IMG/VR virus record: IMGVR_UViG_3300010346_001007
Location: 55,435-119,434 of that record
Length of the DNA stretch: 64,000 nucleotides
Strand: one strand, 5' to 3'
Source: a virus
Lineage: Duplodnaviria > Caudoviricetes
Position numbers and translations under genes: made by a program
The notes under the pieces: generated by a model
What the model saw: only the letters and a program-made list of their open reading frames with translations
Databases searched by the model: none
Told to the model about the DNA's origin: nothing
Shown: positions 1 to 64,000 of the stretch, one piece after another
Position numbering within the stretch: position 1 is the first letter of the stretch
Layout: every line of letters begins with the position of its first letter

Positions 1-2
1 TT

Positions 3-629
3 AAAACTATACCCATAGAGGTTCTTCGATTGCCCACCGAAACCCCCGAGGTTAAATTTAATATGGATAAGTTTATTGCTAATACTAATAAAAAAATTGT
101 TAATATTGGATATTGGTTGAGAAAATTATCTTCTATTTATTTATTAAATTCAGACCAGGGAATTTATCAAAAGATTCGTCTGTTACCGGCAACGACATGG
201 GTTCCACCAGAATTAATAGAAACAACACTTGATATAGAAGCCGGATTTCGTGGTTATCCAATTTCGGATGATATGAAACGATCTGTTATAGATGTTCGCC
301 ATCTTCCTAATGATGAATATGATGAATTGCTTTCAAAAAATATATTGTTTGTTGATTTATATGATGCCAGTGCTAATAATTGTGTTATTGAAGCTATGGT
401 AAGAAATACTCCAATATTAATTAATCCTGTACCTGCGGTGGTTGAATATTTAGGTGAACAATATCCATTTTATTTTAAAGATTTAGAAGAAGCTTCTAAA
501 AAGCTAAAGGATATAGCTCTAATTAAAGAAACCAGTGATTATTTATTAAATAGTGGTATCGCAGAAAAAGTATCGGATGAACATTTTAAACGTACAATTA
601 GAAATGGGGAAATCTGGAAGAATTTATGA
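3..629 (+). CDS. Glycosyltransferase-like protein (GT-B C-terminal part), 5'-truncated by window
   Basis: Frame is open from the window start; EYDELL...DASANN.VIEA....P resembles a GT-B sugar-nucleotide-binding C-terminus; first of three adjacent GT genes. Confidence 0.55.
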   Translation, partial: KTIPIEVLRLPTETPEVKFNMDKFIANTNKKIVNIGYWLRKLSSIYLLNSDQGIYQKIRLLPATTWVPPELIETTLDIEAGFRGYPISDDMKRSVIDVRHLPNDEYDELLSKNILFVDLYDASANNCVIEAMVRNTPILINPVPAVVEYLGEQYPFYFKDLEEASKKLKDIALIKETSDYLLNSGIAEKVSDEHFKRTIRNGEIWKNL

Positions 630-1411
630 TTCCGAAAATTATTCATTTTATATTTGGATTAAGAGAAGATTTTGGAGGAATGCCGTTCTCTCAATGTCAT
701 TATTGGTCTATATTATCTGCTAAAATAATAAATAAAGATTATGAAATAGTTTTACATTATTTTTACGAACCAGTTAATAATGAATGGTGGGAAAAATGTA
801 AAAGTATAATAAAATTAAATAAATTAAAACAACTTCCTGTATCTGTTACAAATCATATTATAGAAAAACATGCTCATCGTTCTGATTTATTGCGGTTGGA
901 TATATTAAATGAAGAAGGAGGTATATGTTTAGATATTGATACTATTTGTATTAAACCTTTTGATCCGTTATTAGTACATGAAAATAAAGTTGTCATGGGA
1001 ATAGAAGTATTTGACGGAATTATTACAGGATTGTGTAATGCAGTTATTATTTCAAATAAAAACAATATATTTTTACAAAGATGGAAACAATTGTGTTTAA
1101 TTGAATTCGATCCACGAGATTATAATAGAACAGGCGTAAAACTTCCGTGGAGATTATATAATAGTTTTCCCGATGATATATGGGTTGAACCGCCAGAGTC
1201 ATTTTTTCGGTTAACATGGTCGGAAAAAGACTTTCAAGAGATGTATTTTAATAAAATTATATTTGATCGTTCTTATTCAGTGCATTTATATAATGGCTCG
1301 TGGAAATATCTTCAGCAAATTACGTATGAAGATATTATGAATAAAGATACTTCGTATAATTTACTTATGAGAAAAATTTTAAATGAAGCACGTACTCAAT
1401 CAATTCTTTGA
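626..1411 (+). CDS. Glycosyltransferase family 32-like (DXD)
   Basis: MIPKIIHF start; SDLLRL.IL..EGGI.LDID motif. Confidence 0.85.
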   Translation: MIPKIIHFIFGLREDFGGMPFSQCHYWSILSAKIINKDYEIVLHYFYEPVNNEWWEKCKSIIKLNKLKQLPVSVTNHIIEKHAHRSDLLRLDILNEEGGICLDIDTICIKPFDPLLVHENKVVMGIEVFDGIITGLCNAVIISNKNNIFLQRWKQLCLIEFDPRDYNRTGVKLPWRLYNSFPDDIWVEPPESFFRLTWSEKDFQEMYFNKIIFDRSYSVHLYNGSWKYLQQITYEDIMNKDTSYNLLMRKILNEARTQSIL

Positions 1412-2036
1412 CAAAATTTATTGTATTACTTGTGAAAATTTTACAGATCGACACAGTCTTGTAAAAGAACAATTAAAAGATATTGAATTTGATTGGGTTA
1501 TTAGTCCTCCTTCAGCATCGTTATTTAATAATGGGCATATTACTACTTCAGAAATGTCTGTGGCGCTGGGACAAATATCTGTGATAAATAATGCCCGTTT
1601 AAATGGATATAATAAAATTGCTATTTGGGAAGATGATGGAGTACTAACGGCAACTTCAAATGAAATTAAATCTTTTATAGATGAAATTCCTGATAAGTGG
1701 GATTTTTTATATTTGGGAAATGCTAACTGGACGGATAAATTTTGGCCTCCTATCGTTAAAGAATATTCTTTGCATGTTAATAAAGTTTATAGAGCAAATG
1801 GTTGTTCATTTATAGGAATAAATTCACAAATATATAATGAAATATTATTTAAGTTAAATAAATTAGATCGGGCTTCTGATTTTAAATTTAACGATTTATA
1901 TGAGAGAGGTAATACTTACGGTCCAAAAAAGTATTTTTCCAATACTATATCTATACCCCACGAAAAAATACGGCACACTTTTAGTGAAGAAAATTTGAAA
2001 AAGTTTATTCCTTCTTATATTTCTCATACTTTATAA
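1383..2036 (+). CDS. Glycosyltransferase family 25-like
   Basis: FDKIYCI, I.EDDG and WDFLYLG motifs. Confidence 0.75.
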   Translation: MKHVLNQFFDKIYCITCENFTDRHSLVKEQLKDIEFDWVISPPSASLFNNGHITTSEMSVALGQISVINNARLNGYNKIAIWEDDGVLTATSNEIKSFIDEIPDKWDFLYLGNANWTDKFWPPIVKEYSLHVNKVYRANGCSFIGINSQIYNEILFKLNKLDRASDFKFNDLYERGNTYGPKKYFSNTISIPHEKIRHTFSEENLKKFIPSYISHTL

Positions 2037-2066
2037 TTTATAGTAAGTTATTTGTTTTTACTGTGA

Positions 2067-2073
2067 TATTTAT
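2067..2073 (+). promoter_or_regulatory. Putative late promoter motif TATTTAT
   Basis: 6 nt before ATG 2080; the same motif precedes several structural-type genes. Confidence 0.5.
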
Positions 2074-2079
2074 ATAAGT

Positions 2080-3051
2080 ATGGAAAACTATAGAGAATAT
2101 TGTAATAGGCTTTTGGGATTACCCAAAAATAAAAAATCGATTTTATCTGAAATGAGGCATACTTCCCTCGATTCTCCGATATTATCTCCGACGGCAATAC
2201 CTACTCCTATTATTGGTGGGGCTGTTAGAGGAAGTGTTACGGGAGGATTGCCTTCGGGGGCCGACCAATTTGGAGATATAAGCCCCAGCCGATTGGGGGG
2301 TTATGAAAAGGTCGATGTAAATACAGTTAATAGTAAACTTGTAGATAATACTCCTAAAAATCCCGAAATAGCATCGCCCAATCCTATTAATCAAGACCCA
2401 TCTTTAGTGGGGGGAGTTACGCACCCGCATCAAGTTCAAAAAAATGCGGGGGAAGTCCCTCAAAATGTTACAGGAGCTTCTACGGATGGCGATGATTCTT
2501 TAATGGTAAAACCAAACGCCCCCGATGGAATTGATATTGAAATAGATGAGAGGGGAAAAACCCCTCCGGTTGGAAGCCATGTAGTAAGAGAACTGGATGA
2601 AACATTCAGAAGGCATAAAAAATTTATGAGAAAAAGTCTTAATCTTAAAGAATGTACCTGTGAATGCGGAGATCCCGATTGTAAATGTGAATGCATGACT
2701 GACGAATGTATGACGGATGAGTGCAAATCTTGTGGTTGCGGAAAATCTAAAAAAAATAAAATGGAAGAAAACGTGGGAGCTTCGGAACCATTTGTAACTA
2801 AATGGAAAATGGATCCGGAAAAAGCTGGAATGATAAAAGTTGAAGAAAAAGAAACGATTAAAGAAGCATTTGAACGATTGAATACTTTAGCTGGTATATC
2901 TCCATTAAAAGAAAAAAATAAAGAAAAAGAAGTTAATGAAGAAGAACTTTCAGAAACCTCTGATAAATACAGTCCTCCATTTTCTCGTATGAGAGGTTTA
3001 GCAAATATTGGTGAAAAAAGAATGATGCCCGACGGTACTTGGACGGTGTAA
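2080..3051 (+). CDS. Putative virion head-internal protein with Cys-rich segment
   Basis: Low complexity, several L/I-x-E sites, ERLNTLAGI/RMRGLA motifs; CTCECGDPDCKCEC...CKSCGC cluster. Confidence 0.45.
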   Translation: MENYREYCNRLLGLPKNKKSILSEMRHTSLDSPILSPTAIPTPIIGGAVRGSVTGGLPSGADQFGDISPSRLGGYEKVDVNTVNSKLVDNTPKNPEIASPNPINQDPSLVGGVTHPHQVQKNAGEVPQNVTGASTDGDDSLMVKPNAPDGIDIEIDERGKTPPVGSHVVRELDETFRRHKKFMRKSLNLKECTCECGDPDCKCECMTDECMTDECKSCGCGKSKKNKMEENVGASEPFVTKWKMDPEKAGMIKVEEKETIKEAFERLNTLAGISPLKEKNKEKEVNEEELSETSDKYSPPFSRMRGLANIGEKRMMPDGTWTV

Positions 3052-3494
3052 TTATGTCAGATAAAATAAATAATATTATAGATTCCGGATTAAAACATCA
3101 ATTGGGATCTTTATATCATTATTTATCTAAAAAATTAAATATACGTAAAATTCCTCGCTTAAAAGTGGTTAATGATAAAAAAAATCATGATAATCCATTT
3201 GGATATACTGCGTATTATAAAAATAATACAATTACATTATATATTACCGGAAGACATTCAACCGATATTCTTCGGTCCTTTGCTCATGAAGTAATACATC
3301 ATTGGCAAAATGAACGAGGAACGTTGAGAGATTCTAATTCTAACGATCCAGGATATGCTCAGTCGGATGAGTGGTTAAGAAGAAGAGAAATGGAAGCATA
3401 TCTATTTGGAAATTTATTATTTAGAGATTGGCAAGATGAGAATAGAAATGGTCCTCCTAAAAATATTCCTTTCTTGCCTCAACCATTGGATTAA
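3039..3494 (+). CDS. Zn metallopeptidase-like protein (HExxH)
   Basis: LRSFAHEVIHHWQ plus downstream EMEAY; true start probably ATG 3054. Confidence 0.7.
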   Translation: MDGVIMSDKINNIIDSGLKHQLGSLYHYLSKKLNIRKIPRLKVVNDKKNHDNPFGYTAYYKNNTITLYITGRHSTDILRSFAHEVIHHWQNERGTLRDSNSNDPGYAQSDEWLRRREMEAYLFGNLLFRDWQDENRNGPPKNIPFLPQPLD

Positions 3495-3497
3495 ATT

Positions 3498-3926
3498 ATG
3501 AGTGATAATTACGAAAGTTTAAATTCAAAATTGCCCGATTTAAAGTCCGTAATTATAAATAGAGCAAAGGGTAAACGTGAAGAAATATTACCGCCTCCCG
3601 GAACATTTGATCCATACCAAATGATGATTGATAGAAAAAGAGAAATGGATCCATCTGACTTTAAACCAGGTCCTATTGTACGATGGCCCAAAGAAGATAT
3701 TGAAGCGTTAGAAGAATATTGTAAAAAAATGGGAATACATGGATTTAAAACAACAATAAATCCAAAAATTGCTTTAGCACAATTGAAGCGAAAATTCGGG
3801 GACGATTATACGGGAGTACCAATGGAAGACCGAGTTCCAGAAGGATATGAACGAATAACACCTAAATATGGTCCTAATAATACCTATTCCGAGGCAATGC
3901 GGAAAAAACAAATATTACACGATTAA
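3498..3926 (+). CDS. Hypothetical protein
   Basis: 142-aa ORF packed within the operon. Confidence 0.6.
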   Translation: MSDNYESLNSKLPDLKSVIINRAKGKREEILPPPGTFDPYQMMIDRKREMDPSDFKPGPIVRWPKEDIEALEEYCKKMGIHGFKTTINPKIALAQLKRKFGDDYTGVPMEDRVPEGYERITPKYGPNNTYSEAMRKKQILHD

Positions 3927-3951
3927 TTTTATTTATAAGAATTAAATAAAA

Positions 3952-4890
3952 TTAAGAATCTATTGTCCATCCTAGATTTCTCAATCCTTGTATAGCTGCT
4001 TTACCTTGAGTTCCTATAGTATCAAGATCGGTTCCCTCAATATTTAAATAAGCTTTAGTTGTAGATTCTTTACTTTGTGTATAAAATTGAGGCAATATTG
4101 AATCTAAAACGTCATTTGATAGATTTGTATTTTTAAGATTTATGTAGGATAAACTAATATTATTTGACATTGTAAATTCTTCTAAAGAAGTACATCCTTC
4201 GAGAGACATAGATATAAAATTCTCATTTCCTATTACATCATATACTTTAAGTTGGGAACAACTATCAAATGTTAATCCGGCTAAAGTTGGACAATAATGT
4301 GAATGTACTTCAATTACATTAGATGAAGTATATGGAATTTTATATCCCGATCCAGTAAATACTACTCCCGAATCAATATTTCCTTTAAAATATGAACGAG
4401 AATCGAAAGTCCCGCTAAAATATGAATTGCTAATTATAGTTCCTGAAAATTCAATACTTCCCGTAATTACTCCGGCCATACTTCCACTAAATATTCCAAC
4501 TGCTTCTGATTGCTCAATTATAATCACATTGTTTTCAGACATTTCACCCACATGAAATATGGGTTCTGTATTGGGTGGAACTATATATGACCCACTAAAG
4601 TAAAAATGAGGAAATTGACCATCCAAAATAGATTCGCTTTGAATGGAACAACTTAAATCGAAACTGCCGGTTAAAGATCCACTAATTATTGAATCCTTTA
4701 TTGATCCACTCATTAATGATTCACTTATAAATGATCCACTAATTATTGAATTTGAATAAATATAAGTCTCTGTTGATCCACTATTAATTTTAGTATATGA
4801 ATGTCCATAAATAGGTGAAAAGGATCCACTGGGTTTCGGAATTATTATTTTGTTTTCAAATGCTATCATAATATTATAAATTTGGGTCAA
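3952..4890 (-). CDS. SGS-repeat protein with C-terminal leucine-rich-repeat-like region
   Basis: Many SGS/TGS motifs; L.F..C.QL and L.GC..LE..L.YINL.N.NL LRR-like pattern. Confidence 0.55.
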   Translation of the reverse strand: MTQIYNIMIAFENKIIIPKPSGSFSPIYGHSYTKINSGSTETYIYSNSIISGSFISESLMSGSIKDSIISGSLTGSFDLSCSIQSESILDGQFPHFYFSGSYIVPPNTEPIFHVGEMSENNVIIIEQSEAVGIFSGSMAGVITGSIEFSGTIISNSYFSGTFDSRSYFKGNIDSGVVFTGSGYKIPYTSSNVIEVHSHYCPTLAGLTFDSCSQLKVYDVIGNENFISMSLEGCTSLEEFTMSNNISLSYINLKNTNLSNDVLDSILPQFYTQSKESTTKAYLNIEGTDLDTIGTQGKAAIQGLRNLGWTIDS

Positions 4891-5194
4891 TTACAAGGAT
4901 TAAAGTATTATTATATGGATCGGACAACCTTGGGTCAACAACTGTAGTTGTTCTTTCCAATTCAAATTTAGATAATGTAGATTGGATTACTTTTATAGAA
5001 GGATCTATTGCAATAGATTTAATTCCTTTGAGTGGGGGTTGAAAGGTATAATATGCCTTTTTATAATGGGTATCGATGACAAACCAAGGTTCTTCTTTGT
5101 AATCTAATTGTCCGACCCATCCGAGTTTTATAGCTAAAGATTTAGCCGGAATAAAATTAGTAGAATCTATTGATATATAAATTTTCTTTATCAT
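4874..5194 (-). CDS. Hypothetical protein
   Basis: 106-aa ORF; TATTTAT motif 4 nt upstream on the minus strand (5199-5205). Confidence 0.6.
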   Translation of the reverse strand: MIKKIYISIDSTNFIPAKSLAIKLGWVGQLDYKEEPWFVIDTHYKKAYYTFQPPLKGIKSIAIDPSIKVIQSTLSKFELERTTTVVDPRLSDPYNNTLILVIDPNL

Positions 5195-5289
5195 ATCTAT
5201 AAATAGTTTATATTTTTATAAAATTATAAAAAATAATTAAAAAGATTTACGAAATATAGAAATATATTTATAAATACAGGAAATTTAAC

Positions 5290-6237
5290 ATGAAAAAAAT
5301 ATATGTTTCAATAATTGTTGCGGGATTGACAGCTTTATTAACAAGTTGTGCTATTTTTACAACAAAAGGGAAAGCCTCTATAGCCGAAGAAAAAGGCCGA
5401 ATTAAAATTGTTGATTTAGAAGCTGCTCAATCAGAAAATGTAGCTAATAAGTTAGATGAAGTGGCTGGATGGGCATATGGTACGGATTATGCACTTAGTA
5501 AAGTAAATGAACCTTCTCAAGAAGTTATAGTTGCTAAAGATATAAATAGACGAGTTATTTCTCTTTCTGGAAGTCCTACTATTGAAAAAATGAAGGAAAT
5601 GCAAGAAATGATTGATAAATTGACTTCCGATTTAGAATTGGAAAAGGAAATGGGGAAGAAAAAATTGGCCTCAAAAGATAAAGAAATACTACAATTGCAG
5701 AATGAAAGTAAAGCAATATCAAAGGCTAAAGAAGTTGAAATAAAAAAATATATGGATAAAGCGGCTGCCGCCGCTGCCGCCGCAGATGCATATAAATTCC
5801 AATTGAAAGAATATGAGGGTTGGTTTGGATTAAAAGCAGTAGTTAAAGGCTTATGGCAATTTATTCGTACATCAATGTGGTTTTTATTAGGAGGAAGTAT
5901 TTTATTCTTTATTTTAAGAATGGCCGCATTTTCTAGTCCAATTGCAGCATCTATATTTAGTATATTTACTACTATAGCGGGCTGGATAATTAATATTATA
6001 CAATTTATTGTTCCAAAAGCAGTTGAAGCAACGGGGTATATTACTAATAAGGCATTTAATGTTTATAAAAGTGCCTTGTGGAAAGTTGTTGATGGAATTC
6101 AAATTATAAGATATAAAGCCGAAGAAACAGGAAAAACTCCAGATATTGAAGAAGCCATTGAAGAAATTAGTAAAACAATGAGTCCAGAAGAGAAAGAAAT
6201 TATTAATAATATAAAAAAGACATTAAATTGGAAATAG
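5290..6237 (+). CDS. Lipoprotein with coiled-coil body and C-proximal transmembrane segments (spanin-like candidate)
   Basis: MKK + hydrophobic stretch + LTSC lipobox; long helical region; hydrophobic segments WFLLGGSILFFIL and IAASIFSIFTTIAGWII. Confidence 0.55.
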   Translation: MKKIYVSIIVAGLTALLTSCAIFTTKGKASIAEEKGRIKIVDLEAAQSENVANKLDEVAGWAYGTDYALSKVNEPSQEVIVAKDINRRVISLSGSPTIEKMKEMQEMIDKLTSDLELEKEMGKKKLASKDKEILQLQNESKAISKAKEVEIKKYMDKAAAAAAAADAYKFQLKEYEGWFGLKAVVKGLWQFIRTSMWFLLGGSILFFILRMAAFSSPIAASIFSIFTTIAGWIINIIQFIVPKAVEATGYITNKAFNVYKSALWKVVDGIQIIRYKAEETGKTPDIEEAIEEISKTMSPEEKEIINNIKKTLNWK

Positions 6238-6269
6238 TCAATACTATTTATATTTAATATTAAAGCATT

Positions 6270-6953
6270 ATGAAAATTACAAAAAATCAACTAAAACGGG
6301 CAATTAAACAAATAGTAAGAGAAACTATTGAAGAGCGGCATGAGAAAAAGCAAACTCTTTTCAAAAAACATTTAACTGAGGCCGGATTAACTAGCGAAAC
6401 TGAAAATCAAACTCAAGGTTATAATGAGAATGAAGAGATCATGCTTATTAAAGTAATGAAATTAATTGCCGATAAATTGTTAGCCATGCACGGAAATCAA
6501 GCTACCCCAACAATTGGAATGGCAACGGCAGAATATCCCGCTGACAACCAGGAGGATAACCAATCTGATATGGAAATAGAAGCCGAACCGGAAGATGGCG
6601 ATGATGGAAATGAGGGAGAAGAAATTCCTACAGATAATGACAATGTAGAAGAAATTCCATTGGGTGATGAGGAGCCAGAAAATAATGTCGATGGAGATGA
6701 AGAAAATGAAGTTCCAGCCGATAATGAAACGCCGGAAGATAAAGAAGAAGACGAAGAAAATTTAGAAGAAGCTTCATATAAAAAAATTGCCAAGCGTGCA
6801 TATGAAACTTCGAAAGATATGAAAGCTCGTACAATACAATATGATCCCGAAGTTACTGAAAACTTTAAAGTTCAAACTCGGTCTTATCGTACTTCAGATG
6901 ATAATGCTAGTGATCCTAATAAAGTAAGGGACCCCGAAATTCCACAAGTATAA
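6270..6953 (+). CDS. Acidic putative head-internal/scaffold-type protein
   Basis: MKITKNQLKRAIKQIVRE N-terminus, very acidic middle, L-x-E sites, TATTTAT upstream (6245). Confidence 0.5.
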   Translation: MKITKNQLKRAIKQIVRETIEERHEKKQTLFKKHLTEAGLTSETENQTQGYNENEEIMLIKVMKLIADKLLAMHGNQATPTIGMATAEYPADNQEDNQSDMEIEAEPEDGDDGNEGEEIPTDNDNVEEIPLGDEEPENNVDGDEENEVPADNETPEDKEEDEENLEEASYKKIAKRAYETSKDMKARTIQYDPEVTENFKVQTRSYRTSDDNASDPNKVRDPEIPQV

Positions 6954-7039
6954 AATAAATAAATAAAAAAAGTTGATATTATGTTCATGATAGGGCATAA
7001 TATATATGTTATAGGTTAAATTATAAATAAAGGATCTTT

Positions 7040-7336
7040 ATGTCATTATATGTAATTGATACAACATTAAATCCTCCACAAGAAAAGAGATTTATTAATT
7101 ACTCCGATCTTGTATTATATTTGGATGGAATGTCTCAAAGAGCATTTGGACAAACACGAAAACAACGTACTATATTATTAGAAGAATGTGGGCATGGGGC
7201 CGATGATAGAAACTCAACATTGTTTGTAAGATCCATGCAAGAGCAATTCCAAATAGGAATTGTTAGAGATGGTCGCCTAGTACGATGCGATGTTACCGCT
7301 CTCATTTCATTTCAAAAACCCGAATTTGGGGATTAA
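7040..7336 (+). CDS. Hypothetical protein
   Basis: 98-aa ORF upstream of the helicase. Confidence 0.6.
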   Translation: MSLYVIDTTLNPPQEKRFINYSDLVLYLDGMSQRAFGQTRKQRTILLEECGHGADDRNSTLFVRSMQEQFQIGIVRDGRLVRCDVTALISFQKPEFGD

Positions 7337-7356
7337 TATTGTTAGTCTAATTAGTT

Positions 7357-10071
7357 ATGGATATTAAATGGAGTGATCCATATTCTATGAAAATAGGGTT
7401 TCGCACCGTATGGCGAAGAGAGTGGTGTATTCCTCCCTCCATGTTAGAATCGTTTTTCATGTTCTGGAAACGTAACCGATTTAAGATGTTAGCCAATGGA
7501 TTTACGGTTACTAAAAGTTCTAATACTGGAAAATGGTTTTTATTTGAAACTAAAGATAATATAAAATTATTTGATTCTTTTAGTTTGGAGGAACCTTCGC
7601 TCCCCGTAGATTCTTTTGTATTACCGGATTATCAAATTAAGAATATACAAGGATTGCGTACTTGGCAAGTAGAATCTGCCGGAAAATTATGTGCAGCAAT
7701 TAAGCATTGGGGCGCAGCCATTGATGGTAGCGATACTGGATGTCATGCTAAGGGTCAGCCAATTTTAATGGCTAATGGAACTATTAAAAAAGTTGAAGAT
7801 ATTATTGTTGGTGATATTATAATGGGATGGCAGGGACCTCAAATAGTAACAGAATTAAAACGTGGTCGACAGAGAATGGCTAAAATAATCCCTAAAAAAG
7901 GCAAATCTTTCATTGTAAATTTAGATCATATTTTAACTGTTGCATTGACCAACAGTTGTTCTAAAACACATAAAACTACGGGAGGGTATTGTTATGGTAG
8001 TATTGTGGACATTAAAGTTAAAGATTATCTTAAATTATGTAATGCTACTAAACATGCAATGAAATTATTCTCGGTTGCAGTAAATAATTGGGAGAGTAAA
8101 AATTTACCTTTTAGTCCATATTTTGTGGGTGCTTTACTCGGAGATGGAGGAATGTCAACACGATCTACAGTTACATTTACATCTAAAAAAAGTGTAATTT
8201 GGGAAATGATTTCCAATGAATGTAATGAAAATGGATGGAAACTTGGGACTACAAAAGAGAACATTACACGAAGAATAACTAATGCTCCAACATTATTTAA
8301 ATGGTTAAGAGATAATAATTTGTTGCCAGTTTCATGTGCAAATAAATTTATTCCTCACAATTATAAAACGGGAAGTCAAGAGCAACGATTACAATTATTG
8401 GCCGGTTTGTTGGATACCGACGGTTATTATCATCGTAACAATGGATATGAAATAACATTAAAATCTTCTCGATTATCGGAAGATATAGTATTTGTTGCCC
8501 GATCCCTTGGATTATCAGCATATACTAACCCCTGTAAGAAAAAAAGTAGTACTGGAGTAATAGGAGATTATTTTAGAACATTTATAAGCGGAAATGTTGA
8601 TATAATACCATGTCGGGTCGATTATAAAAAAGCGAAACCCAGAAGACAAAAGAAAGATGCTCTACGTCGGGGATTTAGAATTGAATTACTCGAAGAAGAC
8701 GATTACTATGGGTTTTCCCTGGATGGAGATGGTAGATTTTTATTGGGGGATTTTACTGTAACACATAATACTGGTAAAACTTATTCTTCAATTGCAGTTG
8801 CTCGGGAATTAGATTTAAAAATTTGTGTAATATGTCCCAAATCAATTATTAATAAATGGAAACAAGTTATTACAGAACATTTTGGCCTTGGAGATAAATT
8901 AATTGATGTAACTAACTATGAAAAACTTATTCGAGGAAATAAGGATTCAAAAATTGGTTCGTTTGTATTGCATCGTCATGCTAGAGGTAAAAAATTTGAA
9001 TGGAAACTCCCTAAAAAAACACTTATTATATGGGACGAAGCACATAAATTAAAAAACTGGAAAACTCAAAATGCAAAAAGATGTAATGATGCCATTGTAA
9101 AGGGCTATCCGATGTTATTTTGTTCGGCCACCTTAGCTACTAATCCATTAGAAATGAGAGCTATTGGTAAAGCAGTTAAGTTATTTACTGGTAGCCGATC
9201 TTATTATGATTGGGCATATAATAATGGTGTATATAAAGGAACATGGGGGTTGGAATTTAATAATGATAGAAGAGTACTTAAACGACTCAATCATCAATTA
9301 TTTACCCAACGGGGAGTGCGGTTGAGGCGGGATAAAATACCCAATTTTCCAGTTAGCGAAATTAGTCCAGAAATATATGACATGGATTTACAAGATGTCA
9401 ACAAGATCAATGAAATTTTTTGGGAAATGGAACGGGAACTTGAACTTGTTCGTCAGAGAGAAAAAGAAGATAAAAAAAGAGCCAATCAAGTAAATCAAGA
9501 ATTACAAGAAATAGTAATTCAAATGCGAGCAAGACAAAAAACAGAATTAGTAAAAGTGCCCCTGTTTATAGAAATGATAGAAGAAGCTAAAGAAGAGGGG
9601 TTTTCAGTTGTAGTATTTGTTAATTTTACCGAAACTTTACAAGCAATGGCTAATCGTATTGGAACAACATGTATTTTTGATGGACAAATTCCAGATAAAG
9701 AGCGAGCAAAAAATGTGAAGTTATTTCAAGCGGATAAAGAACGAGTAATTATTGTCAATACTCAATCAGGAGGGACGGGATTAGATTTACATGATTTACA
9801 TGGTAATTTTCCAAGATTAAGTTTAATTTCTCCTGCATATTCGGTTATCCTTATGAAACAAGCATTGGGCCGAGTTTGGAGAGATGGAGCTAAAACCAAA
9901 AGTCTTCAAAAAATTGTTTGCGTGGCAAATACAGTTGAAGAAAATGTATGTAAAAATTTGCAGAGAAAATTTAATAATTTGAGTTTATTGAATGATGGTG
10001 AATTGGATAAGTTAGATATACTTAGTGATAAAGATTTGGCATATTCGAGAAATTCAACAATAGATATATAA
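7357..10071 (+). CDS. SF2 (SNF2-like) helicase/ATPase containing an intein
   Basis: Split Walker A (DTG|TGKT), DEAH, SAT, GGTGLDL and QALGRVWR motifs. Confidence 0.9.
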   Translation: MDIKWSDPYSMKIGFRTVWRREWCIPPSMLESFFMFWKRNRFKMLANGFTVTKSSNTGKWFLFETKDNIKLFDSFSLEEPSLPVDSFVLPDYQIKNIQGLRTWQVESAGKLCAAIKHWGAAIDGSDTGCHAKGQPILMANGTIKKVEDIIVGDIIMGWQGPQIVTELKRGRQRMAKIIPKKGKSFIVNLDHILTVALTNSCSKTHKTTGGYCYGSIVDIKVKDYLKLCNATKHAMKLFSVAVNNWESKNLPFSPYFVGALLGDGGMSTRSTVTFTSKKSVIWEMISNECNENGWKLGTTKENITRRITNAPTLFKWLRDNNLLPVSCANKFIPHNYKTGSQEQRLQLLAGLLDTDGYYHRNNGYEITLKSSRLSEDIVFVARSLGLSAYTNPCKKKSSTGVIGDYFRTFISGNVDIIPCRVDYKKAKPRRQKKDALRRGFRIELLEEDDYYGFSLDGDGRFLLGDFTVTHNTGKTYSSIAVARELDLKICVICPKSIINKWKQVITEHFGLGDKLIDVTNYEKLIRGNKDSKIGSFVLHRHARGKKFEWKLPKKTLIIWDEAHKLKNWKTQNAKRCNDAIVKGYPMLFCSATLATNPLEMRAIGKAVKLFTGSRSYYDWAYNNGVYKGTWGLEFNNDRRVLKRLNHQLFTQRGVRLRRDKIPNFPVSEISPEIYDMDLQDVNKINEIFWEMERELELVRQREKEDKKRANQVNQELQEIVIQMRARQKTELVKVPLFIEMIEEAKEEGFSVVVFVNFTETLQAMANRIGTTCIFDGQIPDKERAKNVKLFQADKERVIIVNTQSGGTGLDLHDLHGNFPRLSLISPAYSVILMKQALGRVWRDGAKTKSLQKIVCVANTVEENVCKNLQRKFNNLSLLNDGELDKLDILSDKDLAYSRNSTIDI
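7741..8769 (+). mobile_element. Intein (343 aa) with LAGLIDADG homing endonuclease
   Basis: Starts CHAKGQPILMANG; block B IVNLDHIL; GALLGDG and LAGLLDTDG; ends VTHN followed by +1 Thr; inserted in the P-loop. Confidence 0.95.
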
Positions 10072-10080
10072 GGAGTTGAT

Positions 10081-10425
10081 ATGGAAAAGACTATGAAGCC
10101 ATCAAAGTTTAAAAATATAGTAGTGCGTTTATCGGCGGATAATATATTAGAGTTTAAAGTAGATACTGATATTTTTGATGACCCTTTCATGGAAGCAGCA
10201 ACTCGGGCAATAGAAAAATCTAAAAAATCTAAACATAGTATAGTACGAGCCATTACTGAATGTTGGGAGAAAAGATCGCCTAAAAAAGTTATTATGTATA
10301 ATTCATATTGGATATTAGTTAATGCATCTTTATATTCGAAAGCCGAAATGCTGCGTGAAAAATTTAGAATGCAAACAAATTGTGATTTAGCAAAGGAGCC
10401 AATCCGTGGAGAACTTCCAGAATAA
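10081..10425 (+). CDS. Hypothetical protein
   Basis: 114-aa ORF in operon. Confidence 0.6.
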   Translation: MEKTMKPSKFKNIVVRLSADNILEFKVDTDIFDDPFMEAATRAIEKSKKSKHSIVRAITECWEKRSPKKVIMYNSYWILVNASLYSKAEMLREKFRMQTNCDLAKEPIRGELPE

Positions 10426-11140
10426 TAATATTACATCTTCTATTTCCGTTGAAACTCCTAAATTAACATATGATACAACTGGAAATGATCGGGTATTAGC
10501 TATTATTTTAAAAAAACAAGAAGAATTAGAACGTGAACTGCACGATTTAAAAAATAAAAAAATATTAGAAGAAACTCAACTTCCAAAAGGAATATTAGAA
10601 CAAAGCGGACATATTGTTCCTTATACTAAACGAGGAAAACGAGGAAGAGGTTATAGGCCCATTTTAAGATATGAAATTGAAGAAGCCATAAAACATTCGG
10701 GGTTTGGCGCTCAACAGGCCAAGTATTTAGGAGTACATATCGAAACATATAAAAAATATGCAAAGATGTATGGTCTGTGGAATCCTCAACCGAATTTAAA
10801 AGGGAAAACTCGCAATTTAAATCCAGATAGTGGGAAATATCCACTTAATCGAATACTGGCGGGAGATTTTAATGGACATCCTAAAGTTACAGATTGGATG
10901 GTTAAACGAAAACTATTAAAAACAAATATATTTCCTAAGTGTTGTGCTATATGTGGATATGATAAGAAAATTTTAGGAGGAACTTATCCAATTATATTAT
11001 TAGATCATTTAGACGGTGATAGAAAAAATTTTAAGAAAGAAAATTTAAGATTTTTATGTTGGAATTGTACAGTAGAATGCGGACGGGGATACTGGTCACG
11101 AAAAATTAGTTTATTTGATCCACAATGTAAACCCCAGTGA
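10406..11140 (+). CDS. HNH endonuclease-domain protein with HTH-like region
   Basis: CAICG...LDHLDGDRKN...NLRFLCWNC; QAKYLGVHIETYKKY HTH-like segment. Confidence 0.75.
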   Translation: MENFQNNNITSSISVETPKLTYDTTGNDRVLAIILKKQEELERELHDLKNKKILEETQLPKGILEQSGHIVPYTKRGKRGRGYRPILRYEIEEAIKHSGFGAQQAKYLGVHIETYKKYAKMYGLWNPQPNLKGKTRNLNPDSGKYPLNRILAGDFNGHPKVTDWMVKRKLLKTNIFPKCCAICGYDKKILGGTYPIILLDHLDGDRKNFKKENLRFLCWNCTVECGRGYWSRKISLFDPQCKPQ

Positions 11141-11151
11141 TATTTATTAAT

Positions 11152-11646
11152 ATGAAAAAACAACCAATTCATATTTTAAATCAAATGGGAGTTATCCCAT
11201 CTTTTTCGGTTGCTAAAAAAATTACGGATGAAGAAATACAGAAATTTTTTAAGAAATGGGAAAAAATGGGAAAATCCGAAAAAGAATTGGAAGGAATGTT
11301 AAAAGAAAAAATATTAGGAGAAATTCATGAAGCATTATCGCAGGAAAAAATTCCTGGGTTATTACGACCGATTGATATAGCTAATGAATTAAATATAGAT
11401 CCAAATATTATAAGAAACATGCCTGAACTTAATCGGCTGATTATGGTTATTGCTCATAAATTAACTGAAAAAAATTATGATAAAATGTCTTTGTGCTATT
11501 TTATTGGTAAGCTTGTTGATTTTTTGGGTTTACAAGAAGCCGACTTTGAGAGATTTCATCGACGGAATAATCAATCCAAAAAAAATGAGGAAGAGGAAGA
11601 CGACGGCGATGACGACGATGAAGATGGAGTTGACCAGTTCAACTAA
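11152..11646 (+). CDS. Hypothetical protein with acidic tail
   Basis: ATG 11152 lies 4 nt after TATTTAT (11141-11147). Confidence 0.6.
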   Translation: MKKQPIHILNQMGVIPSFSVAKKITDEEIQKFFKKWEKMGKSEKELEGMLKEKILGEIHEALSQEKIPGLLRPIDIANELNIDPNIIRNMPELNRLIMVIAHKLTEKNYDKMSLCYFIGKLVDFLGLQEADFERFHRRNNQSKKNEEEEDDGDDDDEDGVDQFN

Positions 11647-11796
11647 TCAAAATTGGTGGGAAAGTGAATGGTATAAAGAATGGGAACAATCTACAAAAAG
11701 AAAGTATCATGGGAAACGAGATGGTGCTTGGTATTGTTATTATAATGAACGCCAAGAATTAGTTTATGTATATTTGAAAAAATTATAAATTATAAA

Positions 11797-13011
11797 ATGA
11801 GTTATAGTATGAAAATTTTAAGTATTGATGAAGCCGAAAAGAAAGCTAAACAAAATACATCGATTATAATTACCGGAGTTACTGGACAAGATGGTAGTTT
11901 AATGACCGATTATTTACTTGCAAATACATCATTTATGATATTTGGAGGAGTTAGAAGGCTTAGTGTATCTAATCATAAAAATATATTGCATTTATCTGAT
12001 AATGAACGATTTGAATGTATAAATTTTGATTTAACGGATGCACATGTAATAGAAAAGGCAATTTCTATAATTAAACCAGCATATTTTATTAATTTGGCAG
12101 CGCAGAGTTTTGTAAAATCATCTTGGGACTTCCCTGCCCAAACGTGGGCCGTAAATAGTACGGGGGTACTACATATATTAGAGGCGATTCATAGACATGT
12201 ACCTACTTGCAGAGTGTACAATGCCGGTTCATCAGAAGAATTTGGAAATGTTCTGTATTCTCCACAAGATGAATTTCATTCGTTGCGTCCTCGCAGTCCG
12301 TATGGGGCAAGTAAAGCTGCGGCCCGACATTTAATTAAAGTTTATCGTGAATCTTATAAAATGTATGCTTTACAAGGTTGGTTATTTAATCATGAAGGAG
12401 TCCGTCGTGGTGAAGAATTTGTAACTAGAAAAATTACAAAATACGTGGCTAATTTTTCAAAGAAACTAAATAAAAATAATATAGAATCGATTAAAAGAAT
12501 TCAACCGTTGGAATTAGGATATGTAAAAATTAAACGGGATTGGTCTGATGCCGAAGATTGTGTTGATGCAATATGGAGAATGTTAAATCAAGAAAAATAT
12601 AATGAACAAATTAAAAATTTGGTGTCCTTTAGCCTTTCCAAATATGGTACTTTTTCGGCTGAACTCACCGAAAAGCTTTCTATGTTAATAAAAGAATATG
12701 TGGTTAGTTCGGGAGAAGATCATACTATTGATGAATTTGTACAAAAAGCATTTAAATATATTGGAATCGAAGGAAAATGGGAAGGTGAAGGAATTAATAC
12801 TAAATTTATATATGAATCCGGCAGTTCGGCCATTCAACCGGGAACCGTGTTAGTAAAAATTAATACTGACTTTTATCGACCAGCCGAAGTAGAAAATCTG
12901 TGTGGAGATAGTTCGGCAATTAAACGAGATTTAAAATGGCAACCAAAAACTGCGTTTTCTCAGCTAATAGAAAAAATGGTTAAGAATGATCTTGAATTTT
13001 TAAAATTATAA
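11797..13011 (+). CDS. gmd: GDP-mannose 4,6-dehydratase
   Basis: ITGVTGQDGS, NLAAQSFV.SS, SSEEFG, PRSPYGASK, FNHE, FVTRKIT and YRPAEV motifs. Confidence 0.95.
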   Translation: MSYSMKILSIDEAEKKAKQNTSIIITGVTGQDGSLMTDYLLANTSFMIFGGVRRLSVSNHKNILHLSDNERFECINFDLTDAHVIEKAISIIKPAYFINLAAQSFVKSSWDFPAQTWAVNSTGVLHILEAIHRHVPTCRVYNAGSSEEFGNVLYSPQDEFHSLRPRSPYGASKAAARHLIKVYRESYKMYALQGWLFNHEGVRRGEEFVTRKITKYVANFSKKLNKNNIESIKRIQPLELGYVKIKRDWSDAEDCVDAIWRMLNQEKYNEQIKNLVSFSLSKYGTFSAELTEKLSMLIKEYVVSSGEDHTIDEFVQKAFKYIGIEGKWEGEGINTKFIYESGSSAIQPGTVLVKINTDFYRPAEVENLCGDSSAIKRDLKWQPKTAFSQLIEKMVKNDLEFLKL

Positions 13012-13104
13012 AATGCCTCTTTCGTTGGTGCCATGATATTTATTGGCATGAAGATAGGTTCCCTACCGAACAAGCCGCTTATGATTATCAGCAAAAATGG
13101 ATTA

Positions 13105-13728
13105 CTATTTCACGAGAAAATGAGACCAGTCCACATGTCTCGATTTACGGATCGTGTGAGATACCTTAATTGGTTGTGGATTATGAGGGTTAATTAATAA
13201 TTTTAGTCCAACTTCGGAATTGAGCCGATTTCCTTTTTTATTGTTAATTGCTTTTGACGTTAGTACAGTATTATCATACGTATCTTTTCCACCACGACTT
13301 AAAGGTACTACGTGGTCAATCGTAGCATGAGAAAAATCTAATTCTTCTCCTGTGTAAGCATTTATTCCATTATCACGAATGTATAATCCCTCTTTCGTCG
13401 GCTTTCCACGGAATTTCTTTTCGGGAATTTTGGCATAATTTTGTGCAATAACAACTGTAGGTACTCTGATTGTCATATGTGCGGAGGCTACGCTTAAATC
13501 CCACGGACGTACCGGAAGAGTTATCCATTCATTCCAATCGACAGGATTTACATATTCGTATGTTTCGAAATTAGGAGAACCATCATTATTGGTTTCATAT
13601 ACAATATCCATTGCTTTAATTACACCCGTAATTAAATCGCAGATAGTTTTACTAACCAGTTCAATCGCAACCGGCACCCAGTTTCGGTTTAATTTCAATA
13701 CGATAGCTTTATTCGTTATATTTCTCAT
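13105..13728 (-). CDS. HNH endonuclease (McrA-like)
   Basis: VLKLNRNW.P N-terminus; IRD...AYTG..TIDHVVPLSRGG...N....N..KGNR. Confidence 0.85.
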   Translation of the reverse strand: MRNITNKAIVLKLNRNWVPVAIELVSKTICDLITGVIKAMDIVYETNNDGSPNFETYEYVNPVDWNEWITLPVRPWDLSVASAHMTIRVPTVVIAQNYAKIPEKKFRGKPTKEGLYIRDNGINAYTGEELDFSHATIDHVVPLSRGGKDTYDNTVLTSKAINNKKGNRLNSEVGLKLLINPHNPQPIKVSHTIRKSRHVDWSHFLVK

Positions 13729-13751
13729 ATTATGATATATATAGAAAAAAT

Positions 13752-14597
13752 TTACAGATTTCTGTAATTTCCAATCTCTACTGTTTTACCATTCCATATC
13801 ATCCAATGCATATTTCCTACTACTTCTAAACAAATGTTAGATGAAAGTTTAGGATTGTCAAGTACTCCCACGGGGGAGGACCCCCCACTGGGGGGGGTCC
13901 ATTGACTTGCTTTATAATGTACTACCATCCCCGATTCCGATAAATAATTCCAATTTGGTTCTCCTAGTTGTGGAGAATGCCCCACAATTTGGTTAATTCC
14001 CGGTACACAAAGAAATTCCCGGTTGAAATCACACCATGTAATTCCGCCCACTTGAAAGGGGCCGTTTCGTGATTTTCCTGCGTTAAAAATCCAAGAATAT
14101 TGATTATTGGCTATTTTATTAAGTCCAATTCTAATTTCTTGTTTTAACCAATTTGAAATATTTTCAATAAAATTTTTACGATCATTTTTTAATTGTAATA
14201 TTTTATCAGGTACATTATTTCGATGTAATCCTGCATGTGTTAATAACCATCGATTATTTAAAAAATAAAACCATTTTAAATTATTCCAAATTTTATTTTC
14301 TGTTATATCTTGAATTAACCAATATTTCCATTGTTCATATCCAGTGCATTCCAATTTTTTATATGGAAAAGCATAATGAACATCATGGTTTCCAAATAGA
14401 TGAATTCGATTAGGCATTTTCACCGAATGCACTAACCAGTCACAAGTATATTTTACTACTTCCGGAGTATCATCAATATTATCGAAATAATCCCCGAGAA
14501 AGATAACCTTATCTGCACCAACGGAACGGATTATTTTTTCTACTTCATCGACTTTATGATGAATATCCGGAATAATTAAAACAATTTCATTATTCAT
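13752..14597 (-). CDS. Calcineurin-like metallophosphoesterase
   Basis: DIH, GDYFD, GNHD, THAG and GHS motifs; start set at ATG 14597 just after a -10 box. Confidence 0.9.
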   Translation of the reverse strand: MNNEIVLIIPDIHHKVDEVEKIIRSVGADKVIFLGDYFDNIDDTPEVVKYTCDWLVHSVKMPNRIHLFGNHDVHYAFPYKKLECTGYEQWKYWLIQDITENKIWNNLKWFYFLNNRWLLTHAGLHRNNVPDKILQLKNDRKNFIENISNWLKQEIRIGLNKIANNQYSWIFNAGKSRNGPFQVGGITWCDFNREFLCVPGINQIVGHSPQLGEPNWNYLSESGMVVHYKASQWTPPSGGSSPVGVLDNPKLSSNICLEVVGNMHWMIWNGKTVEIGNYRNL

Positions 14598-14611
14598 CCG
14601 AACATTATACA

Positions 14612-14665
14612 ATGAACTACCCCTACGCTAAAGACGTAGGAGTTTTCTGGCGACTCAAAGATAAA
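14612..14665. mobile_element. 54-bp hairpin mini-element, copy 1 (IS200/IS605/IscB end-like)
   Basis: atgaactacccctacgctaaagacgtaggagttttctggcgactcaaagataaa, identical to 63222-63275; cctacg/cgtagg stem around ctaaaga. Confidence 0.7.
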
Positions 14666-14681
14666 TGATAGATTATTAATA

Positions 14682-15038
14682 TTATTTAAATGGATTAATA
14701 ATAACCGATTTGTCTTTTTTCTCCCATCCTGCCGCCGCCATTTCTTCCTCGGTTACTACAGTTAAATCTTCCTTAGTAGTCATGAGCATGACTGTAATGT
14801 TTTTTTCCTTAAATGCGGGGCCATATGGTTGAAGAAGCTTCTGAAATGCGGGCGCTATCATCATTTTATGACCCGGAGTGGGAGCATCAACTTTAATAAT
14901 CAGAATGCTGTTATTTTTAAGTTCATTAACATTAATAACGGTTACATTGTCCGTTGGCAAAGTAATTTCTTGGTTTAACTTTTCTGTTACATCATTGGTT
15001 ACAGTTTTTTCTGAATTTGTATTTGTTTCATCACTCAT
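14682..15038 (-). CDS. Hypothetical protein
   Basis: 118-aa ORF in the minus-strand operon. Confidence 0.6.
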   Translation of the reverse strand: MSDETNTNSEKTVTNDVTEKLNQEITLPTDNVTVINVNELKNNSILIIKVDAPTPGHKMMIAPAFQKLLQPYGPAFKEKNITVMLMTTKEDLTVVTEEEMAAAGWEKKDKSVIINPFK

Positions 15039-15168
15039 ATTTATTTTTCTTTTTCATTTTAGCACGATTCCATTTTATTCGGTTAAAATTTTCGTACCAT
15101 CGTTTAAAATTATATCCCTTTCTTGGCACTTGGCCTTTTCCTGCACCTGTAGATTTTTTCTCAGACAT
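15031..15168 (-). CDS. Small basic protein (45 aa, MSEKKSTGAGKGQVPRKG...)
   Basis: Translated by hand; fills the operon gap; GKG..PR....Y..N..I pattern. Confidence 0.55.
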   Translation of the reverse strand: MSEKKSTGAGKGQVPRKGYNFKRWYENFNRIKWNRAKMKKKNKYE

Positions 15169-15171
15169 ATA

Positions 15172-15486
15172 CTATTTAAAATCGGAAAACAAATTAAGTC
15201 TTGTATGATATTCTTTACGAATTACTTCTGTTATCAATTCTTCAAGCCGCCGTATTACACGTATATAACTTTTTATATCAGATTTAAGACGGATTCGCCG
15301 CCAAAATCCAGTAGCGGTTTGTAATTCTTCTTCGGCCTTTTTTATTAGGCCCCGAAGATATTCAATATCGCCCCTTAATTGTTCAACTCTCTTATCAAAT
15401 TTATCGAAGATTTTTTTATCTCGGGCGTCCATTGCAAGTGACCATTGAAGTCCCGAGGAAATAGGATAGGGGTTTAGGTCGTTCAT
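15172..15486 (-). CDS. Hypothetical coiled-coil protein
   Basis: 104-aa ORF in operon. Confidence 0.55.
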   Translation of the reverse strand: MNDLNPYPISSGLQWSLAMDARDKKIFDKFDKRVEQLRGDIEYLRGLIKKAEEELQTATGFWRRIRLKSDIKSYIRVIRRLEELITEVIRKEYHTRLNLFSDFK

Positions 15487-15526
15487 AATTTTATTATTCT
15501 TTAAGTTTGTTAATACGCATGTTTGT

Positions 15527-16402
15527 TCATAGTTTATTTACAAATATTACCGTGTCAAATTCGTCTTCGGTAGGACGTTGGTAACGAGACAACATTCGGT
15601 CAATGACTTCTTCTCCTACATTTCGCCCGCCGTTGGCTCCACGTCTTGCATTACGGTCCAAAAGAGTCTGTTTGTCACATTCAAAAACGACGGCAATTGT
15701 TTCTGCTCCCCGAGTTCGGGCAATGCTAATAAAATCTTTTCGAGTTTTTGGATACATATTAGTTGCATCAAAAATGACGCTATTTTTTTCATCCAATGCT
15801 TGTCGCATTTGACTTCGGGCCATTTCAAATGCATGAGCCGAAACGGATTGGTCATTGGAATCACCGGACAATGCCCTACGGTTATCGTCGGGGCAAATTC
15901 TAACAATAGGTCCTTTATTATTTTTAATCATATTTTTGGCATGGGTCGTTTTTCCACTACCAGGTGCCCCAATCATAATCCACGCCTTCAAGGAAGTCAA
16001 GTCCTTATTTTGTTTATCGGCACCTGCTTTAAATTCCATTTCTATATTTTTAGCTCCCACGGGATTAAGAGTATGAATGTAATATTCAGGAAATGGCAAA
16101 TTAAAATCTAAGCAATATTGGACTAACCATTTAGCAGCGTCATACCCCGTTTTTACAGTAAATGTTTGATAAGGAATAATATCGTTATTTTCTTCCGTTC
16201 CAGATAAAATAGTATTTATTACAGCATAATGCTCATTAGAAAGATCATGGTCAAAAGCTACTATTTCAGGAAGTCCCCGTTCTTTAATACATTCAACAAA
16301 TTCATTATATGAACGTACTATAGTCCAACTGACAGACGGCAATTTGACCCATGTAATATCATTGGGTATGCGAATATCATCTAAAAATAAATTGTAATTC
16401 AT
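15527..16402 (-). CDS. Cyclic-phosphate-processing receiver-like domain fused to polynucleotide kinase (AAA_33)
   Basis: N-terminal LFLDDIR...VRSY..F...FDHDL...TGYD...HT.NPVG; C-terminal GAPGSGKTT, D..R, FDATN, RN..R. Confidence 0.85.
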   Translation of the reverse strand: MNYNLFLDDIRIPNDITWVKLPSVSWTIVRSYNEFVECIKERGLPEIVAFDHDLSNEHYAVINTILSGTEENNDIIPYQTFTVKTGYDAAKWLVQYCLDFNLPFPEYYIHTLNPVGAKNIEMEFKAGADKQNKDLTSLKAWIMIGAPGSGKTTHAKNMIKNNKGPIVRICPDDNRRALSGDSNDQSVSAHAFEMARSQMRQALDEKNSVIFDATNMYPKTRKDFISIARTRGAETIAVVFECDKQTLLDRNARRGANGGRNVGEEVIDRMLSRYQRPTEDEFDTVIFVNKL

Positions 16403-16418
16403 AACTATTTATATATAA

Positions 16419-17432
16419 CTAGCTCTCTTTATATTTTTCGTTAATAATTTTTCCACTCCAGAATTTTTCTAATACTTCACTTCTAAAGTTTTCTTTTGGT
16501 CTTACGACAATGCCTTCGGCGGGACCGCCCGTTGGATATTGTAATTCATTGGCTAAATTAACCAATTCATCAATATTATATCCAAATGCGTTTCCTTCAT
16601 TTACCAACGTAACCATTGGCAAGTCAAATTCATCGCAAAATTTAACCATTTGCTCGTAATCAAAATAAATACGTTCTGTAATATCAAAAATGTTGAAAAT
16701 ATGCAATTCCAAATCTTTTAATCCGAGGCGGTTTTGCTGTATTTGTGGCCCACAAACTTCACCTTGAATTGCTATACTCCGATTTGGAAAGGCTTTTCTT
16801 AGTATATTTTCTAAATCATATTTTCGGGCAATTCGCCAGAATCCGTTGGTATCACTAGGTTTTAGCCAAATTTTCCGGCTGCACACACCAAATTCTGAAC
16901 CATGTAGGAAGAAAGTTCCACTACACCCATCATCTTTACGAGTGATATAATATGGTCGTCCCCACATTTCTTCTAATGCTTTGGGATAAGACCGTAAATT
17001 ATCTTCATCTGTCATGATTATGAATCCAGGCAAAATTCCATAGGCCATTCCTGACAATTGGACTGGAAGGGGTTTTTCATATTTTCTAACGCCAATCCAT
17101 TTTGTGACATCAGTTCCTTCTGCGATAGGACCTTTTAAGTCATAATCAAAATTTGGAAGTATAGATAGCGGAAATACAATACCTGCCGATTCTTTTCCTC
17201 GCAATTTAATTGACCGGATTCGAAAATTTTTGTTTCTCAAAAATTCAAATTCGGGCCGTTCAGGTAATACGGCATCGATAGCAATATATACAACCAAGTC
17301 ATTTTCCTTAAACTCTCCCCGCTTGGTAATAACTTGCCAACCTAAAACTTTTGCCACATCCAGTGAATCGGCATTAGAATGGGGTTGCACGTCATATATT
17401 CGTTGAATTGTTGCTAAATTTTCGTCATTCAT
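16419..17432 (-). CDS. ATP-dependent RNA ligase, DRB0094 family
   Basis: LATIQRI..V.PHSNAD.L N-domain; KDDG motif I, QGE, F.IFD, EGIV and K.IN. Confidence 0.9.
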   Translation of the reverse strand: MNDENLATIQRIYDVQPHSNADSLDVAKVLGWQVITKRGEFKENDLVVYIAIDAVLPERPEFEFLRNKNFRIRSIKLRGKESAGIVFPLSILPNFDYDLKGPIAEGTDVTKWIGVRKYEKPLPVQLSGMAYGILPGFIIMTDEDNLRSYPKALEEMWGRPYYITRKDDGCSGTFFLHGSEFGVCSRKIWLKPSDTNGFWRIARKYDLENILRKAFPNRSIAIQGEVCGPQIQQNRLGLKDLELHIFNIFDITERIYFDYEQMVKFCDEFDLPMVTLVNEGNAFGYNIDELVNLANELQYPTGGPAEGIVVRPKENFRSEVLEKFWSGKIINEKYKES

Positions 17433-17459
17433 AATTTTCTATCCATCAGGATATGCCAC

Positions 17460-17487
17460 ATTGTACCTATTCCCGGCAAAAAGTCAA
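17460..17487 (-). promoter_or_regulatory. Sigma70-like promoter TTGACT-N16-TACAAT
   Basis: Upstream of the RNA ligase/PNK operon. Confidence 0.7.
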
Positions 17488-17652
17488 TCTCATTATAGAG
17501 ATTTTATTTTACCGTTTTTTTAGTGCAATAGAAATTATCCTAAGTTTATAATAAATATACCGCACTTTTAAAAAAAGTCAAGAGGGGTTTTCTTTGAAAA
17601 ATTATATAAAAAGTTGACGGTAAAAAAGAAATGTGATAAAGTATGCAATAAT

Positions 17653-18180
17653 ATGAGTGATAATGTTTTGAGAATTCCTTCATGGGATGAACAATTTCTA
17701 CACGATGTTTATTGGTGGGCAAGACGTTCTAAAGACCCCCGAACAAAAATCGGGGCGGTTTTAGTTAAACCTGATGGAAGAATTCCTTTTTCACATGCTT
17801 ACAATGGATTTGCTAGAAAAGTAAATGACGAAGATGGATTCCGGTGGAAAAGTCCAGAAAAATATGAATGGGTTGTTCATGCCGAAGAAAATGCTATTCT
17901 TAATTGTGCCCGAGAGGGGCACTGTTCAAAGGGTGCTATACTTTATACTCAAGGAATTCCGTGTACTAGATGTACAGATGCTTGTATTCAGGGAGGAATT
18001 TCAGAAATAGTAGTGCATAAACAATGGCAAATATATGAAAAAGAATTGGGATGGGATAAATGGATTGATTCAGCCAAGCGTTCTGAAATAAAACTTGCCG
18101 AAGCCGGAATTAAAGTTCGTGTTTTTGATGGAATTCTAGGAGTAAAAGCAATGTTAGCTGGACATATTATTGAAGTATAA
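17653..18180 (+). CDS. dCMP deaminase
   Basis: RSKDP.TKIGAV, YNG, HAEENAI and PCTRC; ATG 17653 preferred over TTG 17614. Confidence 0.9.
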   Translation: MSDNVLRIPSWDEQFLHDVYWWARRSKDPRTKIGAVLVKPDGRIPFSHAYNGFARKVNDEDGFRWKSPEKYEWVVHAEENAILNCAREGHCSKGAILYTQGIPCTRCTDACIQGGISEIVVHKQWQIYEKELGWDKWIDSAKRSEIKLAEAGIKVRVFDGILGVKAMLAGHIIEV

Positions 18181-18649
18181 AGATTTTAATCGCAGTAAAT
18201 ATATTAATAAACAAATTATGAAAATATCTATAGATCAAATTGAAGCGACATTATTGGAACGTAAAATTGAACCCGTGAAGGTTCAAGAAATTATACGTGA
18301 ACTTACTAAAGCTGCTCAGGAAGAAGCCGAAGAACGGCGAGAAAATGCTAGTCCTAAACAAAAATGGGAACATATTATTATTGTCAGTGACCCCGACCAA
18401 AAATTGGATGAGAATTTTACCGGATGGGTGGTGCAACAAAAAGAAGGTGAAGATGCTGGGGAAATCATATCAAAGCTAACAGATGCAGCTAGAAATCAAA
18501 ATGAAATGGCAAAAAGAAAGAAGATGGTAATTAAAACCTTTGGTGAAATTTTCGAATTTCTTAAATCAAAATGGATTAAAGATGAAGGATTAAGAATTAA
18601 AACAAAAATTCCCGTTAGAGTATTAACCATTAACAATAATTCATTGTAA
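18170..18649 (+). CDS. Hypothetical protein
   Basis: 159-aa ORF (start may be ATG 18218), followed by a terminator. Confidence 0.6.
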   Translation: MKYKDFNRSKYINKQIMKISIDQIEATLLERKIEPVKVQEIIRELTKAAQEEAEERRENASPKQKWEHIIIVSDPDQKLDENFTGWVVQQKEGEDAGEIISKLTDAARNQNEMAKRKKMVIKTFGEIFEFLKSKWIKDEGLRIKTKIPVRVLTINNNSL

Positions 18650-18667
18650 TTAATACTATTTATATCT

Positions 18668-18695
18668 GCCCCCGATTATTCGGGGGCTTTTTTTT
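18668..18695 (+). terminator. Rho-independent terminator
   Basis: gcccccga-ttat-tcgggggc followed by T8. Confidence 0.85.
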
Positions 18696-18744
18696 GTATA
18701 AATTGAGGATTTTTATAAATTTTGATATATTTATATGCAGTATT

Positions 18745-19626
18745 ATGAATGATCCTGAAATTTATCTTATTGAACCATATAATGCTTATTTGCCTAAAAG
18801 AAAACGGCACTGGCATGATATTGTAGCCGAACAAGAATTGTATGCAAGAATTTTAGCGGAAGCTAATCGTAATGCAACGTTGGCACCTAATATGCCAGAT
18901 CAAGCAATGCCCCCGATACAACCTATTCCTCCGGCGGCGGGTGGAGGATCACCAGCGCCGGAGTTTTTTACTCCCGATATGGATGCAGAGTTTGACTTTA
19001 TCCAATCGATTGATACAGGATCGGCCCCAGCATTAGTCACATTTAATTTTAGTGGAGATTCAATATTTCGAGAAGTTGGTTCATTAAATGTAGAATGGGA
19101 TTTTGGCGATGGCACTGTAGGTACAGGATTTGATGTACAACATTGGTTTAATACTACTGGAAGCAATGCAAATAATGAATTTGATGTAACTATGTCGGTA
19201 TATGCTAAAGTAGATCTTTCAAAATCTGCTTCGGTAGAAAAAACTATACAAATCAATCCGCCAACTGTTGTTGCGGCATTTACTCTTGGTTCTCCTGCCA
19301 CATTAACTGGAAATTATTATACGGCTTCGGCGGGACAATCTATTCCATTTATAAATGGAACAGTAACTAATAATCCGTTAAATCCAATTACTTATTTATG
19401 GAATTTCGGAAGTGGTTCGGAACCAGATACAAGTAATGCAGTTAATCCTCACTATTCATATGCAGATGCAGGAGATTATACGGTGACATTACAAGCCACG
19501 GGGTCATTTGGGATAATGAGTGCCGGAACTCGAAAAATCCAAATTGTAGAAGCCGAAGAAAACGGCAACGGTGAAGAAAATGGCAACCCCGTTCATCCGC
19601 CGCCCGGACCGGTGTTGCCGCCCTGA
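18745..19626 (+). CDS. PKD-domain virion protein (two PKD repeats)
   Basis: WDFGDG..H and YLWNFGSG...P.YSY..AGDYTVTL; TATTTAT at 18728; ends ...VLPP-TGA. Confidence 0.8.
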   Translation: MNDPEIYLIEPYNAYLPKRKRHWHDIVAEQELYARILAEANRNATLAPNMPDQAMPPIQPIPPAAGGGSPAPEFFTPDMDAEFDFIQSIDTGSAPALVTFNFSGDSIFREVGSLNVEWDFGDGTVGTGFDVQHWFNTTGSNANNEFDVTMSVYAKVDLSKSASVEKTIQINPPTVVAAFTLGSPATLTGNYYTASAGQSIPFINGTVTNNPLNPITYLWNFGSGSEPDTSNAVNPHYSYADAGDYTVTLQATGSFGIMSAGTRKIQIVEAEENGNGEENGNPVHPPPGPVLPP

Positions 19627-19702
19627 TGCCGAAGAAAACGGCAACGGTGAAGAAAATGGCAACGGTGAGGAAAATGGTAATGGGGAAGAAATCGGCAATG
19701 GA
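19552..19702 (+). repeat. EENGNG-coding tandem repeats; 36-bp direct repeat at 19552-19587 and 19628-19663
   Basis: gccgaagaaaacggcaacggtgaagaaaatggcaac present twice, in different reading frames either side of the stop at 19624. Confidence 0.85.
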
Positions 19703-20101
19703 GAGGATTTAGGAAAGCCGAAAAATGTATCTGCTAGAACTCCCGAATTTTACATCGATTTGGGTGGTGAATCTTCTGTATATGACGGGGGCATTATCGA
19801 TCTTGGAGAGGGAGTAGATACAATTGCACCGCAGGATTTTGTAATAAGGAGTACGGACTTTCCGATGACAATTATAAAAATAGAATTTGTCGGTGAAAAT
19901 TCCGAAGATTTTGACTTGGCTCTTCCAAATGGACAGGATCCATCAGATATGGAATATGAAATGACTGCCGAAGGATATACGATTACAATTGGTGCTTCAC
20001 TTAATGAAGGCCCGGAAGGAAAAACTACTACTTTAATAATTACTCCAGCGGTAGGAGAACCTTTTTCTGTAACAATAACTGCAACTTTTCAACAAGAATA
20101 A
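19622..20101 (+). CDS. Ig-like extension, probably translated by +1 frameshift from the PKD gene
   Basis: CCC-TGA at 19621-19626; the +1 frame continues PDAEENGNG... into a beta-rich Ig-like domain; no convincing own start. Confidence 0.65.
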   Translation, partial: PDAEENGNGEENGNGEENGNGEEIGNGEDLGKPKNVSARTPEFYIDLGGESSVYDGGIIDLGEGVDTIAPQDFVIRSTDFPMTIIKIEFVGENSEDFDLALPNGQDPSDMEYEMTAEGYTITIGASLNEGPEGKTTTLIITPAVGEPFSVTITATFQQE

Positions 20102-20104
20102 TAT

Positions 20105-21607
20105 ATGACTGATACAAAAGTAATTATAAACTGGACTTATGATGGTAATTCACATGATGGGTTTAAGCTACTCCGTTCAACCGATGGCGGTAGTACTTGG
20201 CCTGTTACTATTGATATTTCGGAACCTACCGATAGAACATATGAAGATAATGATATATTGTTAGGAGAAACTTATCATTATAAATTAGCCGCTTATAAAG
20301 GTGAAACTACTGGGAATTATAGTGATCCTGTCCAAGTAACTATTACAATTAATGTAAATACTCTTACATTTACTGTAACCGCACAACCAGATACTAAAGA
20401 ATTTGACGGCAATACGGATTCTTCTAAATCGCCAATTGTAGTAGGGAAATTTTATAAAGGAGATTCGGGTACTTTTTCTCAACATTTTGATAGTCCAAAA
20501 ATTAGTGAATATGCTAATATAACTCCAACCAGTTCAATAAACAATATATCTGAAAAAGAATATGATTGTGAATTTATAGATGCTGAGGGTGAAATTACTT
20601 GGGATAGAGGAAATAGTACAGATATTATTGTTGTGCCAACTGATTTAAATATGTTACTGGGCGAAGGAGATCCTGAAGTTGGGATTGGAAATGAATTTCG
20701 AATGACTTATGGAACTAAATTTGTTGCCTTTAGTACTGCAACTGTTGAGGAATCTGAAGTTACATATATGTTAACTTCTTCCAATGCAATAGATTGGGGA
20801 ATTGGATATGAATTGGATAAGGAAATTTATCCCCAACAAGTTTTATTTACTGGACCTCATGGATTTATTATGACCTATGGATACGACGAAAATGGTATTT
20901 TTATATATTATCTTATAGGAGAAAATGGGAATGACTCCGACTTTGACACTATTGATTATGATGGTAATGTATCTGATCTTATTTATACAAGTGATGGATG
21001 GGTAGGATGTGGCACAAACAAATCAATAATAAATGTTAATAATAATTTCGTATCGGCGGTTTATCAAGTAAATAATGATGCAGGAAACAATGACCGATTA
21101 AATGGCGTTGTGTATGTTGGAGGAAAATATTATGTGGCATCCGAAGATAATGACGTAAATATAATAGATCCTTTTCATTCACAAGGAATTTATGTTTCAA
21201 CGGATTTACAATCATGGAGTACAATAACCGTTGATGGTGTTAATCCCGGAGAATTTCCGGCTCTTAGAGGAATCGCATATGGAGATGGTAAAATAGTAGC
21301 TGTGGGGCAAGCGGGAACTGTTATTACCTCGTCAAATGGAACAGACTGGAAAATGCTTTCGCTTCCAGATTTAATTTCAATGCCCGATAATGAGAATTTC
21401 AAACTTCCATTAGAATCCATATCTTGGAATTCGGAGAATTCGTATTTTATAATAACTAATGGATATGGATATGTTTATAAGACTTCCGATTTAGAATCAT
21501 TTGAACTTATTGGAACATACGATGGAATGTTTCAAAATTTTGAACAATCCAATTATTTTTCTAATATAGATAAAACGGTAATTTATGGCGCTCCCGGCGG
21601 GAGTTGA
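20105..21607 (+). CDS. Virion surface/tail-associated protein: FN3 + YDG/MBG-like + BNR-type beta-propeller
   Basis: W....GF.L.RS.DGG..W...Y.D.....Y.YKL.A (FN3); K.FDG.T; repeated S.D/N...W and IAYGDG..VAVG..G. Confidence 0.75.
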   Translation: MTDTKVIINWTYDGNSHDGFKLLRSTDGGSTWPVTIDISEPTDRTYEDNDILLGETYHYKLAAYKGETTGNYSDPVQVTITINVNTLTFTVTAQPDTKEFDGNTDSSKSPIVVGKFYKGDSGTFSQHFDSPKISEYANITPTSSINNISEKEYDCEFIDAEGEITWDRGNSTDIIVVPTDLNMLLGEGDPEVGIGNEFRMTYGTKFVAFSTATVEESEVTYMLTSSNAIDWGIGYELDKEIYPQQVLFTGPHGFIMTYGYDENGIFIYYLIGENGNDSDFDTIDYDGNVSDLIYTSDGWVGCGTNKSIINVNNNFVSAVYQVNNDAGNNDRLNGVVYVGGKYYVASEDNDVNIIDPFHSQGIYVSTDLQSWSTITVDGVNPGEFPALRGIAYGDGKIVAVGQAGTVITSSNGTDWKMLSLPDLISMPDNENFKLPLESISWNSENSYFIITNGYGYVYKTSDLESFELIGTYDGMFQNFEQSNYFSNIDKTVIYGAPGGS

Positions 21608-21662
21608 ACCCACAACCTGCGGATTAGAAGTCCGCCGCTCTATCCAATTGAGCTACGGGAGC
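21586..21662 (-). tRNA. trnR: tRNA-Arg (anticodon UCU), CCA encoded
   Basis: gctcccgtagctcaattggatagagcggcggacttctaatccgcaggttgtgggttcaactcccgccgggagcgcca folds as a cloverleaf. Confidence 0.95.
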
Positions 21663-21668
21663 TATTAA

Positions 21669-21860
21669 TTATTTAGCGGATTGGTCTGGATTGCCTATTT
21701 CATCCAAAAGGAATTCTTTTTCCGCTTCCCACCAGTCCCGCAATTCTTGCCGGACTGGTGTTTTCAATTTAGCGTGTTGAATTCCAATCGCCATAATCTC
21801 CATTAGAGAATCAAAGTGTTCGGCTGGAAAATGAATAGTAATATCAGGTTTATTGCTCAT
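21669..21860 (-). CDS. Hypothetical protein
   Basis: 63-aa ORF upstream of the tRNA. Confidence 0.55.
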   Translation of the reverse strand: MSNKPDITIHFPAEHFDSLMEIMAIGIQHAKLKTPVRQELRDWWEAEKEFLLDEIGNPDQSAK

Positions 21861-21999
21861 TTTTATTTTTTTCTTTTGACTCTTTACGAGTTACAATAAG
21901 TTTAAATATCAGGTTATTCATTTCAGATAATGATTTATTTAATTCTGATAATGCATCATTATAATTTTTTATTGATTTTGTTAAGTGGTCTTTCTTCAT
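21850..21999 (-). CDS. Small hypothetical protein (49 aa, MKKDHLTKS...)
   Basis: Translated by hand; overlaps both neighbours in operon fashion. Confidence 0.45.
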   Translation of the reverse strand: MKKDHLTKSIKNYNDALSELNKSLSEMNNLIFKLIVTRKESKEKNKNEQ

Positions 22000-22688
22000 A
22001 TAAATGAAATGTAAGATTTTGAAAGTTTCTTGGGATACATTTGTACTGCATATCCCGACATTTTGAGATAATCATAAATTCTTTTGCAAGTCCATCCGGA
22101 CCCACACCGCCGCTTAATGGCAGATTGTATTTGTTTTATAGTGGGGTATGTCTTTCGTTTATGACAATTACTTATATATGTATCAATTCTTTGGGCCACC
22201 GGATCTTTTTGTTTGCAACATCCATCATCACTTAACATGGAAAAATGGGGAACAATATTTGCATCGGTTTTAACCGTACACTTATCTCCAGTGTGAGTGT
22301 AGGAAACACACTCGGTATGGGGTTGTTCGGGTGCATCCGCTGGTTCGGGTTGGTCAACGAGTTCGGGTTGAATAGCGGGGTCACGACAAAAATCTCGGCT
22401 GACAAAATATTCATTGAACATTCCATTAAATTTACGACTTAATGGGCAGGGACAAAGAAATAGCTGGGCATCCCACATTTCATTAAAGAGCGTTCGTACT
22501 TTATCATGTGAAATATCATATTTAAAGGGCGCACCAGTAACCATTGCATCGGGAATATCCCATTCTCCACTGGCCGTTTTTTCTCGGATTGTCCGAGTAA
22601 TATCGTGGACACTAAAAGTTTTATCGTTTTCAGCAAATTCTTTAATTTGAATTAGAATTGCACTTTGAAGGGTAATTACTTTACACAT
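21996..22688 (-). CDS. Hypothetical protein, possibly with two winged-helix-like domains
   Basis: FSVHDITRTIR and PTIKQIQSAIKR segments; promoter at 22730-22757. Confidence 0.55.
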   Translation of the reverse strand: MCKVITLQSAILIQIKEFAENDKTFSVHDITRTIREKTASGEWDIPDAMVTGAPFKYDISHDKVRTLFNEMWDAQLFLCPCPLSRKFNGMFNEYFVSRDFCRDPAIQPELVDQPEPADAPEQPHTECVSYTHTGDKCTVKTDANIVPHFSMLSDDGCCKQKDPVAQRIDTYISNCHKRKTYPTIKQIQSAIKRRCGSGWTCKRIYDYLKMSGYAVQMYPKKLSKSYISFI

Positions 22689-22858
22689 ATATTTTATTTT
22701 TATTGTTGGTATTTCTATGTTATGTCGACATTATACACATTCTGCGGAGAAAGTCAATCCTTAACATTTTTTTGACAATACTCACACGTAAATCCATTTC
22801 TCGAATGCCACCATTTATGTTAACAATTTGTATTTTGCACTTTCTATTTTTTATATTT

Positions 22859-23398
22859 TTAATTTCTTCCTTCGGCACCACAAATTTGACAAGTATATTT
22901 CATTTTGGTAATATATTCAGTTAGCTTTACATTAGTGTCTATACCTTTATCCCATTGATGAATACATTGGTTTTGGAGTTTTTGTATTTTTCTTTGTATT
23001 TCCTTTACTTTCTTTTCTAAGGGATGAATCATATCTTGAATTTTTTTATTTATTTTAAAAATTTCCATATCTAATGTTTCAATGGAAGTTTTAATTTCGT
23101 CGGGGTTAAATTTAATTTTTTTAAGTTTAATTGTGCCATCATTATAAAAATATGTTATATTACTAGACCAACCAATATCACGAATAGTGTTATGTTTAAT
23201 TTCGGCCCACACCCGACCCTTTTCCGAATCAAATCCGATATAAGTAATTCGCCCAATGACTTCTTTTTTATAATTTCTATCATACCATGAAACAACATCT
23301 CCAATTTTAAATGGAAAATTGTTTATTGCGTCTTCTTCAATTTTTTTTAATTCAGCTTTTAATTTTTTATAATTAGGAACTTCGTATTTTTTATTCAT
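22859..23398 (-). CDS. Hypothetical protein with SH3-like region, coiled coil and C-terminal zinc knuckle
   Basis: FKIGDVV.W; C.H.W...C.ICG. Confidence 0.55.
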   Translation of the reverse strand: MNKKYEVPNYKKLKAELKKIEEDAINNFPFKIGDVVSWYDRNYKKEVIGRITYIGFDSEKGRVWAEIKHNTIRDIGWSSNITYFYNDGTIKLKKIKFNPDEIKTSIETLDMEIFKINKKIQDMIHPLEKKVKEIQRKIQKLQNQCIHQWDKGIDTNVKLTEYITKMKYTCQICGAEGRN

Positions 23399-23399
23399 A

Positions 23400-24659
23400 T
23401 TATTTACATTCAATTAAGTGAGTTATTTTAACCTGGCTATTTCGATAAACAACCAATTCATCGTGATATAAACTATATCCCTTTTTGGCCCAAATAGAAT
23501 CATATCCCGAATGGTTTTTTGTGCCAGAATGTACAGTTTTAATTTTTCCCATTGCAAATTTACAGATAAACAACCAACCCGATTCTCCTACACCACCCTG
23601 TCCCCATCGGCCAAAAGTATAACCTAAAGATTTAGAAGAATTGATGGCCCCATAAATACCATTGCCAAACATGCTCCCGGCAATAGAAGCGGTACTCGGA
23701 GGACGTATTTTCAATCCCGACTTCAATATACTTAAACAATTAGCCTGAGAAGTACCATGAAATACTTCAACGATGGGAGTTAAAGTTGATTCAAAGGCGG
23801 CGGTCATTTCATGGATATTTACTTGATAAATTTCCCGGATTTTAACCTTATCATATCCATGCATTTTCCTTTTACTGGATGTAAAGAATTTTTCAAGCCG
23901 CCTTCTTTCTGAATCATCGGTCAAAATATCCAAATCTACCTTAAAGATTTTTTCTTGGGGTGAATTTGATTTATTTGAAGAATCTGATTTTGTAAGGGCC
24001 ATATAAGACGATTCTAGTGCATCCAACAAATCATTTTGTTTTTGCAGAGATAATTCTCCTGGAATAAGCGTTTCACAATCGAATTTTCTCATTCCTATAT
24101 TTTGAGGAATAAGTCGCAAATATTGATTTAACAAATCATCCGCTTCTTTGTTATAGTTTTGGGCTCGAACATGAACAGAAAGCTTGGCTAATAGATTTCG
24201 AGCTTCTTCGATACCTTCCATCGTTACAATGCCCATGGGAGTCGAAAATAATCCTGTTTTCGAACTGTATGTAATTTGCGTGTCCTGAGTAATACGATGG
24301 ATATTAGATTTTACAAGCTGATCAATCAATCGTTCTAATTTGGGGGATGATGATTTAACGAGTTGAGTTCGAGCAATAGAATGTAAATCTTTATTTTTAA
24401 CCGACGTTCCTGCGGAGACTTCTTTATTACCGTTTCCAATGGTTTTTAAATAGGTATATCCTTTTTTTAATTTTTCTTGAATTTTTTTATCGAAATATTT
24501 TTCACCCCGATTCCATTGGCCCGAATCTCCCTTATATCCCACCCGCCCCCAGGTGGCTTTAACGGTTCCATCATCGAACAATTGGCCCGTCCACCACTTG
24601 TTTGAATTAACTTTGGCTTCGGCTTTAATTAATTTGACTTCACGAATTAGCGTTGACAT
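23400..24659 (-). CDS. WGR-domain poly(ADP-ribose) polymerase-like protein
   Basis: SNKWW...TWGRVG (WGR); PARP-regulatory-like YLRLIPQ; catalytic FHGT, GSMFGNGIYGA..SSKS.GY and DELVVY...Q..ITHLIE (H-Y-E triad). Confidence 0.9.
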   Translation of the reverse strand: MSTLIREVKLIKAEAKVNSNKWWTGQLFDDGTVKATWGRVGYKGDSGQWNRGEKYFDKKIQEKLKKGYTYLKTIGNGNKEVSAGTSVKNKDLHSIARTQLVKSSSPKLERLIDQLVKSNIHRITQDTQITYSSKTGLFSTPMGIVTMEGIEEARNLLAKLSVHVRAQNYNKEADDLLNQYLRLIPQNIGMRKFDCETLIPGELSLQKQNDLLDALESSYMALTKSDSSNKSNSPQEKIFKVDLDILTDDSERRRLEKFFTSSKRKMHGYDKVKIREIYQVNIHEMTAAFESTLTPIVEVFHGTSQANCLSILKSGLKIRPPSTASIAGSMFGNGIYGAINSSKSLGYTFGRWGQGGVGESGWLFICKFAMGKIKTVHSGTKNHSGYDSIWAKKGYSLYHDELVVYRNSQVKITHLIECK

Positions 24660-24711
24660 AACTTTGAGAAAATTCAAGGTTTTTGAATTGTCTAATTCTC
24701 ATATTTCCCTC

Positions 24712-24740
24712 ATTATACTGATTTTTTCGGGACAAGTCAA
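24712..24740 (-). promoter_or_regulatory. Sigma70-like promoter TTGACT-N17-TATAAT for the PARP operon
   Basis: attata at 24712 and agtcaa at 24735 on the plus strand. Confidence 0.7.
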
Positions 24741-25042
24741 CAACTTTTTTAGAATTCAAAGAGAATCTGAAATGGAACGTACTTGGCTATTTTTTGGTTT
24801 TAACCGAAGTAAAAATAGCTGCATTGTAAGATTTCTTTTTGAACGGGGAGAATCGTTTAAATAATAATGAAAAAATCGTCCTTTACCAACTTGTTGTCCA
24901 ACTGGGTCCAATTAAAGATATGGGTGAGATTGGTCTGTATAATATTTTTGCAGATAATAATAACAGTTTTTATTAGGTCGTATAGGTATTCCATGCTTTC
25001 GGCAAGGTCGCATTAAAGTTTTTGTGCGTTTAATCTTAAAGG

Positions 25043-25264
25043 GGGCAGATGGTTCCAATTACTTATATTATATATAATATTCGAAGAGATTTAAGGATTA
25101 ATTTTTTATCGTTAAACTTTGAATATTTGAGATTTTAGTTTTGATCCCGCAGGTTCGGGGTAATCTTTCTCTTTCTCTTTGGGAGTATCATCGTAAGACG
25201 ATAAATGCATATCATTAGATACAGAAAATATTATATAAAATATGTTCATCTTTCCCATCTGCCC
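25043..25264 (-). ncRNA. Candidate structured ncRNA downstream of the DIP1984-like gene
   Basis: Perfect 10-bp terminal inverted repeat gggcagatgg/ccatctgccc, internal hairpins, ~7-nt periodic YAA tract, no ORF. Confidence 0.5.
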
Positions 25265-25272
25265 AAAATATA

Positions 25273-25719
25273 TTAATCTTCTATAGTTGTACTGGCATTA
25301 TATATATCAATCGCATCTTGCAAACTATTAATATCCTGCTGTAATTCTAACATGAGTCGATCAGCCTCTTTTTGGTTAATAAAGCTATCCCACGTATAGG
25401 TTCGAGCGGGACTAGAAGTACCTGTATATACTACTTCTTCTCCTTCTTTTTTCGTTAATGAATTTATATATGCAATGCGAGACTTATATTCAGCCATTCG
25501 TTCAATCTTGGAATAAATTCCAATGTTTGCTTTAGCTATTTTCCCTTTAAGTTCGCCCAATTGACGGGATGTTTCGAGAATGCTTTCCCATATTCGCATA
25601 CGGTCAATTTCTGAAACCGAATCCGATCTTCGGGCATTTTCTCGTTGGAAAATACTTTGTAATCTGACCAGTTCACCGGCTAACCTATTTTTTTGTTTTA
25701 ATGCTTGTGCAAGTGTCAT
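25273..25719 (-). CDS. DIP1984/septicolysin-like coiled-coil protein
   Basis: MTLAQAL..KN.L...N......LK.KIAKAN...LQDAID.YNA.T.I pattern. Confidence 0.7.
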   Translation of the reverse strand: MTLAQALKQKNRLAGELVRLQSIFQRENARRSDSVSEIDRMRIWESILETSRQLGELKGKIAKANIGIYSKIERMAEYKSRIAYINSLTKKEGEEVVYTGTSSPARTYTWDSFINQKEADRLMLELQQDINSLQDAIDIYNASTTIED

Positions 25720-25818
25720 AATATTATTCTAGTTTAGAACTAATCTAACATATTTGACAAAAAATGTCAAGTCCTTTTGTATTTTCTCGGATATATTCAT
25801 ATTTATTTTATAGGAAAT

Positions 25819-26865
25819 ATGTCTAAAAAGAAACCGAGAATTATATTCATTTGTAAGCGAAGACCGGCCCAATATGGAGCATCTTATGGTCTTTTGAATT
25901 CCTGTCGTTTTTTGTGCAATGCCCTTATAAATATGGGTGCCGAAGCGAAAACGGTGGAAGTAATTGATAACAATTTTATTGACCGAGAAGTTCATTTATA
26001 TAAACCAACTCATGTATTCATTGAAGCATTGTGGGTTGTGCCAGAAAAATTTGAAGTGCTTATTCCATTACATTCCAAGGTGCAGTGGCATGTAAGATTA
26101 CATAGTAATACGCCGTTTATATCTAATGAAGGAATTGCTATTCCGTGGATTAAGAAATACATAGAATTAAGTAAAAAATATCCACAATTTCATGTATCTC
26201 CAAATTCATTCCGATTGGTTAATGATTTATGGCAATCATTACATTATAAATCAATATATTCGCCCAACATTTATCAACCCCATGTAACACCGTGGGAAGA
26301 TAAAGAAATTGAAGTTCCTTGTCAAAAGAAAAAGGAAACAAATGTTATAAATATTGGTTGTTTTGGAGCTATCAGGCCAATGAAAAATCTACTAATTCAA
26401 GCAATGGCTGCAATTGCATTTTCTGAGGAATTGGGTAAAACATTACATTTTCATGTTAATCAATCTCGGCAAGAAATGAGTGGGGAAAATACTTATAAAA
26501 ATTTGGTTTCTCTATTTGAAAATTCCAAACATAAACTGGTTAATCATGCATGGCTTTTGCATTCCGATTTTATACAAGTTATTAAACAAATGGATTTAGG
26601 AATGCAAGTAACATTTTCGGAAACATTTAATATAGTTTCCGCAGATTTTGCTACTTCTATGGTGCCAATTGTTGGTACATCTGAGATTGAATGGATGAAT
26701 TGGCTATATAAAGCTAAACCTACTGATTTAGATAATATTGTATCTCATTTATGGCTGGCATGGTTAGGTAGAAATTGGGGATTACATTATTTTAATTTAA
26801 CAGGATTAAAAAAATGGAATAAAAATGCTCGTCAAGTTTGGAAAAATTATCTAAAACTTATGTAA
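25819..26865 (+). CDS. GT-B (GT4-like) glycosyltransferase
   Basis: IGCFGAIRPMKN, MDLGMQVTFSETFNIV.AD...VP; TATTTAT at 25800. Confidence 0.75.
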   Translation: MSKKKPRIIFICKRRPAQYGASYGLLNSCRFLCNALINMGAEAKTVEVIDNNFIDREVHLYKPTHVFIEALWVVPEKFEVLIPLHSKVQWHVRLHSNTPFISNEGIAIPWIKKYIELSKKYPQFHVSPNSFRLVNDLWQSLHYKSIYSPNIYQPHVTPWEDKEIEVPCQKKKETNVINIGCFGAIRPMKNLLIQAMAAIAFSEELGKTLHFHVNQSRQEMSGENTYKNLVSLFENSKHKLVNHAWLLHSDFIQVIKQMDLGMQVTFSETFNIVSADFATSMVPIVGTSEIEWMNWLYKAKPTDLDNIVSHLWLAWLGRNWGLHYFNLTGLKKWNKNARQVWKNYLKLM

Positions 26866-27015
26866 TTTACTACATTCCGGAATTGTACCTTGACAAGGTT
26901 GGCAATCTTCCATTTTCTTATGTATCCAACACTTACATACTCGACATCGCTTATGTCCACGCACATAACTTAATGATGGACGAAAACGTAACCATTGTCT
27001 TTCTATTCTAGTCAT
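26851..27015 (-). CDS. Small Cys-rich (CxxC...CxxC) protein, 54 aa
   Basis: Translated by hand: MTRIERQWL...KRCRVCKCW...DCQPCQG. Confidence 0.5.
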   Translation of the reverse strand: MTRIERQWLRFRPSLSYVRGHKRCRVCKCWIHKKMEDCQPCQGTIPECSKLHKF

Positions 27016-27032
27016 AATTAAATATAATATTT

Positions 27033-27854
27033 TTACCAGACTTCATCTATATCTGTTTTATGATCTAATTCTTTATCGGGCAAAATTAATGTAGATAATT
27101 TAGATTGTAATTTCCCGCCTTCAATTCTTTCTTTGGCCATGTCAAAGTAAGTTTTACTTTTTTCTACGCCAATAAATCCCCGGCCCAATCGAACTGCTAC
27201 GTCTCCGGTTGTTCCCGAACCCATGAAGGGGTCACAAATTATATCATTTTTATATGAAAATAATTTGATACATCTTAATGGTAATTCAGGAGGAAACGCC
27301 GCAGGATGTTTACTTCGGGTTTCGGGATTCATTTCCCATAGATTTTTAACAAATCGCATGAAATCACGGCCATTGATGGTAGATTCCCCCCTTTCTTTTC
27401 TTCGCCAATTCCCTTTATAAAATACTAAAATACATTCGTTGGGGTCAATGACAAAAGGTGCCCGAGCAGACCGCCAACTCCCCCAACAAGTTTTGTTACT
27501 TCCCAATTTTTTCCAAATAATTGTACGATAATACTTAAATCCTTCTTGCTGAACAATACGTGTATAATCCGCAGAAATGGGATAATTTATATCATCTGCA
27601 CCTTTCTTTTTATTTAAATGGATGGGGGTAACGGAAAAAGGAATATTAATACAAAATCTTCCTTCTTCGGTCATATGATTATATAGTTTTTTAATCCATT
27701 TTCGGCTCCACTCTAGGTATTCTAAATAGGGCATTGTATCATCATGTTTATCATATTCAACGCCAACATTATATGGGGGAGAGGTAATTACCAAATTAAT
27801 TGGAACATCGGTTAAATCAGCATGTAATATATCATCATTGATAAGTTTAAGCAT
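27033..27854 (-). CDS. DNA methyltransferase, N4C/N6A beta class
   Basis: TSPPYN, HPAAFP and DPFMGSGTT. Confidence 0.92.
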   Translation of the reverse strand: MLKLINDDILHADLTDVPINLVITSPPYNVGVEYDKHDDTMPYLEYLEWSRKWIKKLYNHMTEEGRFCINIPFSVTPIHLNKKKGADDINYPISADYTRIVQQEGFKYYRTIIWKKLGSNKTCWGSWRSARAPFVIDPNECILVFYKGNWRRKERGESTINGRDFMRFVKNLWEMNPETRSKHPAAFPPELPLRCIKLFSYKNDIICDPFMGSGTTGDVAVRLGRGFIGVEKSKTYFDMAKERIEGGKLQSKLSTLILPDKELDHKTDIDEVW

Positions 27855-27860
27855 AAAATA

Positions 27861-28733
27861 TTATATAGCCTCCGGAAATTTTTTAAGCAATAAATTTCCA
27901 TTCCTTACATATTCAGGATTAATGTCAGATGAATAAAAAGGGACTCCTATCCACTGGCAACAGAGACACTCACTCCCACTCCCAGCAAAGGGGATATATA
28001 CACTACCCAAAAATCGGTCATCTGATTTCATTAAGCATGATTTAAGTAATTTCATTGTTAATTTTTGAGGTTTTTGGGTAGGATGTTCTATAATTTCATG
28101 GTCAGAATGATTTCGTTTATTTCCTATAAATATATCATTACAAGTATGACAAAAGAAAATCCGTTCTCCTGCCCCAGCGCCTCCGGCGAGAGCAGGAACT
28201 TTGATTACATCTCTCCCTTTAGCTCCCAATTCGTTTGCTGTATAAATGGTATCAGTATTATTTTTAGACAATCTTCCCTTTGTGCCTTTACGAATTTTTC
28301 CTGCCGAATTTTTCAAGAAAGTTTCGGTATAAGGTTCTCTTACTTCATCTTCATTAAAAATTCTCTTTTTAGAATCTTTCCAAAATACAATGATGGATTC
28401 ATGACTGCGCTGCCAAAAATTTGATCCGGCAGTATTTTTATTTGTATAATGCCAAATTAACCATCGGTGGGGAAGGGATAATTTCACCGAAAGATGGGCT
28501 AAAATTTCACTGAATCCATAAATAAATCCAGTTCCAGTTGGTGTTAGAATTCTTTCACATTCTTTAATCCATTCTTCACACCATTTAATATAATCTCCTA
28601 ATTTTTGATTATCAGTTGAAATTCCAAAATCTTTTCCTATATTATATGGAGGGTCTGCAATTATGCATTGCATGGACGTATCGGGCAGAGTTTTGGCATA
28701 TTCTATTATGTCACGTTCTACAATAGTACTCAT
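27861..28733 (-). CDS. DNA adenine methyltransferase, beta class, with CxxC...H..H insert
   Basis: ADPPYN, HPTQKP and PFAGSGS. Confidence 0.9.
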   Translation of the reverse strand: MSTIVERDIIEYAKTLPDTSMQCIIADPPYNIGKDFGISTDNQKLGDYIKWCEEWIKECERILTPTGTGFIYGFSEILAHLSVKLSLPHRWLIWHYTNKNTAGSNFWQRSHESIIVFWKDSKKRIFNEDEVREPYTETFLKNSAGKIRKGTKGRLSKNNTDTIYTANELGAKGRDVIKVPALAGGAGAGERIFFCHTCNDIFIGNKRNHSDHEIIEHPTQKPQKLTMKLLKSCLMKSDDRFLGSVYIPFAGSGSECLCCQWIGVPFYSSDINPEYVRNGNLLLKKFPEAI

Positions 28734-28855
28734 CTCGCATATTATATGGTAGAGTAAGAAAAAGTCAACAAGAAATCGAAAAAAATTTGCATTTTTGGAT
28801 TATATGTAATGGAAAGGCCCGAACCTTCTTTTTTAAGAGAACGCTAAAATTCCTC

Positions 28856-28954
28856 TTGACTCAATTTGGGTTTCATGGTATTATGCGGCTCGTATTTGGA
28901 AGATTTGTTTACACAAAAAATAGGACTTGACAAAGTTTGAAATTGGTGTATAAT
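28856..28954 (+). promoter_or_regulatory. Tandem sigma70-like promoters (28856-28884 and 28927-28954)
   Basis: TTGACT-N17-TATTAT and TTGACA-N16-TATAAT upstream of the ncRNA units and DUF2828 gene. Confidence 0.75.
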
Positions 28955-29001
28955 GGTCTTTGCAAAATGAAAAATGTCATTTTGGTTCATTAAAAATTTT
29001 T

Positions 29002-29111
29002 TAGGTCCATACAGCAACTTACATTAATGAACCCAATGGAGGTGGCCCCTCCTCCATACCATTAGGTATGGAAATAAAAAAGCCCACAGAAAAGTGTAAA
29101 TCGGGACCTAG
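29002..29111 (+). ncRNA. Stem-closed RTACAGCAA ncRNA unit 1 (Y-RNA-like candidate)
   Basis: taggtcc...ggaccta closing stem; ATACAGCAA immediately 3' of the 5' arm; internal hairpins. Confidence 0.6.
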
Positions 29112-29123
29112 TTAATAATTTTA

Positions 29124-29167
29124 AAGATACGTACAGCAATTAACCGTATAGGAGAAAAGGTATCTTG
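29124..29167 (+). ncRNA. Stem-closed RTACAGCAA ncRNA unit 2
   Basis: aagatac...gtatctt closing stem; GTACAGCAA in the same position as in unit 1. Confidence 0.6.
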
Positions 29168-29190
29168 AATACCCGAAAAACTAAAAATTT

Positions 29191-30723
29191 ATGAAAATAT
29201 TAAAGCGCAAAACAAAGAAATCAGTTAATCCTGTTTTGACTGCGCTTCCTCAAAATCCTCTAGCTTCGGCAATGATGGAAAACTCTAATGAGGCATTTAC
29301 AGAAAATCTAGCTCTAACTAATAAATCTACGCTAAATTATGTACTAGATTGGTTTGGCTGCGGGGGTGCATTGCGACAACGAGCATCTTCGGATGCAACA
29401 AAAATATTTTTGAAGGCGTTTGCGCAAGATGCGCTCATGGCAACTAAAATCTTGTTTTATTTTCGAGATGTTCGTGGGGGTCAGGGAGAACGAGCTACAT
29501 TTCGTAATATTATAAAATATCTTGCCGTATATCATCCGGAAGTTGTCAGTAAAAATATGGAAAACATTCCGTTTTATGGGCGGTATGATGATCTATATGC
29601 TTTAGAAGGAACTCCCTTAGAAAAAGAAATGTTTCAATTTATTGCTCGCCAATTGAAACAAGACCTTCGTAATATGAAGAAGGGCGAGCCGGTATCATTG
29701 TTGGGCAAATGGTTAAAATCGGAAAATACTAGCTCTCCGGAATCTTGCCGTTTAGCAAAATTAACAAGAGAAGCCCTAGAATTATCATCTAAACGGTATC
29801 GAAAGGTTCTATCATCTTTGCGTAAGCATATTGATGTAATTGAACGAAAAATGTGCGGAAAAGAATGGAATGAAATTAATTTTGAAAATGTTCCCTCAAA
29901 AGCCAGTTTAATTTATCGTAGTGCTTTTGATCGCCATGCGCACAAAAAATATAAAGAATATTTGAAAAAGGTAGAACAAGGAAGTGCTAAAATCAATGCG
30001 GGAGCAGTATATCCCTATGAGATTTTTAGAAGCTTGATTCGTAATTCCGTATCCAAGGAAGTAATTAAAGCCGCCGATTTACAGTGGGCCAATATGCCGA
30101 ATTGGATGGGAGAAAACGAACATCGAGGATTGGTAATTGCCGACGTATCGGGTTCTATGCTTTCAGGTGTGCCGAATATACTTGTAGCCGTTTCTTTAGC
30201 TCTTTACTTTGCGGAACGAAATGTGGGTCCGTTTAAGGATATGTGGTTGAATTTTTCATCGAGACCGACTTTTCAACGATTTGTTGGAAATAATCTCCGT
30301 GAAAAGTACCTAAATATGGATAAAGATAATTGGGGAGGTTCAACTAATTTACAAGCCGCATTTAACCTTATTTTAAATTCCGCAGTTAAAAATAAAGTTA
30401 AAGAAAAAGATATGCCGGAAGTTTTATATATAATTTCTGACATGGAATTTAATCAAGCTTGCACTGGAAATGATAAGACTAATTTCCGAGTCATGAAAGA
30501 AAAATATAAAGAGGCCGGATATAAATTGCCTCGGGTTGTATGGTGGAATGTTGCCAGTCAAAATGACAATTTCCCAATCCGAGCAGATGACAATAACACA
30601 GCTTTAGTTTCGGGATGTTCTCCGAGCATTTTGAAGCAACTGCTATCGAGTAAGAATTTTACCCCGTTGGGTATAATGCAAGAAACAATTAATTCGCCTC
30701 GGTATGACCGGGTTGTTATTTAA
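29191..30723 (+). CDS. DUF2828-type helical + vWA protein (Ro60/TROVE-like)
   Basis: TEN.A....ST...LD.F, RDVRGGQGER, YGRYDDL, KW.KSE and VPSKA; MIDAS DVSGSM, STNL, ISDMEF. Confidence 0.85.
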   Translation: MKILKRKTKKSVNPVLTALPQNPLASAMMENSNEAFTENLALTNKSTLNYVLDWFGCGGALRQRASSDATKIFLKAFAQDALMATKILFYFRDVRGGQGERATFRNIIKYLAVYHPEVVSKNMENIPFYGRYDDLYALEGTPLEKEMFQFIARQLKQDLRNMKKGEPVSLLGKWLKSENTSSPESCRLAKLTREALELSSKRYRKVLSSLRKHIDVIERKMCGKEWNEINFENVPSKASLIYRSAFDRHAHKKYKEYLKKVEQGSAKINAGAVYPYEIFRSLIRNSVSKEVIKAADLQWANMPNWMGENEHRGLVIADVSGSMLSGVPNILVAVSLALYFAERNVGPFKDMWLNFSSRPTFQRFVGNNLREKYLNMDKDNWGGSTNLQAAFNLILNSAVKNKVKEKDMPEVLYIISDMEFNQACTGNDKTNFRVMKEKYKEAGYKLPRVVWWNVASQNDNFPIRADDNNTALVSGCSPSILKQLLSSKNFTPLGIMQETINSPRYDRVVI

Positions 30724-30736
30724 AATATAAAAAGTT

Positions 30737-30943
30737 ATGAAGAAAAATACACAAAAATCAAATAAAAGAAAGAATCAGACAAGATATGGGGTGTTCTATC
30801 GCTCCAATGGCCGGTGGGTAGGTCCTTATCAAGGAAGGACCTTTACGGAATACACAATTAATCGAGAACCGATTAAAAGTGATATTCGGTGGTTTGCTAA
30901 TCATTTGCTTAAATCCCGAATTAAAATTCAATCTGTTTCGTAA
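30737..30943 (+). CDS. Hypothetical protein
   Basis: 68-aa ORF before a terminator. Confidence 0.55.
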   Translation: MKKNTQKSNKRKNQTRYGVFYRSNGRWVGPYQGRTFTEYTINREPIKSDIRWFANHLLKSRIKIQSVS

Positions 30944-30964
30944 TTACCAGCTATGTCAGGGGAG

Positions 30965-31009
30965 ACACGCTCATGGTTAAGGTGGAGTTTAGCCGTGGGC
31001 GTGTTTTTT
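30965..31009 (+). terminator. Rho-independent terminator
   Basis: acacgctcatggttaa...ttagccgtgggcgtgt followed by a T run. Confidence 0.7.
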
Positions 31010-31080
31010 ATTTTATAATAAATTGCTTTATGATGAGCGTTATGTTAATATGTGATATATGTTAGCATAAAAGTTTTAAT

Positions 31081-31479
31081 ATGAAGAAAAAACCAACTAA
31101 ATCATTCCCATTTGGAAAAACTAAAGCTGCAAATAGAATGGAACTCTTAGGGGAAATGTTTCCAATGGACCGAAGAAAAGTTTCAAGTTTATTGAGCCGC
31201 TATACAGACCAACTATATCAAGTTATTAATCCTAATATAGATGCATCTACGACTAAATTATTGTTACATTTATTGTGCCAGTATAATCTTTCTCGTGCCG
31301 AAGTAATGAAGGTTCATGAAGATATACGGTCGTACACCAAAAATCTTATAAAATGTAGGTATCGTGTATTTTTATCCGCATATAATAATATACATAAATT
31401 TGCGGAAGATCAAGGAAAATTACAAAAACGAAACCAAAAAAGAAATAAACCTTTAATGGGTAATAGAAAGAAGTTATAA
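31081..31479 (+). CDS. Hypothetical protein
   Basis: 132-aa ORF. Confidence 0.55.
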   Translation: MKKKPTKSFPFGKTKAANRMELLGEMFPMDRRKVSSLLSRYTDQLYQVINPNIDASTTKLLLHLLCQYNLSRAEVMKVHEDIRSYTKNLIKCRYRVFLSAYNNIHKFAEDQGKLQKRNQKRNKPLMGNRKKL

Positions 31480-31481
31480 TT

Positions 31482-31685
31482 ATGTTATTTTTACTAGAAG
31501 CCGATATTGAATTAAAAATAAAAAACATTGCTGCGGTATTTACGGAAAAAGCTTATCATTTAGTTAATGCACCAGATTTGATTACTGCCAAACATAAATT
31601 TTCAAAACATATACATAAATTACATGCTGATAAATTCCCCGATTATATAAGTGTTAAATATACTAAAATTGCCACTGAAATATGA
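31482..31685 (+). CDS. Hypothetical protein
   Basis: 67-aa ORF with ATGA overlap to the next gene. Confidence 0.55.
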   Translation: MLFLLEADIELKIKNIAAVFTEKAYHLVNAPDLITAKHKFSKHIHKLHADKFPDYISVKYTKIATEI

Positions 31686-32221
31686 CATTACGAGAAGCCT
31701 TGAAACAATGTGACCTGGATAAGGTCTATGGGATTATAGTTCAGGCTATTTCCTATGCGGGGGAAAATTTACCCGTTGAATTTGGGAAAAATATTTATTT
31801 GCCAGTAATTGAACAGCTTTTGAAAAAGCCCAAGGTTTATAAACATAAATATTCTCTTATATTACATGAAGAAAAAGATGCAATGGGAAATAAATATCCT
31901 ACTGTCTCTCTTCTTAATTTACGATATGTAAAACCACCCGAAGGATATAAACCGTGGAGAGGAAGTGAAGGAATTCCGCCCAAACATTATAATTGTAATT
32001 TAAACAAATATCGTCGTATATTTACCATCGGATGGACCCCTTGGAGGGAATTTATTGATGCGCCCATTGTTAATGAAACCAAATTAGATTTGGAATATCA
32101 AGTGGCCCATATTTTAATGGAAATTACTTATTATGGAGTTACTGAAAAAGAAATAAAAAAGGATGAAAAGAAATCCGATCAGATAAATAGTAAATATTCT
32201 AAAATCACTGCAAAAATATGA
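31682..32221 (+). CDS. Hypothetical protein, tandem paralog A
   Basis: Large blocks near-identical to 32218-33021. Confidence 0.7.
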   Translation: MTLREALKQCDLDKVYGIIVQAISYAGENLPVEFGKNIYLPVIEQLLKKPKVYKHKYSLILHEEKDAMGNKYPTVSLLNLRYVKPPEGYKPWRGSEGIPPKHYNCNLNKYRRIFTIGWTPWREFIDAPIVNETKLDLEYQVAHILMEITYYGVTEKEIKKDEKKSDQINSKYSKITAKI

Positions 32222-33021
32222 CATTACGAGAAGCCTTAAAACAATGTGACCTGGATAAGGTCTTTAAAATTATAACTAACACGATTTGCGATAAGAAAGA
32301 TGAGGCGCAAGTAGAAGTAATTAAGGGAGTTTTTTCTCCAGTAGTCAAACGCCTTTTGCGAAAGCCTAAAGTTCGTAGATATAAATATTCACTGATAATA
32401 CATTCAGAAAGAGATTTAGAAGGAAATAAATATACTACTGCTTCTTTTCTCAATTTGCGATATGTAAAACCACCTAAAGGATATAAGCCGTGGGGTGGAA
32501 ATAAAGGAATACCACCTAAACATTATAATTGTAATTTAAATAAATATAATCGTATATTTGCTATAGGATGGACTTCCTGGGGGAAATTTATTGATACTCC
32601 TATTGTTAATGAAACTAAATTAGATTTGGACCATCAAGTAGCTCATATTTTAATGGAAATTACTTATTACGGAGTTACGGAAAAAGAAATAAAAAAAGAT
32701 GAAAAGGAATTCAAACGCCGAGTTCAAAAGTCTTTGAAAGAAATAAAAGAAAATAAATGTTGCACTTTTAAATCTAAGAAAAAGGATGGATATAAAGTTG
32801 TCTTGCCTTTCAATGTAATGGAATCCATAGAAAAATTAGAGGAATCTATGGAAAAAGATGTTCCATCCCAGCCTACAAATAGATGTAATACTTGTTGGGG
32901 ATATGGATTGCACGCATTGGGAGACTCTTGCCCGATGGGGCCTATGGATGCTAGTGATGGAATGCCTACAATTAAATGCCCCGAGTGCGGAGCAAATGCT
33001 AATCCATATAATAAAACATGA
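32218..33021 (+). CDS. Hypothetical protein, tandem paralog B with C-terminal CxxC..CxxC
   Basis: Shares MTLREALKQCDLDKV and PPKHYNCNLNKY with paralog A; extra zinc-finger tail. Confidence 0.7.
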   Translation: MTLREALKQCDLDKVFKIITNTICDKKDEAQVEVIKGVFSPVVKRLLRKPKVRRYKYSLIIHSERDLEGNKYTTASFLNLRYVKPPKGYKPWGGNKGIPPKHYNCNLNKYNRIFAIGWTSWGKFIDTPIVNETKLDLDHQVAHILMEITYYGVTEKEIKKDEKEFKRRVQKSLKEIKENKCCTFKSKKKDGYKVVLPFNVMESIEKLEESMEKDVPSQPTNRCNTCWGYGLHALGDSCPMGPMDASDGMPTIKCPECGANANPYNKT

Positions 33022-33236
33022 GCAAGGAACCTAAAGAAACTCGAAGAAAAATAAGAGAAATGTTTTATATGCATTTTTCAAATGATATAGTAAGTTTAAT
33101 GGTACAAGAAACTTCTTGTGCGGCTAAAGAACTTATAAGAACTACTTTGGAAGAATTCAAAAAGAATGAATGGGAAGAAAAAGAAATCTTGGATTGGACA
33201 AGAAATAGATATGCAAGGGACCAAACCCGAAATTGA
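33018..33236 (+). CDS. Hypothetical protein
   Basis: ATGA overlap with the previous gene. Confidence 0.5.
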   Translation: MSKEPKETRRKIREMFYMHFSNDIVSLMVQETSCAAKELIRTTLEEFKKNEWEEKEILDWTRNRYARDQTRN

Positions 33237-33292
33237 TATGATTCCCAAAGATAGATGGGTGGCCGGAGGCGCAATCGGAGGTTGGTTCAATA

Positions 33293-33544
33293 ATGAACCT
33301 AGTTTTACATTATAAAAAGTTATTGAAAAATAAGCCAAAAAATGTTTTTTATTTTACATTAAAAGTATCATTTCCTGCGGGAAAAGAAAAACATGAATTA
33401 TTAGAATGGTTTGATTCATTGGGAAAGAATCAAAAAAACCATCAGAAATGGAAACAAAGAATGATGGAAGAAAGAGAAATAACTTTAGTCATTCAAATAA
33501 CTCGCACTGGCGAATGGCAGATTGTTGGAATTAAACAGAAATAA
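33293..33544 (+). CDS. Hypothetical protein
   Basis: 83-aa ORF upstream of DHFR. Confidence 0.5.
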   Translation: MNLVLHYKKLLKNKPKNVFYFTLKVSFPAGKEKHELLEWFDSLGKNQKNHQKWKQRMMEEREITLVIQITRTGEWQIVGIKQK

Positions 33545-33549
33545 TTATT

Positions 33550-34017
33550 ATGAATGCGATAGTAGCAATGGACCCCAATCGTGTCATTGGAAAAAATGGC
33601 AAATTGCCGTGGGTTTTATATGACGATTTTAAATGGTTTAAATTAGTGACAACAGGACACGAATTGGTTATGGGAAGAAAAACATTTGAATCTATTGGAA
33701 AACCATTGCCTCAAAGATTTACATATGTTATCACTAATGATAAAGAAAAATTAAATCTGCCGTCTAAAGAATTGTTTACTTATGTTCCTCCGATGTATAT
33801 ATTTCAAAATTATAAAATGCAACCCAAAGATTGGTGGTTATGCGGAGGGCATCATGTATATGAAACATTTCTCCCTATGTGCGATGCGGTCTATGTAACT
33901 CATGTGTATGAAACATTTGAGGGAGACACGTATATGCCAGCATTTGAAGATATGTTCCCCCGTTCAACTTTTATTTTTAAAACCGATAGATTTAAAGTAG
34001 TTAAATATGAAAAATAA
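33550..34017 (+). CDS. folA: Dihydrofolate reductase
   Basis: IVAM..NRVIG..GKLPW...D..WFK, MGRKTFESIGKPLP.R, GG..VY and GDTY.P. Confidence 0.95.
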   Translation: MNAIVAMDPNRVIGKNGKLPWVLYDDFKWFKLVTTGHELVMGRKTFESIGKPLPQRFTYVITNDKEKLNLPSKELFTYVPPMYIFQNYKMQPKDWWLCGGHHVYETFLPMCDAVYVTHVYETFEGDTYMPAFEDMFPRSTFIFKTDRFKVVKYEK

Positions 34018-35137
34018 TAGCTATACTATGGATGGAAATTTAGATCTGGCTAACCTTGAACAAATTATGGGGATGTATAATCAAGTAGATCCTACTTATT
34101 TAAGTTTATTGCAATTGGTCGTACAAACCGGAAAATATAAAGAAAATAGAACGGGAGTTAGAACCCTGGGAGTATTTGGTAGTCAGTCTAAATACAGAAT
34201 TAATTTAAATGCATTTCCTATACTTACTACAAAGAAGATATTTTTTAAGGGAATAGTCCATGAATTATTGTGGTTTCTTAAAGGCGATACTAACATTAGA
34301 TATTTAGTTATAAATGGAGTTAATATTTGGAATGAATGGGCTTATGAAACATATAAAAAACAATTAAAAAATTTATGTGTTAGTGAAGAAGATACCGTGT
34401 ATTCGATGAAAGATTTTATATTGCGGATACGGGATGATGAAGAATTTGCGAAAAAATATGGCGATTTAGGAATGGGCACTTATGGTAGTGTATGGAGAAG
34501 ATTTCCATATTATGTTGAAGATGAGGAAGGGTCCATTAAAATAAATGCGGTGGATCAGATTTCTAAAGTTATAGATAAATTAAAAACTAATCCTAATGAT
34601 CGTCGAATGATAGTATCTGCTTGGCATCCATATTGGGTGGACCATTGTGCTTTGCCTCCATGTCATTGTTTATTTCATTTTAATGTTGAAGAATTGACTC
34701 TCATCGAACGAAGGTTGGAATTTCAACGACGGCATTATGTATTTACTCCCCAACAAATTAGAGATGAAGGATTGATAAAAAAACTTCTTGAATCGAAAAA
34801 TATTCCTACACATCGGTTGAATTGTTTACTTTATCAGAGAAGTTGTGATTTGTTTCTTGGTGTGCCTTTTAATATAACTTCTTATAGTTTATTAACTGCA
34901 ATGATGGCCCAATGTGTTAATATGTTGCCGGGTACATTTATTCATACTTATGGAGATTTACACATATATGAAAATCATTTGCCACAAGTAAAAGAACAAC
35001 TCTTTCGTTCATATAAACATTTGCCTCAGTTAGAGTTAAATCCGGACATTAAAGATTTGTTCAAATTCCAATACGAGGACATTAAATTAAAAAATTACGA
35101 CTCTCATCCAGCAATTAAGGCCGAAATTGCCGTTTGA
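34007..35137 (+). CDS. thyA: Thymidylate synthase
   Basis: NRTG, FPILTTKK, ELLWFL.G, ALPPCH, YQRSCDLFLGVPFN and GDLHIY.NH. Confidence 0.97.
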   Translation: MKNNSYTMDGNLDLANLEQIMGMYNQVDPTYLSLLQLVVQTGKYKENRTGVRTLGVFGSQSKYRINLNAFPILTTKKIFFKGIVHELLWFLKGDTNIRYLVINGVNIWNEWAYETYKKQLKNLCVSEEDTVYSMKDFILRIRDDEEFAKKYGDLGMGTYGSVWRRFPYYVEDEEGSIKINAVDQISKVIDKLKTNPNDRRMIVSAWHPYWVDHCALPPCHCLFHFNVEELTLIERRLEFQRRHYVFTPQQIRDEGLIKKLLESKNIPTHRLNCLLYQRSCDLFLGVPFNITSYSLLTAMMAQCVNMLPGTFIHTYGDLHIYENHLPQVKEQLFRSYKHLPQLELNPDIKDLFKFQYEDIKLKNYDSHPAIKAEIAV

Positions 35138-35156
35138 ATCGGTCAGAAAATAGTAG

Positions 35157-35184
35157 TTGACAATCAAGCCAAAATCAGTATAAT
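35157..35184 (+). promoter_or_regulatory. Sigma70-like promoter TTGACA-N16-TATAAT
   Basis: Perfect hexamers; ATG 11 nt downstream. Confidence 0.8.
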
Positions 35185-35195
35185 GCTTCTCAACC

Positions 35196-35678
35196 ATGAA
35201 TTTCGATCATTGTAATAAAACATACGAGTATATAAAGACCAAATTATTTCCGCATGTTACAATACGTGCGAACTTTATAAAGTTTGAAGATTATTTAACC
35301 GCTTTTTCGGAACTTCCTTCGGGGAAATGGTTGCGAAATGAAAAATCGGTAATTTTGATGCGCACTCATTTTTTAATGAATACGGAAGAATTTGCAAAAG
35401 ATTATGCTAAATATTGTGTAAGTTTTTATTTTATTGGCGACGACCCCACTAAAATAACATATCGTATAATTTATCAAGTTTCTCCCGAATTACATTTAGA
35501 AGTGTTTGTATTTACTTGGATGGAGAAAGAAACAGTATTCTCTTTTGCGATTGCCAATGTTGTTATGAAATACAGTAATAAATTTATCGATTTTTTGAAA
35601 ACATTGGAAAAATACAAGCTTACAGGAAATACTTCCGATGCATCTCCACTTCCCGGATTTTTACAACAACCGAAATGA
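35196..35678 (+). CDS. Hypothetical protein
   Basis: 160-aa ORF after a promoter. Confidence 0.6.
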   Translation: MNFDHCNKTYEYIKTKLFPHVTIRANFIKFEDYLTAFSELPSGKWLRNEKSVILMRTHFLMNTEEFAKDYAKYCVSFYFIGDDPTKITYRIIYQVSPELHLEVFVFTWMEKETVFSFAIANVVMKYSNKFIDFLKTLEKYKLTGNTSDASPLPGFLQQPK

Positions 35679-35685
35679 AATATAT

Positions 35686-36900
35686 ATGATTAATCCTTTT
35701 AAATTTGAATTGCCAACATTATATGCCCGGTCTAAAACGGGTGCGGTTTTGACATGGGATATTGAGGTTGAAGATAATATGTATCGTACAATTACAGGTC
35801 AGTTGGATGGTACTAAAGTAATATCTAGCTGGACAGCATGTAAAGGCAAAAATATTGGCCGGAAAAATGAAACCACCGATCAACAACAAGCCGAGGCGGA
35901 AGCCGTATCAAAATGGAAGAAAAAACTAAAGTCGGAGGGGTATTTTGAGAATATTAAAGATATAGATAAGCCTATGGCTTTTGTCGAACCTATGCTGGCA
36001 TACCCATTAATTTCTCGAAAAACGAAAAAGGTGGATGGGAAACCTGTGACAGTAATTGATGACCGTACCAAATATGTCAAATTGCCTGTAATGGTGGACC
36101 GAAAATATAATGGAATGCGACAAGTTACTACAGCCAACGGGCCGTTTACACGCAAGGGAGAGCCAATTAAATCTGCCCCCCATATTTTTGAATCGCTAGA
36201 AAAATTGTTTGAAGCATTTCCTTCTTTGGTATTGGATGGGGAATTGTATAATCATGATTTTAGGCATCGTTTGAATGAACTTATTGAAATTGTAAGAACA
36301 AATGCCGACCGAAATATTACTCCTGCATTACTGGAAGACAGTAAAAACAAAGTCCGTTATTATGTTTATGATGGATATGGATTTAATATTGACGGTGAAA
36401 ATATTACGGAGAGTACTCCTTGCCGACAACGGAGAGATGCTCTTAAAAAATTGCTTAAAGGAATTTCTTATGTAGAAGTGGTGCCATATTATATGGCTTC
36501 TACAATGGAAGAGGCACATAAACTGTATGGCGAATTTGTCGAGGATGGATATGAAGGAGCCATCTTGAGAAATTGGGATGCAGCATATCAACATAAGCGC
36601 ACAACTGATTTAATTAAACTTAAACCATTCGAAGATATGGAAGTTGTCATTCTTGATGTTATCGACCCTGTTTCTGGAAATTGGGGAGGAACGGGAAAGA
36701 CGGCATTAGTTCGGATGACCGATGGAAAAGAATTCACGGCTACATTCAAAGGTAGTCGTGAAACATTGGTTCAAGTCCTAAAAGAAAAGAATAAATGGAT
36801 TGGTCAGAAAGTTACCATGACCTATAATGGATTTACAGGAAAAGGTACTCCGAATTATGGCCAAATTAATCCATATAATTGTAAAGTGGGGGATCGATAA
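35686..36900 (+). CDS. lig: ATP-dependent DNA ligase
   Basis: PMLA, KYNGMR (motif I), LDGELY, YVYD, GYEGAILR, KR..DLIKLK and an OB-fold. Confidence 0.92.
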   Translation: MINPFKFELPTLYARSKTGAVLTWDIEVEDNMYRTITGQLDGTKVISSWTACKGKNIGRKNETTDQQQAEAEAVSKWKKKLKSEGYFENIKDIDKPMAFVEPMLAYPLISRKTKKVDGKPVTVIDDRTKYVKLPVMVDRKYNGMRQVTTANGPFTRKGEPIKSAPHIFESLEKLFEAFPSLVLDGELYNHDFRHRLNELIEIVRTNADRNITPALLEDSKNKVRYYVYDGYGFNIDGENITESTPCRQRRDALKKLLKGISYVEVVPYYMASTMEEAHKLYGEFVEDGYEGAILRNWDAAYQHKRTTDLIKLKPFEDMEVVILDVIDPVSGNWGGTGKTALVRMTDGKEFTATFKGSRETLVQVLKEKNKWIGQKVTMTYNGFTGKGTPNYGQINPYNCKVGDR

Positions 36901-36918
36901 TTAAATAATTTTATATAT

Positions 36919-37410
36919 ATGGCAATATCAAAAAAATTTGTAAAAAAGAAAAGTGTGTATAAAACACGAAGATACTGGTATCATCTTTCTACAACATTAG
37001 TATATGGAGAATTATTGTTATTAAAACCGTGGAATAATGAAAAAGGATTTAATAGAGATCATTCCGAACCCAATATAGAAAGAATTTGTGTGGCCCCGAG
37101 TATAGCGCAATGTCTTACGGCATTGCCTTATTCAATAGGAGATAAATTTACAATTTATCGCACCAAGAGTAAAGTAAAAGCCGAAAAGCCAACAGGAGTT
37201 TTTGATGCCACTGTGACAAATGAAGGATGGATTACTAAACCAACAGTTTTTATAAAAATAGGAACATTGTTATTGCGAGACTTGGGTGATTGGAATGATA
37301 TACCAGATGAACGAGCTTCAATGGGAAAGATACATGAATCCAGATATAATTTAAATCGATGGAAAAAAATGAATCTGTGGAAATATGTTAAGCGGGTAAA
37401 AACCGCTTGA
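36919..37410 (+). CDS. Hypothetical phage protein, possible ART-like fold
   Basis: WYHLS ... RICVAPSIAQCL ... VFDA.VTNEGWI. Confidence 0.45.
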   Translation: MAISKKFVKKKSVYKTRRYWYHLSTTLVYGELLLLKPWNNEKGFNRDHSEPNIERICVAPSIAQCLTALPYSIGDKFTIYRTKSKVKAEKPTGVFDATVTNEGWITKPTVFIKIGTLLLRDLGDWNDIPDERASMGKIHESRYNLNRWKKMNLWKYVKRVKTA

Positions 37411-37440
37411 TTTTTTTCTGAGAAATGGTATAATAGTAGC

Positions 37441-38010
37441 ATGAAAAAATATTTGCATTTAGATTGTGAAATGGGCGGGTTGGACTTACAACATTCGTTG
37501 TTGACGGCCTATTTTTTAGTTACTGATACAGATTTTAATAAAATAGATGAATTGTATCTTCGGCTTTGTCCTAACGATGGAAATTATTTTATCAGTTCCC
37601 TTGCAATGGAAAAGAATAAAATTGACATTATAGAACATGATAAAATTGCCACACCATATAAAAAAGCCGGAACGATATTATATGAATTTTTGCAAAAAAA
37701 TGGATTAAAAGAAAAACCTATTCCAGTTGGACAAGGAATTCGTGGCGATTTAAGATTCATTTGGAATTATCTAGTTTCCCGTTTCACATGGGAAACGTTT
37801 GTATCATATCGATACGTTGACGTCCGGAGTTTATGTATATTTTTACAAGCTTGCGGAAAAATTTCTCCCGAGGTTACAGGCGGACTTAAATCTATGGTTG
37901 AATATTTTGGCATAGAACCCGATATTCCCGAATTGGATTGGCACGATGCAAAATATGATACATATATGGCGATGCGTGTATATCAAAAAATGCTGGAACT
38001 TGTAAAATGA
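37441..38010 (+). CDS. DEDDh 3'-5' exonuclease
   Basis: LDCEMGG, GQ...GDL.F and HDA.YD; leaderless start after promoter 37407-37434. Confidence 0.85.
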   Translation: MKKYLHLDCEMGGLDLQHSLLTAYFLVTDTDFNKIDELYLRLCPNDGNYFISSLAMEKNKIDIIEHDKIATPYKKAGTILYEFLQKNGLKEKPIPVGQGIRGDLRFIWNYLVSRFTWETFVSYRYVDVRSLCIFLQACGKISPEVTGGLKSMVEYFGIEPDIPELDWHDAKYDTYMAMRVYQKMLELVK

Positions 38011-38657
38011 TGCTTAAACTAAAAGATACACCCGAGAGAAAAATCTATTTTACTTCCGACTTACATTTGGGACACAAAAAAGATTTTGTGTGGAAAACTC
38101 GTGGGTATGAGAGTGTCGAGGCACATGATACAGGAATTATTGATACAATTAATAGTATAGTGCGTCCATCAGATGTATTATTGTTTCTTGGAGATTTTTG
38201 TCTAAATACTCCAATTAAACAATTTGAAGAATATCTGACTAGAGTTCAATGTCAAAATATTTGGGCATTGTGGGGGAACCATAACAATCCCCACGAAAAA
38301 CAAGTTTATAGAGAAATGCAATTTGAGGGGACAGAAACCTATCCCTCCAGTTATTTAAATATGGTTTTTATGGGTTATTATTTGGAAGCAACCCTAAATG
38401 GACATTATGCCGTTTTGTGCCATTTTCCTATTTATATCTGGAATCATATGTTCCATGGCGCTTGGATGCTATGTGGCCATTCGCACGGCGGATGTCCCCT
38501 CACTATTAAAGATAATATTGAAGGTAAGATGTTGGATGTCGGTTGGGATGAACACAAGAAACCTTTATCTATAGATGAAATTTCAGAAATTATGAATAAA
38601 AAACAAATAGTGTATCGAGACGGAACCATATTATTAAGGGAAGAACAAGGCAAATAA
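38007..38657 (+). CDS. Calcineurin-like metallophosphoesterase
   Basis: FTSDLHLGH, GDF, GNH, CHFP, GHSH and DVG.D. Confidence 0.9.
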   Translation: MMLKLKDTPERKIYFTSDLHLGHKKDFVWKTRGYESVEAHDTGIIDTINSIVRPSDVLLFLGDFCLNTPIKQFEEYLTRVQCQNIWALWGNHNNPHEKQVYREMQFEGTETYPSSYLNMVFMGYYLEATLNGHYAVLCHFPIYIWNHMFHGAWMLCGHSHGGCPLTIKDNIEGKMLDVGWDEHKKPLSIDEISEIMNKKQIVYRDGTILLREEQGK

Positions 38658-38681
38658 AAATATAAAAAGTTGACTTGAATA

Positions 38682-38716
38682 TCCCACTGTGATATTATTA
38701 CGATATTACAGTGGGA
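38682..38716. promoter_or_regulatory. Long hairpin overlapping a promoter (terminator or operator)
   Basis: tcccactgtgatatt...gatattacagtggga, just downstream of TTGACT at 38670. Confidence 0.5.
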
Positions 38717-38735
38717 ATTTTGATTTATAAAATAT

Positions 38736-39008
38736 ATGGATTATACACCTAAACCAGTACGACGCCCGGCACCCCCGCCGCCAACATACGAACTAAAAAA
38801 GGACGTAACGGGGACCCCTCCCCAGCGGGGTCCTCATTTCTTGACTATTACGAGGTATGATGAGGAAGGAAAGAAAACAATGGCAAAATTAAAGGTGTCT
38901 CGTAAACCAAAAGCCAATTGTAAAAAGTGCTATGGTCAAGGATATGTTGGATTTATAGATGGGCAAGTTGTTCTGTGTCCTAAATGTTATTTTACACCGA
39001 AAAATTAG
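38736..39008 (+). CDS. Small zinc-finger protein
   Basis: CKKCYG.GY.G...CPKC. Confidence 0.6.
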   Translation: MDYTPKPVRRPAPPPPTYELKKDVTGTPPQRGPHFLTITRYDEEGKKTMAKLKVSRKPKANCKKCYGQGYVGFIDGQVVLCPKCYFTPKN

Positions 39009-39009
39009 T

Positions 39010-39543
39010 ATGAATAAGATATACGAAAAACATTTAATAAAGAAATATCCCAAGATGTTTCGAAATATGTATGCCTCAAATTCTCGCATGATATATGGGT
39101 GCGAAATTGAAGATGGATGGTTTAATATATTATATGCTTTGTGTGAAAGTATTCAATCATATTTAGGCCAAATACAAAATTCTATAAAACATAAAATTAT
39201 AGATCCGAAAACAAAAGTGCCCGAGTTTGCGTTTTTACAAATTAAAGAAAAGTTGGGAGAATTGCGAATTTATTTTTCGGATGGGGACGAATATATTCGT
39301 GGAAAAGTTTCAATGGCGGCTGCAATGTCTCGATATGTTTGCGAATATTGTGGCGTTTCAACATTAGAAGTTGCTCAATCTAAAGATTGGATTAAAACTC
39401 TTTGTCCTCGATGTGCTAAGAAAAATAAGAAAGAAATTGTTGTAAACAAAGAGTTGAGTAATTTAAAGAAAAAGGTAGAAAAGTATGACAGTAAAATAAA
39501 ATCTAAATCACGTTCAAAAAAAAAAATAAAATTAAAATTTTGA
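39010..39543 (+). CDS. Conserved hypothetical phage protein
   Basis: DGW..I...L, QIKEKLGELRIY and CEYCG...TLC..C. Confidence 0.7.
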   Translation: MNKIYEKHLIKKYPKMFRNMYASNSRMIYGCEIEDGWFNILYALCESIQSYLGQIQNSIKHKIIDPKTKVPEFAFLQIKEKLGELRIYFSDGDEYIRGKVSMAAAMSRYVCEYCGVSTLEVAQSKDWIKTLCPRCAKKNKKEIVVNKELSNLKKKVEKYDSKIKSKSRSKKKIKLKF

Positions 39544-39569
39544 ATATCGAGGGTCATATTTAAATATGA

Positions 39570-40004
39570 ATGATTGGAAAATTAAAACCATTTAGCAAGT
39601 CGCTTCATAGGAGTAATGATCCTAAGAGCCGAAAAGTTGTTAAAGAATATCTGAAACAACGAGGCATTGAAGTAGAAGATAACAAAGACAAATACGGAGT
39701 AGATTTAGTTGCTACAGATGGTTCTATGAAAATCGAAGTAGAACATCGTTCCGTATGGGATACAAAAATATTCCCCTTTGATACTGTAAATATTCCTGAA
39801 CGAAAGGGAAAATTTTTCAAGGAAAAGAGTGTATCCTATGCTATCTTATCAAAAGACTATTCTCGTATCGGTATGATTAAAGGAGAGGAATTAAAAAAAC
39901 ATCTGATAAGAGAAAACCTTTATATGAATCCCAATAAATATGTCAAAAAAGGCGAGTATTTTTATGCTGTGCCGTTGGAGGCATTTCAATGGGATAGTGT
40001 ATAA
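39570..40004 (+). CDS. PD-(D/E)xK-like nuclease
   Basis: YGVDLV...IEVE.R, IPERK.K. Confidence 0.55.
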   Translation: MIGKLKPFSKSLHRSNDPKSRKVVKEYLKQRGIEVEDNKDKYGVDLVATDGSMKIEVEHRSVWDTKIFPFDTVNIPERKGKFFKEKSVSYAILSKDYSRIGMIKGEELKKHLIRENLYMNPNKYVKKGEYFYAVPLEAFQWDSV

Positions 40005-40028
40005 TAAACAATACAATTAATAAGTTAT

Positions 40029-40757
40029 ATGAAACGTGCGCTGTTAAAACTAATTGGACATAGATATGATGAACGGTTTAAGTGGGGAGAATTTTATTGG
40101 CATCCCCGACCTTCGGAATGGAAATTATCTTTAAGGTTAACATCTCGATATAGTGAATTAGATGATATGCTAATTTTAAGTCCATTTATTTTTACAGCGT
40201 ACGTTTTTTTACCAAGTAAAATATGTTGTAAAAAACCGAATAAAGGGGATTGGCATGGGAAGGCGTATGGATTTTATGTTTATACATCAATAAGAAATTT
40301 TTTCGCCTTAGTTCTTCTATGGGGCGATAAAATAAAACATATTGAAATGCCGTGGACATATGATTGGTATTCAAAGGAAATTTTAGATGATCAACATAAT
40401 GTTGTTTATTATGAAGATCGAAAAATGAGAAGAAATAATGCCCGTGAACTATGGAAAAAATATGAAGAAATTGCAAATAAGTATAAAAAGATATATGATT
40501 ATACTTATGTAAAGAAAAATGGAGAAGTGCAACGTCGAGAGGCTGAGGTTTTTATTGAACGTATGACCTGGGCAAGACGATGGATTCCATTTAAAAAGTG
40601 TTCATCGACCGTGTTAAAAATTTCTTTCGACAAAGAGATTGGCGAAAAGGCGGGCACATATGAGGGGGGAGTAACAGGATGCAACTATAAAATTCACGAC
40701 GGAGAATCCCCTATACAAGCATTGCGGAGAATGCAGAAGGAACAAATATTTGATTAA
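40029..40757 (+). CDS. Hypothetical protein, paralog A
   Basis: Shares WGEFYWH, SPFIFT and MPW with the next ORF. Confidence 0.65.
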   Translation: MKRALLKLIGHRYDERFKWGEFYWHPRPSEWKLSLRLTSRYSELDDMLILSPFIFTAYVFLPSKICCKKPNKGDWHGKAYGFYVYTSIRNFFALVLLWGDKIKHIEMPWTYDWYSKEILDDQHNVVYYEDRKMRRNNARELWKKYEEIANKYKKIYDYTYVKKNGEVQRREAEVFIERMTWARRWIPFKKCSSTVLKISFDKEIGEKAGTYEGGVTGCNYKIHDGESPIQALRRMQKEQIFD

Positions 40758-40763
40758 TTTCTA

Positions 40764-41102
40764 GTGAGACGTAAGCTATTAAAAATTTTCGGATATAAGG
40801 GTGATAATGTATTTACGTGGGGAGAATTTTACTGGCACGTTAATCCTTTTAGATGGCAATTGACATTAAAATTAACAAAACAATATGGTAAATTTAATGA
40901 TTTATTAACTATCAGTCCATTTATTTTTACAATTTATATTTCGTTGCCAAGTCAAATATGTCCGCCTAAAAATATAAGGTTTCCGTGGGAAGAAAAATCT
41001 TATGGATTTTATATCTATGAATCTTTAAAAAATTTTCATAACATAAATTTATTATGGGGGAAAAAACGTAAACGTATTAATATGCCGTGGTATAAAAAAT
41101 GA
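40764..41102 (+). CDS. Hypothetical protein, truncated paralog B
   Basis: Corresponds to the N-terminal half of 40029-40757. Confidence 0.6.
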   Translation: MRRKLLKIFGYKGDNVFTWGEFYWHVNPFRWQLTLKLTKQYGKFNDLLTISPFIFTIYISLPSQICPPKNIRFPWEEKSYGFYIYESLKNFHNINLLWGKKRKRINMPWYKK

Positions 41103-41155
41103 GTATTTATCATTTTTCTTGACAAAATAGATAAGGTGTGTATAATAGATGTAGT

Positions 41156-41404
41156 ATGAAATATATATGTCCATCTTGTAAAGAAAACTTACATTCAAGT
41201 TGTGATAAAACATTTAACAGTGCTTCAAAGTGTGAATGTAGTTGTGGAGGGAATGCTTCGATAGAATATGATAAAAAAATTACTATTGAATATCAAGTTA
41301 TGAGAAGAAGGGCAAAAAAAGAAGCTGAGTCATATAGAAGATTAAGAAAAGAAATTAAGAAAGGGCGAATTGGACCTAGAAATTTGAATATTAAAAATAA
41401 TTAG
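41156..41404 (+). CDS. Small Cys-rich protein
   Basis: C..C....H..C...C.C.C; promoter at 41119-41146. Confidence 0.55.
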   Translation: MKYICPSCKENLHSSCDKTFNSASKCECSCGGNASIEYDKKITIEYQVMRRRAKKEAESYRRLRKEIKKGRIGPRNLNIKNN

Positions 41405-41406
41405 TT

Positions 41407-41961
41407 ATGTGTTATCTTTCGAAACTTAAATTTTCATTTGAATCTAAATATAATGGTTTGGAAAATAAAAAGAATGTTTCTTTATATTTTAAACCATTAC
41501 TCGAATCTAATTTTTATAAATTACAAGAAGAATTAAATAATTCTAAAAATAGTAGTTATGAACCGGGTTTAAGAAGAATACTAAACTTGAAGGCTCCTGC
41601 AAAGGAATTGGAGAGAATATGTGATGCAATTTGCCCTCGCACTTCAGAACTCATTGAATTTAAAAAGGGAAAATTTTGGGTTGATACTGTGAGACTTTCA
41701 GAACAATATTTAAAGTCTCCGTTTCAAGAAGTTTCATGGATACATTTTGATGTTAGTAAACCCCAAAAACGATTAAATAGTATTATATATTTTAAATTAA
41801 GTAAGCTTATTGAAATGATCGGGATAACTAAAGAATTGGCATATATTCATATTGATTGGTATAATCAATCTAAAAAAAATGGATTTTGTAATAATAATCA
41901 ATTGTCAATTAAAGTATCTCAGTTAAATGAAATCGCAGAATTCAAAATTGAACGCCCTTAG
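41407..41961 (+). CDS. Possible PD-(D/E)xK nuclease upstream of two methyltransferases
   Basis: E.....CDAI....LIEFKKG. Confidence 0.4.
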   Translation: MCYLSKLKFSFESKYNGLENKKNVSLYFKPLLESNFYKLQEELNNSKNSSYEPGLRRILNLKAPAKELERICDAICPRTSELIEFKKGKFWVDTVRLSEQYLKSPFQEVSWIHFDVSKPQKRLNSIIYFKLSKLIEMIGITKELAYIHIDWYNQSKKNGFCNNNQLSIKVSQLNEIAEFKIERP

Positions 41962-41975
41962 TATGTTAAACAAAT

Positions 41976-42749
41976 ATGAGTCGAATATGTTTAATTAATA
42001 AAGATATTTTAAAAGCTAAAATTCCCAAGAAATTTTTACCAATAAATCTTTGTGTTACTTCACCCCCATATAATCTTGATATAGAATATGAAAATCATAA
42101 AGATAATATAAAATATGATACATATCTTAAATGGAGTGAGCAATGGATGAAAAGAGTATTTAAATGGATGGCCGATGATGGCCGTGTATGTATTAATGTT
42201 CCATTTAAAATTACCCCTCCATATGATAAAAAAAATAATTATTCTGTTTCTGCCGATTTTATTGCTTTAATGAAAAAGGTGGGATTTAAATTTTTTAATC
42301 AATTAACATGGGATAAAGGAAATAAAGCAGGAGATACATGTTGGGGAAGTTTTGATTCGGCTTCTTCGCCATTTATTCGGGATCCGGCTGAAAGTATAAT
42401 TATATTTTATAAAGGAAATCAATGGAAACGGTTGGAACCTGATCCAGGAAAAAAGAAATCTAGTAAATTTAGAAAAAATGAATTTGTTACTCTAACACAG
42501 AATGTATGGAAATTTGGAGCCGAAAGAAAGAAAAATGTGGGTGGACATCCTTCGGCCTTTCCTATCGATTTACCCACTCGTTGTATTCGTCTTTTTTCGT
42601 ATAAAACCGATATAGTACTAGATATTTTTATGGGTGCTGGTACTACCGGACATGCTGCTGTAAATGAAGGAAGAAAATATGTCGGAATAGAAATAAGTCC
42701 GCAATATTTTGAATTTGCTAAAAATCGAATTATTAAAGCAAAATTATGA
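41976..42749 (+). CDS. DNA methyltransferase, N4C/N6A beta class (paralog of 27033-27854)
   Basis: TSPPYN, CWGS..SA..PF..DP, HPSAFP and D.FMG.GTTG. Confidence 0.92.
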   Translation: MSRICLINKDILKAKIPKKFLPINLCVTSPPYNLDIEYENHKDNIKYDTYLKWSEQWMKRVFKWMADDGRVCINVPFKITPPYDKKNNYSVSADFIALMKKVGFKFFNQLTWDKGNKAGDTCWGSFDSASSPFIRDPAESIIIFYKGNQWKRLEPDPGKKKSSKFRKNEFVTLTQNVWKFGAERKKNVGGHPSAFPIDLPTRCIRLFSYKTDIVLDIFMGAGTTGHAAVNEGRKYVGIEISPQYFEFAKNRIIKAKL

Positions 42750-43672
42750 TAAATAATCCTTTACCCCGAATAGATGACAATCTGGAATTACGAGCCAAGC
42801 TTTTACCTTTTTGTCGATTAAGAAATGGGGAAACTTGGAATGACCCGGAAGGAAAACATAAAGTATCCTGTATAAATGTTACGGACTCAAATTCTGTATC
42901 TGAATTAATGAATGGTGCTAAGGCTGATTGTGCCATACATGATCCTCCATATAATTTAATTTTGTTTATGAAGTTAACTCTTGAGGACTATATAAATTGG
43001 AGTAGAATATGGGTTCAAAATAGTATAGAATGTTTAAAAGATGATAGTTCTTTTTATGTATGGTTGGGGGCCGATCAAAAAGATGGATTTAAACCGTTAC
43101 CAGATTTTATGTTAATGATGCGAGAATTTCCATTGACATCTCGGAGTTTTATTACTATGAGAAATCAACGAGGATATGGCACTCAAAAAAATTGGATGGC
43201 AGTACGACAAGAATTATTATATTACATTAAAGGAAATCCATATTTTGATGTTAATGCGGAATATACTGATATACCTAAAATACTTAGGGGATATTATAAA
43301 AAAGTAGGAGATAAAATAACTGATAATTTAGAACGAGGAAAGTCAGAAAACATAAGGGCCGGAAATGTTTGGGTAGATATTCAACAAGTATTTTATCGTA
43401 TGGAAGAAAACGTATCAGGTTGTTATGCTCAAAAACCATTAAAATGTATAGAAAGAATTATACGGGCCAGTTCACCTATTGATGGATTAGTTATTGATTT
43501 TTTCTCTCATTCTGGTACTACTCTTTTAGCCGCAGAAATAAATCAACGGCGATGCTTTACGGCTGATGTCGACCCCATATTTTGTGAAATTACAATTCGT
43601 CGATTGGAAAATTATCGCAAAAATAAAAAGTTGGGATGGCAAAATGGGAATCCATTCAATATTACTATATAA
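42746..43672 (+). CDS. DNA adenine methyltransferase, beta class
   Basis: HDPPYN, AQKP and DFFSHSGTT. Confidence 0.9.
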   Translation: MINNPLPRIDDNLELRAKLLPFCRLRNGETWNDPEGKHKVSCINVTDSNSVSELMNGAKADCAIHDPPYNLILFMKLTLEDYINWSRIWVQNSIECLKDDSSFYVWLGADQKDGFKPLPDFMLMMREFPLTSRSFITMRNQRGYGTQKNWMAVRQELLYYIKGNPYFDVNAEYTDIPKILRGYYKKVGDKITDNLERGKSENIRAGNVWVDIQQVFYRMEENVSGCYAQKPLKCIERIIRASSPIDGLVIDFFSHSGTTLLAAEINQRRCFTADVDPIFCEITIRRLENYRKNKKLGWQNGNPFNITI

Positions 43673-43741
43673 ACTATTGAATCGGTTTGAAATTAAATTA
43701 GGCTTGACAATTTTTCATCCATGTATATAATGGGGGTCAGA

Positions 43742-43948
43742 ATGAATAAAAAATCTGACATAGTAAAAGAACTAGAGCTAGTAACTCAAACATTCCTGGA
43801 ATTGAGCCAAGAATTGAAACGAGAGGCTAAACGATTAGATCGGCAATCCAATATCATAATTAAAATGGTATGGGCATTCATTATATTCCTGTTTAGTATA
43901 TTTTTTTTCATTGTAGGAATAGGAGTGTATAATTCATTTATAAAATAA
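43742..43948 (+). CDS. Small membrane protein
   Basis: C-terminal hydrophobic helix; promoter at 43704-43731. Confidence 0.55.
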   Translation: MNKKSDIVKELELVTQTFLELSQELKREAKRLDRQSNIIIKMVWAFIIFLFSIFFFIVGIGVYNSFIK

Positions 43949-43953
43949 AATAT

Positions 43954-44109
43954 ATGGACGACATGGATAAAATGCGAAAAAGTTTTGGGCGAATGTTTAA
44001 AATAACTTTTGGAGTTATAATATCTATAATCATAGTTAAATTGTTTATAGTAATACTAATTGCATTGGGAGCATACGAGTTGTTTCAAAAATTGATGTCT
44101 TCAATGTAA
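43954..44109 (+). CDS. Small membrane protein (51 aa)
   Basis: Translated by hand: MDDMDKMRKSFGRMFKITFGVIISIIIVKLFIVILIAL... Confidence 0.5.
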   Translation: MDDMDKMRKSFGRMFKITFGVIISIIIVKLFIVILIALGAYELFQKLMSSM

Positions 44110-44111
44110 AT

Positions 44112-44417
44112 ATGCATAATCCGGACGTATCTCTTTCTGATAGTCAACGACTAGATTTAATATATCATGCCATTCCGGAGTGGGTTCACCGAAGATTTCC
44201 CGGCTGCACAATGGAAATTAAAATACAAAAGGCTTTTGAGCATATGCAACAAACATATACTGATTCCATTTTGCGAGAAGTAAATTCCCATTCTCGTACC
44301 CGAGAGTTTTTGGCATGGACAATTAAACAAAATGAAGATGAATACTGGAATGTCTATTGGAAATACTTGATGACCAAGGGTTTACCTGAAAATCCCGAAA
44401 ATAAAAAGGGTGATTGA
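44112..44417 (+). CDS. Hypothetical protein
   Basis: 101-aa ORF. Confidence 0.55.
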   Translation: MHNPDVSLSDSQRLDLIYHAIPEWVHRRFPGCTMEIKIQKAFEHMQQTYTDSILREVNSHSRTREFLAWTIKQNEDEYWNVYWKYLMTKGLPENPENKKGD

Positions 44418-44464
44418 CATTTTCTCTGGAATCCGTATAATGTCAGCAACAATTAAAAAACGCT

Positions 44465-46774
44465 ATGATACCAAACGAAGTAACACAAAACGTAGAGTCC
44501 ATTGGGACAATTCAAACAGTTGGTAAATTTACCATCACGGACAAGACACAGGCCCGAATTCTGGTGTCATTGTCTGATAAAATGTACACTCTCAAGCAAT
44601 TGGCGGCTATACGTGAGTATTCGACAAATGCCGCCGATGCTCATGCAGTAGTAGGTAAACCCGTTTCAGATATTATTGTTACCTTGCCCACAATGGAGGA
44701 CTTAAACTTTAGTGTGAGGGATTTTGGAACGGGTCTGACCGAAGAACAAATCCGTGATATTTATTGCGTGTTTGGAGAATCCACCAAGAGAAATTCAAAT
44801 GCGTTTAACGGATTGTTGGGATATGGTTGTAAAGCAGGATTTGCAGTTTCGGATTCGTTTACTGTTACTTCATGGATAAATGGAGAAAAATCTATTTATC
44901 ATTGTATTAAAGGAGATTCGGAAAAGTTGCATTCGGCTGTTCTATTGTCTCGTCAAAAATCGGATGAGCCAGTAGGAATTAAAGTAACCATTCCTGTTAA
45001 AGTTGATGATATTAGGACATTTCACCAATCTGCCGTTGATTTTTATAAGTATTGGGAAGAACTTCCTACATTTGAAAATATGTCGGACAATGATTTTGAG
45101 GAATGTTCTAACTATCGTGCTGTTAGCAATATATTCCTTGCGGGAAATGGGTGGGAGATTCGTGAAAACGAATTCCGTTCGCCTAGAGGCGTCGCTTATA
45201 TGGGGTATGTCCCTTATAGAATCGATTGGAATGTTCTATTTCATAAAATTTCATTGGATGCAAGTACTCGGGCAATTTATGAATTGATTCAAAGTAAAGA
45301 TGTAATTTTTTATTTTAATATGGGAGAAGTCAATTTTGTTGATTCCCGAGAAAATCTTGAATATACTGATTTAACTATCAAATCATTGCAAAATCGTATT
45401 TATCGTATTTTTAATGAGATTAAAACCATTATTCAGGAAAAATTTGATGAAATGCCCGATTTGTGGGAAGCAATGCAATTGTACAATGCTCTATTTAATC
45501 CTTCGGCAAAAGTAGAAACCGTTAATAAATTCAAAAATAAATTTAGTTCTTTTATTTCAAATTTGCGTGATATTGAAAACGCATTGCATGGGAAAATTAC
45601 ATGGAGGGGCATTCCGATAAAAGGGTGGAGGTTTGAACAAATCAATCGTTTTGACAATGACACCGGAAGTGATATTAATTCAGTCTTACACACTCCTGTT
45701 ACACCAGTAGTATATTCATATTGGAAAGAACATGATCGAGCAAAACGATATGTTTCTCAATCAATTACAGCTTCCCAAGAATATATAATCATTGAAAATG
45801 ATATAAAGGGTCGGCAACATCCGGCAACAATTGCCCGATACTATCTTTTTTCTGGCTTCAATGTTAAAGGAGTGTTTGTACTTAACTTTACAAATAAAGC
45901 CACTCGAAAGGCATTTTTTAAAGAATACAATTTTGATTCGGTGCCAGTAATCAAGGCTTCAAAAGTGTATGAAATAGCTAAAAAATGGAACGATGATAAT
46001 AAAATGCCCGTCGTTCGTTCATCCCGAACTTATGTCAGAAGAATTAATGTATTAAATATAAATGAAGGCCGGGTAGATAACGTAACTACAACCGACGCCG
46101 AACTGGATAAGGGTGGACTTTATCTTGATGTATCACCTAGCCGCCAACGGAGATATTCAAGCCAGTATTCGGCAACTGTGGAATCGGCAGTTTCTCATTA
46201 TTATATTAATACATCATCGGTTGTGCGAGCCGTTAGAATGTTAAATAAAGAATTGGGATTAAATATTGAACGAATTTACTTGGTCACTCAAAAGCTACGA
46301 AAAGCAAAGTGGTTTGAAAATGTATTCAAAGCAGATAAATGGATTTTGTTGTGGGGACATTTTCGCACTAAATTAGATCAATTAAATTTTCAAATGTTGG
46401 CAGATACAGAAGGATTGAGCCATGCTTATTATATTTGTAAAACTGCCGAGAAATATCTAAAAATTAACATTAAAGATAAAAATAGTATATTATTCAAAAT
46501 TCTCGAATTAAATAAAATTAAAGAAAAAAACGAACTTCGGGAACTTCTTGAATCACTTCAAGACGTGCATCTTTGGGCTGAAATTTCTAATGCGGCAAAA
46601 GATAGTAATAGTACAAAATCAATAGTGGAAAAGGCCAAAGCGCAATATCCATTTATGGATTGGCATTTAATCAGTTCAGAATATTGTTCTAAGCCTGAGA
46701 CTCTTAAAAAGGTAGCTACGTACGTAAATGCTATGGACTTTTATAATTCGGAAATGGAAAAAGTGGCGGCATAA
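44465..46774 (+). CDS. rIIA: rIIA-like protein with GHKL ATPase domain
   Basis: LSD.MY.....IREYSTNA.DA, VRDFGTGL, STKRNSN...G.LG.G.K..FA.SD.F; adjacent to rIIB; promoter at 44414-44441. Confidence 0.9.
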   Translation: MIPNEVTQNVESIGTIQTVGKFTITDKTQARILVSLSDKMYTLKQLAAIREYSTNAADAHAVVGKPVSDIIVTLPTMEDLNFSVRDFGTGLTEEQIRDIYCVFGESTKRNSNAFNGLLGYGCKAGFAVSDSFTVTSWINGEKSIYHCIKGDSEKLHSAVLLSRQKSDEPVGIKVTIPVKVDDIRTFHQSAVDFYKYWEELPTFENMSDNDFEECSNYRAVSNIFLAGNGWEIRENEFRSPRGVAYMGYVPYRIDWNVLFHKISLDASTRAIYELIQSKDVIFYFNMGEVNFVDSRENLEYTDLTIKSLQNRIYRIFNEIKTIIQEKFDEMPDLWEAMQLYNALFNPSAKVETVNKFKNKFSSFISNLRDIENALHGKITWRGIPIKGWRFEQINRFDNDTGSDINSVLHTPVTPVVYSYWKEHDRAKRYVSQSITASQEYIIIENDIKGRQHPATIARYYLFSGFNVKGVFVLNFTNKATRKAFFKEYNFDSVPVIKASKVYEIAKKWNDDNKMPVVRSSRTYVRRINVLNINEGRVDNVTTTDAELDKGGLYLDVSPSRQRRYSSQYSATVESAVSHYYINTSSVVRAVRMLNKELGLNIERIYLVTQKLRKAKWFENVFKADKWILLWGHFRTKLDQLNFQMLADTEGLSHAYYICKTAEKYLKINIKDKNSILFKILELNKIKEKNELRELLESLQDVHLWAEISNAAKDSNSTKSIVEKAKAQYPFMDWHLISSEYCSKPETLKKVATYVNAMDFYNSEMEKVAA

Positions 46775-46821
46775 TAAAAAACAGTTGACAATTAATTCAA
46801 ATCAAGTACAATATAGACGTT

Positions 46822-48228
46822 ATGATTACAGCATCTCTCTTAACTAATGATAGCCTCGTCATTCAATTTGACGGAGGGGAACCACAGTACACCCGAAGCG
46901 ACAATCCACGATGGAACGAAATTGTGGAGGCTTTTCGCAAGGGAGACGAAAAAACTTTGAAATCCCTCATTTCAATGAAAGCAATCATTGAAAAATATAG
47001 CGTGGGACAGTTGACAGTTAATTCTGCGGGGGTTTTGTGGCGAGGGAAACCTTTGCACACCCTAGACGCCAAAAGAATTATGTTATATTTGCGTGATGGG
47101 CTTCCATTTAAACCCATTGCCAATTATATCGAGAGAAAGATGAAAAATCCATCGGCTCGTGCAATTAATGAAATGTATAATTTTCTGGAACATCGTCACA
47201 TGCCTCTGATGGCCGATGGGAGATTTATTGCATACAAGGGAGTTCAGGATGATTATTTTTCACTTCACGGAAATAAAGATACCGTTGTTATTTCAGGAGA
47301 GGTAAATGATAAAGGCCAAATTTATAATGGTATAGGGAGCGTAATTGAAGTAGAAAGGTCCTCCGTAGATGATGATTTCCGGATTGCTTGTGGACAAGGA
47401 CTTCATGCTGGATCTTTGAGATATGCTAAAGATTGGGGGAAACGAGTGGTATATGTAGCCATTGACCCGGCTGACGTTGTTTCGGTTCCTTCGGACTGTG
47501 ATTGCGAGAAACTTCGCTGTTGCAAATACGAAGTATTGGGAGAATATACGGGACCATTGCCAGACCATTATGTTTCTGACTTCGATAAAGTTGAAGAAGA
47601 TTCTAACGAAGATGGAGACGGCGAATCGCCGGGCGGAGATTCTCATACAAAAGTGGACGATGATGAATTTCCTGACGAATCGTGGATTAAGGGAGAAGTC
47701 CCGGAAGAATCGGTTAAAGAAGGGGAGAAAACTTTTTACAATGTTTCGCACATTGGTAAAAAAATAGTAACCCTTCTTTCTGAGGTTACAGATATTTTTG
47801 TGGGAGATATTAAAATTTCGGATGTAAATGTATGTGATATGAGGAATGGGGCAATAACATACGACGATCATCTTAACTTTATATTAAAAGTTGAAGAATT
47901 TTTCAAGATGGATTTCTCTCGGTCAGTTGCTCAAAATTTTTATAAGCGTCCGCTAAATTCTCTTATTGAAAAAGTTGAAGAATTTTATTATGGAAAAGTA
48001 GGATGTATAGTTATCGATTTAGACGCATATTATGAAGGTGTAGTCGTTGGGAGGAACGATAAAATAAAGAGCAACCCTACTATTTATATAACAGAAGATA
48101 GAGAAGTGGGGAATCGCCCCGCCACAATTCTTATATCGAAGGATATATACGGGGGTATTTTATTGAAAAATAGAATTTCTTCTGTAAGGAAGATGAGGCG
48201 TCGTTTCTTAGCGTTCTCGACGCCATAA
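46822..48228 (+). CDS. rIIB: rIIB-like protein with C-terminal acidic linker and ACP-like domain
   Basis: NPS.RA..E.Y.FL, DG.FIAYK.V..D, R..VDDD....C..GLH.GS..YA and IDPADVVSVP.D....KLRCCKY. Confidence 0.9.
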   Translation: MITASLLTNDSLVIQFDGGEPQYTRSDNPRWNEIVEAFRKGDEKTLKSLISMKAIIEKYSVGQLTVNSAGVLWRGKPLHTLDAKRIMLYLRDGLPFKPIANYIERKMKNPSARAINEMYNFLEHRHMPLMADGRFIAYKGVQDDYFSLHGNKDTVVISGEVNDKGQIYNGIGSVIEVERSSVDDDFRIACGQGLHAGSLRYAKDWGKRVVYVAIDPADVVSVPSDCDCEKLRCCKYEVLGEYTGPLPDHYVSDFDKVEEDSNEDGDGESPGGDSHTKVDDDEFPDESWIKGEVPEESVKEGEKTFYNVSHIGKKIVTLLSEVTDIFVGDIKISDVNVCDMRNGAITYDDHLNFILKVEEFFKMDFSRSVAQNFYKRPLNSLIEKVEEFYYGKVGCIVIDLDAYYEGVVVGRNDKIKSNPTIYITEDREVGNRPATILISKDIYGGILLKNRISSVRKMRRRFLAFSTP

Positions 48229-48231
48229 CCA

Positions 48232-48270
48232 GAGCCGGTGGGTATTCGGGTGCCTACCGGCTCATTTTTT
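48232..48270 (+). terminator. Rho-independent terminator
   Basis: gagccggtgggta...tgcctaccggctc followed by a T run. Confidence 0.75.
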
Positions 48271-48311
48271 AATCGTTGACATTAAAACAAAAGTAAGGTA
48301 TAATAAGTAAC

Positions 48312-49118
48312 ATGAAAAATACTCATTTAATTTGTATTGACCCACAAAATGATTTTTGTACTCGGGAAGGAACGGGCGGAGAAATTGGAAAGTTATATGT
48401 TGAAGGTGCAAACCAAGATATGGTAAGACTTGCCCAATTTATTCATAAAAATTCTCGGAGGATAAATCAAATTCACTGTACTTTAGATTCACACCAATGG
48501 ATTCATATTGCTCATCCGGCATTTTGGATTAATTCAGGTGGGCAAACCCCATTGCCCTTTACTCAAATCACAGATACAGATATTACCGAGGGTATATGGA
48601 TGGCTCGCAACCCCCGTCACCAAAAAATAGCGAAGGAATATGTCGACGAATTAAAAAAGAATGGTAAATATAATTTAACTATTTGGCCTCCGCATTGTTT
48701 AGTTGGCACATGGGGACATTCTCTTACAAGAGAAATTCAAAAAGCATTATATGAATGGGAAGCTGAATTTAATAGGGTTAATTTTGTATTGAAGGGGAAT
48801 AATATGTTTACTGAACATTATTCAGCTATAATTGCTGATGTTCCGGATGAAAACGATCCGAATACTCAACTTAATGTAGATTTAATCAATAAATTATCCG
48901 AAGCGGATGAAATTGTTATTGCGGGCGAAGCAAAGTCGCATTGTGTTGCTAATACGGTTCGTGATCTTGCAGATATTTTAGGAGATGACCGAGTTAAAAA
49001 GATGGTATTTCTTGAAGATACTTCGTCAAGTGTAAAAGGATTTGAAAAAGAGGGGCAATCTTTTATTACAGAAATGGTAGAACGAGGAATGAGTGTTATT
49101 TCCTCTACGGATTGGTAA
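48312..49118 (+). CDS. pncA: Nicotinamidase-like cysteine hydrolase (isochorismatase family)
   Basis: IDPQNDF, L.V.GA..D, DSH...H, WPPHC, KG and AGEAKSHCV; leaderless start after promoter 48276-48304. Confidence 0.8.
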   Translation: MKNTHLICIDPQNDFCTREGTGGEIGKLYVEGANQDMVRLAQFIHKNSRRINQIHCTLDSHQWIHIAHPAFWINSGGQTPLPFTQITDTDITEGIWMARNPRHQKIAKEYVDELKKNGKYNLTIWPPHCLVGTWGHSLTREIQKALYEWEAEFNRVNFVLKGNNMFTEHYSAIIADVPDENDPNTQLNVDLINKLSEADEIVIAGEAKSHCVANTVRDLADILGDDRVKKMVFLEDTSSSVKGFEKEGQSFITEMVERGMSVISSTDW

Positions 49119-49122
49119 TGAT

Positions 49123-49695
49123 ATGAAACTCGAATTTATTATTCCGACTTATAAAAGGATAAACAATTTATGTACTCTTTTATATTCATTAAAATCGCAA
49201 ACTTCTAACGATTGGACGGCGCAGGTGATTTCCGACAATACACCGGAAGAAATTATTCGTCCAGTAATAAACCATTTTTCAGAGGATTCTAGGATTAATT
49301 TTAACGTTTTATCTAAACGATATAATGATTGGGGACATACTCCTAGAAATGTAGGATTAAATCATTCTAAAGAAGAATTGTTAGTAATGACTGGAGAAGA
49401 TAATTATTATGTTCCAACATTTGTTAAAGAAATTTTAAAAGAATATAAAAAGAGTTCTTCGGATATTATTTTATGTGATATGATACATGATATGTCAGGA
49501 GAATATGTTTTAGTTCCGGCATTACCATATCATAGCCACATTAATATGGGGAATTGCGTATATTGTAAAGAATCAATAAAAAATCAAAGATTAGAGGTTT
49601 TTCGCCATGATGCCGACTGGCATTTTTTTAATACCGCTATAAATAAAGGATTAAAATATACCATTATAAGAAAAGTTTTATACGTTCATAATTAA
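49123..49695 (+). CDS. Glycosyltransferase family 2-like
   Basis: FIIPTY.R..L...L.SL..QT, RN.GL, EDN and DW.F. Confidence 0.8.
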   Translation: MKLEFIIPTYKRINNLCTLLYSLKSQTSNDWTAQVISDNTPEEIIRPVINHFSEDSRINFNVLSKRYNDWGHTPRNVGLNHSKEELLVMTGEDNYYVPTFVKEILKEYKKSSSDIILCDMIHDMSGEYVLVPALPYHSHINMGNCVYCKESIKNQRLEVFRHDADWHFFNTAINKGLKYTIIRKVLYVHN

Positions 49696-49699
49696 TAAT

Positions 49700-50053
49700 A
49701 TGCAAAACGCACATTATAAAAACACAGTACAAGCAATTTTAAATTCTCTGCCCGAAAGCGCTAAAACTTCTTTGGATGATTTAAAATTCCAAGTGAAAGA
49801 AGATTCTAAAGGCATTGTTACATTGGAATGGAATTCCCCTTCGCAATTAAATTTTTATGTAGATATTGGTCCGGAACATGTTATTAAAGATAATAATCCA
49901 GTATTTTATTTATATTATTATTTAACATATTATGGAAATCCTACTGATATTGGAGAGCCAAAAGGAATGGGTCGAGTATTATTTGAAAATAATACTATTC
50001 CCGAAGTTATCATAGTTAATCTTAAAATGCTAATGTCATTTTCTAAAAAGTAA
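49700..50053 (+). CDS. Hypothetical protein
   Basis: 117-aa ORF. Confidence 0.55.
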   Translation: MQNAHYKNTVQAILNSLPESAKTSLDDLKFQVKEDSKGIVTLEWNSPSQLNFYVDIGPEHVIKDNNPVFYLYYYLTYYGNPTDIGEPKGMGRVLFENNTIPEVIIVNLKMLMSFSKK

Positions 50054-50056
50054 TTT

Positions 50057-50692
50057 ATGATTAAAGTTGAAGGACAAACATGGTTTACTTCCGATTGGCA
50101 TTTGGGCGAAACCCGAATGGATTTAATGGGCCGCCCATTTTCCGGACCCGAAGAAATGTTTCAAGTAATATTAAAGAACTATAATTCAGTAGTGGGTGAC
50201 AATGATGTGGTATATATTTTAGGAGATGTATGTTATAAAGAAACTCCGGAATGGCTTGCACGAGTTAAAGAATTTAAAGGATATAAAATTTTATTGCGGG
50301 GAAATCATGATCGTATATTTACGGGTACAGATTTAAAAGCTTATTTTCCTATAGTATATTCAGAGGGGCTTTCAATTGCAATTGATATTGAAGATACAAA
50401 ATGTTTGTTAACTCATTATCCAACATTAGGGAGTATAAAACGATTTAATTTAGTTGGACATATACATTCAGCTTGGAAATATCAATTAAATATGCTAAAT
50501 GTAGGAGTTGATGTACACCACTTTCGCCCGGTCAATAGCAACAGGATAAAATTTCATATTAATGCTATTAAAACATATTACGATGATGACGTATGGGTAG
50601 CTTATAATAGAAATAATAAAGCTTGGTATGGACATAGAGGGAGACAGGGATCCTATGCAATACACTTTCAAAAATATAAGGTAATTTCTTGA
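50057..50692 (+). CDS. Calcineurin-like metallophosphoesterase
   Basis: FTSDWH, LGD, GNHD, THYP, GHIH and NVGVD. Confidence 0.9.
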   Translation: MIKVEGQTWFTSDWHLGETRMDLMGRPFSGPEEMFQVILKNYNSVVGDNDVVYILGDVCYKETPEWLARVKEFKGYKILLRGNHDRIFTGTDLKAYFPIVYSEGLSIAIDIEDTKCLLTHYPTLGSIKRFNLVGHIHSAWKYQLNMLNVGVDVHHFRPVNSNRIKFHINAIKTYYDDDVWVAYNRNNKAWYGHRGRQGSYAIHFQKYKVIS

Positions 50693-50722
50693 CTTTACAC
50701 TTTAAAACTGTATAATAGACGT

Positions 50723-51988
50723 ATGAAATTGAATGAACCATTTGTTGATGGACATCGAATAGATATGCAACCTCCGGAAAAAAAATTTTATCCTCCCCTT
50801 ATAAAAAGTTTTCTGGATGATGATTTGTATAAATTTAATATGGGGTCGGTAATATTTCATCATTTTCCAAGGGCCCGAGTACAATATAAATTTTACGATA
50901 GAGGAAATATTAGTTTTCCTCCGGGATTTGCCATTCAATTATCTAATCAAGTTAATCAAATGGCTAATTTATCCATGACCGATGAAGAAGAAGCTTGGTT
51001 TAAGAAAATTCCGTATGTACGGCCAACTTATGTAGAATGGCTTAAAGGATTTAGAATGGACCCGAGCGAAGTACTCATTACTCAAAGTAAAGATAAATTG
51101 GATATATTAATAGCTGGGCCTTGGTATCGTACTATTTTTTGGGAAGTAAAACTCATGGCAGTAATTTCTGAATTATATTACATGATGGTTGGTGATACTA
51201 TCCCAAGTCATAACTGGGTCGGAAAAATGGTTAAAAAGGGTGAAATTTTGGAAGAAGCAGGATGCCGGTGGATTGATTTTGGCACTCGGCGCAGATATTC
51301 TCGTTATGTACAAGAAACTTTGGTTAGAGCAATGATGAAATATAAAGGATTTCTTGGAACGAGCAATGTTCATTTAGCACATAAATATGGATTGACTGCA
51401 CATGGTACATATGCCCACGAATGTATTATGGCTATGATGGCTATTTATGGGGTTAAAATGGCTGATAAAGAGTGGAGGAAAATTTGGGCCGAACATTTTG
51501 AAGGAGATGTTGGAATTGCATTAACAGATACTTTTACAACTGATTTTTTCCTTAAACATTTTAATCGTTATGATGCTCATTTATATGACGGATTGAGACA
51601 AGATTCGGGGGACCCATACGAGTGGGTTGAAAATAAGGTATTGCCTTACTATAAAAAGGCTCGAATTAATCCTATTGGAAAACGGCTTGTATTTAGTGAT
51701 AATTTATGTGTAGCACCGGCAGACCAAATAAAGGTTGAAAATAAATATAATTATGTTGCTATTGATTTAAAATATAGAAATATGGCCATACCCGTAGGAG
51801 GAATTGGCACACATTTTACAAATGATGTGGGATATACTCCATTAAATATGGTGATTAAAATGGTTAGCGCCGATTTTGGGTTTGGATACCGTAATGTAGC
51901 AAAATTGAGTGATGACAAAGGAAAGCATACGGGAAATATAGGAGCTATAGCAGAAATTAAAAGAGATATTATGTATGAATGCAATTGA
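50723..51988 (+). CDS. pncB: Nicotinate phosphoribosyltransferase
   Basis: LDDDLYKFNM, DFGTRRR.S, GTSNV, GT.AHE, LTDT, RQDSGDP, VFSD, GIGT, MVIKM and KLSD..GK. Confidence 0.93.
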   Translation: MKLNEPFVDGHRIDMQPPEKKFYPPLIKSFLDDDLYKFNMGSVIFHHFPRARVQYKFYDRGNISFPPGFAIQLSNQVNQMANLSMTDEEEAWFKKIPYVRPTYVEWLKGFRMDPSEVLITQSKDKLDILIAGPWYRTIFWEVKLMAVISELYYMMVGDTIPSHNWVGKMVKKGEILEEAGCRWIDFGTRRRYSRYVQETLVRAMMKYKGFLGTSNVHLAHKYGLTAHGTYAHECIMAMMAIYGVKMADKEWRKIWAEHFEGDVGIALTDTFTTDFFLKHFNRYDAHLYDGLRQDSGDPYEWVENKVLPYYKKARINPIGKRLVFSDNLCVAPADQIKVENKYNYVAIDLKYRNMAIPVGGIGTHFTNDVGYTPLNMVIKMVSADFGFGYRNVAKLSDDKGKHTGNIGAIAEIKRDIMYECN

Positions 51989-52802
51989 ATATTGCAATAC
52001 TGCAAAAGATATATCTGATTGGATTAGAGATTATTCCAAACACGCAAAATTAACTTCGCTGGTGGTCGGTTTGTCGGGAGGGGTGGATAGTGGATTGGTG
52101 TCGACTTTATGTGCAATGAGCGGAGTTAAAACTTTTGTTGTTACCCTTCCTTGTTATAGCCCAGTATCTAGCACTAAATCGGCTTTGGCACATGTTGAAT
52201 GGTTAGAAAACCAATATTTAAATGTAAGTCATTTAAATATTGATTTAACAAAGATATATCAAACATTTCAGAATACAATTTCCAATCTCAAAGAATTAAA
52301 TACTTTAGCTTTAGCAAATACAAAAAGCCGTTTAAGAATGACAATGTTGTATCATATAGCTACAATTTACAATGGGCTTGTTGTAGGTACTGGAAATAAA
52401 GTTGAAGATTTTGGAATAGGATATTTCACAAAATATGGAGATGGTGGAGTTGATATTTCCCCATTGGCTGAATTTACAAAATCGGAAGTAATATCGATGG
52501 CAAAATCACTAGGTATCCTTCCTGAAATTACGAATGCTGTACCTTGTGACGATTTGTGGGAAGATTTTGAACTACCTGGAAAATCTCTGCCAGATGAATC
52601 TCAATTTGGGGCCACATACGCCGAACTGGAACGGGTGATTGAATTTACTGAGGGAGTTTCCCATGAATTAACTGCCCGTGACATTCAAGTATTAAAAATT
52701 TATTATAAACTCCATAATAGTACGGCGCACAAACGGAATCCCATTCCGACCTTCCGCAGAAAAAATTCAATTAGTGCCATTTCACTTGACATCGAGCCTT
52801 AA
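51975..52802 (+). CDS. nadE: NH3-dependent NAD+ synthetase
   Basis: VGLSGGVDS, N.KSRLRM..LY, GT.NK.E...GYFTKYGDGG.D and HKR. Confidence 0.95.
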   Translation: MNAIEYCNTAKDISDWIRDYSKHAKLTSLVVGLSGGVDSGLVSTLCAMSGVKTFVVTLPCYSPVSSTKSALAHVEWLENQYLNVSHLNIDLTKIYQTFQNTISNLKELNTLALANTKSRLRMTMLYHIATIYNGLVVGTGNKVEDFGIGYFTKYGDGGVDISPLAEFTKSEVISMAKSLGILPEITNAVPCDDLWEDFELPGKSLPDESQFGATYAELERVIEFTEGVSHELTARDIQVLKIYYKLHNSTAHKRNPIPTFRRKNSISAISLDIEP

Positions 52803-52819
52803 AACAGTATAATGGAGGC

Positions 52820-53578
52820 GTGAATGTAAAATCAAAAGAACCATTTGATAGATTAATAAATGATGAAAAACTGATGGATAAATATATCTCTCAGTTTTTC
52901 GACTTCTATTCGATTTACGAATTGTATATGCGAGTAGGAGGATTGCAAGAATTGGGATATAATTGTCCGGTAATTATCCGTGATAAACAATTCTATTTAA
53001 TCAAGGAAAAATTTACCCAAGTAGTAGATAAATTCTTCATTGACATTTTTAAAGCGTTAAATGAGTCTATTGCATCGGAATTGCGGCATTTTCCTAGACG
53101 TTGTGATGGAATAGGAAGTGTCAAATATTCGACGGGAAACATATATAAAGATTTTTATAGTGTAACTGGATATAAAAAAGAAAGAATATTACAGGTTAAA
53201 AAGGACCCGTCCCGGGATCCTTTTTTAGTATGGAATCTTTTTTATCATCCTATATGGGAAGTAAATTATGGCGGGGAAAAATGGACAACAGCCGCAAATT
53301 TATTGCAAGATTTTAAGAAAGCAAAGAATTACCATTCTAAGGTTCATTGGTGCGATCAGGTACTGCATTTACAACATAACACCGGACATGTTTTGAATAA
53401 GACAAACTACTTGGCGTTATCAATTAGAAACATTCCTAAAGATGAATATGATTATGAAACTGCACTGGACTTGAGAGCTAGGGCACATTCTATTCTTGAA
53501 TTTATGCCCTATGTTTCTATTGGAGTAAAAAAATTAGTCATGCCGCACGCACGACTATTAAATGGGGTTGGAAGATGA
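52820..53578 (+). CDS. Hypothetical protein, QHNTGH family, paralog A
   Basis: W...YGG.KW, WCD.VLH.QHNTGH.LNKT; leaderless start after promoter 52786-52813. Confidence 0.65.
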   Translation: MNVKSKEPFDRLINDEKLMDKYISQFFDFYSIYELYMRVGGLQELGYNCPVIIRDKQFYLIKEKFTQVVDKFFIDIFKALNESIASELRHFPRRCDGIGSVKYSTGNIYKDFYSVTGYKKERILQVKKDPSRDPFLVWNLFYHPIWEVNYGGEKWTTAANLLQDFKKAKNYHSKVHWCDQVLHLQHNTGHVLNKTNYLALSIRNIPKDEYDYETALDLRARAHSILEFMPYVSIGVKKLVMPHARLLNGVGR

Positions 53579-53620
53579 AATTTTTCTTGACGGCAAAGCA
53601 AAAATCGGTAAAATGAGCGT

Positions 53621-53893
53621 ATGAATGATAATAAACCTACTACTCGTGAATCAATGATTGCGGCAGCACAAGCTGTCATTGGGTCCCTTCTTCTAACAGC
53701 ATTTGTTTTGTGTTTGTTTGCTCCCCTATTTGGACCAAAAATCCAGAGAGCAATTGAAAACAAAAATTGCATGTATGAAGACTGGTATATACGTTCCAGA
53801 AAAGAAATGCGGCCATACTGGGTTCTTCTATGGATAGTTTGTATTCTAGGATGGATTGTATATGGATTCGCTTTTTGGCTTTATTATGGTTAA
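53621..53893 (+). CDS. Small two-TM membrane protein
   Basis: Two hydrophobic helices; leaderless start after promoter 53587-53614. Confidence 0.6.
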   Translation: MNDNKPTTRESMIAAAQAVIGSLLLTAFVLCLFAPLFGPKIQRAIENKNCMYEDWYIRSRKEMRPYWVLLWIVCILGWIVYGFAFWLYYG

Positions 53894-53906
53894 ACTAAAC
53901 TAAATT

Positions 53907-54221
53907 ATGAATAATTCACAAAATATTAGTAGGGCAGATGCAGTTAGAGTATTAATACTAGAAATAGTAATAATATGTTATTTAACAGTTTGTCATGGTT
54001 TTGTATTCTCAAAACTATGGCTGTGGTTCATAGTATCAACCTTTGGGTTGTGTGAATTAGGAATAGCACAATCGGCGGGAATTGTATTGGGTGCTTCATT
54101 TGCAACATTTAAAGGTCGAATACCCGAAAGAGGTTTCCGTACTCCGACGGAAATTGCGGCTTTAGCAATTTATCCGTGGATGACTTTATTGACTGGTTAT
54201 ATTATAAAATGCTTTTTGTGA
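53907..54221 (+). CDS. Membrane protein
   Basis: Hydrophobic; LW.WFIV..FGL..L.I.Q..G. Confidence 0.6.
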   Translation: MNNSQNISRADAVRVLILEIVIICYLTVCHGFVFSKLWLWFIVSTFGLCELGIAQSAGIVLGASFATFKGRIPERGFRTPTEIAALAIYPWMTLLTGYIIKCFL

Positions 54222-54230
54222 GTAAAACTT

Positions 54231-54943
54231 ATGTTGTCTATGTATAACAGTCCTTTAAGAAATAAATATATAGTTCAATTCTTCGACTTTTATACGATTT
54301 ATGAATTGTATATGAAAGTCGGGGATTGAGAGAGGTAGGATATGACAATTATCCCGTGTATATAAATGAGCGGGCGTATGAAAAAATTAAAAATAAATTT
54401 AATGAAATCGTCGATGATTTCTCGGATAAAGTTTATGAGGCTTTGTGCCATTCGATAAAAAGTGAAGTTAAACATTTTCCATACGAGTGTACTATTACAA
54501 ACAGAATTCGTGCGTGTGAACTCATAAAAAGAAAAAGTGGATATAATAAAGAAGATATTTTCAGAGCACAACGGAATCCAGTTAAATATCCATTGGCTAC
54601 ATGGGCGATATTTTATTTTGGGCCGTGGGGCGAGGGATTTGGTGGTAAAAGGTGGGCAAAAGCCGTAGCAGAAATGAAGAAATATATGTCACTTAAATCT
54701 CGGTTTCAAAAAGTGTATTGGTGTGACCGAGTACTTCATATGCAACATAACACCGGACATCTTTTAAATAAGACCCCATTCAAACAATTAACTGTTGTTA
54801 CCGTAAGGAAAAAGTCGGGGCGAGATCAACTGGTATTAAATTTCCGGGCCAAAGCTAAATCTATTTTAGAATTTGTTCCATATGTTTCATCAGATGTAAA
54901 AAAATTGGTTATTCCCCAATCCCGGCTACTAACCGCAAAGTAA
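54231..54943 (+). pseudogene. Frameshifted paralog B of 52820-53578
   Basis: 5' part (KYIVQFFDFYTIYELYMKVG) and 3' part (LREVGYD...QHNTGH) are in different frames, joined at GGGG 54321-54324. Confidence 0.7.
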
Positions 54944-55567
54944 ATGGAAATTACATTTTCTATTGTTGGAACAAGCATACATCCATCTCTTAATTTGACG
55001 GCATTTAAGGCTGCATATTTTGTAGCCGAAGAATTGTTAAAAAAATTCGAACAGTGCAATTACCCTATAACCCATCTTGTTTCTGGTGGGAGAGCGTTTG
55101 CTGAACACGTTGCGGTACAACTATTCTTAGATAAAAAAGTACCCCATTTACGAATATTTACTTCTTCTGATTATTGGTCAAATAAATTTGGCTTAAAATT
55201 TAATTATGGGGACAATCGGAAAAATTTTTCGGAAATGGAAAAACAACATCATTATAAATTTGATAGACTTACAGGAATTGATTCTTTAAATGCAATTAAT
55301 ATGGCTCGGCAAAGGGGGGCAGAAATAAAATATGTTTCCCGAGGGTTTCATGCTTGCAATGCATTAATAGCTAAATCTGATTTTTTGTTGGCCATTACTT
55401 ATGGAGAAAAAGATATTGTCAAGGATGTAGTAGCCGAACATATTGTTCGTAGATATTTAGAAAGAGTAAGAAAGGAAAATATTTTTGATAAATCATATCA
55501 TTATAATTTAAATGATGGAAAAGTATATGTTGGATGTAATATTCCACCTTTGATAAATAAGAAATAA
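54944..55567 (+). CDS. SLOG/DprA-like Rossmannoid protein
   Basis: I.IVGT, HLVSGG.A.A.H.AV and N.LIA..D.LLA. Confidence 0.5.
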   Translation: MEITFSIVGTSIHPSLNLTAFKAAYFVAEELLKKFEQCNYPITHLVSGGRAFAEHVAVQLFLDKKVPHLRIFTSSDYWSNKFGLKFNYGDNRKNFSEMEKQHHYKFDRLTGIDSLNAINMARQRGAEIKYVSRGFHACNALIAKSDFLLAITYGEKDIVKDVVAEHIVRRYLERVRKENIFDKSYHYNLNDGKVYVGCNIPPLINKK

Positions 55568-55584
55568 TTATAAAAAACATAATC

Positions 55585-56286
55585 ATGAATAAAGTGGCTT
55601 TTGTAATGAGTCTTTGGAAACGCCAAAAATTATTTTCTAATATTATAGATGATTTAAATAAACAGACGTATAAAAATTTTGATTTATTTTGTTGGAATAA
55701 TAATGCGGATCCGGAAGCTATTGAATTGGTAGAAGTTCAAAAAAATAATACAAATGGGTATAAACTAATTACAACTCCCCCTCCACATTACATCACTAAT
55801 TTGCGTGGATTTAGTCGATTTATTTTTTGTCGAAAAATTCTATTAGAAGAAGTTCCAGAAATTGAAGGGATAAAATATGATAAAGCTATTTTTGCTGATG
55901 ATGACCAAAGATTTGAACCACAATTTGTAGAATATATGGTTCAAAATTTCGAACCAAAATCGTATAAGTCTAGCTGGGGATGGAAGATTAATACAAATTA
56001 TTGGGATAGAACTAAAGCATTAACCGGAGAAGATGCAGATTATGCGGGAACTTGTGGAGCAATAATAGATATTAGTATTTTCAATAACACCGATTTTTTC
56101 GATTCTTATAATTATGAAGAAGATGTTTATTGTTTGGAAGATTTGGCATTGTCATTATATTGTAAAAAAATTGGATGGAAAGTTGAAGGTATTACTCGAA
56201 AATATATACATTCCAATCCTCCAGATGGATATGATCATTATTTAATGACTAATATAATAAATGGAGTTCCCATATCTACTCGGTAA
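55585..56286 (+). CDS. Glycosyltransferase GT-A-like
   Basis: W.R...I..L..QT..NFD...WNN, FADDD, GT.G.I.D and EDL.LS. Confidence 0.7.
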   Translation: MNKVAFVMSLWKRQKLFSNIIDDLNKQTYKNFDLFCWNNNADPEAIELVEVQKNNTNGYKLITTPPPHYITNLRGFSRFIFCRKILLEEVPEIEGIKYDKAIFADDDQRFEPQFVEYMVQNFEPKSYKSSWGWKINTNYWDRTKALTGEDADYAGTCGAIIDISIFNNTDFFDSYNYEEDVYCLEDLALSLYCKKIGWKVEGITRKYIHSNPPDGYDHYLMTNIINGVPISTR

Positions 56287-56336
56287 TTAAAAGTATTAGC
56301 TTATGAAAAATTAAAGCGACATTATGGATTATCTAA

Positions 56337-56570
56337 TTAAACTTTAGAAGATTTAGAAAGATGACGTTTTAAACTATTGTATCTACGATTCACTTTTATT
56401 AATAATTCGTTTGCTTGTTCAATGTCTGCCTCGTAATCTTCTTCACCCCAACTATAAGTTTTGTCATATATTGAAATAGCTAAATCACGAGGAAGATTGA
56501 GAAAATCGGTTAAAGTTTTACGAATACTAGATAGAGGTTTTAAAGTTCGGTATTTATTAACATCAATCAT
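56337..56570 (-). CDS. Hypothetical protein
   Basis: ORF of about 77-80 aa. Confidence 0.5.
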   Translation of the reverse strand: MIDVNKYRTLKPLSSIRKTLTDFLNLPRDLAISIYDKTYSWGEEDYEADIEQANELLIKVNRRYNSLKRHLSKSSKV

Positions 56571-56771
56571 AACTGTCAAATTTTTTAAACCATATTTTCC
56601 AGAGAATTGCGGTGATAGGAAAAATGATTAACCATACAATTAAACATTCTACAGCCCATCGCAATTTTCCCCACTGGATTTTCATTTTGTGTAGATTATA
56701 CATTATAATAAATAGAAGTCAAGTTCTTTTTTATAGTTGACTATTTTTTGAAAAGTGGTAAAATAGGTGTA

Positions 56772-56954
56772 ATGAAGCGGAAATTAAAGTGTGCAAAATG
56801 TGGAAAAGAAAAGCTTTTTTGGGATACTAAAGATATTCTTAATATGAAGTGGAAAATTTTGGCATGGCAATTACATTTAAAAGGGGAACCTTTAGTGTAT
56901 TGTCCATCATGCAAATATCAATCTATAGGATTAAGAGGAAAAAATAATATATGA
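56772..56954 (+). CDS. Small zinc-ribbon protein
   Basis: CAKCG...YCPSC; promoter at 56737-56764. Confidence 0.55.
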   Translation: MKRKLKCAKCGKEKLFWDTKDILNMKWKILAWQLHLKGEPLVYCPSCKYQSIGLRGKNNI

Positions 56955-57673
56955 AATTGGCGGGGATTATAACTACAAAAAATTATACGGATAGATATAA
57001 ATCTTTATTAACTATGCGTAAATTAGTAGATGTATTAATTGTATTAGATGATAATTCAGATACCCCCATTTCTAAAAAAGATTATCCTTATATTGATTTA
57101 TTGATAACTCAAAAGCATAATGAACCATTTAATTGTCAAGCCAACCGTACCATATTATTTTATTGGGCGGGACATTATAATTGTAATTGGGCGTTACAAT
57201 TAGATGATGACATGATACTTTCTAATAAAATCAATAATAGAAAAAAAATTGAAGAAACTATACACGAAGCAGAATCTCATAAAGCGGATGTTGTGCTTGC
57301 TTGGTTAAGAGAATTATGGGATAGTTATTATAAATTTCGAATGAATGGAATATGGGCACATAAAACCTTCCCATTTTTACAGAGAGTATGGTTGAAAGAT
57401 AAAAATATATCTTTAAGATTTAATGAACAAGATCGATTACATTCTTATTGTTTTAAAGATGGATATTATCCCGAACTTTTTGGGTATCAATATGTAATAT
57501 ATCATACTGGATGCATAACTAAAACAATGCGTAAACAAAGAGTTAATAAATATAAAATATTAGATCCGAAAAATAAATATCAGGCGGATTATACATACAT
57601 GTTAAATGAAGATGGTATAATTTTCCATTCCGTTCCCAAAGAAGATAAAAATTACATGTCTCAAATTTTATAA
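56951..57673 (+). CDS. Glycosyltransferase family 2-like
   Basis: VD.LIVLDDNS, W.LQLDDD, LRELWD and H.G. Confidence 0.7.
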   Translation: MKLAGIITTKNYTDRYKSLLTMRKLVDVLIVLDDNSDTPISKKDYPYIDLLITQKHNEPFNCQANRTILFYWAGHYNCNWALQLDDDMILSNKINNRKKIEETIHEAESHKADVVLAWLRELWDSYYKFRMNGIWAHKTFPFLQRVWLKDKNISLRFNEQDRLHSYCFKDGYYPELFGYQYVIYHTGCITKTMRKQRVNKYKILDPKNKYQADYTYMLNEDGIIFHSVPKEDKNYMSQIL

Positions 57674-57697
57674 TTATTAATTAAATGTAGAATTAAA

Positions 57698-58090
57698 ATG
57701 TCTCGAGCTAGAGGGCGACATACTAGAAATTGGACCAAACAAGTTGTTTATATTAATGATCCGCATATTACTTCTGCGGCCAGTCTAGTACTTTTACAAA
57801 AGTATTATTTTTCTTTAGATAAAAGTGCTTATTCTGAATGGAGAATGCGTCAAGTAAGACGTAAATGGATGAGAGAAAAAATGAAATTCCCCGATTCGGA
57901 GGGAGGGTTGACTTGTGCATTGTGCGGAAAAAAAGGTTTGTTGCCCAAGACTAAAAATCCCGAAAAATTGGCCACTTTAGACCATATTAAAGAAATAGGG
58001 AAAGGTGGTAAATGGAATGACCCGTCTAATTTTCAAGTAGCATGTGCAAATTGTAACGCTAGAAAAAATAAATCGTTGCATAGAACTTGA
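57698..58090 (+). CDS. HNH endonuclease
   Basis: C..CG...ATLDHI....GG....N...AC..CN..K. Confidence 0.85.
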   Translation: MSRARGRHTRNWTKQVVYINDPHITSAASLVLLQKYYFSLDKSAYSEWRMRQVRRKWMREKMKFPDSEGGLTCALCGKKGLLPKTKNPEKLATLDHIKEIGKGGKWNDPSNFQVACANCNARKNKSLHRT

Positions 58091-58120
58091 CTTTTCGTGG
58101 AAAATGGCTATAATGCTCGT

Positions 58121-58504
58121 ATGAAATTAAAAAATCGTATCATTGCTCTAGCTCAACGGGCCAAAGAAATAAACTCCATTGAGAATGGATATTTCGAAAA
58201 TTGGGAAGCGTGGAACAAGTTGCAAAAAGAAATTATCCAGGAAATGGAGGCCATTGATAAAGAGGCCGGGGATAAATTAGCAGTTGGGAGGTATCTAAGC
58301 TTTGGGGTAGCGGATGGGGGAGCATATTACATTATTACAAAAATTAGAAAAAATGATGTAATTGTAGAATGGATTCCCATTTATGATGGATATTGGTCTC
58401 AGGCGGTAGGATTGAGTAGTGATAAGAAATATTATATCGTAAATCGGCATACTGCCGAACAACAATGTCAACGTAGTACTGCATTAAAATCTATATTTTC
58501 TTAA
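58121..58504 (+). CDS. Hypothetical protein
   Basis: F.VADG.A.Y.I motif; ATG 58121 lies 6 nt after promoter 58087-58114. Confidence 0.65.
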   Translation: MKLKNRIIALAQRAKEINSIENGYFENWEAWNKLQKEIIQEMEAIDKEAGDKLAVGRYLSFGVADGGAYYIITKIRKNDVIVEWIPIYDGYWSQAVGLSSDKKYYIVNRHTAEQQCQRSTALKSIFS

Positions 58505-58624
58505 TATGAATACTCCAACACAAGAACAAATTGATAAGTTGCCCAAATGGGCAAAGCAATATATTAAAGATTTAGATGCTCGTTTAGTTATATTGGCAAC
58601 CGTGATGACTGGAATGAGCCGATT

Positions 58625-58747
58625 ATGAAGGATAATCCGCAAAAGAAAACCTTTGTATATTTTAATGAACGTCGTTGTATATCACATAAAAATGAAAATC
58701 TTCCTAAAGGTACATTATTTGCGGATACTGTAAAATTGATAAAATAA
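58625..58747 (+). CDS. Short member or remnant of the PxGTLFAD family
   Basis: Translated by hand; ends LPKGTLFADTVKLIK. Confidence 0.45.
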   Translation: MKDNPQKKTFVYFNERRCISHKNENLPKGTLFADTVKLIK

Positions 58748-58750
58748 GTT

Positions 58751-59113
58751 ATGAAAAATGAAAAGGAAACCTTTGCATGGAAGGTTGTACGAGTAACCGT
58801 TAATAATAATTATATTAGTGCTTGGTACACATCTGATGTTATATACAAACTTAATAAATGGACTTATTCGACTGGTGGCTGGGGGCTTTATCCATTTTTA
58901 TATGTCTTTAAATCTCGCCAAAATGCTAGGGACTGGTGCCAACATTTAAAAAAAATAAATCCGCAATATACATACCGGGTATTTAAATGTGAAGTTAGAA
59001 ATCCAACGACCAGTAGATGTTTTTTATATTCCGATAAGACAAGATTTATATCTAGTAGCGAGACATGTCTTCCTGCTGGAACTTTATTTGTTGACGCCGT
59101 GCGATTAATGTGA
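58751..59113 (+). CDS. Hypothetical protein, AWKVV...PxGTLF family
   Basis: Paralog of 59127-59492. Confidence 0.65.
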   Translation: MKNEKETFAWKVVRVTVNNNYISAWYTSDVIYKLNKWTYSTGGWGLYPFLYVFKSRQNARDWCQHLKKINPQYTYRVFKCEVRNPTTSRCFLYSDKTRFISSSETCLPAGTLFVDAVRLM

Positions 59114-59126
59114 TAAGATATAATCC

Positions 59127-59492
59127 ATGAAGTCTAAAAAAAGAAGCATTGCATGGAAAGTGGTAAAATTAAGTGAAAACAATCAATATCTCAGTGCATG
59201 TATTATATTACCCTCTACGTACAGTTTCAATAAATGGACCTATCCCGACGTTGAACGGGGATATTTTTCATTTTTATATGTTTTTAAGACCCGTCAACAG
59301 GCTATAAATTTTCGTCGAGGATTAGAAAAAATACATCCATCAAATAGGTATCGAGTATTTAAATGCAAAGTTAAAAATGCGGAGGAACATAAAGATGTTA
59401 TAACTTATAATGGATTTCAATCTATATCAAGTAAATATCCATATGCACCAGAAGGCACATTATTTGCGGATGCAGTTAAACTAATAAAATAA
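59127..59492 (+). CDS. Hypothetical protein, AWKVV...PxGTLF family
   Basis: AWKVV, NKWTY, LYVFK.RQ, YRVFKC.V and PEGTLFADAVKL. Confidence 0.65.
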   Translation: MKSKKRSIAWKVVKLSENNQYLSACIILPSTYSFNKWTYPDVERGYFSFLYVFKTRQQAINFRRGLEKIHPSNRYRVFKCKVKNAEEHKDVITYNGFQSISSKYPYAPEGTLFADAVKLIK

Positions 59493-59513
59493 TTTTTTAA
59501 GTCCTAATATTAT

Positions 59514-61586
59514 ATGAATAAAATACAAACACGAGAAGATTTATTGCGCCATATTAATCAGAAAGAATCTGAATTAAAAGAAGTTGCCAGCAAATTAAAA
59601 CAAGATTTTGTGGGATTAGATAATGTTATTAACGATTTAATTAGTAGTATTAAAATTTGGTATATTTTTCCCGAATTACAATTGCGTCCTACTATCGTAT
59701 GTCTATGGGGACTTACCGGAGTAGGAAAGACCGATATGGTTAGAAAATTGGTTTCATATTTAAAAATTCAAGACCGATTTTTGGAAATAGAAATGACCAG
59801 TAGTGGAGAGGGTCATCGAACCATTCAACATCGGCTAGAAGAATCTTCTATTTCTTCTAGTGACCAATGTATTCTTTTACTAGATGAATTTCAGAAATTT
59901 CGCACTATCGATGAAGATGGTACAGCTACACAAAATTCGGCATATTCTGACGTATGGACACTATTAAGCGATGGAAAATTTAGTTCAAACTTGACTAAAA
60001 AAACGGAACTTTTGGACCAAATGTTAAGTAATAAATATTATAAAGATTGGTCTGAATTCGAAAACAGTCAACAAGAAGATAGCAATGATGATGATGTAGA
60101 TATAACTGAAACGATGGAAAATGGAAAGCCGGTTAGTGCGGCTCAATCCAAAAAGAAAGTAAACCCAGCCAAGCCAATTGAACGGATATATTATACTCCA
60201 GTATATTTGGCCCGCCGGATTAAACGTCTATTCCGATTGGAAGAGGATATAGAAACTATCATGCGGTGGAAAGACCAAGACATTTATAATTTATATGATA
60301 CCTGTTTAAATAATACTAAACTTTACGAAGGTGAAGAGTATAAAAAAATGCTTATTATCGTTTCGGGAAATTTGGATGAAGCATATCATATGGCATTTGA
60401 AGTGAGTGAGGCTGATGCCGATGCCGACTTTTATCATGGACTAAGCAAGAAAATTACAGTTATTGATATTAAAGATGCATTGTTAAAAAGATTTAGACCG
60501 GAACAAATTGCCCGGTTCGGAAATTCACACATATTATATCCTTCATTATCTCGTAAAGATTTCATGGAAATTATTGTTCGTAAGTGTAAAAATATTACGG
60601 ACTTAATCAAAACACAAAAAGATATTAGTTTTAATTTAGATAAATCGGTTTATGAAGTAATTTATAATAACGGTGTATTCCCAACGCAAGGCGTTCGGCC
60701 TTTGTTATCTACCATTACTAATATTTTATCTGTTGCTATACCTACGTTCATTTATAAATGTTTATTGGCAAATATTAATGTATGTGATGTATTTGTTGAA
60801 GAAAATAAAATGTATGCATACATTAATAATAAGAAGGAATTTGAAATTATACCTACAATTCTTGATCAAATGCGTGAAGAAATAGTTGAAGATAAAAAAT
60901 ATGCTTGTGCAGTACATGAATTAGGACATGCAGTAATTTATTGTTTATTATACAATACTCCTCCCGCTCAAATATGTGTTAACTCCGTTAGTGCGATTAA
61001 AAGTGGATTTATTATTCCACATGCAAAACTTGGTAATAAATCTCAAATTATAGATACAATAAGAATTCTATTAGCTGGACAGTGTGCAGAAAATATGGTA
61101 TTTGGTCATAACATGGTAAGTGACGGGTCAGCAGAGGATATTAAGCAAGTTACATCATGTATGTGGAATATTTATTGTAAACAAGGATTAGATAGATTTA
61201 GTACAACCCAGACTCACGAATTTAAAGATTATTCTAATATCATTCCGGCAGAATTATATTTAGAAATGGACAACGTCGTTTCAGATATTAAGCATGAAGT
61301 GATGGAATTACTGGTGGAACATCAGGAAATATATAAATTTCTATTGACTAAACTATTGACCAACGAAACATTAAATGCCGATGATTTTATTGAAGCATTC
61401 CAATCTTATTATAACATTAAATTGAATAAAATAGAAATCGGAAAACATATATCATCAGGATATAAAGCATTAACTGAAAAATTTATTAGTGGAAAATCTA
61501 CTTATGTGAATATTATAGATATTTCCCCGGAATCTAAACCCAAAATTCAAAAGAAAATACCCCGATTAGATGTAAAACGAAAATAA
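59514..61586 (+). CDS. AAA+ ATPase (ClpB-D2-like) fused to M41/FtsH-like Zn peptidase
   Basis: GLTGVGKT, LLDEF, FRPEQIARF and GVRP; AVHELGHA...LLAG..AE....G...DI. Confidence 0.85.
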   Translation: MNKIQTREDLLRHINQKESELKEVASKLKQDFVGLDNVINDLISSIKIWYIFPELQLRPTIVCLWGLTGVGKTDMVRKLVSYLKIQDRFLEIEMTSSGEGHRTIQHRLEESSISSSDQCILLLDEFQKFRTIDEDGTATQNSAYSDVWTLLSDGKFSSNLTKKTELLDQMLSNKYYKDWSEFENSQQEDSNDDDVDITETMENGKPVSAAQSKKKVNPAKPIERIYYTPVYLARRIKRLFRLEEDIETIMRWKDQDIYNLYDTCLNNTKLYEGEEYKKMLIIVSGNLDEAYHMAFEVSEADADADFYHGLSKKITVIDIKDALLKRFRPEQIARFGNSHILYPSLSRKDFMEIIVRKCKNITDLIKTQKDISFNLDKSVYEVIYNNGVFPTQGVRPLLSTITNILSVAIPTFIYKCLLANINVCDVFVEENKMYAYINNKKEFEIIPTILDQMREEIVEDKKYACAVHELGHAVIYCLLYNTPPAQICVNSVSAIKSGFIIPHAKLGNKSQIIDTIRILLAGQCAENMVFGHNMVSDGSAEDIKQVTSCMWNIYCKQGLDRFSTTQTHEFKDYSNIIPAELYLEMDNVVSDIKHEVMELLVEHQEIYKFLLTKLLTNETLNADDFIEAFQSYYNIKLNKIEIGKHISSGYKALTEKFISGKSTYVNIIDISPESKPKIQKKIPRLDVKRK

Positions 61587-61607
61587 ATTGTCGGTTGCAC
61601 TTTTTAA

Positions 61608-61650
61608 TTGACTTTTGATTTCAAGTGGGTATAATGGGGAAAATTGAAAA
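61608..61650 (+). promoter_or_regulatory. Promoter cassette copy 1 (near-duplicate of 62917-62960)
   Basis: ttgacttttgatttcaagtgggtataatggggaaaattgaaaa. Confidence 0.75.
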
Positions 61651-61841
61651 TGAAATTTAAACCTAAAACAGTTCAAGCCTGGAAAGTGTTGCGTCAGAAA
61701 GATGACGGCACTTTAATTGGCGCATGGTTTTGTAATGATGTAACATATATAACCCCAACATTTCAGGGAGACACACTTTTGGCAAAAGCAATACAATTAA
61801 TAGACGAATATCCCCGTGAAAATTGGATTAGACACAATTGA
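61644..61841 (+). CDS. Short (internally deleted) AWKV family member
   Basis: AWKVLR...GAW...TLLAKAIQLI. Confidence 0.45.
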   Translation: MKMKFKPKTVQAWKVLRQKDDGTLIGAWFCNDVTYITPTFQGDTLLAKAIQLIDEYPRENWIRHN

Positions 61842-62916
61842 TAAAACTCAATTCATGGTTCATTCCCATATAATAAATGGGGAAGAAGTATATCTTGTGC
61901 AGCCCCAACACGCCGGATGTTCGTGGACACAGGAAAATAAGTTCTTGCGATCATCTGTTTGGGATTCCGAAGGAAATTTAATTTCTGCCGGATTCCCCAA
62001 ATTTACCAATTGGGGAGAAAATATGGAAAATTTCCCCGTGCCCAATTCTTTACAAAATACTCAAATAATTGAAAAACTTGACGGGTCATTATTAATTGTA
62101 TCTAAATGGAAAGGCACATTTATTCTACGTACTCGGGGTACTGTGGATGCCTTTAAATTAGACAATGGGCATGAACTAACACAATTTAAACAAAAATATC
62201 TACACAAATTATCATCGCTTAATCCATCTGATACATGGGAAGGGTCATATTTGTTTGAATGGACCTCCCCATATCAAAGAATTATTTTAAATTATGGGGA
62301 TTCTCCCGAATGGTATTTAATTGGACATGTTAATCACAAAGATTATTCTTTGATGGACCAAGATTCATTAAATCAATGGGCCAAGTCAATTGAGTGTCCC
62401 CGTCCACTTAATTATATATTTCCAACGATTCGAGAATTAATTGAAACTATAGATGAATGGAAAGGAAAAGAGGGAGTAGTAATATATTCCAAATCGGGAC
62501 AAGTAATGCACAAAGTAAAGACTTTTTGGTATTTAACTTTACATCGAATGAAAGAGGCTTTATCTTCTTTTGATAAAGTAATAGATGTATGGTTTGAGCA
62601 AGATCAACCTTCTTATTCGGAATTTGAAAAATTTATAGTTAGTCAATTTGATTGGGAATTGTGGCAACAAATACGTGGCGATGCTTCTAAGATTTGTGAT
62701 GCTTCAAAGGGAGTCGACCAAATTGTTGCAGGGATGCAGAGATTCGTAGATGAAAAATTAAAAGTATTGCCTACTCGTAAAGAACAGGCGCAATTAATAA
62801 TTTCATCCTATGGACAAACAAATCGGGCATCTTTTGTGTTTAAATTGTTAGATGGAAAAGAATTAACTCCAACCGACCGAAAAAAATTGTTGTACCAAGT
62901 TTTGAAAATTTCTTAG
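61816..62916 (+). CDS. RNA ligase, T4 Rnl1-like
   Basis: R..V.D...I.AGFPKF.NWGE, EKLDGSL, RTRG, FE, EGVV and K.K..WY...H. Confidence 0.85.
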   Translation: MKIGLDTIDKTQFMVHSHIINGEEVYLVQPQHAGCSWTQENKFLRSSVWDSEGNLISAGFPKFTNWGENMENFPVPNSLQNTQIIEKLDGSLLIVSKWKGTFILRTRGTVDAFKLDNGHELTQFKQKYLHKLSSLNPSDTWEGSYLFEWTSPYQRIILNYGDSPEWYLIGHVNHKDYSLMDQDSLNQWAKSIECPRPLNYIFPTIRELIETIDEWKGKEGVVIYSKSGQVMHKVKTFWYLTLHRMKEALSSFDKVIDVWFEQDQPSYSEFEKFIVSQFDWELWQQIRGDASKICDASKGVDQIVAGMQRFVDEKLKVLPTRKEQAQLIISSYGQTNRASFVFKLLDGKELTPTDRKKLLYQVLKIS

Positions 62917-62960
62917 TTGACATTCGATTTCAAATGGGTACAATGGAAGTAAATTGAAAA
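62917..62960 (+). promoter_or_regulatory. Promoter cassette copy 2
   Basis: ttgacattcgatttcaaatgggtacaatggaagtaaattgaaaa. Confidence 0.75.
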
Positions 62961-62973
62961 TAGAAAGACGATT

Positions 62974-63219
62974 ATGGCTTATATAGAAAATGCAAATGAA
63001 GTTCCGAAAAACGAACAATATATAATTGTGTTGTTTAGACCTCCCGGAAGCAGTTTGGAAACCGCCCACGCAGTTTATTCTTATACAGATATAACGGAAT
63101 GGCAAAAAGACCTTATGCGTTATATGGCTAATAATACATCTCACGTAGCAGGAAAATTTATTCCTGTAGATGCTAAAGTAAAATTCGATCTGATTTTTGC
63201 CGATGGCACTACAACTTAA
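62974..63219 (+). CDS. Hypothetical protein
   Basis: 81 aa; C-terminus paralogous to the next ORF. Confidence 0.6.
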   Translation: MAYIENANEVPKNEQYIIVLFRPPGSSLETAHAVYSYTDITEWQKDLMRYMANNTSHVAGKFIPVDAKVKFDLIFADGTTT

Positions 63220-63221
63220 AC

Positions 63222-63275
63222 ATGAACTACCCCTACGCTAAAGACGTAGGAGTTTTCTGGCGACTCAAAGATAAA
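63222..63275. mobile_element. 54-bp hairpin mini-element, copy 2
   Basis: Identical to 14612-14665. Confidence 0.7.
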
Positions 63276-63416
63276 AAAGAATGGGAAGAGGAACTCGCTC
63301 GGCATATAATTAATAATGTTCCACATATAGCTGGAAAGTTTATTCCAGTGGAAGCAAACGTAAATCTTGATTTAAATTTTAAAAATAGTAATAACCTCCA
63401 AATACAAAAAACATGA
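63222..63416 (+). CDS. Chimeric ORF: element-encoded N-terminus plus paralog of the 62974 C-terminus
   Basis: First 18 codons are the element; EWEEELARHIINNVPHIAGKFIPV matches EWQKDLMRYMANNTSHVAGKFIPV. Confidence 0.55.
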   Translation: MNYPYAKDVGVFWRLKDKKEWEEELARHIINNVPHIAGKFIPVEANVNLDLNFKNSNNLQIQKT

Positions 63417-63772
63417 ATAAATGTGAATGCGAAAATTCTGCCGAAAGTATAATTTCGGAATATTTTTATCAACATTTCAAAAAAAATCCCGACCATCAAT
63501 TTAAGATTGAATTAATCAATTTAATCGAACAGAAAAAAGGAATGGAAATTTGGGATGCTTTTATTAAAAAACTAATCCGTATGCAATTGGAAGACTATAC
63601 TCCAATGTATAAACCTTCATATGATGCGGCTGCCGAAGCATATCAAAAAGTAAAACACTTGAAAAACCCCGACAATCTTCTAATGCTTATTTGTCTTAAA
63701 TATCTTGGAAGAAATTTTTCAAATACAATGAAATCTATTATATATGAATACATATTATTTAAAAAACACTGA
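63413..63772 (+). CDS. Hypothetical protein
   Basis: 119-aa ORF with ATGA overlap. Confidence 0.55.
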   Translation: MNKCECENSAESIISEYFYQHFKKNPDHQFKIELINLIEQKKGMEIWDAFIKKLIRMQLEDYTPMYKPSYDAAAEAYQKVKHLKNPDNLLMLICLKYLGRNFSNTMKSIIYEYILFKKH

Positions 63773-63808
63773 AAATTGTATCATGTAATTATTTAATATA
63801 ATTTATAT

Positions 63809-64000
63809 ATGAAAATACTAAAAACGCTATCAACTGCTCTCAATGAAAAAGATGTTGAAAATGCCTGGAGAGCATTTCTCAGTAAAGAATATAAATGTGA
63901 TATTGTTTCACCATTTAAAACCGATGGATATTTTGAATATTTAGATGCCCGAGTTCTTTGCGAATTTAAAGAAGACATCGAAATGACTGACATTAATAGT
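63809..64000 (+). CDS. N-terminus of a PD-(D/E)xK restriction-modification-like protein, 3'-truncated by window
   Basis: Translated by hand: NEKDVENAWR...SPFKTDG...LCEFK; open to the window end. Confidence 0.55.
   Translation, partial: MKILKTLSTALNEKDVENAWRAFLSKEYKCDIVSPFKTDGYFEYLDARVLCEFKEDIEMTDINS

Follow-up and report, generated by a model that had tools for sequence, protein, structure and literature searches.

The +1 frameshift at a CCC codon that is directly followed by a stop codon is a mechanism already known in phages. In the tail shaft gene tsh of the Listeria phages PSA, A118, and A500, CCC_UGA is the +1 site (PMC5009743); Zimmer 2003 and Dorscht 2009 are the sources for this frameshift as reviewed, and its context is (AAA) CCC_UGA (PMC5009743). 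When UGA enters the A site behind a CCC in the P site, the tRNA re-pairs to CCU, and one gene gives a short isoform and a long one with a C-terminal extension encoded in the +1 frame. In the Bacillus phage SPP1, a +1 shift at CCC_UAA gives rise to gp17.1*, in which an FN3 domain of 87 aa is added (PMC6316719), and gp17.1 and gp17.1*, which are tail tube proteins, are found at a ratio of 3:1, with about 1 in 4 being long (PMC6316719). Such sites also shift in Escherichia coli: pheL does so with 15% at CCC_UGA, and about half of the 19 K-12 genes ending in CCC_UGA shift with >1% (PMC5009743). In the bypass of T4 gene 60, a gap of 50 nt is crossed (PMC5009743).

Here, we describe a gene with the same site in the window, that is, the whole stretch of 64,000 nucleotides that was analyzed. 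The window is part of an IMG/VR virus record of 119,434 bases, which is estimated to be 34% complete, and therefore, the phage is very large. The gene (18745..19626, plus strand, frame 0) encodes a protein of 293 aa (P0081) that consists of a conserved N-terminal region (EPYNAY...), two PKD domains (Pfam PKD_4, E 4e-16, and PKD, E 4e-14), a lineage-specific acidic linker, and a Pro-rich tail ending in ...HPPPGPVLPP. Its last codons are CCG CCC TGA (19618-19626). The candidate +1 shift site, CCC_UGA, is located at 19621..19626 on the plus strand, with CCT at 19622-19624 and GAU (19625-19627) as the next codon in the +1 frame. The last sense codon is, thus, a CCC in front of a stop, and the CCU is pairable by the same tRNA-Pro; the same is true for L002, a contig of a nearly identical strain. 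In the +1 frame, CCT GAT GCC GAA encodes P-D-A-E (from 19622/19625), the EENGNG linker follows again, and the frame stays open up to the TAA at 20099-20101. If CCCT is read as one step, a continuous product of 451 aa results from the ATG at 18745. The preliminary description had pointed out this arrangement, including the beta-rich domain behind the second linker, and all of its coordinates hold; the precedents it had named, tsh of PSA with CCC_UGA (PMC5009743) and gp17.1* of SPP1 with CCC_UAA and an FN3 domain (PMC6316719), are real.

We propose, with a rough probability of 0.5, that an insertion split this gene and that +1 slippage at CCC_UGA now reconnects its halves. In our model, the ancestral gene would have encoded a single polypeptide with an N-terminal anchor region, two PKD domains, an acidic linker, and a beta-rich C-terminal domain. 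The linker would have been split by an insertion of 73 to 76 nt, consisting of a duplicated linker piece of 39 nt and a GC-rich, Pro-rich piece that ends with CCC TGA. Most ribosomes would terminate at the TGA and release the 293-aa short form. Some may pause when UGA occupies the A site and the peptidyl-tRNA-Pro is still paired with CCC; the tRNA-Pro would then re-pair one base forward on CCU (19622-19624), and decoding would resume at GAU. The slipped ribosomes would produce the 451-aa long form with the second linker and the C-terminal domain, and this product would span the junction ...GPVLPP-DAEENG..., i.e., ...NGNPVHPPPGPVLPPDAE... The sequence anatomy, the coding frames, the strain comparison, and the in-frame architecture in a distant homologue are observed; that slippage occurs, its rate, and any selection on it are inferred. 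Since CCC_UGA and CCC_UAA shift in the systems known from the literature, the formation of some long product at 19621-19626 is mechanistically likely.

The gene shares with tsh of PSA, A118, and A500 the identical shift site, with the same occupancy of the P and A sites and the same re-pairing to CCU; the +1-frame extension and the two isoforms are candidates here. However, tsh encodes a proven major tail protein and both of its products were detected in virions, whereas the gene in the window sits among metabolism genes and is known from sequence alone. In SPP1, a CCC-stop site, as also present in the window, adds a nonessential, surface-exposed domain of the beta-sandwich type to some of the subunits. 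There, the stop codon is UAA and CCC is rare, whereas in the window, the stop codon is UGA and CCC accounts for 21% of the Pro codons; furthermore, the extension in the window comprises 158 aa, including a long linker of acidic repeats, and is predicted to be beta-rich, compared to the 87-aa FN3 extension of SPP1. CCC_UGA in E. coli leaks without special stimulators, which matches the absence of detectable structure at our locus, but the E. coli shift products are not known to be used, whereas here, a C-terminal domain and a matching linker lie exactly in the +1 frame. What is unusual here is the combination of a very large phage, a carrier of the PKD family, and a visible scar of the event that broke the frame. 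If the long form is made, the CCC-stop +1 trick would reach beyond small phages of Gram-positive hosts and their capsid and tail genes, with a widespread PKD-domain family of very large environmental phages as the carrier and in a genome that has no Shine-Dalgarno sites.

The genome has a GC content of 32.5% and uses all three standard stop codons. TGA terminates 41 of the 140 long ORFs of the 119-kb record, and therefore, a reassignment of TGA was ruled out. Readthrough of the TGA in frame 0 would add just 20 residues (19 of them behind the recoded stop and rich in Arg, Lys, and Trp) before a TAA and was also rejected. Among the ORFs of at least 100 aa in the record, the PKD ORF is the only one that ends with CCC TGA. 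One tRNA gene, Arg-TCT, is encoded in the record. With 21% of the Pro codons, CCC is not rare in this genome, and the polyproline run is absent from two other alleles of the tail; both observations disfavor a tuned, programmed site. Stimulatory RNA structures above those of shuffled controls were not found (z-scores of +0.14 and −0.13), and Rfam gave no significant match at the locus, which counts against a tuned site as well.

The scar is a direct repeat of 39 nt (19549-19587 and 19625-19663) whose copies are identical at 38 of 39 positions, with 36 nt being an exact match, and lie 76 nt apart. Copy 1 (19549..19587, plus strand) encodes E-A-E-E-N-G-N-G-E-E-N-G-N in frame 0; copy 2 (19625..19663, plus strand) encodes the same peptide, with D for the first E, only in the +1 frame, and is followed by three further degenerate units of 18 nt. 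An offset of 76 leaves a remainder of 1 when divided by 3, and therefore, the linker codons belong to frame 0 upstream of the stop and to the +1 frame downstream of it. Between the copies is a GC-rich insert of 37 nt (19588..19624, plus strand; ~65% GC locally versus 32.5% in the genome), which encodes the Pro-rich tail with CCC and CCG as the only Pro codons and contains a strain-variable patch (19604-19618, plus strand). The 119-kb record contains no further copy of the insert or the linker, and a comparison by eye showed no resemblance of the insert to the ends of IS elements. A minus-strand ORF at 19504-19698 is a mirror of the repeats only. Deletion of one repeat period restores a single in-frame gene, and therefore, the simplest history is that of a continuous gene whose linker was interrupted by a short insertion. 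The history of the locus is, thus, still readable: the duplicated linker shows that a short insert interrupted one gene, whose halves are now connected by slippage at best, which makes the locus a usable case for how programmed frameshifts arise from indels.

Several lines of evidence favor slippage. The linkers appear to be left dangling on both halves: on the PKD side, the linker leads only to a tail of 12 aa, and about 50 disordered residues would make up the start of the downstream ORF. Furthermore, the +1 frame directly behind CCC_UGA is open and coding. A codon model trained on the other long ORFs of the genome classified 19625-20098 as coding in the +1 frame, including both the linker and the domain. 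The acidic (G-E-E-N-G-N)n linker of the +1 frame (19625..19726, plus strand) has a coding signal of −3.9 per codon in the +1 frame versus −4.6 and −4.4 in the other frames, and its units differ mostly by synonymous changes; in the four best 18-nt units, five of the seven variable columns coincide with the third codon position in the +1 frame (p of ~0.05, binomial estimate). The patch before the stop, in turn, codes better in frame 0 than in the +1 frame, which also favors slippage; here, the lead of frame 0 is 8.0 natural-log units for the window and 5.8 for L002. The preliminary description had regarded the 5′ end of the downstream ORF as an out-of-frame shadow of the PKD gene, and an advantage of 6 to 8 natural-log units for frame 0 fits this view. 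The +1 frame opens only at 19550, and its start-like codons are GTG at 19571, ATG at 19580, and then TTG at 19760, without any start codon between 19583 and 19760. Since the linker is coding in the +1 frame and this interval has no start, translation has to enter upstream of the stop, by slippage or at ATG 19580 or GTG 19571. The gene call of the record (P0083, 113 aa) begins at TTG 19760 and leaves the translated linker out; judged from the codon signal, this annotation probably misses part of the protein and has to be used with caution.

A search for the PKD family gave 72 matches, located on contigs of up to 364 kb. The family has a conserved N-terminal region (EPYNAY...KKHW) and two to four C-terminal PKD domains, and more than 60 homologues, including the closest ones with 60 to 61% identity, stop no more than a few residues after the last PKD domain (e.g., ...IQIV). 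The linker and the tail are confined to a cluster of ~99% identity that comprises at least 14 contigs from several sources (JGI, ENA, and NCBI). This cluster contains four protein variants and three tail alleles, each ending with Pro and then the stop: PVHPPPGPVLPP in the window, PVHPPHGGAAP on 3 contigs (including L002), and PVHPPPSGAAP on 10 contigs. That the Pro-stop split is common to three alleles and at least 14 contigs favors slippage. The suggestion that the polyproline run helps to stall the ribosome did not survive the comparison, with the other alleles ending in HGGAAP or PSGAAP and the last proline alone being kept. No in-frame fusion of the PKD protein with the C-terminal domain was found in the range of 245 to 781 aa among 5.8 billion clustered proteins.

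At the DNA level, the comparison is with L002, a contig of an ENA metagenome (coverage of ~4x, judged by the contig name), which matches the window across 2.5 kb save for three differences. In the patch of 15 nt (19604-19618), L002 has four substitutions and deletions of 2 nt and 1 nt, a net change of 3 nt. Directly after the patch, CGCCCTGA is unchanged, and both frames and their relation are kept, which again favors slippage. This change fits slippage and a separate start alike, and a change by a multiple of 3 would occur by chance in one of three cases. L002 also has a 72-nt in-frame deletion in the C-terminal domain, between two GATTTTG heptamers, by which 24 residues including predicted strands are lost, and an IS element adjoins its next gene. 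Conservation of CCC TGA, proposed as a check, is seen in L002, and all three alleles have Pro before the stop, but the strains are otherwise ~100% identical, and relatives with 29 to 35% identity lack the arrangement. Conservation of the site weighs little, since the DNA-level comparison is only among otherwise ~100% identical strains. A profile scan recovered eight loci at 29 to 35% identity, which have ordinary stops and no gene for the C-terminal domain downstream. Scans of IMG/VR with the C-terminal domain, the PKD protein, two homologues of the C-terminal domain (P0004 and P0005), and a 28-nt junction pattern revealed no close relative among the records scanned, from which nearly identical ones may have been withheld.

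The beta-rich C-terminal domain is encoded at 19727..20101 (plus strand, +1 frame, with the stop TAA at 20099-20101). An exhaustive search over 1.84 billion representative proteins gave four matches, among them the homologues P0004 and P0005. P0004 is a piece of 78 aa with 79% identity to the domain and mostly conservative changes. In P0005, the domain is found at the C terminus (34 to 39% identity), in frame and after an acidic linker. Pfam detected no domain in P0005, but by our own reading, its N-terminal regions may be two FN3-like domains. Since the domain occurs in frame in P0005 and the PKD family has members with two to four PKD domains, C-terminal add-on domains seem to be normal in these proteins. 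P0005 and the family members with three or four PKD domains carry comparable C-terminal cargo at the same position via an acidic linker; however, they are joined by ordinary decoding, whereas the join in the window is broken by the insert of 73 to 76 nt. With respect to in-frame fusions among the homologues, which the preliminary description had put forward as a refutation, the domain is, thus, in frame in P0005 behind putative FN3-like domains, and a fusion with PKD domains was not found. The AlphaFold2 model of the domain is all-beta with eight strands, at a mean pLDDT of 42. Its language-model neighbors are clusters of BACON, "viral BACON," and HYDIN-like Ig domains (scores of 0.85 to 0.90), and Pfam BACON gave an E of 0.07, which is below the cutoff. 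The designation "Ig-like" agrees with the all-beta model and the BACON- and HYDIN-like signals, but with a pLDDT of 42 and signals below threshold, it stands as a tentative label.

The first alternative, which we consider doubtful, is that the gene was broken recently: the insertion of 73 to 76 nt would have disrupted the fusion, the C-terminal domain would be a decaying remnant, and slippage at CCC_UGA would be unselected leakage. The restriction of the arrangement to one cluster of ~99% identity is in line with this, and that it is lineage specific, with ordinary stops and no such downstream ORF in the homologues of 29 to 35% identity, also disfavors the slippage reading. A recent duplication is suggested by the exact match of the repeat copies over 36 nt. 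Furthermore, the loss of 24 residues from the C-terminal domain of L002, whose next gene adjoins the IS element, hints at a domain that is dispensable or decaying and, therefore, also speaks against the slippage reading, and the failure of folding and Rfam to reveal a stimulatory element would be expected of mere leakage. On the other hand, the split state persists across several sources, with at least 14 contigs, and none of the three tail alleles destroys either frame. A decaying remnant is also difficult to reconcile with P0004, a more distant protein in which the domain retains 79% identity and most changes are conservative, and the stop context CCC_UGA is among the most shift-prone ones known.

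It is also conceivable, but in our view unlikely, that two proteins are made and the CCC TGA is incidental, with the ORF of the C-terminal domain starting separately at ATG 19580 or GTG 19571 (19571..19582, plus strand, +1 frame). The overlap with the PKD gene would then be 47 to 56 nt, with a possible coupling of initiation to the termination event at 19624-19626. A Shine-Dalgarno signal is absent genome-wide (GGAGG is found 5′ of 1 of 102 starts), and start contexts are A/T-rich. The context of ATG 19580 is typical of this genome, being A/T-rich without a Shine-Dalgarno site, and has A at −3, −6, −12, and −13, positions at which A is important in initiation of the Bacteroidota type. In both DNA alleles, the +1 frame is open from ATG 19580, and the fused form is not on record. 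The product would, however, start with M-A-T-P-F-I-R-R, and its first 15 residues are rich in Arg and Cys and encoded by codons that fit the genome worse than those of frame 0; about 35 acidic linker residues would then follow before any fold. This N terminus is variable between strains (RRPDRCCRPD versus RRTAAQRPD), and the +1 frame, open from 19550 only, has just the length expected of a shadow. A separate start would also leave unexplained why the PKD protein carries a matching linker that is missing in more than 60 homologues, and the gene call of the record places the start at TTG 19760 instead.

An extension of the slippage model, which is rather improbable, regards the GC-rich insert and the exact repeats of 36 nt as a hypermutable switch cassette. 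Indels in the patch, repeat-mediated deletion, and slippage at CCC_UGA would then set the share of the PKD protein that carries the extra binding domain. If true, a very large phage would have a surface display that is tunable or phase variable, and it would have been caught near the birth of a recoding site.

Removal of the insert is a much more remote explanation. Either the ribosome would hop from copy 1 to copy 2, or repeat recombination would delete 76 nt in part of the population, and the expected product would be an in-frame fusion without the Pro-rich tail, with a peptide ...EENGN-GEENGNGEEIGNG..., i.e., ...EENGNGEENGNGEEIGNG... The perfect repeats of 36 nt bracket the insert, taking out one period restores the frame exactly, and the insert is compositionally foreign (~65% GC versus 32.5%). 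For a hop as in T4 gene 60, matched codons are, thus, available, but there is no stop directly behind any possible take-off codon in copy 1 and no significant take-off hairpin. In addition, 73 to 76 nt exceed the 50-nt gap of T4 gene 60 (PMC5009743), and frame 0 of the insert is open up to the stop in both alleles, which would not be needed for a hop. With respect to either form of removal, the fused protein was not found among the 5.8 billion clustered proteins.

A sequencing or assembly artifact, i.e., one base too many in the CCC run or a misjoined repeat in this repetitive and GC-rich region, is least probable of all, even with a coverage of only ~4x for L002 by its contig name, since CGCCCTGA and the frame break are present in two independent assemblies, the four protein variants, with at least 14 contigs from JGI, ENA, and NCBI, all stop at this proline, and the exact repeat is only 36 nt, which is shorter than usual read lengths and larger assembly k-mers. 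The assembly insertion that had been named as a refutation is, thus, countered by L002, an independent assembly with the same CGCCCTGA and frame relation.

The designation as a virion protein, under which the product had been introduced, is not supported. The protein matched no PHROG family, and neither blastn of the locus nor tblastn of both proteins gave a match in 50,697 GenBank phage records, which is absence of evidence only. The neighbors of the PKD gene are genes of nucleotide and RNA metabolism, namely, a dCMP deaminase, an RNA ligase, a kinase fusion, and a WGR-PARP-like gene. In related loci, the neighbors gave no structural match; one is an endonuclease, the rest are unannotated, and most have no PHROG family. 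Upstream of the PKD gene, a hairpin with a T run that resembles an intrinsic terminator (18668-18697, plus strand) is followed by a promoter-like site (18703-18731, plus strand). The region 18668..18731 is, thus, likely the start of a transcription unit that comprises the PKD gene, the ORF of the C-terminal domain, and an FN3-like gene, and terminator-like sites were not found between these three. The FN3-like gene (20105..21607, plus strand) begins 4 nt downstream of the ORF of the C-terminal domain and encodes an FN3-like N terminus followed by a beta-rich region. Its N terminus resembles that of P0005 (residues 2 to 62, within the N-terminal two-thirds of P0005; E 7e-8).

Over the roughly 2.5 kb compared, the point differences between the window and L002, an ENA metagenome contig from a near-identical strain, all lie, save at most one, within a 15-nt patch shortly before the stop codon of the PKD gene (window 19604-19618; L002 1728-1739). 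Within this patch, the two sequences are distinguished by four substitutions, a 2-nt indel, and a 1-nt indel, and a third allele was seen at the protein level. The patch has a high GC content and carries small palindromes and, therefore, it may be a template-switch hotspot. A larger difference was found at about position 1963 of L002, where 72 nt of the beta-rich C-terminal domain (C-domain), corresponding to window 19842-19913, are absent. This in-frame deletion is bounded by two GATTTTG heptamers and costs the C-domain 24 residues, predicted strands among them.

Immediately 5' of the promoter-like site of the PKD gene lies a strong terminator-like hairpin (window 18668-18697) with 8 pairs, 7 of which are G-C, and a T run. 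For the ORF downstream of the PKD gene, the record itself calls a protein of 113 amino acids (P0083; window 19760-20101) that starts at TTG 19760, and this call leaves out about 135 nt upstream that have a coding signal in the frame of P0083.

The next gene downstream (window 20105-21607) encodes a protein of 500 amino acids with an FN3-like N-terminus, for which the match to Pfam fn3 (E value of 7e-4) is under the fn3 cut-off, and then a long beta-rich region with weak hints of a beta-propeller. The N-terminus of the product matches that of P0005, a distant homologue that carries the C-domain in frame, and hence, the domains appear to have been shuffled among these genes. By coordinates, the FN3-like ORF overlaps at its 3' end with a tRNA-Arg (TCT) gene on the minus strand (window 21586-21662), the sole tRNA of the 119-kb record.

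In L002, the FN3-like gene is adjoined, at a point equivalent to window position 20577 or thereabouts, by an IS element (L002 2623-4053) with a 400-aa ORF, which we read as a putative TnpB/IS605 OrfB type. Past this element, collinearity with the window is lost, and the contig may therefore have been joined through the IS repeat. At its other end, L002 1-140 has no match to the phage, and its translation gives the peptide ...SYTHLRAHET..., presumably the signature of a sequencing-adapter artefact. A copy of the IS element that is 97% identical to that of L002 is located in the phage sequence outside the window (G000 10569-11999). The record also contains three solo 44-nt ends of the IS element; the window holds two of these, near 14622-14666 and near 63232-63275, and the third is located at G000 9881-9922.

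Follow-up and report, generated by a model that had tools for sequence, protein, structure and literature searches.

A conserved structured RNA coupled to a DIP1984-like protein gene in phages and bacteria, with head-to-tail joints suggestive of a circular form

Downstream of a small protein gene in this viral DNA, an inverted repeat encloses a tract of regularly spaced triplets, which raises the question of whether the element acts as DNA, as part of an mRNA, or as an RNA in its own right, and of what ties it to the protein encoded beside it. The window that we analyzed comprises the final 64 kb of an IMG/VR virus record of 119 kb. CheckV estimates the completeness of this record at 34%, which indicates a jumbo phage origin, and the PHROG and Pfam matches in the window (RIIA, a ligase, a helicase, and two N6/N4 DNA methylases) are consistent with such a source; one tRNA-Arg gene was also found. 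A preliminary description of the locus had proposed a cis-encoded noncoding RNA whose periodic tract is bound, repeat by repeat, by an oligomer of the adjacent protein.

The protein gene (c0; 25273-25719, minus strand) is an open reading frame for a 148-aa helical protein, the invariant partner of the RNA. A consensus scan placed a promoter-like TTGACA-17-TAGATT upstream of it (25742-25770, minus strand), with the same motif at the same place in two related loci (L001 and L002); judged from its sequence, it is the likely start of a transcript that would carry both c0 and the RNA. Another promoter-like site, inside the 3' end of the gene (25324-25297), was rejected, because it arises from the codons for LQD and YN and its DNA is not conserved in relatives. 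The divergent gene upstream (25828-26865, plus strand) has more than 4,000 homologs, some with PF20706, and was rejected as an RNA-processing enzyme, being GT-B glycosyltransferase-like and probably present through DNA-modification synteny. On the other side of the RNA lies a WGR-PARP protein gene (23400-24677, minus strand; PHROG and Pfam). The link of the RNA-protein pair to this PARP operon amounts to synteny within the lineage: the adjacency is confined to this phage lineage, the PARP gene has its own promoter by consensus scan (24740-24712, minus strand), and the neighbors differ elsewhere. A DUF2828/DUF7788 "RNA-binding" gene (TROVE-like, phrog_850; 29191-30723, plus strand; PHROG and Pfam) is located 4 kb from the RNA, an arrangement found in 10 phage loci, while none was seen in the bacterial loci examined.

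The preliminary description had noticed GGGCAGATGG on the minus strand, 8 nt past the stop codon of the open reading frame (25264-25255), and its exact complement at 25052-25043; both are there, and these decamer arms are the sole exact copies within the 64-kb window. When one mismatch was allowed, 5 matches were found against 1.6 expected, so that the decamer alone is weak evidence. The structured RNA as it appears in metatranscriptome contigs spans 25038-25268 (minus strand; about 228 to 230 nt, ends joined head to tail), and our covariance model R1 matches 25039-25267 (minus strand, 133.5 bits, E 4e-26). The element is single copy in the source record, and the fold of the minus strand has a z score of -4.7 against shuffles. 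From 5' to 3', the RNA consists of P1, internal loops, P2, one or two variable hairpins, the AAAGAGAAAGAU box, P4, the triplet tract, AAAACUCUUUUG, and the returning strands of P2 and P1.

P1, the closing stem, has 13 bp, frequently with a 1-nt bulge; its 5' arm GGGCAGAUGG (25255-25264, minus strand) and 3' arm CCAUCUGCCC (25043-25052, minus strand) form a perfect inverted repeat and covary. Just inside it, P2 is a 17-nt stem that is 94% complementary and AT-rich in this phage (5' arm, 25227-25243; 3' arm, 25065-25081; minus strand), placed by inverted repeat and minimum free energy (MFE) fold. Between the two stems, alignments reveal internal loops with the family consensus GGAAGUGAAA on the 5' side (25244-25254, minus strand) and AGUAnnGGAAG on the 3' side (25053-25064, minus strand), in which GGAA faces GGAA and then GAAA faces AGUA around a covarying 2-bp helix; we take AGUA opposite GAA to resemble a loop E or bulged-G motif. 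Two small variable hairpins follow in the MFE folds (25190-25222, minus strand), P3a at 25222-25209 and P3b at 25202-25190, and then the near-invariant purine box AAAGAGAAAGAU, which was recognized by invariant alignment columns and is duplicated in this phage (25163-25180, minus strand). P4, a GC hairpin (CCCG-loop-CGGG) identified by covariation, stands just before the tract (25146-25159, minus strand). The inner hairpins (atcgt/acgat at 25202-25190, cccg/cggg at 25159-25146) and the gagaaa repeat (25180-25163) listed in the preliminary description are thus all present. The tract itself (25089-25145, minus strand) is predicted to be single stranded, and it is closed by a CUCUU(C) box (25083-25088, minus strand) that alignment shows to be conserved as AAAACUCUUUUG in group A (the related phage loci).

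To see what is retained in relatives, we retrieved 6 viral and 80 metagenome loci around homologs of the protein. In nearly all of them a closing stem of 11 to 20 bp begins directly past the stop codon and closes after 135 to 250 nt, and its sequence differs in each lineage while the pairing is retained. Comparison of the 3' flanks of homologs, the check that the preliminary description had called for, thus found both the closing stem and the 7-nt periodicity (by lag-7 autocorrelation) to be kept. R1 was built from 13 seeds, and helices were placed by anti-diagonal counts and then checked by covariance model; RNAalifold on a plain MAFFT alignment recovered P1 alone. In a 30-sequence alignment, which was fitted to the model and so favors the structure somewhat, compensatory changes occurred at all 26 modeled pairs, 87.5% of cells were able to pair compared with 65.4% in shuffles (0 of 500 shuffles reached 87.5%), and the covariation score was 0.664 against 0.255 for shuffles and 0.10 to 0.18 for slid partners. 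Among the individual helices over these 30 sequences, P1 was 94.8% paired with compensatory changes at 13/13 pairs, P4 was 84.8% paired with such changes at 6/6 pairs, and the 2-bp helix in the internal loops was 96.7% paired by AU, GC, GU, and UA pairs. P2 varies in register among relatives and was 67% paired in a fixed register. G-U pairs are frequent (11/30 at one P1 pair, 17/20 at one group B pair), and since they are compatible with the gene strand only, they point to RNA.

Other parts of the element evolve differently. MFE folds of the window and 20 relatives gave one or two hairpins at the P3 site with unrelated sequences. A further pairing between AAAGAG and CUCUUU (P5) is possible in 8 to 13 of 13 sequences by anti-diagonal count and shows no covariation, because both of its sides are conserved; in group B, the equivalent of the CUCUU box pairs locally, and there covariation is seen. 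Besides the tract, the most invariant parts of the RNA are the internal loops and the AAAGAGAAAGAU box. Rfam offered no family for the element, either at the gathering score over the window and 13 loci or at E values up to 10 over 24600-25800; in the latter region, on both strands and at E of 10 or less, there was likewise no Rfam match to the self-cleaving ribozymes (hammerhead, hairpin, twister, HDV-like, hatchet, and pistol). ARAGORN found no tmRNA or tRNA-like gene at the element, and a blastn search of the locus against 50,697 phage records returned no match.

About eight YAA units had been noted in the tract, and eight lie at RNA positions 122, 128, 136, 144, 151, 157, 165, and 172, as obtained by position count, with a spacing of 6 to 8 nt and a mean of 7.1. 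In the alignment of 30 relatives, the AA dinucleotide of each unit hardly changes whereas the spacers between units do, and column information along the tract has an autocorrelation of r = 0.62 at lag 7 and 0.41 at lag 14. The number of units is 6 or 7 in group B (Opitutaceae) and 5 to 8 in more distant homologs. By our own reading, the U-C-A-A units can be likened to 7-nt loop sequences.

The association of the RNA with the gene is strict. R1 gave one match in each of 30/30 group A loci, always on the gene strand and from 8 nt to about 1.1 kb downstream, the longer distances (up to 1.1 kb) belonging to the 9 of 30 loci with an extra ORF between gene and RNA. R1 matches exactly once, adjoining the gene, in each of five phage genome records, of which one is complete (369 kb). 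A genome scan also found the gene in chromosomes of Opitutaceae, namely Geminisphaera colitermitum TAV2, Nibricoccus, Lacunisphaera, and others, and TAV2, a cultured strain, has two copies of the pair. Using a second covariance model (R2) on whole Opitutaceae genomes, we found as many RNA copies as gene copies, with the RNA 20 to 24 nt downstream; across 101 genomes, the same 4 have both (6 genes and 6 RNAs) and 97 have neither. Homologs with 27 to 36% identity occur in Bacteroidota, Planctomycetota, Victivallales, Fimbriimonadaceae, and Chlorobiota, again with a closing stem and a CAA tract past the stop codon. The next small ORF begins 10 to 15 nt past P1 in many loci. Outside Opitutaceae and phages, the neighboring genes (type I methylase, glycosyltransferase, AAA ATPase, subtilase, aldehyde dehydrogenase) are unrelated to one another, so that the constant unit is the gene plus the RNA. 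The two-component protein-RNA system of the preliminary description is therefore borne out as far as the one-to-one co-occurrence of gene and RNA goes, at protein identities from 100% down to about 28%, whereas its antitoxin, decoy, or anti-defense part gained no support, and a PADLOC defense-system scan gave no match for the pair.

The protein partner is widespread. Metagenomes contain about 300 close homologs, the longest of the contigs measuring 369 kb, and a profile search collected 1,998 clusters at 50% identity, nearly all of them stand-alone proteins of 141 to 170 aa; tblastn of the protein against the phage records gave a single match, in an uncultured 595-kb phage. Phage T5 gave no match to NF038048 or to our family profile at E values up to 1. 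The window protein has no match in Pfam or PHROGs. Against NF038048 (DIP1984 family), it aligns end to end (3-141 versus 2-144 of 149) at an E value of 0.14 and 12.3 bits; the same model matches 18 of 21 family members (best E 1e-10), all below its curated cutoff of 70 bits, and DUF6847 (PF20935) matches 4 of 21 (best E 2.7e-4). These subcutoff scores in NF038048 make the protein a distant branch of DIP1984/DUF6847 and not a member by the curated rule. Its AlphaFold2 model (pLDDT 93.5) consists of four helices and a beta hairpin, and the best Foldseek match is 3KDQ chain A, an unannotated structure from C. diphtheriae (probability 1.00, TM 0.64/0.63, E 5e-3), the runners-up being unrelated coiled coils with TM values below 0.4; a PDB sequence search with the family profile returned coiled-coil noise only. 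Invariant residues, which are polar or basic, are grouped at the N terminus (QALKQKNRL) and the C terminus (LQD..D..N).

The oligomer assumed in the preliminary description was upheld as far as self-association is predicted: four copies of the protein reached an ipSAE of 0.64 compared with 0.41 for the best control. That mark is reached by 20/30 solved homo-pairs and 1/23 single chains, a calibration made with two copies while the prediction used four. Contacts agreed by at least 90% among the four-copy runs, with a partner pLDDT of 86 to 88, and this outcome may partly reflect memory of the solved homolog 3KDQ. On these models, the protein probably oligomerizes. The literature that we searched describes no role for DIP1984, DUF6847, PF20935, or 3KDQ, no RNA of this kind, and nothing like a circular RNA together with RtcB and a phage.

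Is the RNA made, and in what form? In 18 metatranscriptome runs, taken from activated sludge and bioreactors, a share of 0.17 to 0.27 of the words sampled from 24700-25800 was present, a share that corresponds roughly to the length of the RNA. Contigs were mapped for 4 of the 18 (X1, X2, X7, and X15), to which our counts refer; the share in the other 14 was 0.17 to 0.20. Contigs of all four mapped runs span 25038-25268. The RNA alone is covered, with flanks at 0, in X7 (depth 17) and X15 (depth 7.7), a lack of cover that is no proof of the absence of the mRNA; X1 and X2 also contain low-depth pieces of the mRNA. The cis-encoded noncoding RNA of the preliminary description is thus confirmed by G-U pairs on one strand, covarying stems, and RNA-library contigs on exactly this element, and that a real, structured, and expressed RNA is coupled to the gene is in our judgment almost beyond doubt.

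Same-strand head-to-tail joints were found in three runs from three studies. Contigs join 25267 to 25038 in X7 and, through an additional G, 25267 to 25041 in X2 (both minus strand); in X15, a joint of 25268 to 25040 (minus strand) was deduced from a loose end after 25268 that equals 25039-25049. X1 has the RNA without a joint. At 260 nt, the X7 contig exceeds the 230 nt of the RNA by an overlap of 30 nt, the length that a circular path would give at k = 31. In the RNA sense the joint reads ...CCAUCUGCCCCC-U(3-6)-GGGCAGAUGG... and is located at the open end of P1, with a number of U residues that varies by run (3 plus a C, 5, or 6). The three joint-bearing libraries were prepared differently (random PCR, size fractionation, other). 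The most straightforward interpretation is a circular RNA of 228 to 230 nt, given that same-strand joints cannot arise from an inverted repeat and that the locus occurs once in the DNA. Neither these joints nor the ligase neighbors considered below figure in the preliminary description. Being taken from assembled contigs, the joints carry no frequency, strand, or end chemistry, and such chimeras could arise when reverse transcriptase switches templates on an abundant linear RNA or when ends are ligated in the course of library preparation. From the head-to-tail joints in the contigs we infer circularity in vivo, and consider it probable that the RNA is covalently closed in cells.

A circle would need a joining enzyme, and the neighborhood offers candidates. 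In Opitutaceae, the operon order is a sigma-70-like factor, the gene, the RNA, and RtcB, the latter a form of 510 to 566 aa with an N-terminal extension; some of these loci have a divergent LysR gene, and tRNA arrays of about 9 to 15 genes lie 2.5 to 5 kb upstream. RtcB directly follows the RNA in L053, L061, L073, L087, and L099 by Pfam or BLASTP, and ORFs of RtcB-like size occupy the same place in L090, L095, and L101 to L105. RtcB was not found in the five phage records, this one included, four of which are fragments, so that its absence carries little weight. Each phage record has an RNA ligase gene of the PF09414 family, and the window has one with this nucleotidyltransferase domain (16419-17432, minus strand; match at 16485-16955, equal to G000:C1:71919-72389, 80.6 bits). 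In the complete phage G001 such a gene comes right after the RNA (L006:6933-7817); in three more phage records, the present one among them, it is on the same strand at a distance of 6 to 10 kb, and in this phage its product is a candidate circularizing enzyme. That two unrelated ligase families take the same slot may mean that joining of the ends is part of the module, although RNA ligases are common in jumbo phages. The neighbors found outside Opitutaceae and phages have no RNA-repair link.

Taken together, we propose that an RNA of about 228 to 230 nt would be made as part of the transcript of the DIP1984-like gene and released from its 3' end by cleavage. P1 would hold the two ends, and once these are joined head to tail the product would be a circle with a U-rich loop at the tip of P1. 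Closure would most likely be the work of a co-encoded RNA-repair ligase, RtcB in the bacterial operons and, in phages, either the PF09414 ATP-dependent RNA ligase or a host ligase; closure by an RtcB or Rnl-type ligase seems to us about evenly balanced. Neither a nuclease that would make the ends nor a match to a known ribozyme was found. RNA and protein would form a two-part module, probably a ribonucleoprotein, in which the self-associating protein would occupy the eight YAA units or the conserved internal loops. We consider it somewhat more likely than not that the protein would bind the RNA, and somewhat less likely than not that it would do so unit by unit through the heptads. The company of RtcB, tRNA arrays, a phage RNA ligase, a TROVE-like protein, and PARP suggests that the module would help to cope with RNA damage during phage-host conflict, a putative role in damage or repair that we likewise put forward tentatively. 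As a whole, a structured, excised, and ligated RNA that forms one module with the protein is the best explanation we can offer and a fairly likely one.

Other explanations read parts of the same evidence differently. The RNA might be a stable linear species, processed from the 3' end of the gene's mRNA and still the partner of the protein, with joints that are reverse transcription or library-ligation artifacts. P1, by holding the ends side by side, would favor such artifacts, and this explanation also fits evidence that comes from contigs, a U count that differs between runs, the joint-free RNA of X1, and a 3' end of stem and U run that looks like a terminator; it has more difficulty with three differently prepared libraries from three studies that all have the joint, with a contig that closes on itself with an overlap of exactly k-1, and with an RNA ligase gene past the RNA in two unrelated lineages, and we consider it rather unlikely. 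Alternatively, the heptad tract might not bind the adjacent protein and might serve as a multivalent sponge or decoy for another target (a host RNA-binding protein, or a sequence-specific ribonuclease or anticodon nuclease), the DIP1984-like protein only making or stabilizing the RNA, for example through the internal loops. The likeness of the U-C-A-A units to 7-nt loops, which is our own reading, would suit this, tRNA arrays, RtcB, and RNA ligase fit RNA-cleaving toxins, and the internal loops and AAAGAGAAAGAU box rank next to the tract in invariance; nothing points to such a third party, however, and a pair that keeps unrelated neighbors in many phyla looks self-sufficient, which leaves a decoy for an outside target unlikely.

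Three further explanations fare worse against the comparative data. The position between two genes, the terminator-like stem followed by U, and the ORF that starts 10 to 15 nt past P1 in many loci could indicate a cis-regulatory element, either a terminator or attenuator of the gene or a leader of the gene downstream; but it is the upstream gene that stays the same across lineages, with wholly different genes downstream, the RNA accumulates by itself in RNA libraries, its roughly 220 nt of conserved architecture far exceed what a terminator needs, and in some loci an inserted ORF separates it from the gene by up to 1.1 kb, so we judge this very improbable. Just as improbable is a type III toxin-antitoxin-like pair with a repeat RNA that neutralizes a toxic protein. 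A protein gene does adjoin a repeat-bearing RNA, with a patchy, accessory distribution (4/101 genomes), yet the order is reversed, with the RNA past the gene, the repeats are of 7 nt and not pseudoknot units of 34 to 40 nt, and the helical DIP1984-like fold is not that of a ToxN/AbiQ-type RNase, PADLOC giving no match. Finally, terminal inverted repeats might mark a DNA-level element, that is, a MITE, an iteron or heptad operator array, or an attachment site, and arrays of 7-bp repeats do exist as protein-binding DNA sites. Here there is one copy per genome (one per gene copy) and not the several dispersed copies of a MITE, the arms differ among relatives with their pairing kept, the stems covary with G-U pairs on one strand, orientation and place past the gene are fixed, and the element is found alone in RNA libraries; an action at the DNA level is scarcely credible.

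Several known systems share features with the module. HutP recognizes NAG triplets at 7-nt spacing and TRAP binds 11 (G/U)AG triplets, in both cases with a protein oligomer that offers one subunit per repeat. TRAP on the trp leader and HutP on the hut mRNA of Bacillus thus resemble the present tract in their spaced conserved triplets and free spacers, and theirs is the mechanism that the preliminary description had in mind; they differ in being cis-acting mRNA leaders bound by beta-rich rings, whereas we find a separate, stable, probably circular RNA and a helical protein whose binding is putative. The protein-sponge sRNAs CsrB/RsmZ and CrcZ show GGA or A-rich motifs between hairpins and hold several protein copies. 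They are alike in presenting many copies of a short single-stranded motif between hairpins and differ in the motif, in a gene that is not beside that of the partner, in being linear, and in having no ligase link. ROOL (RF03087) and GOLLD (RF01998) are also uncharacterized structured RNAs of phages and prophages, often near tRNA genes; however, they are 500 to 800 nt long and have no fixed family of protein partners and no heptad tract, and the present element has no Rfam match.

A closer parallel in gene organization is Ro60 (Rsr) with the bacterial Y RNAs YrlA and YrlB, encoded in rsr-yrlBA-rtcBA operons (PMC4201824, PMC7790460). Both cases concern a small structured noncoding RNA with its ends paired in a long stem, placed beside the gene of its presumed partner, in an operon with RtcB and also in phages. 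In the present phage a TROVE-like gene lies 4 kb off. The differences are that the protein here is a 148-aa helical DIP1984-like one and not a TROVE ring, that the RNA has no tRNA-like domain and no Rfam Y-RNA match and instead has the heptad tract and the head-to-tail joint, and that no adjacent TROVE gene was seen in the bacterial loci examined. Circles made by RtcB are exemplified by the archaeal and metazoan tRNA-intron circles (tricRNAs; PMC4536317) and by the linear/circular sRNA DucS of Bacillus altitudinis (PMC10504365). Like the RNA proposed here, these are small, stable, DNA-encoded circular noncoding RNAs whose ends are paired in a helix before ligation. In contrast, our element has no bulge-helix-bulge or splicing endonuclease, is not an intron, since the upstream ORF ends before the RNA, and comes with a dedicated protein gene in both phages and bacteria.

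No Rfam family or paper in the searched literature describes this RNA-protein pair. A broader claim can be framed, of which we are rather doubtful as a whole. Bacteria and huge phages would share a widespread and hitherto undescribed class of ribonucleoprotein, in which a circle derived from the 3' end of an mRNA and closed by RNA-repair ligases (RtcB or Rnl-type) would show eight 7-nt units to a DIP1984-like oligomer; in RNA-damage warfare, the particle would be a decoy, sensor, or scaffold that resists nucleases. DNA-encoded circular noncoding RNAs with a dedicated protein partner are, to our knowledge, not an established kind in bacteria or phages. DIP1984/DUF6847, which has had a crystal structure since 2009 and is not known to have a role, would, if the proposal is true, receive its first functional handle as the protein half of an RNA-protein module. 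The natural substrates of RtcB in bacteria are, as far as we know, largely unknown, and the RNA inside the RtcB operons is a concrete candidate for one. In jumbo phages, where the module lies beside PARP, TROVE-like, and RNA ligase genes, it may belong to an RNA-level arms race between phage and host.

The DIP1984-like gene and its structured RNA share their neighborhood with several other phage genes. A WGR-PARP_reg-PARP protein (window 23400-24677, minus strand) and a DUF2828/DUF7788 protein (29191-30723, plus strand; phrog_850 "RNA-binding," TROVE-like) are encoded on either side, and both genes are syntenic with the gene-RNA module in 10 to 13 related phage loci. The end of the PARP gene is overlapped by a 184-aa ORF (22859-23413, minus strand), whose matches are all weak and of the coiled-coil type (LmuB in PADLOC, E 5e-5; SMC-like). 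The product of the divergent neighbor (25828-26865, plus strand) resembles GT-B glycosyltransferases; it has >4,000 homologs, and PF20706 (GT4-conflict) is present in some of them. Together with the two adjoining DNA methylases (27033-28733, minus strand), this gene likely forms a DNA-modification or anti-restriction unit.

In most phage relatives, the RNA is followed by a small Cys-rich ORF (CxxH/C ... CYYC). Its window counterpart (24857-25012, minus strand), which reads MRPCRKHG...CYYY, has an in-frame TAA after ...HPYL, and the conserved GKGRF tail resumes in the same frame; from its sequence, this ORF looks decayed. On the other side of the RNA, an extra ORF or 200 to 1,100 nt separates it from the gene stop in L015, L021, L023, L032, L033, L035, L038, L043, and L008, as exemplified by the ORFs at L033:6466-6879 (plus strand) and L023:6423-7331 (minus strand). 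The RNA remains intact and on an unchanged strand in these loci, and the insertions may be mobile elements.

On the contig that L009 shares with L002, the DIP1984-like gene is duplicated in tandem (L009:5476-5946 and 6001-6447), with the RNA behind the second copy only. A weak second match to R1, the covariance model of the RNA, in the window (35318-35489, plus strand; 15.4 bits, E 0.41) is probably due to chance. The Nibricoccus chromosome carries two near-identical gene-RNA units 38.6 kb apart (L092 and L093, at 2.39 and 2.43 Mb); there, an RtcB-like reading frame begins after the RNA, yet no long ORF is found, and this frame may be truncated.

Densely packed tRNA gene arrays lie 2.5 to 5 kb upstream of the bacterial gene-RNA-RtcB operon, each spanning about 2.5 kb, with 15 Rfam tRNA matches in Geminisphaera colitermitum TAV2 (L099:21-2547) and 9 in the Nibricoccus MAG (L092:157-2376). 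Array and operon together may constitute a tRNA-backup and RNA-repair island.
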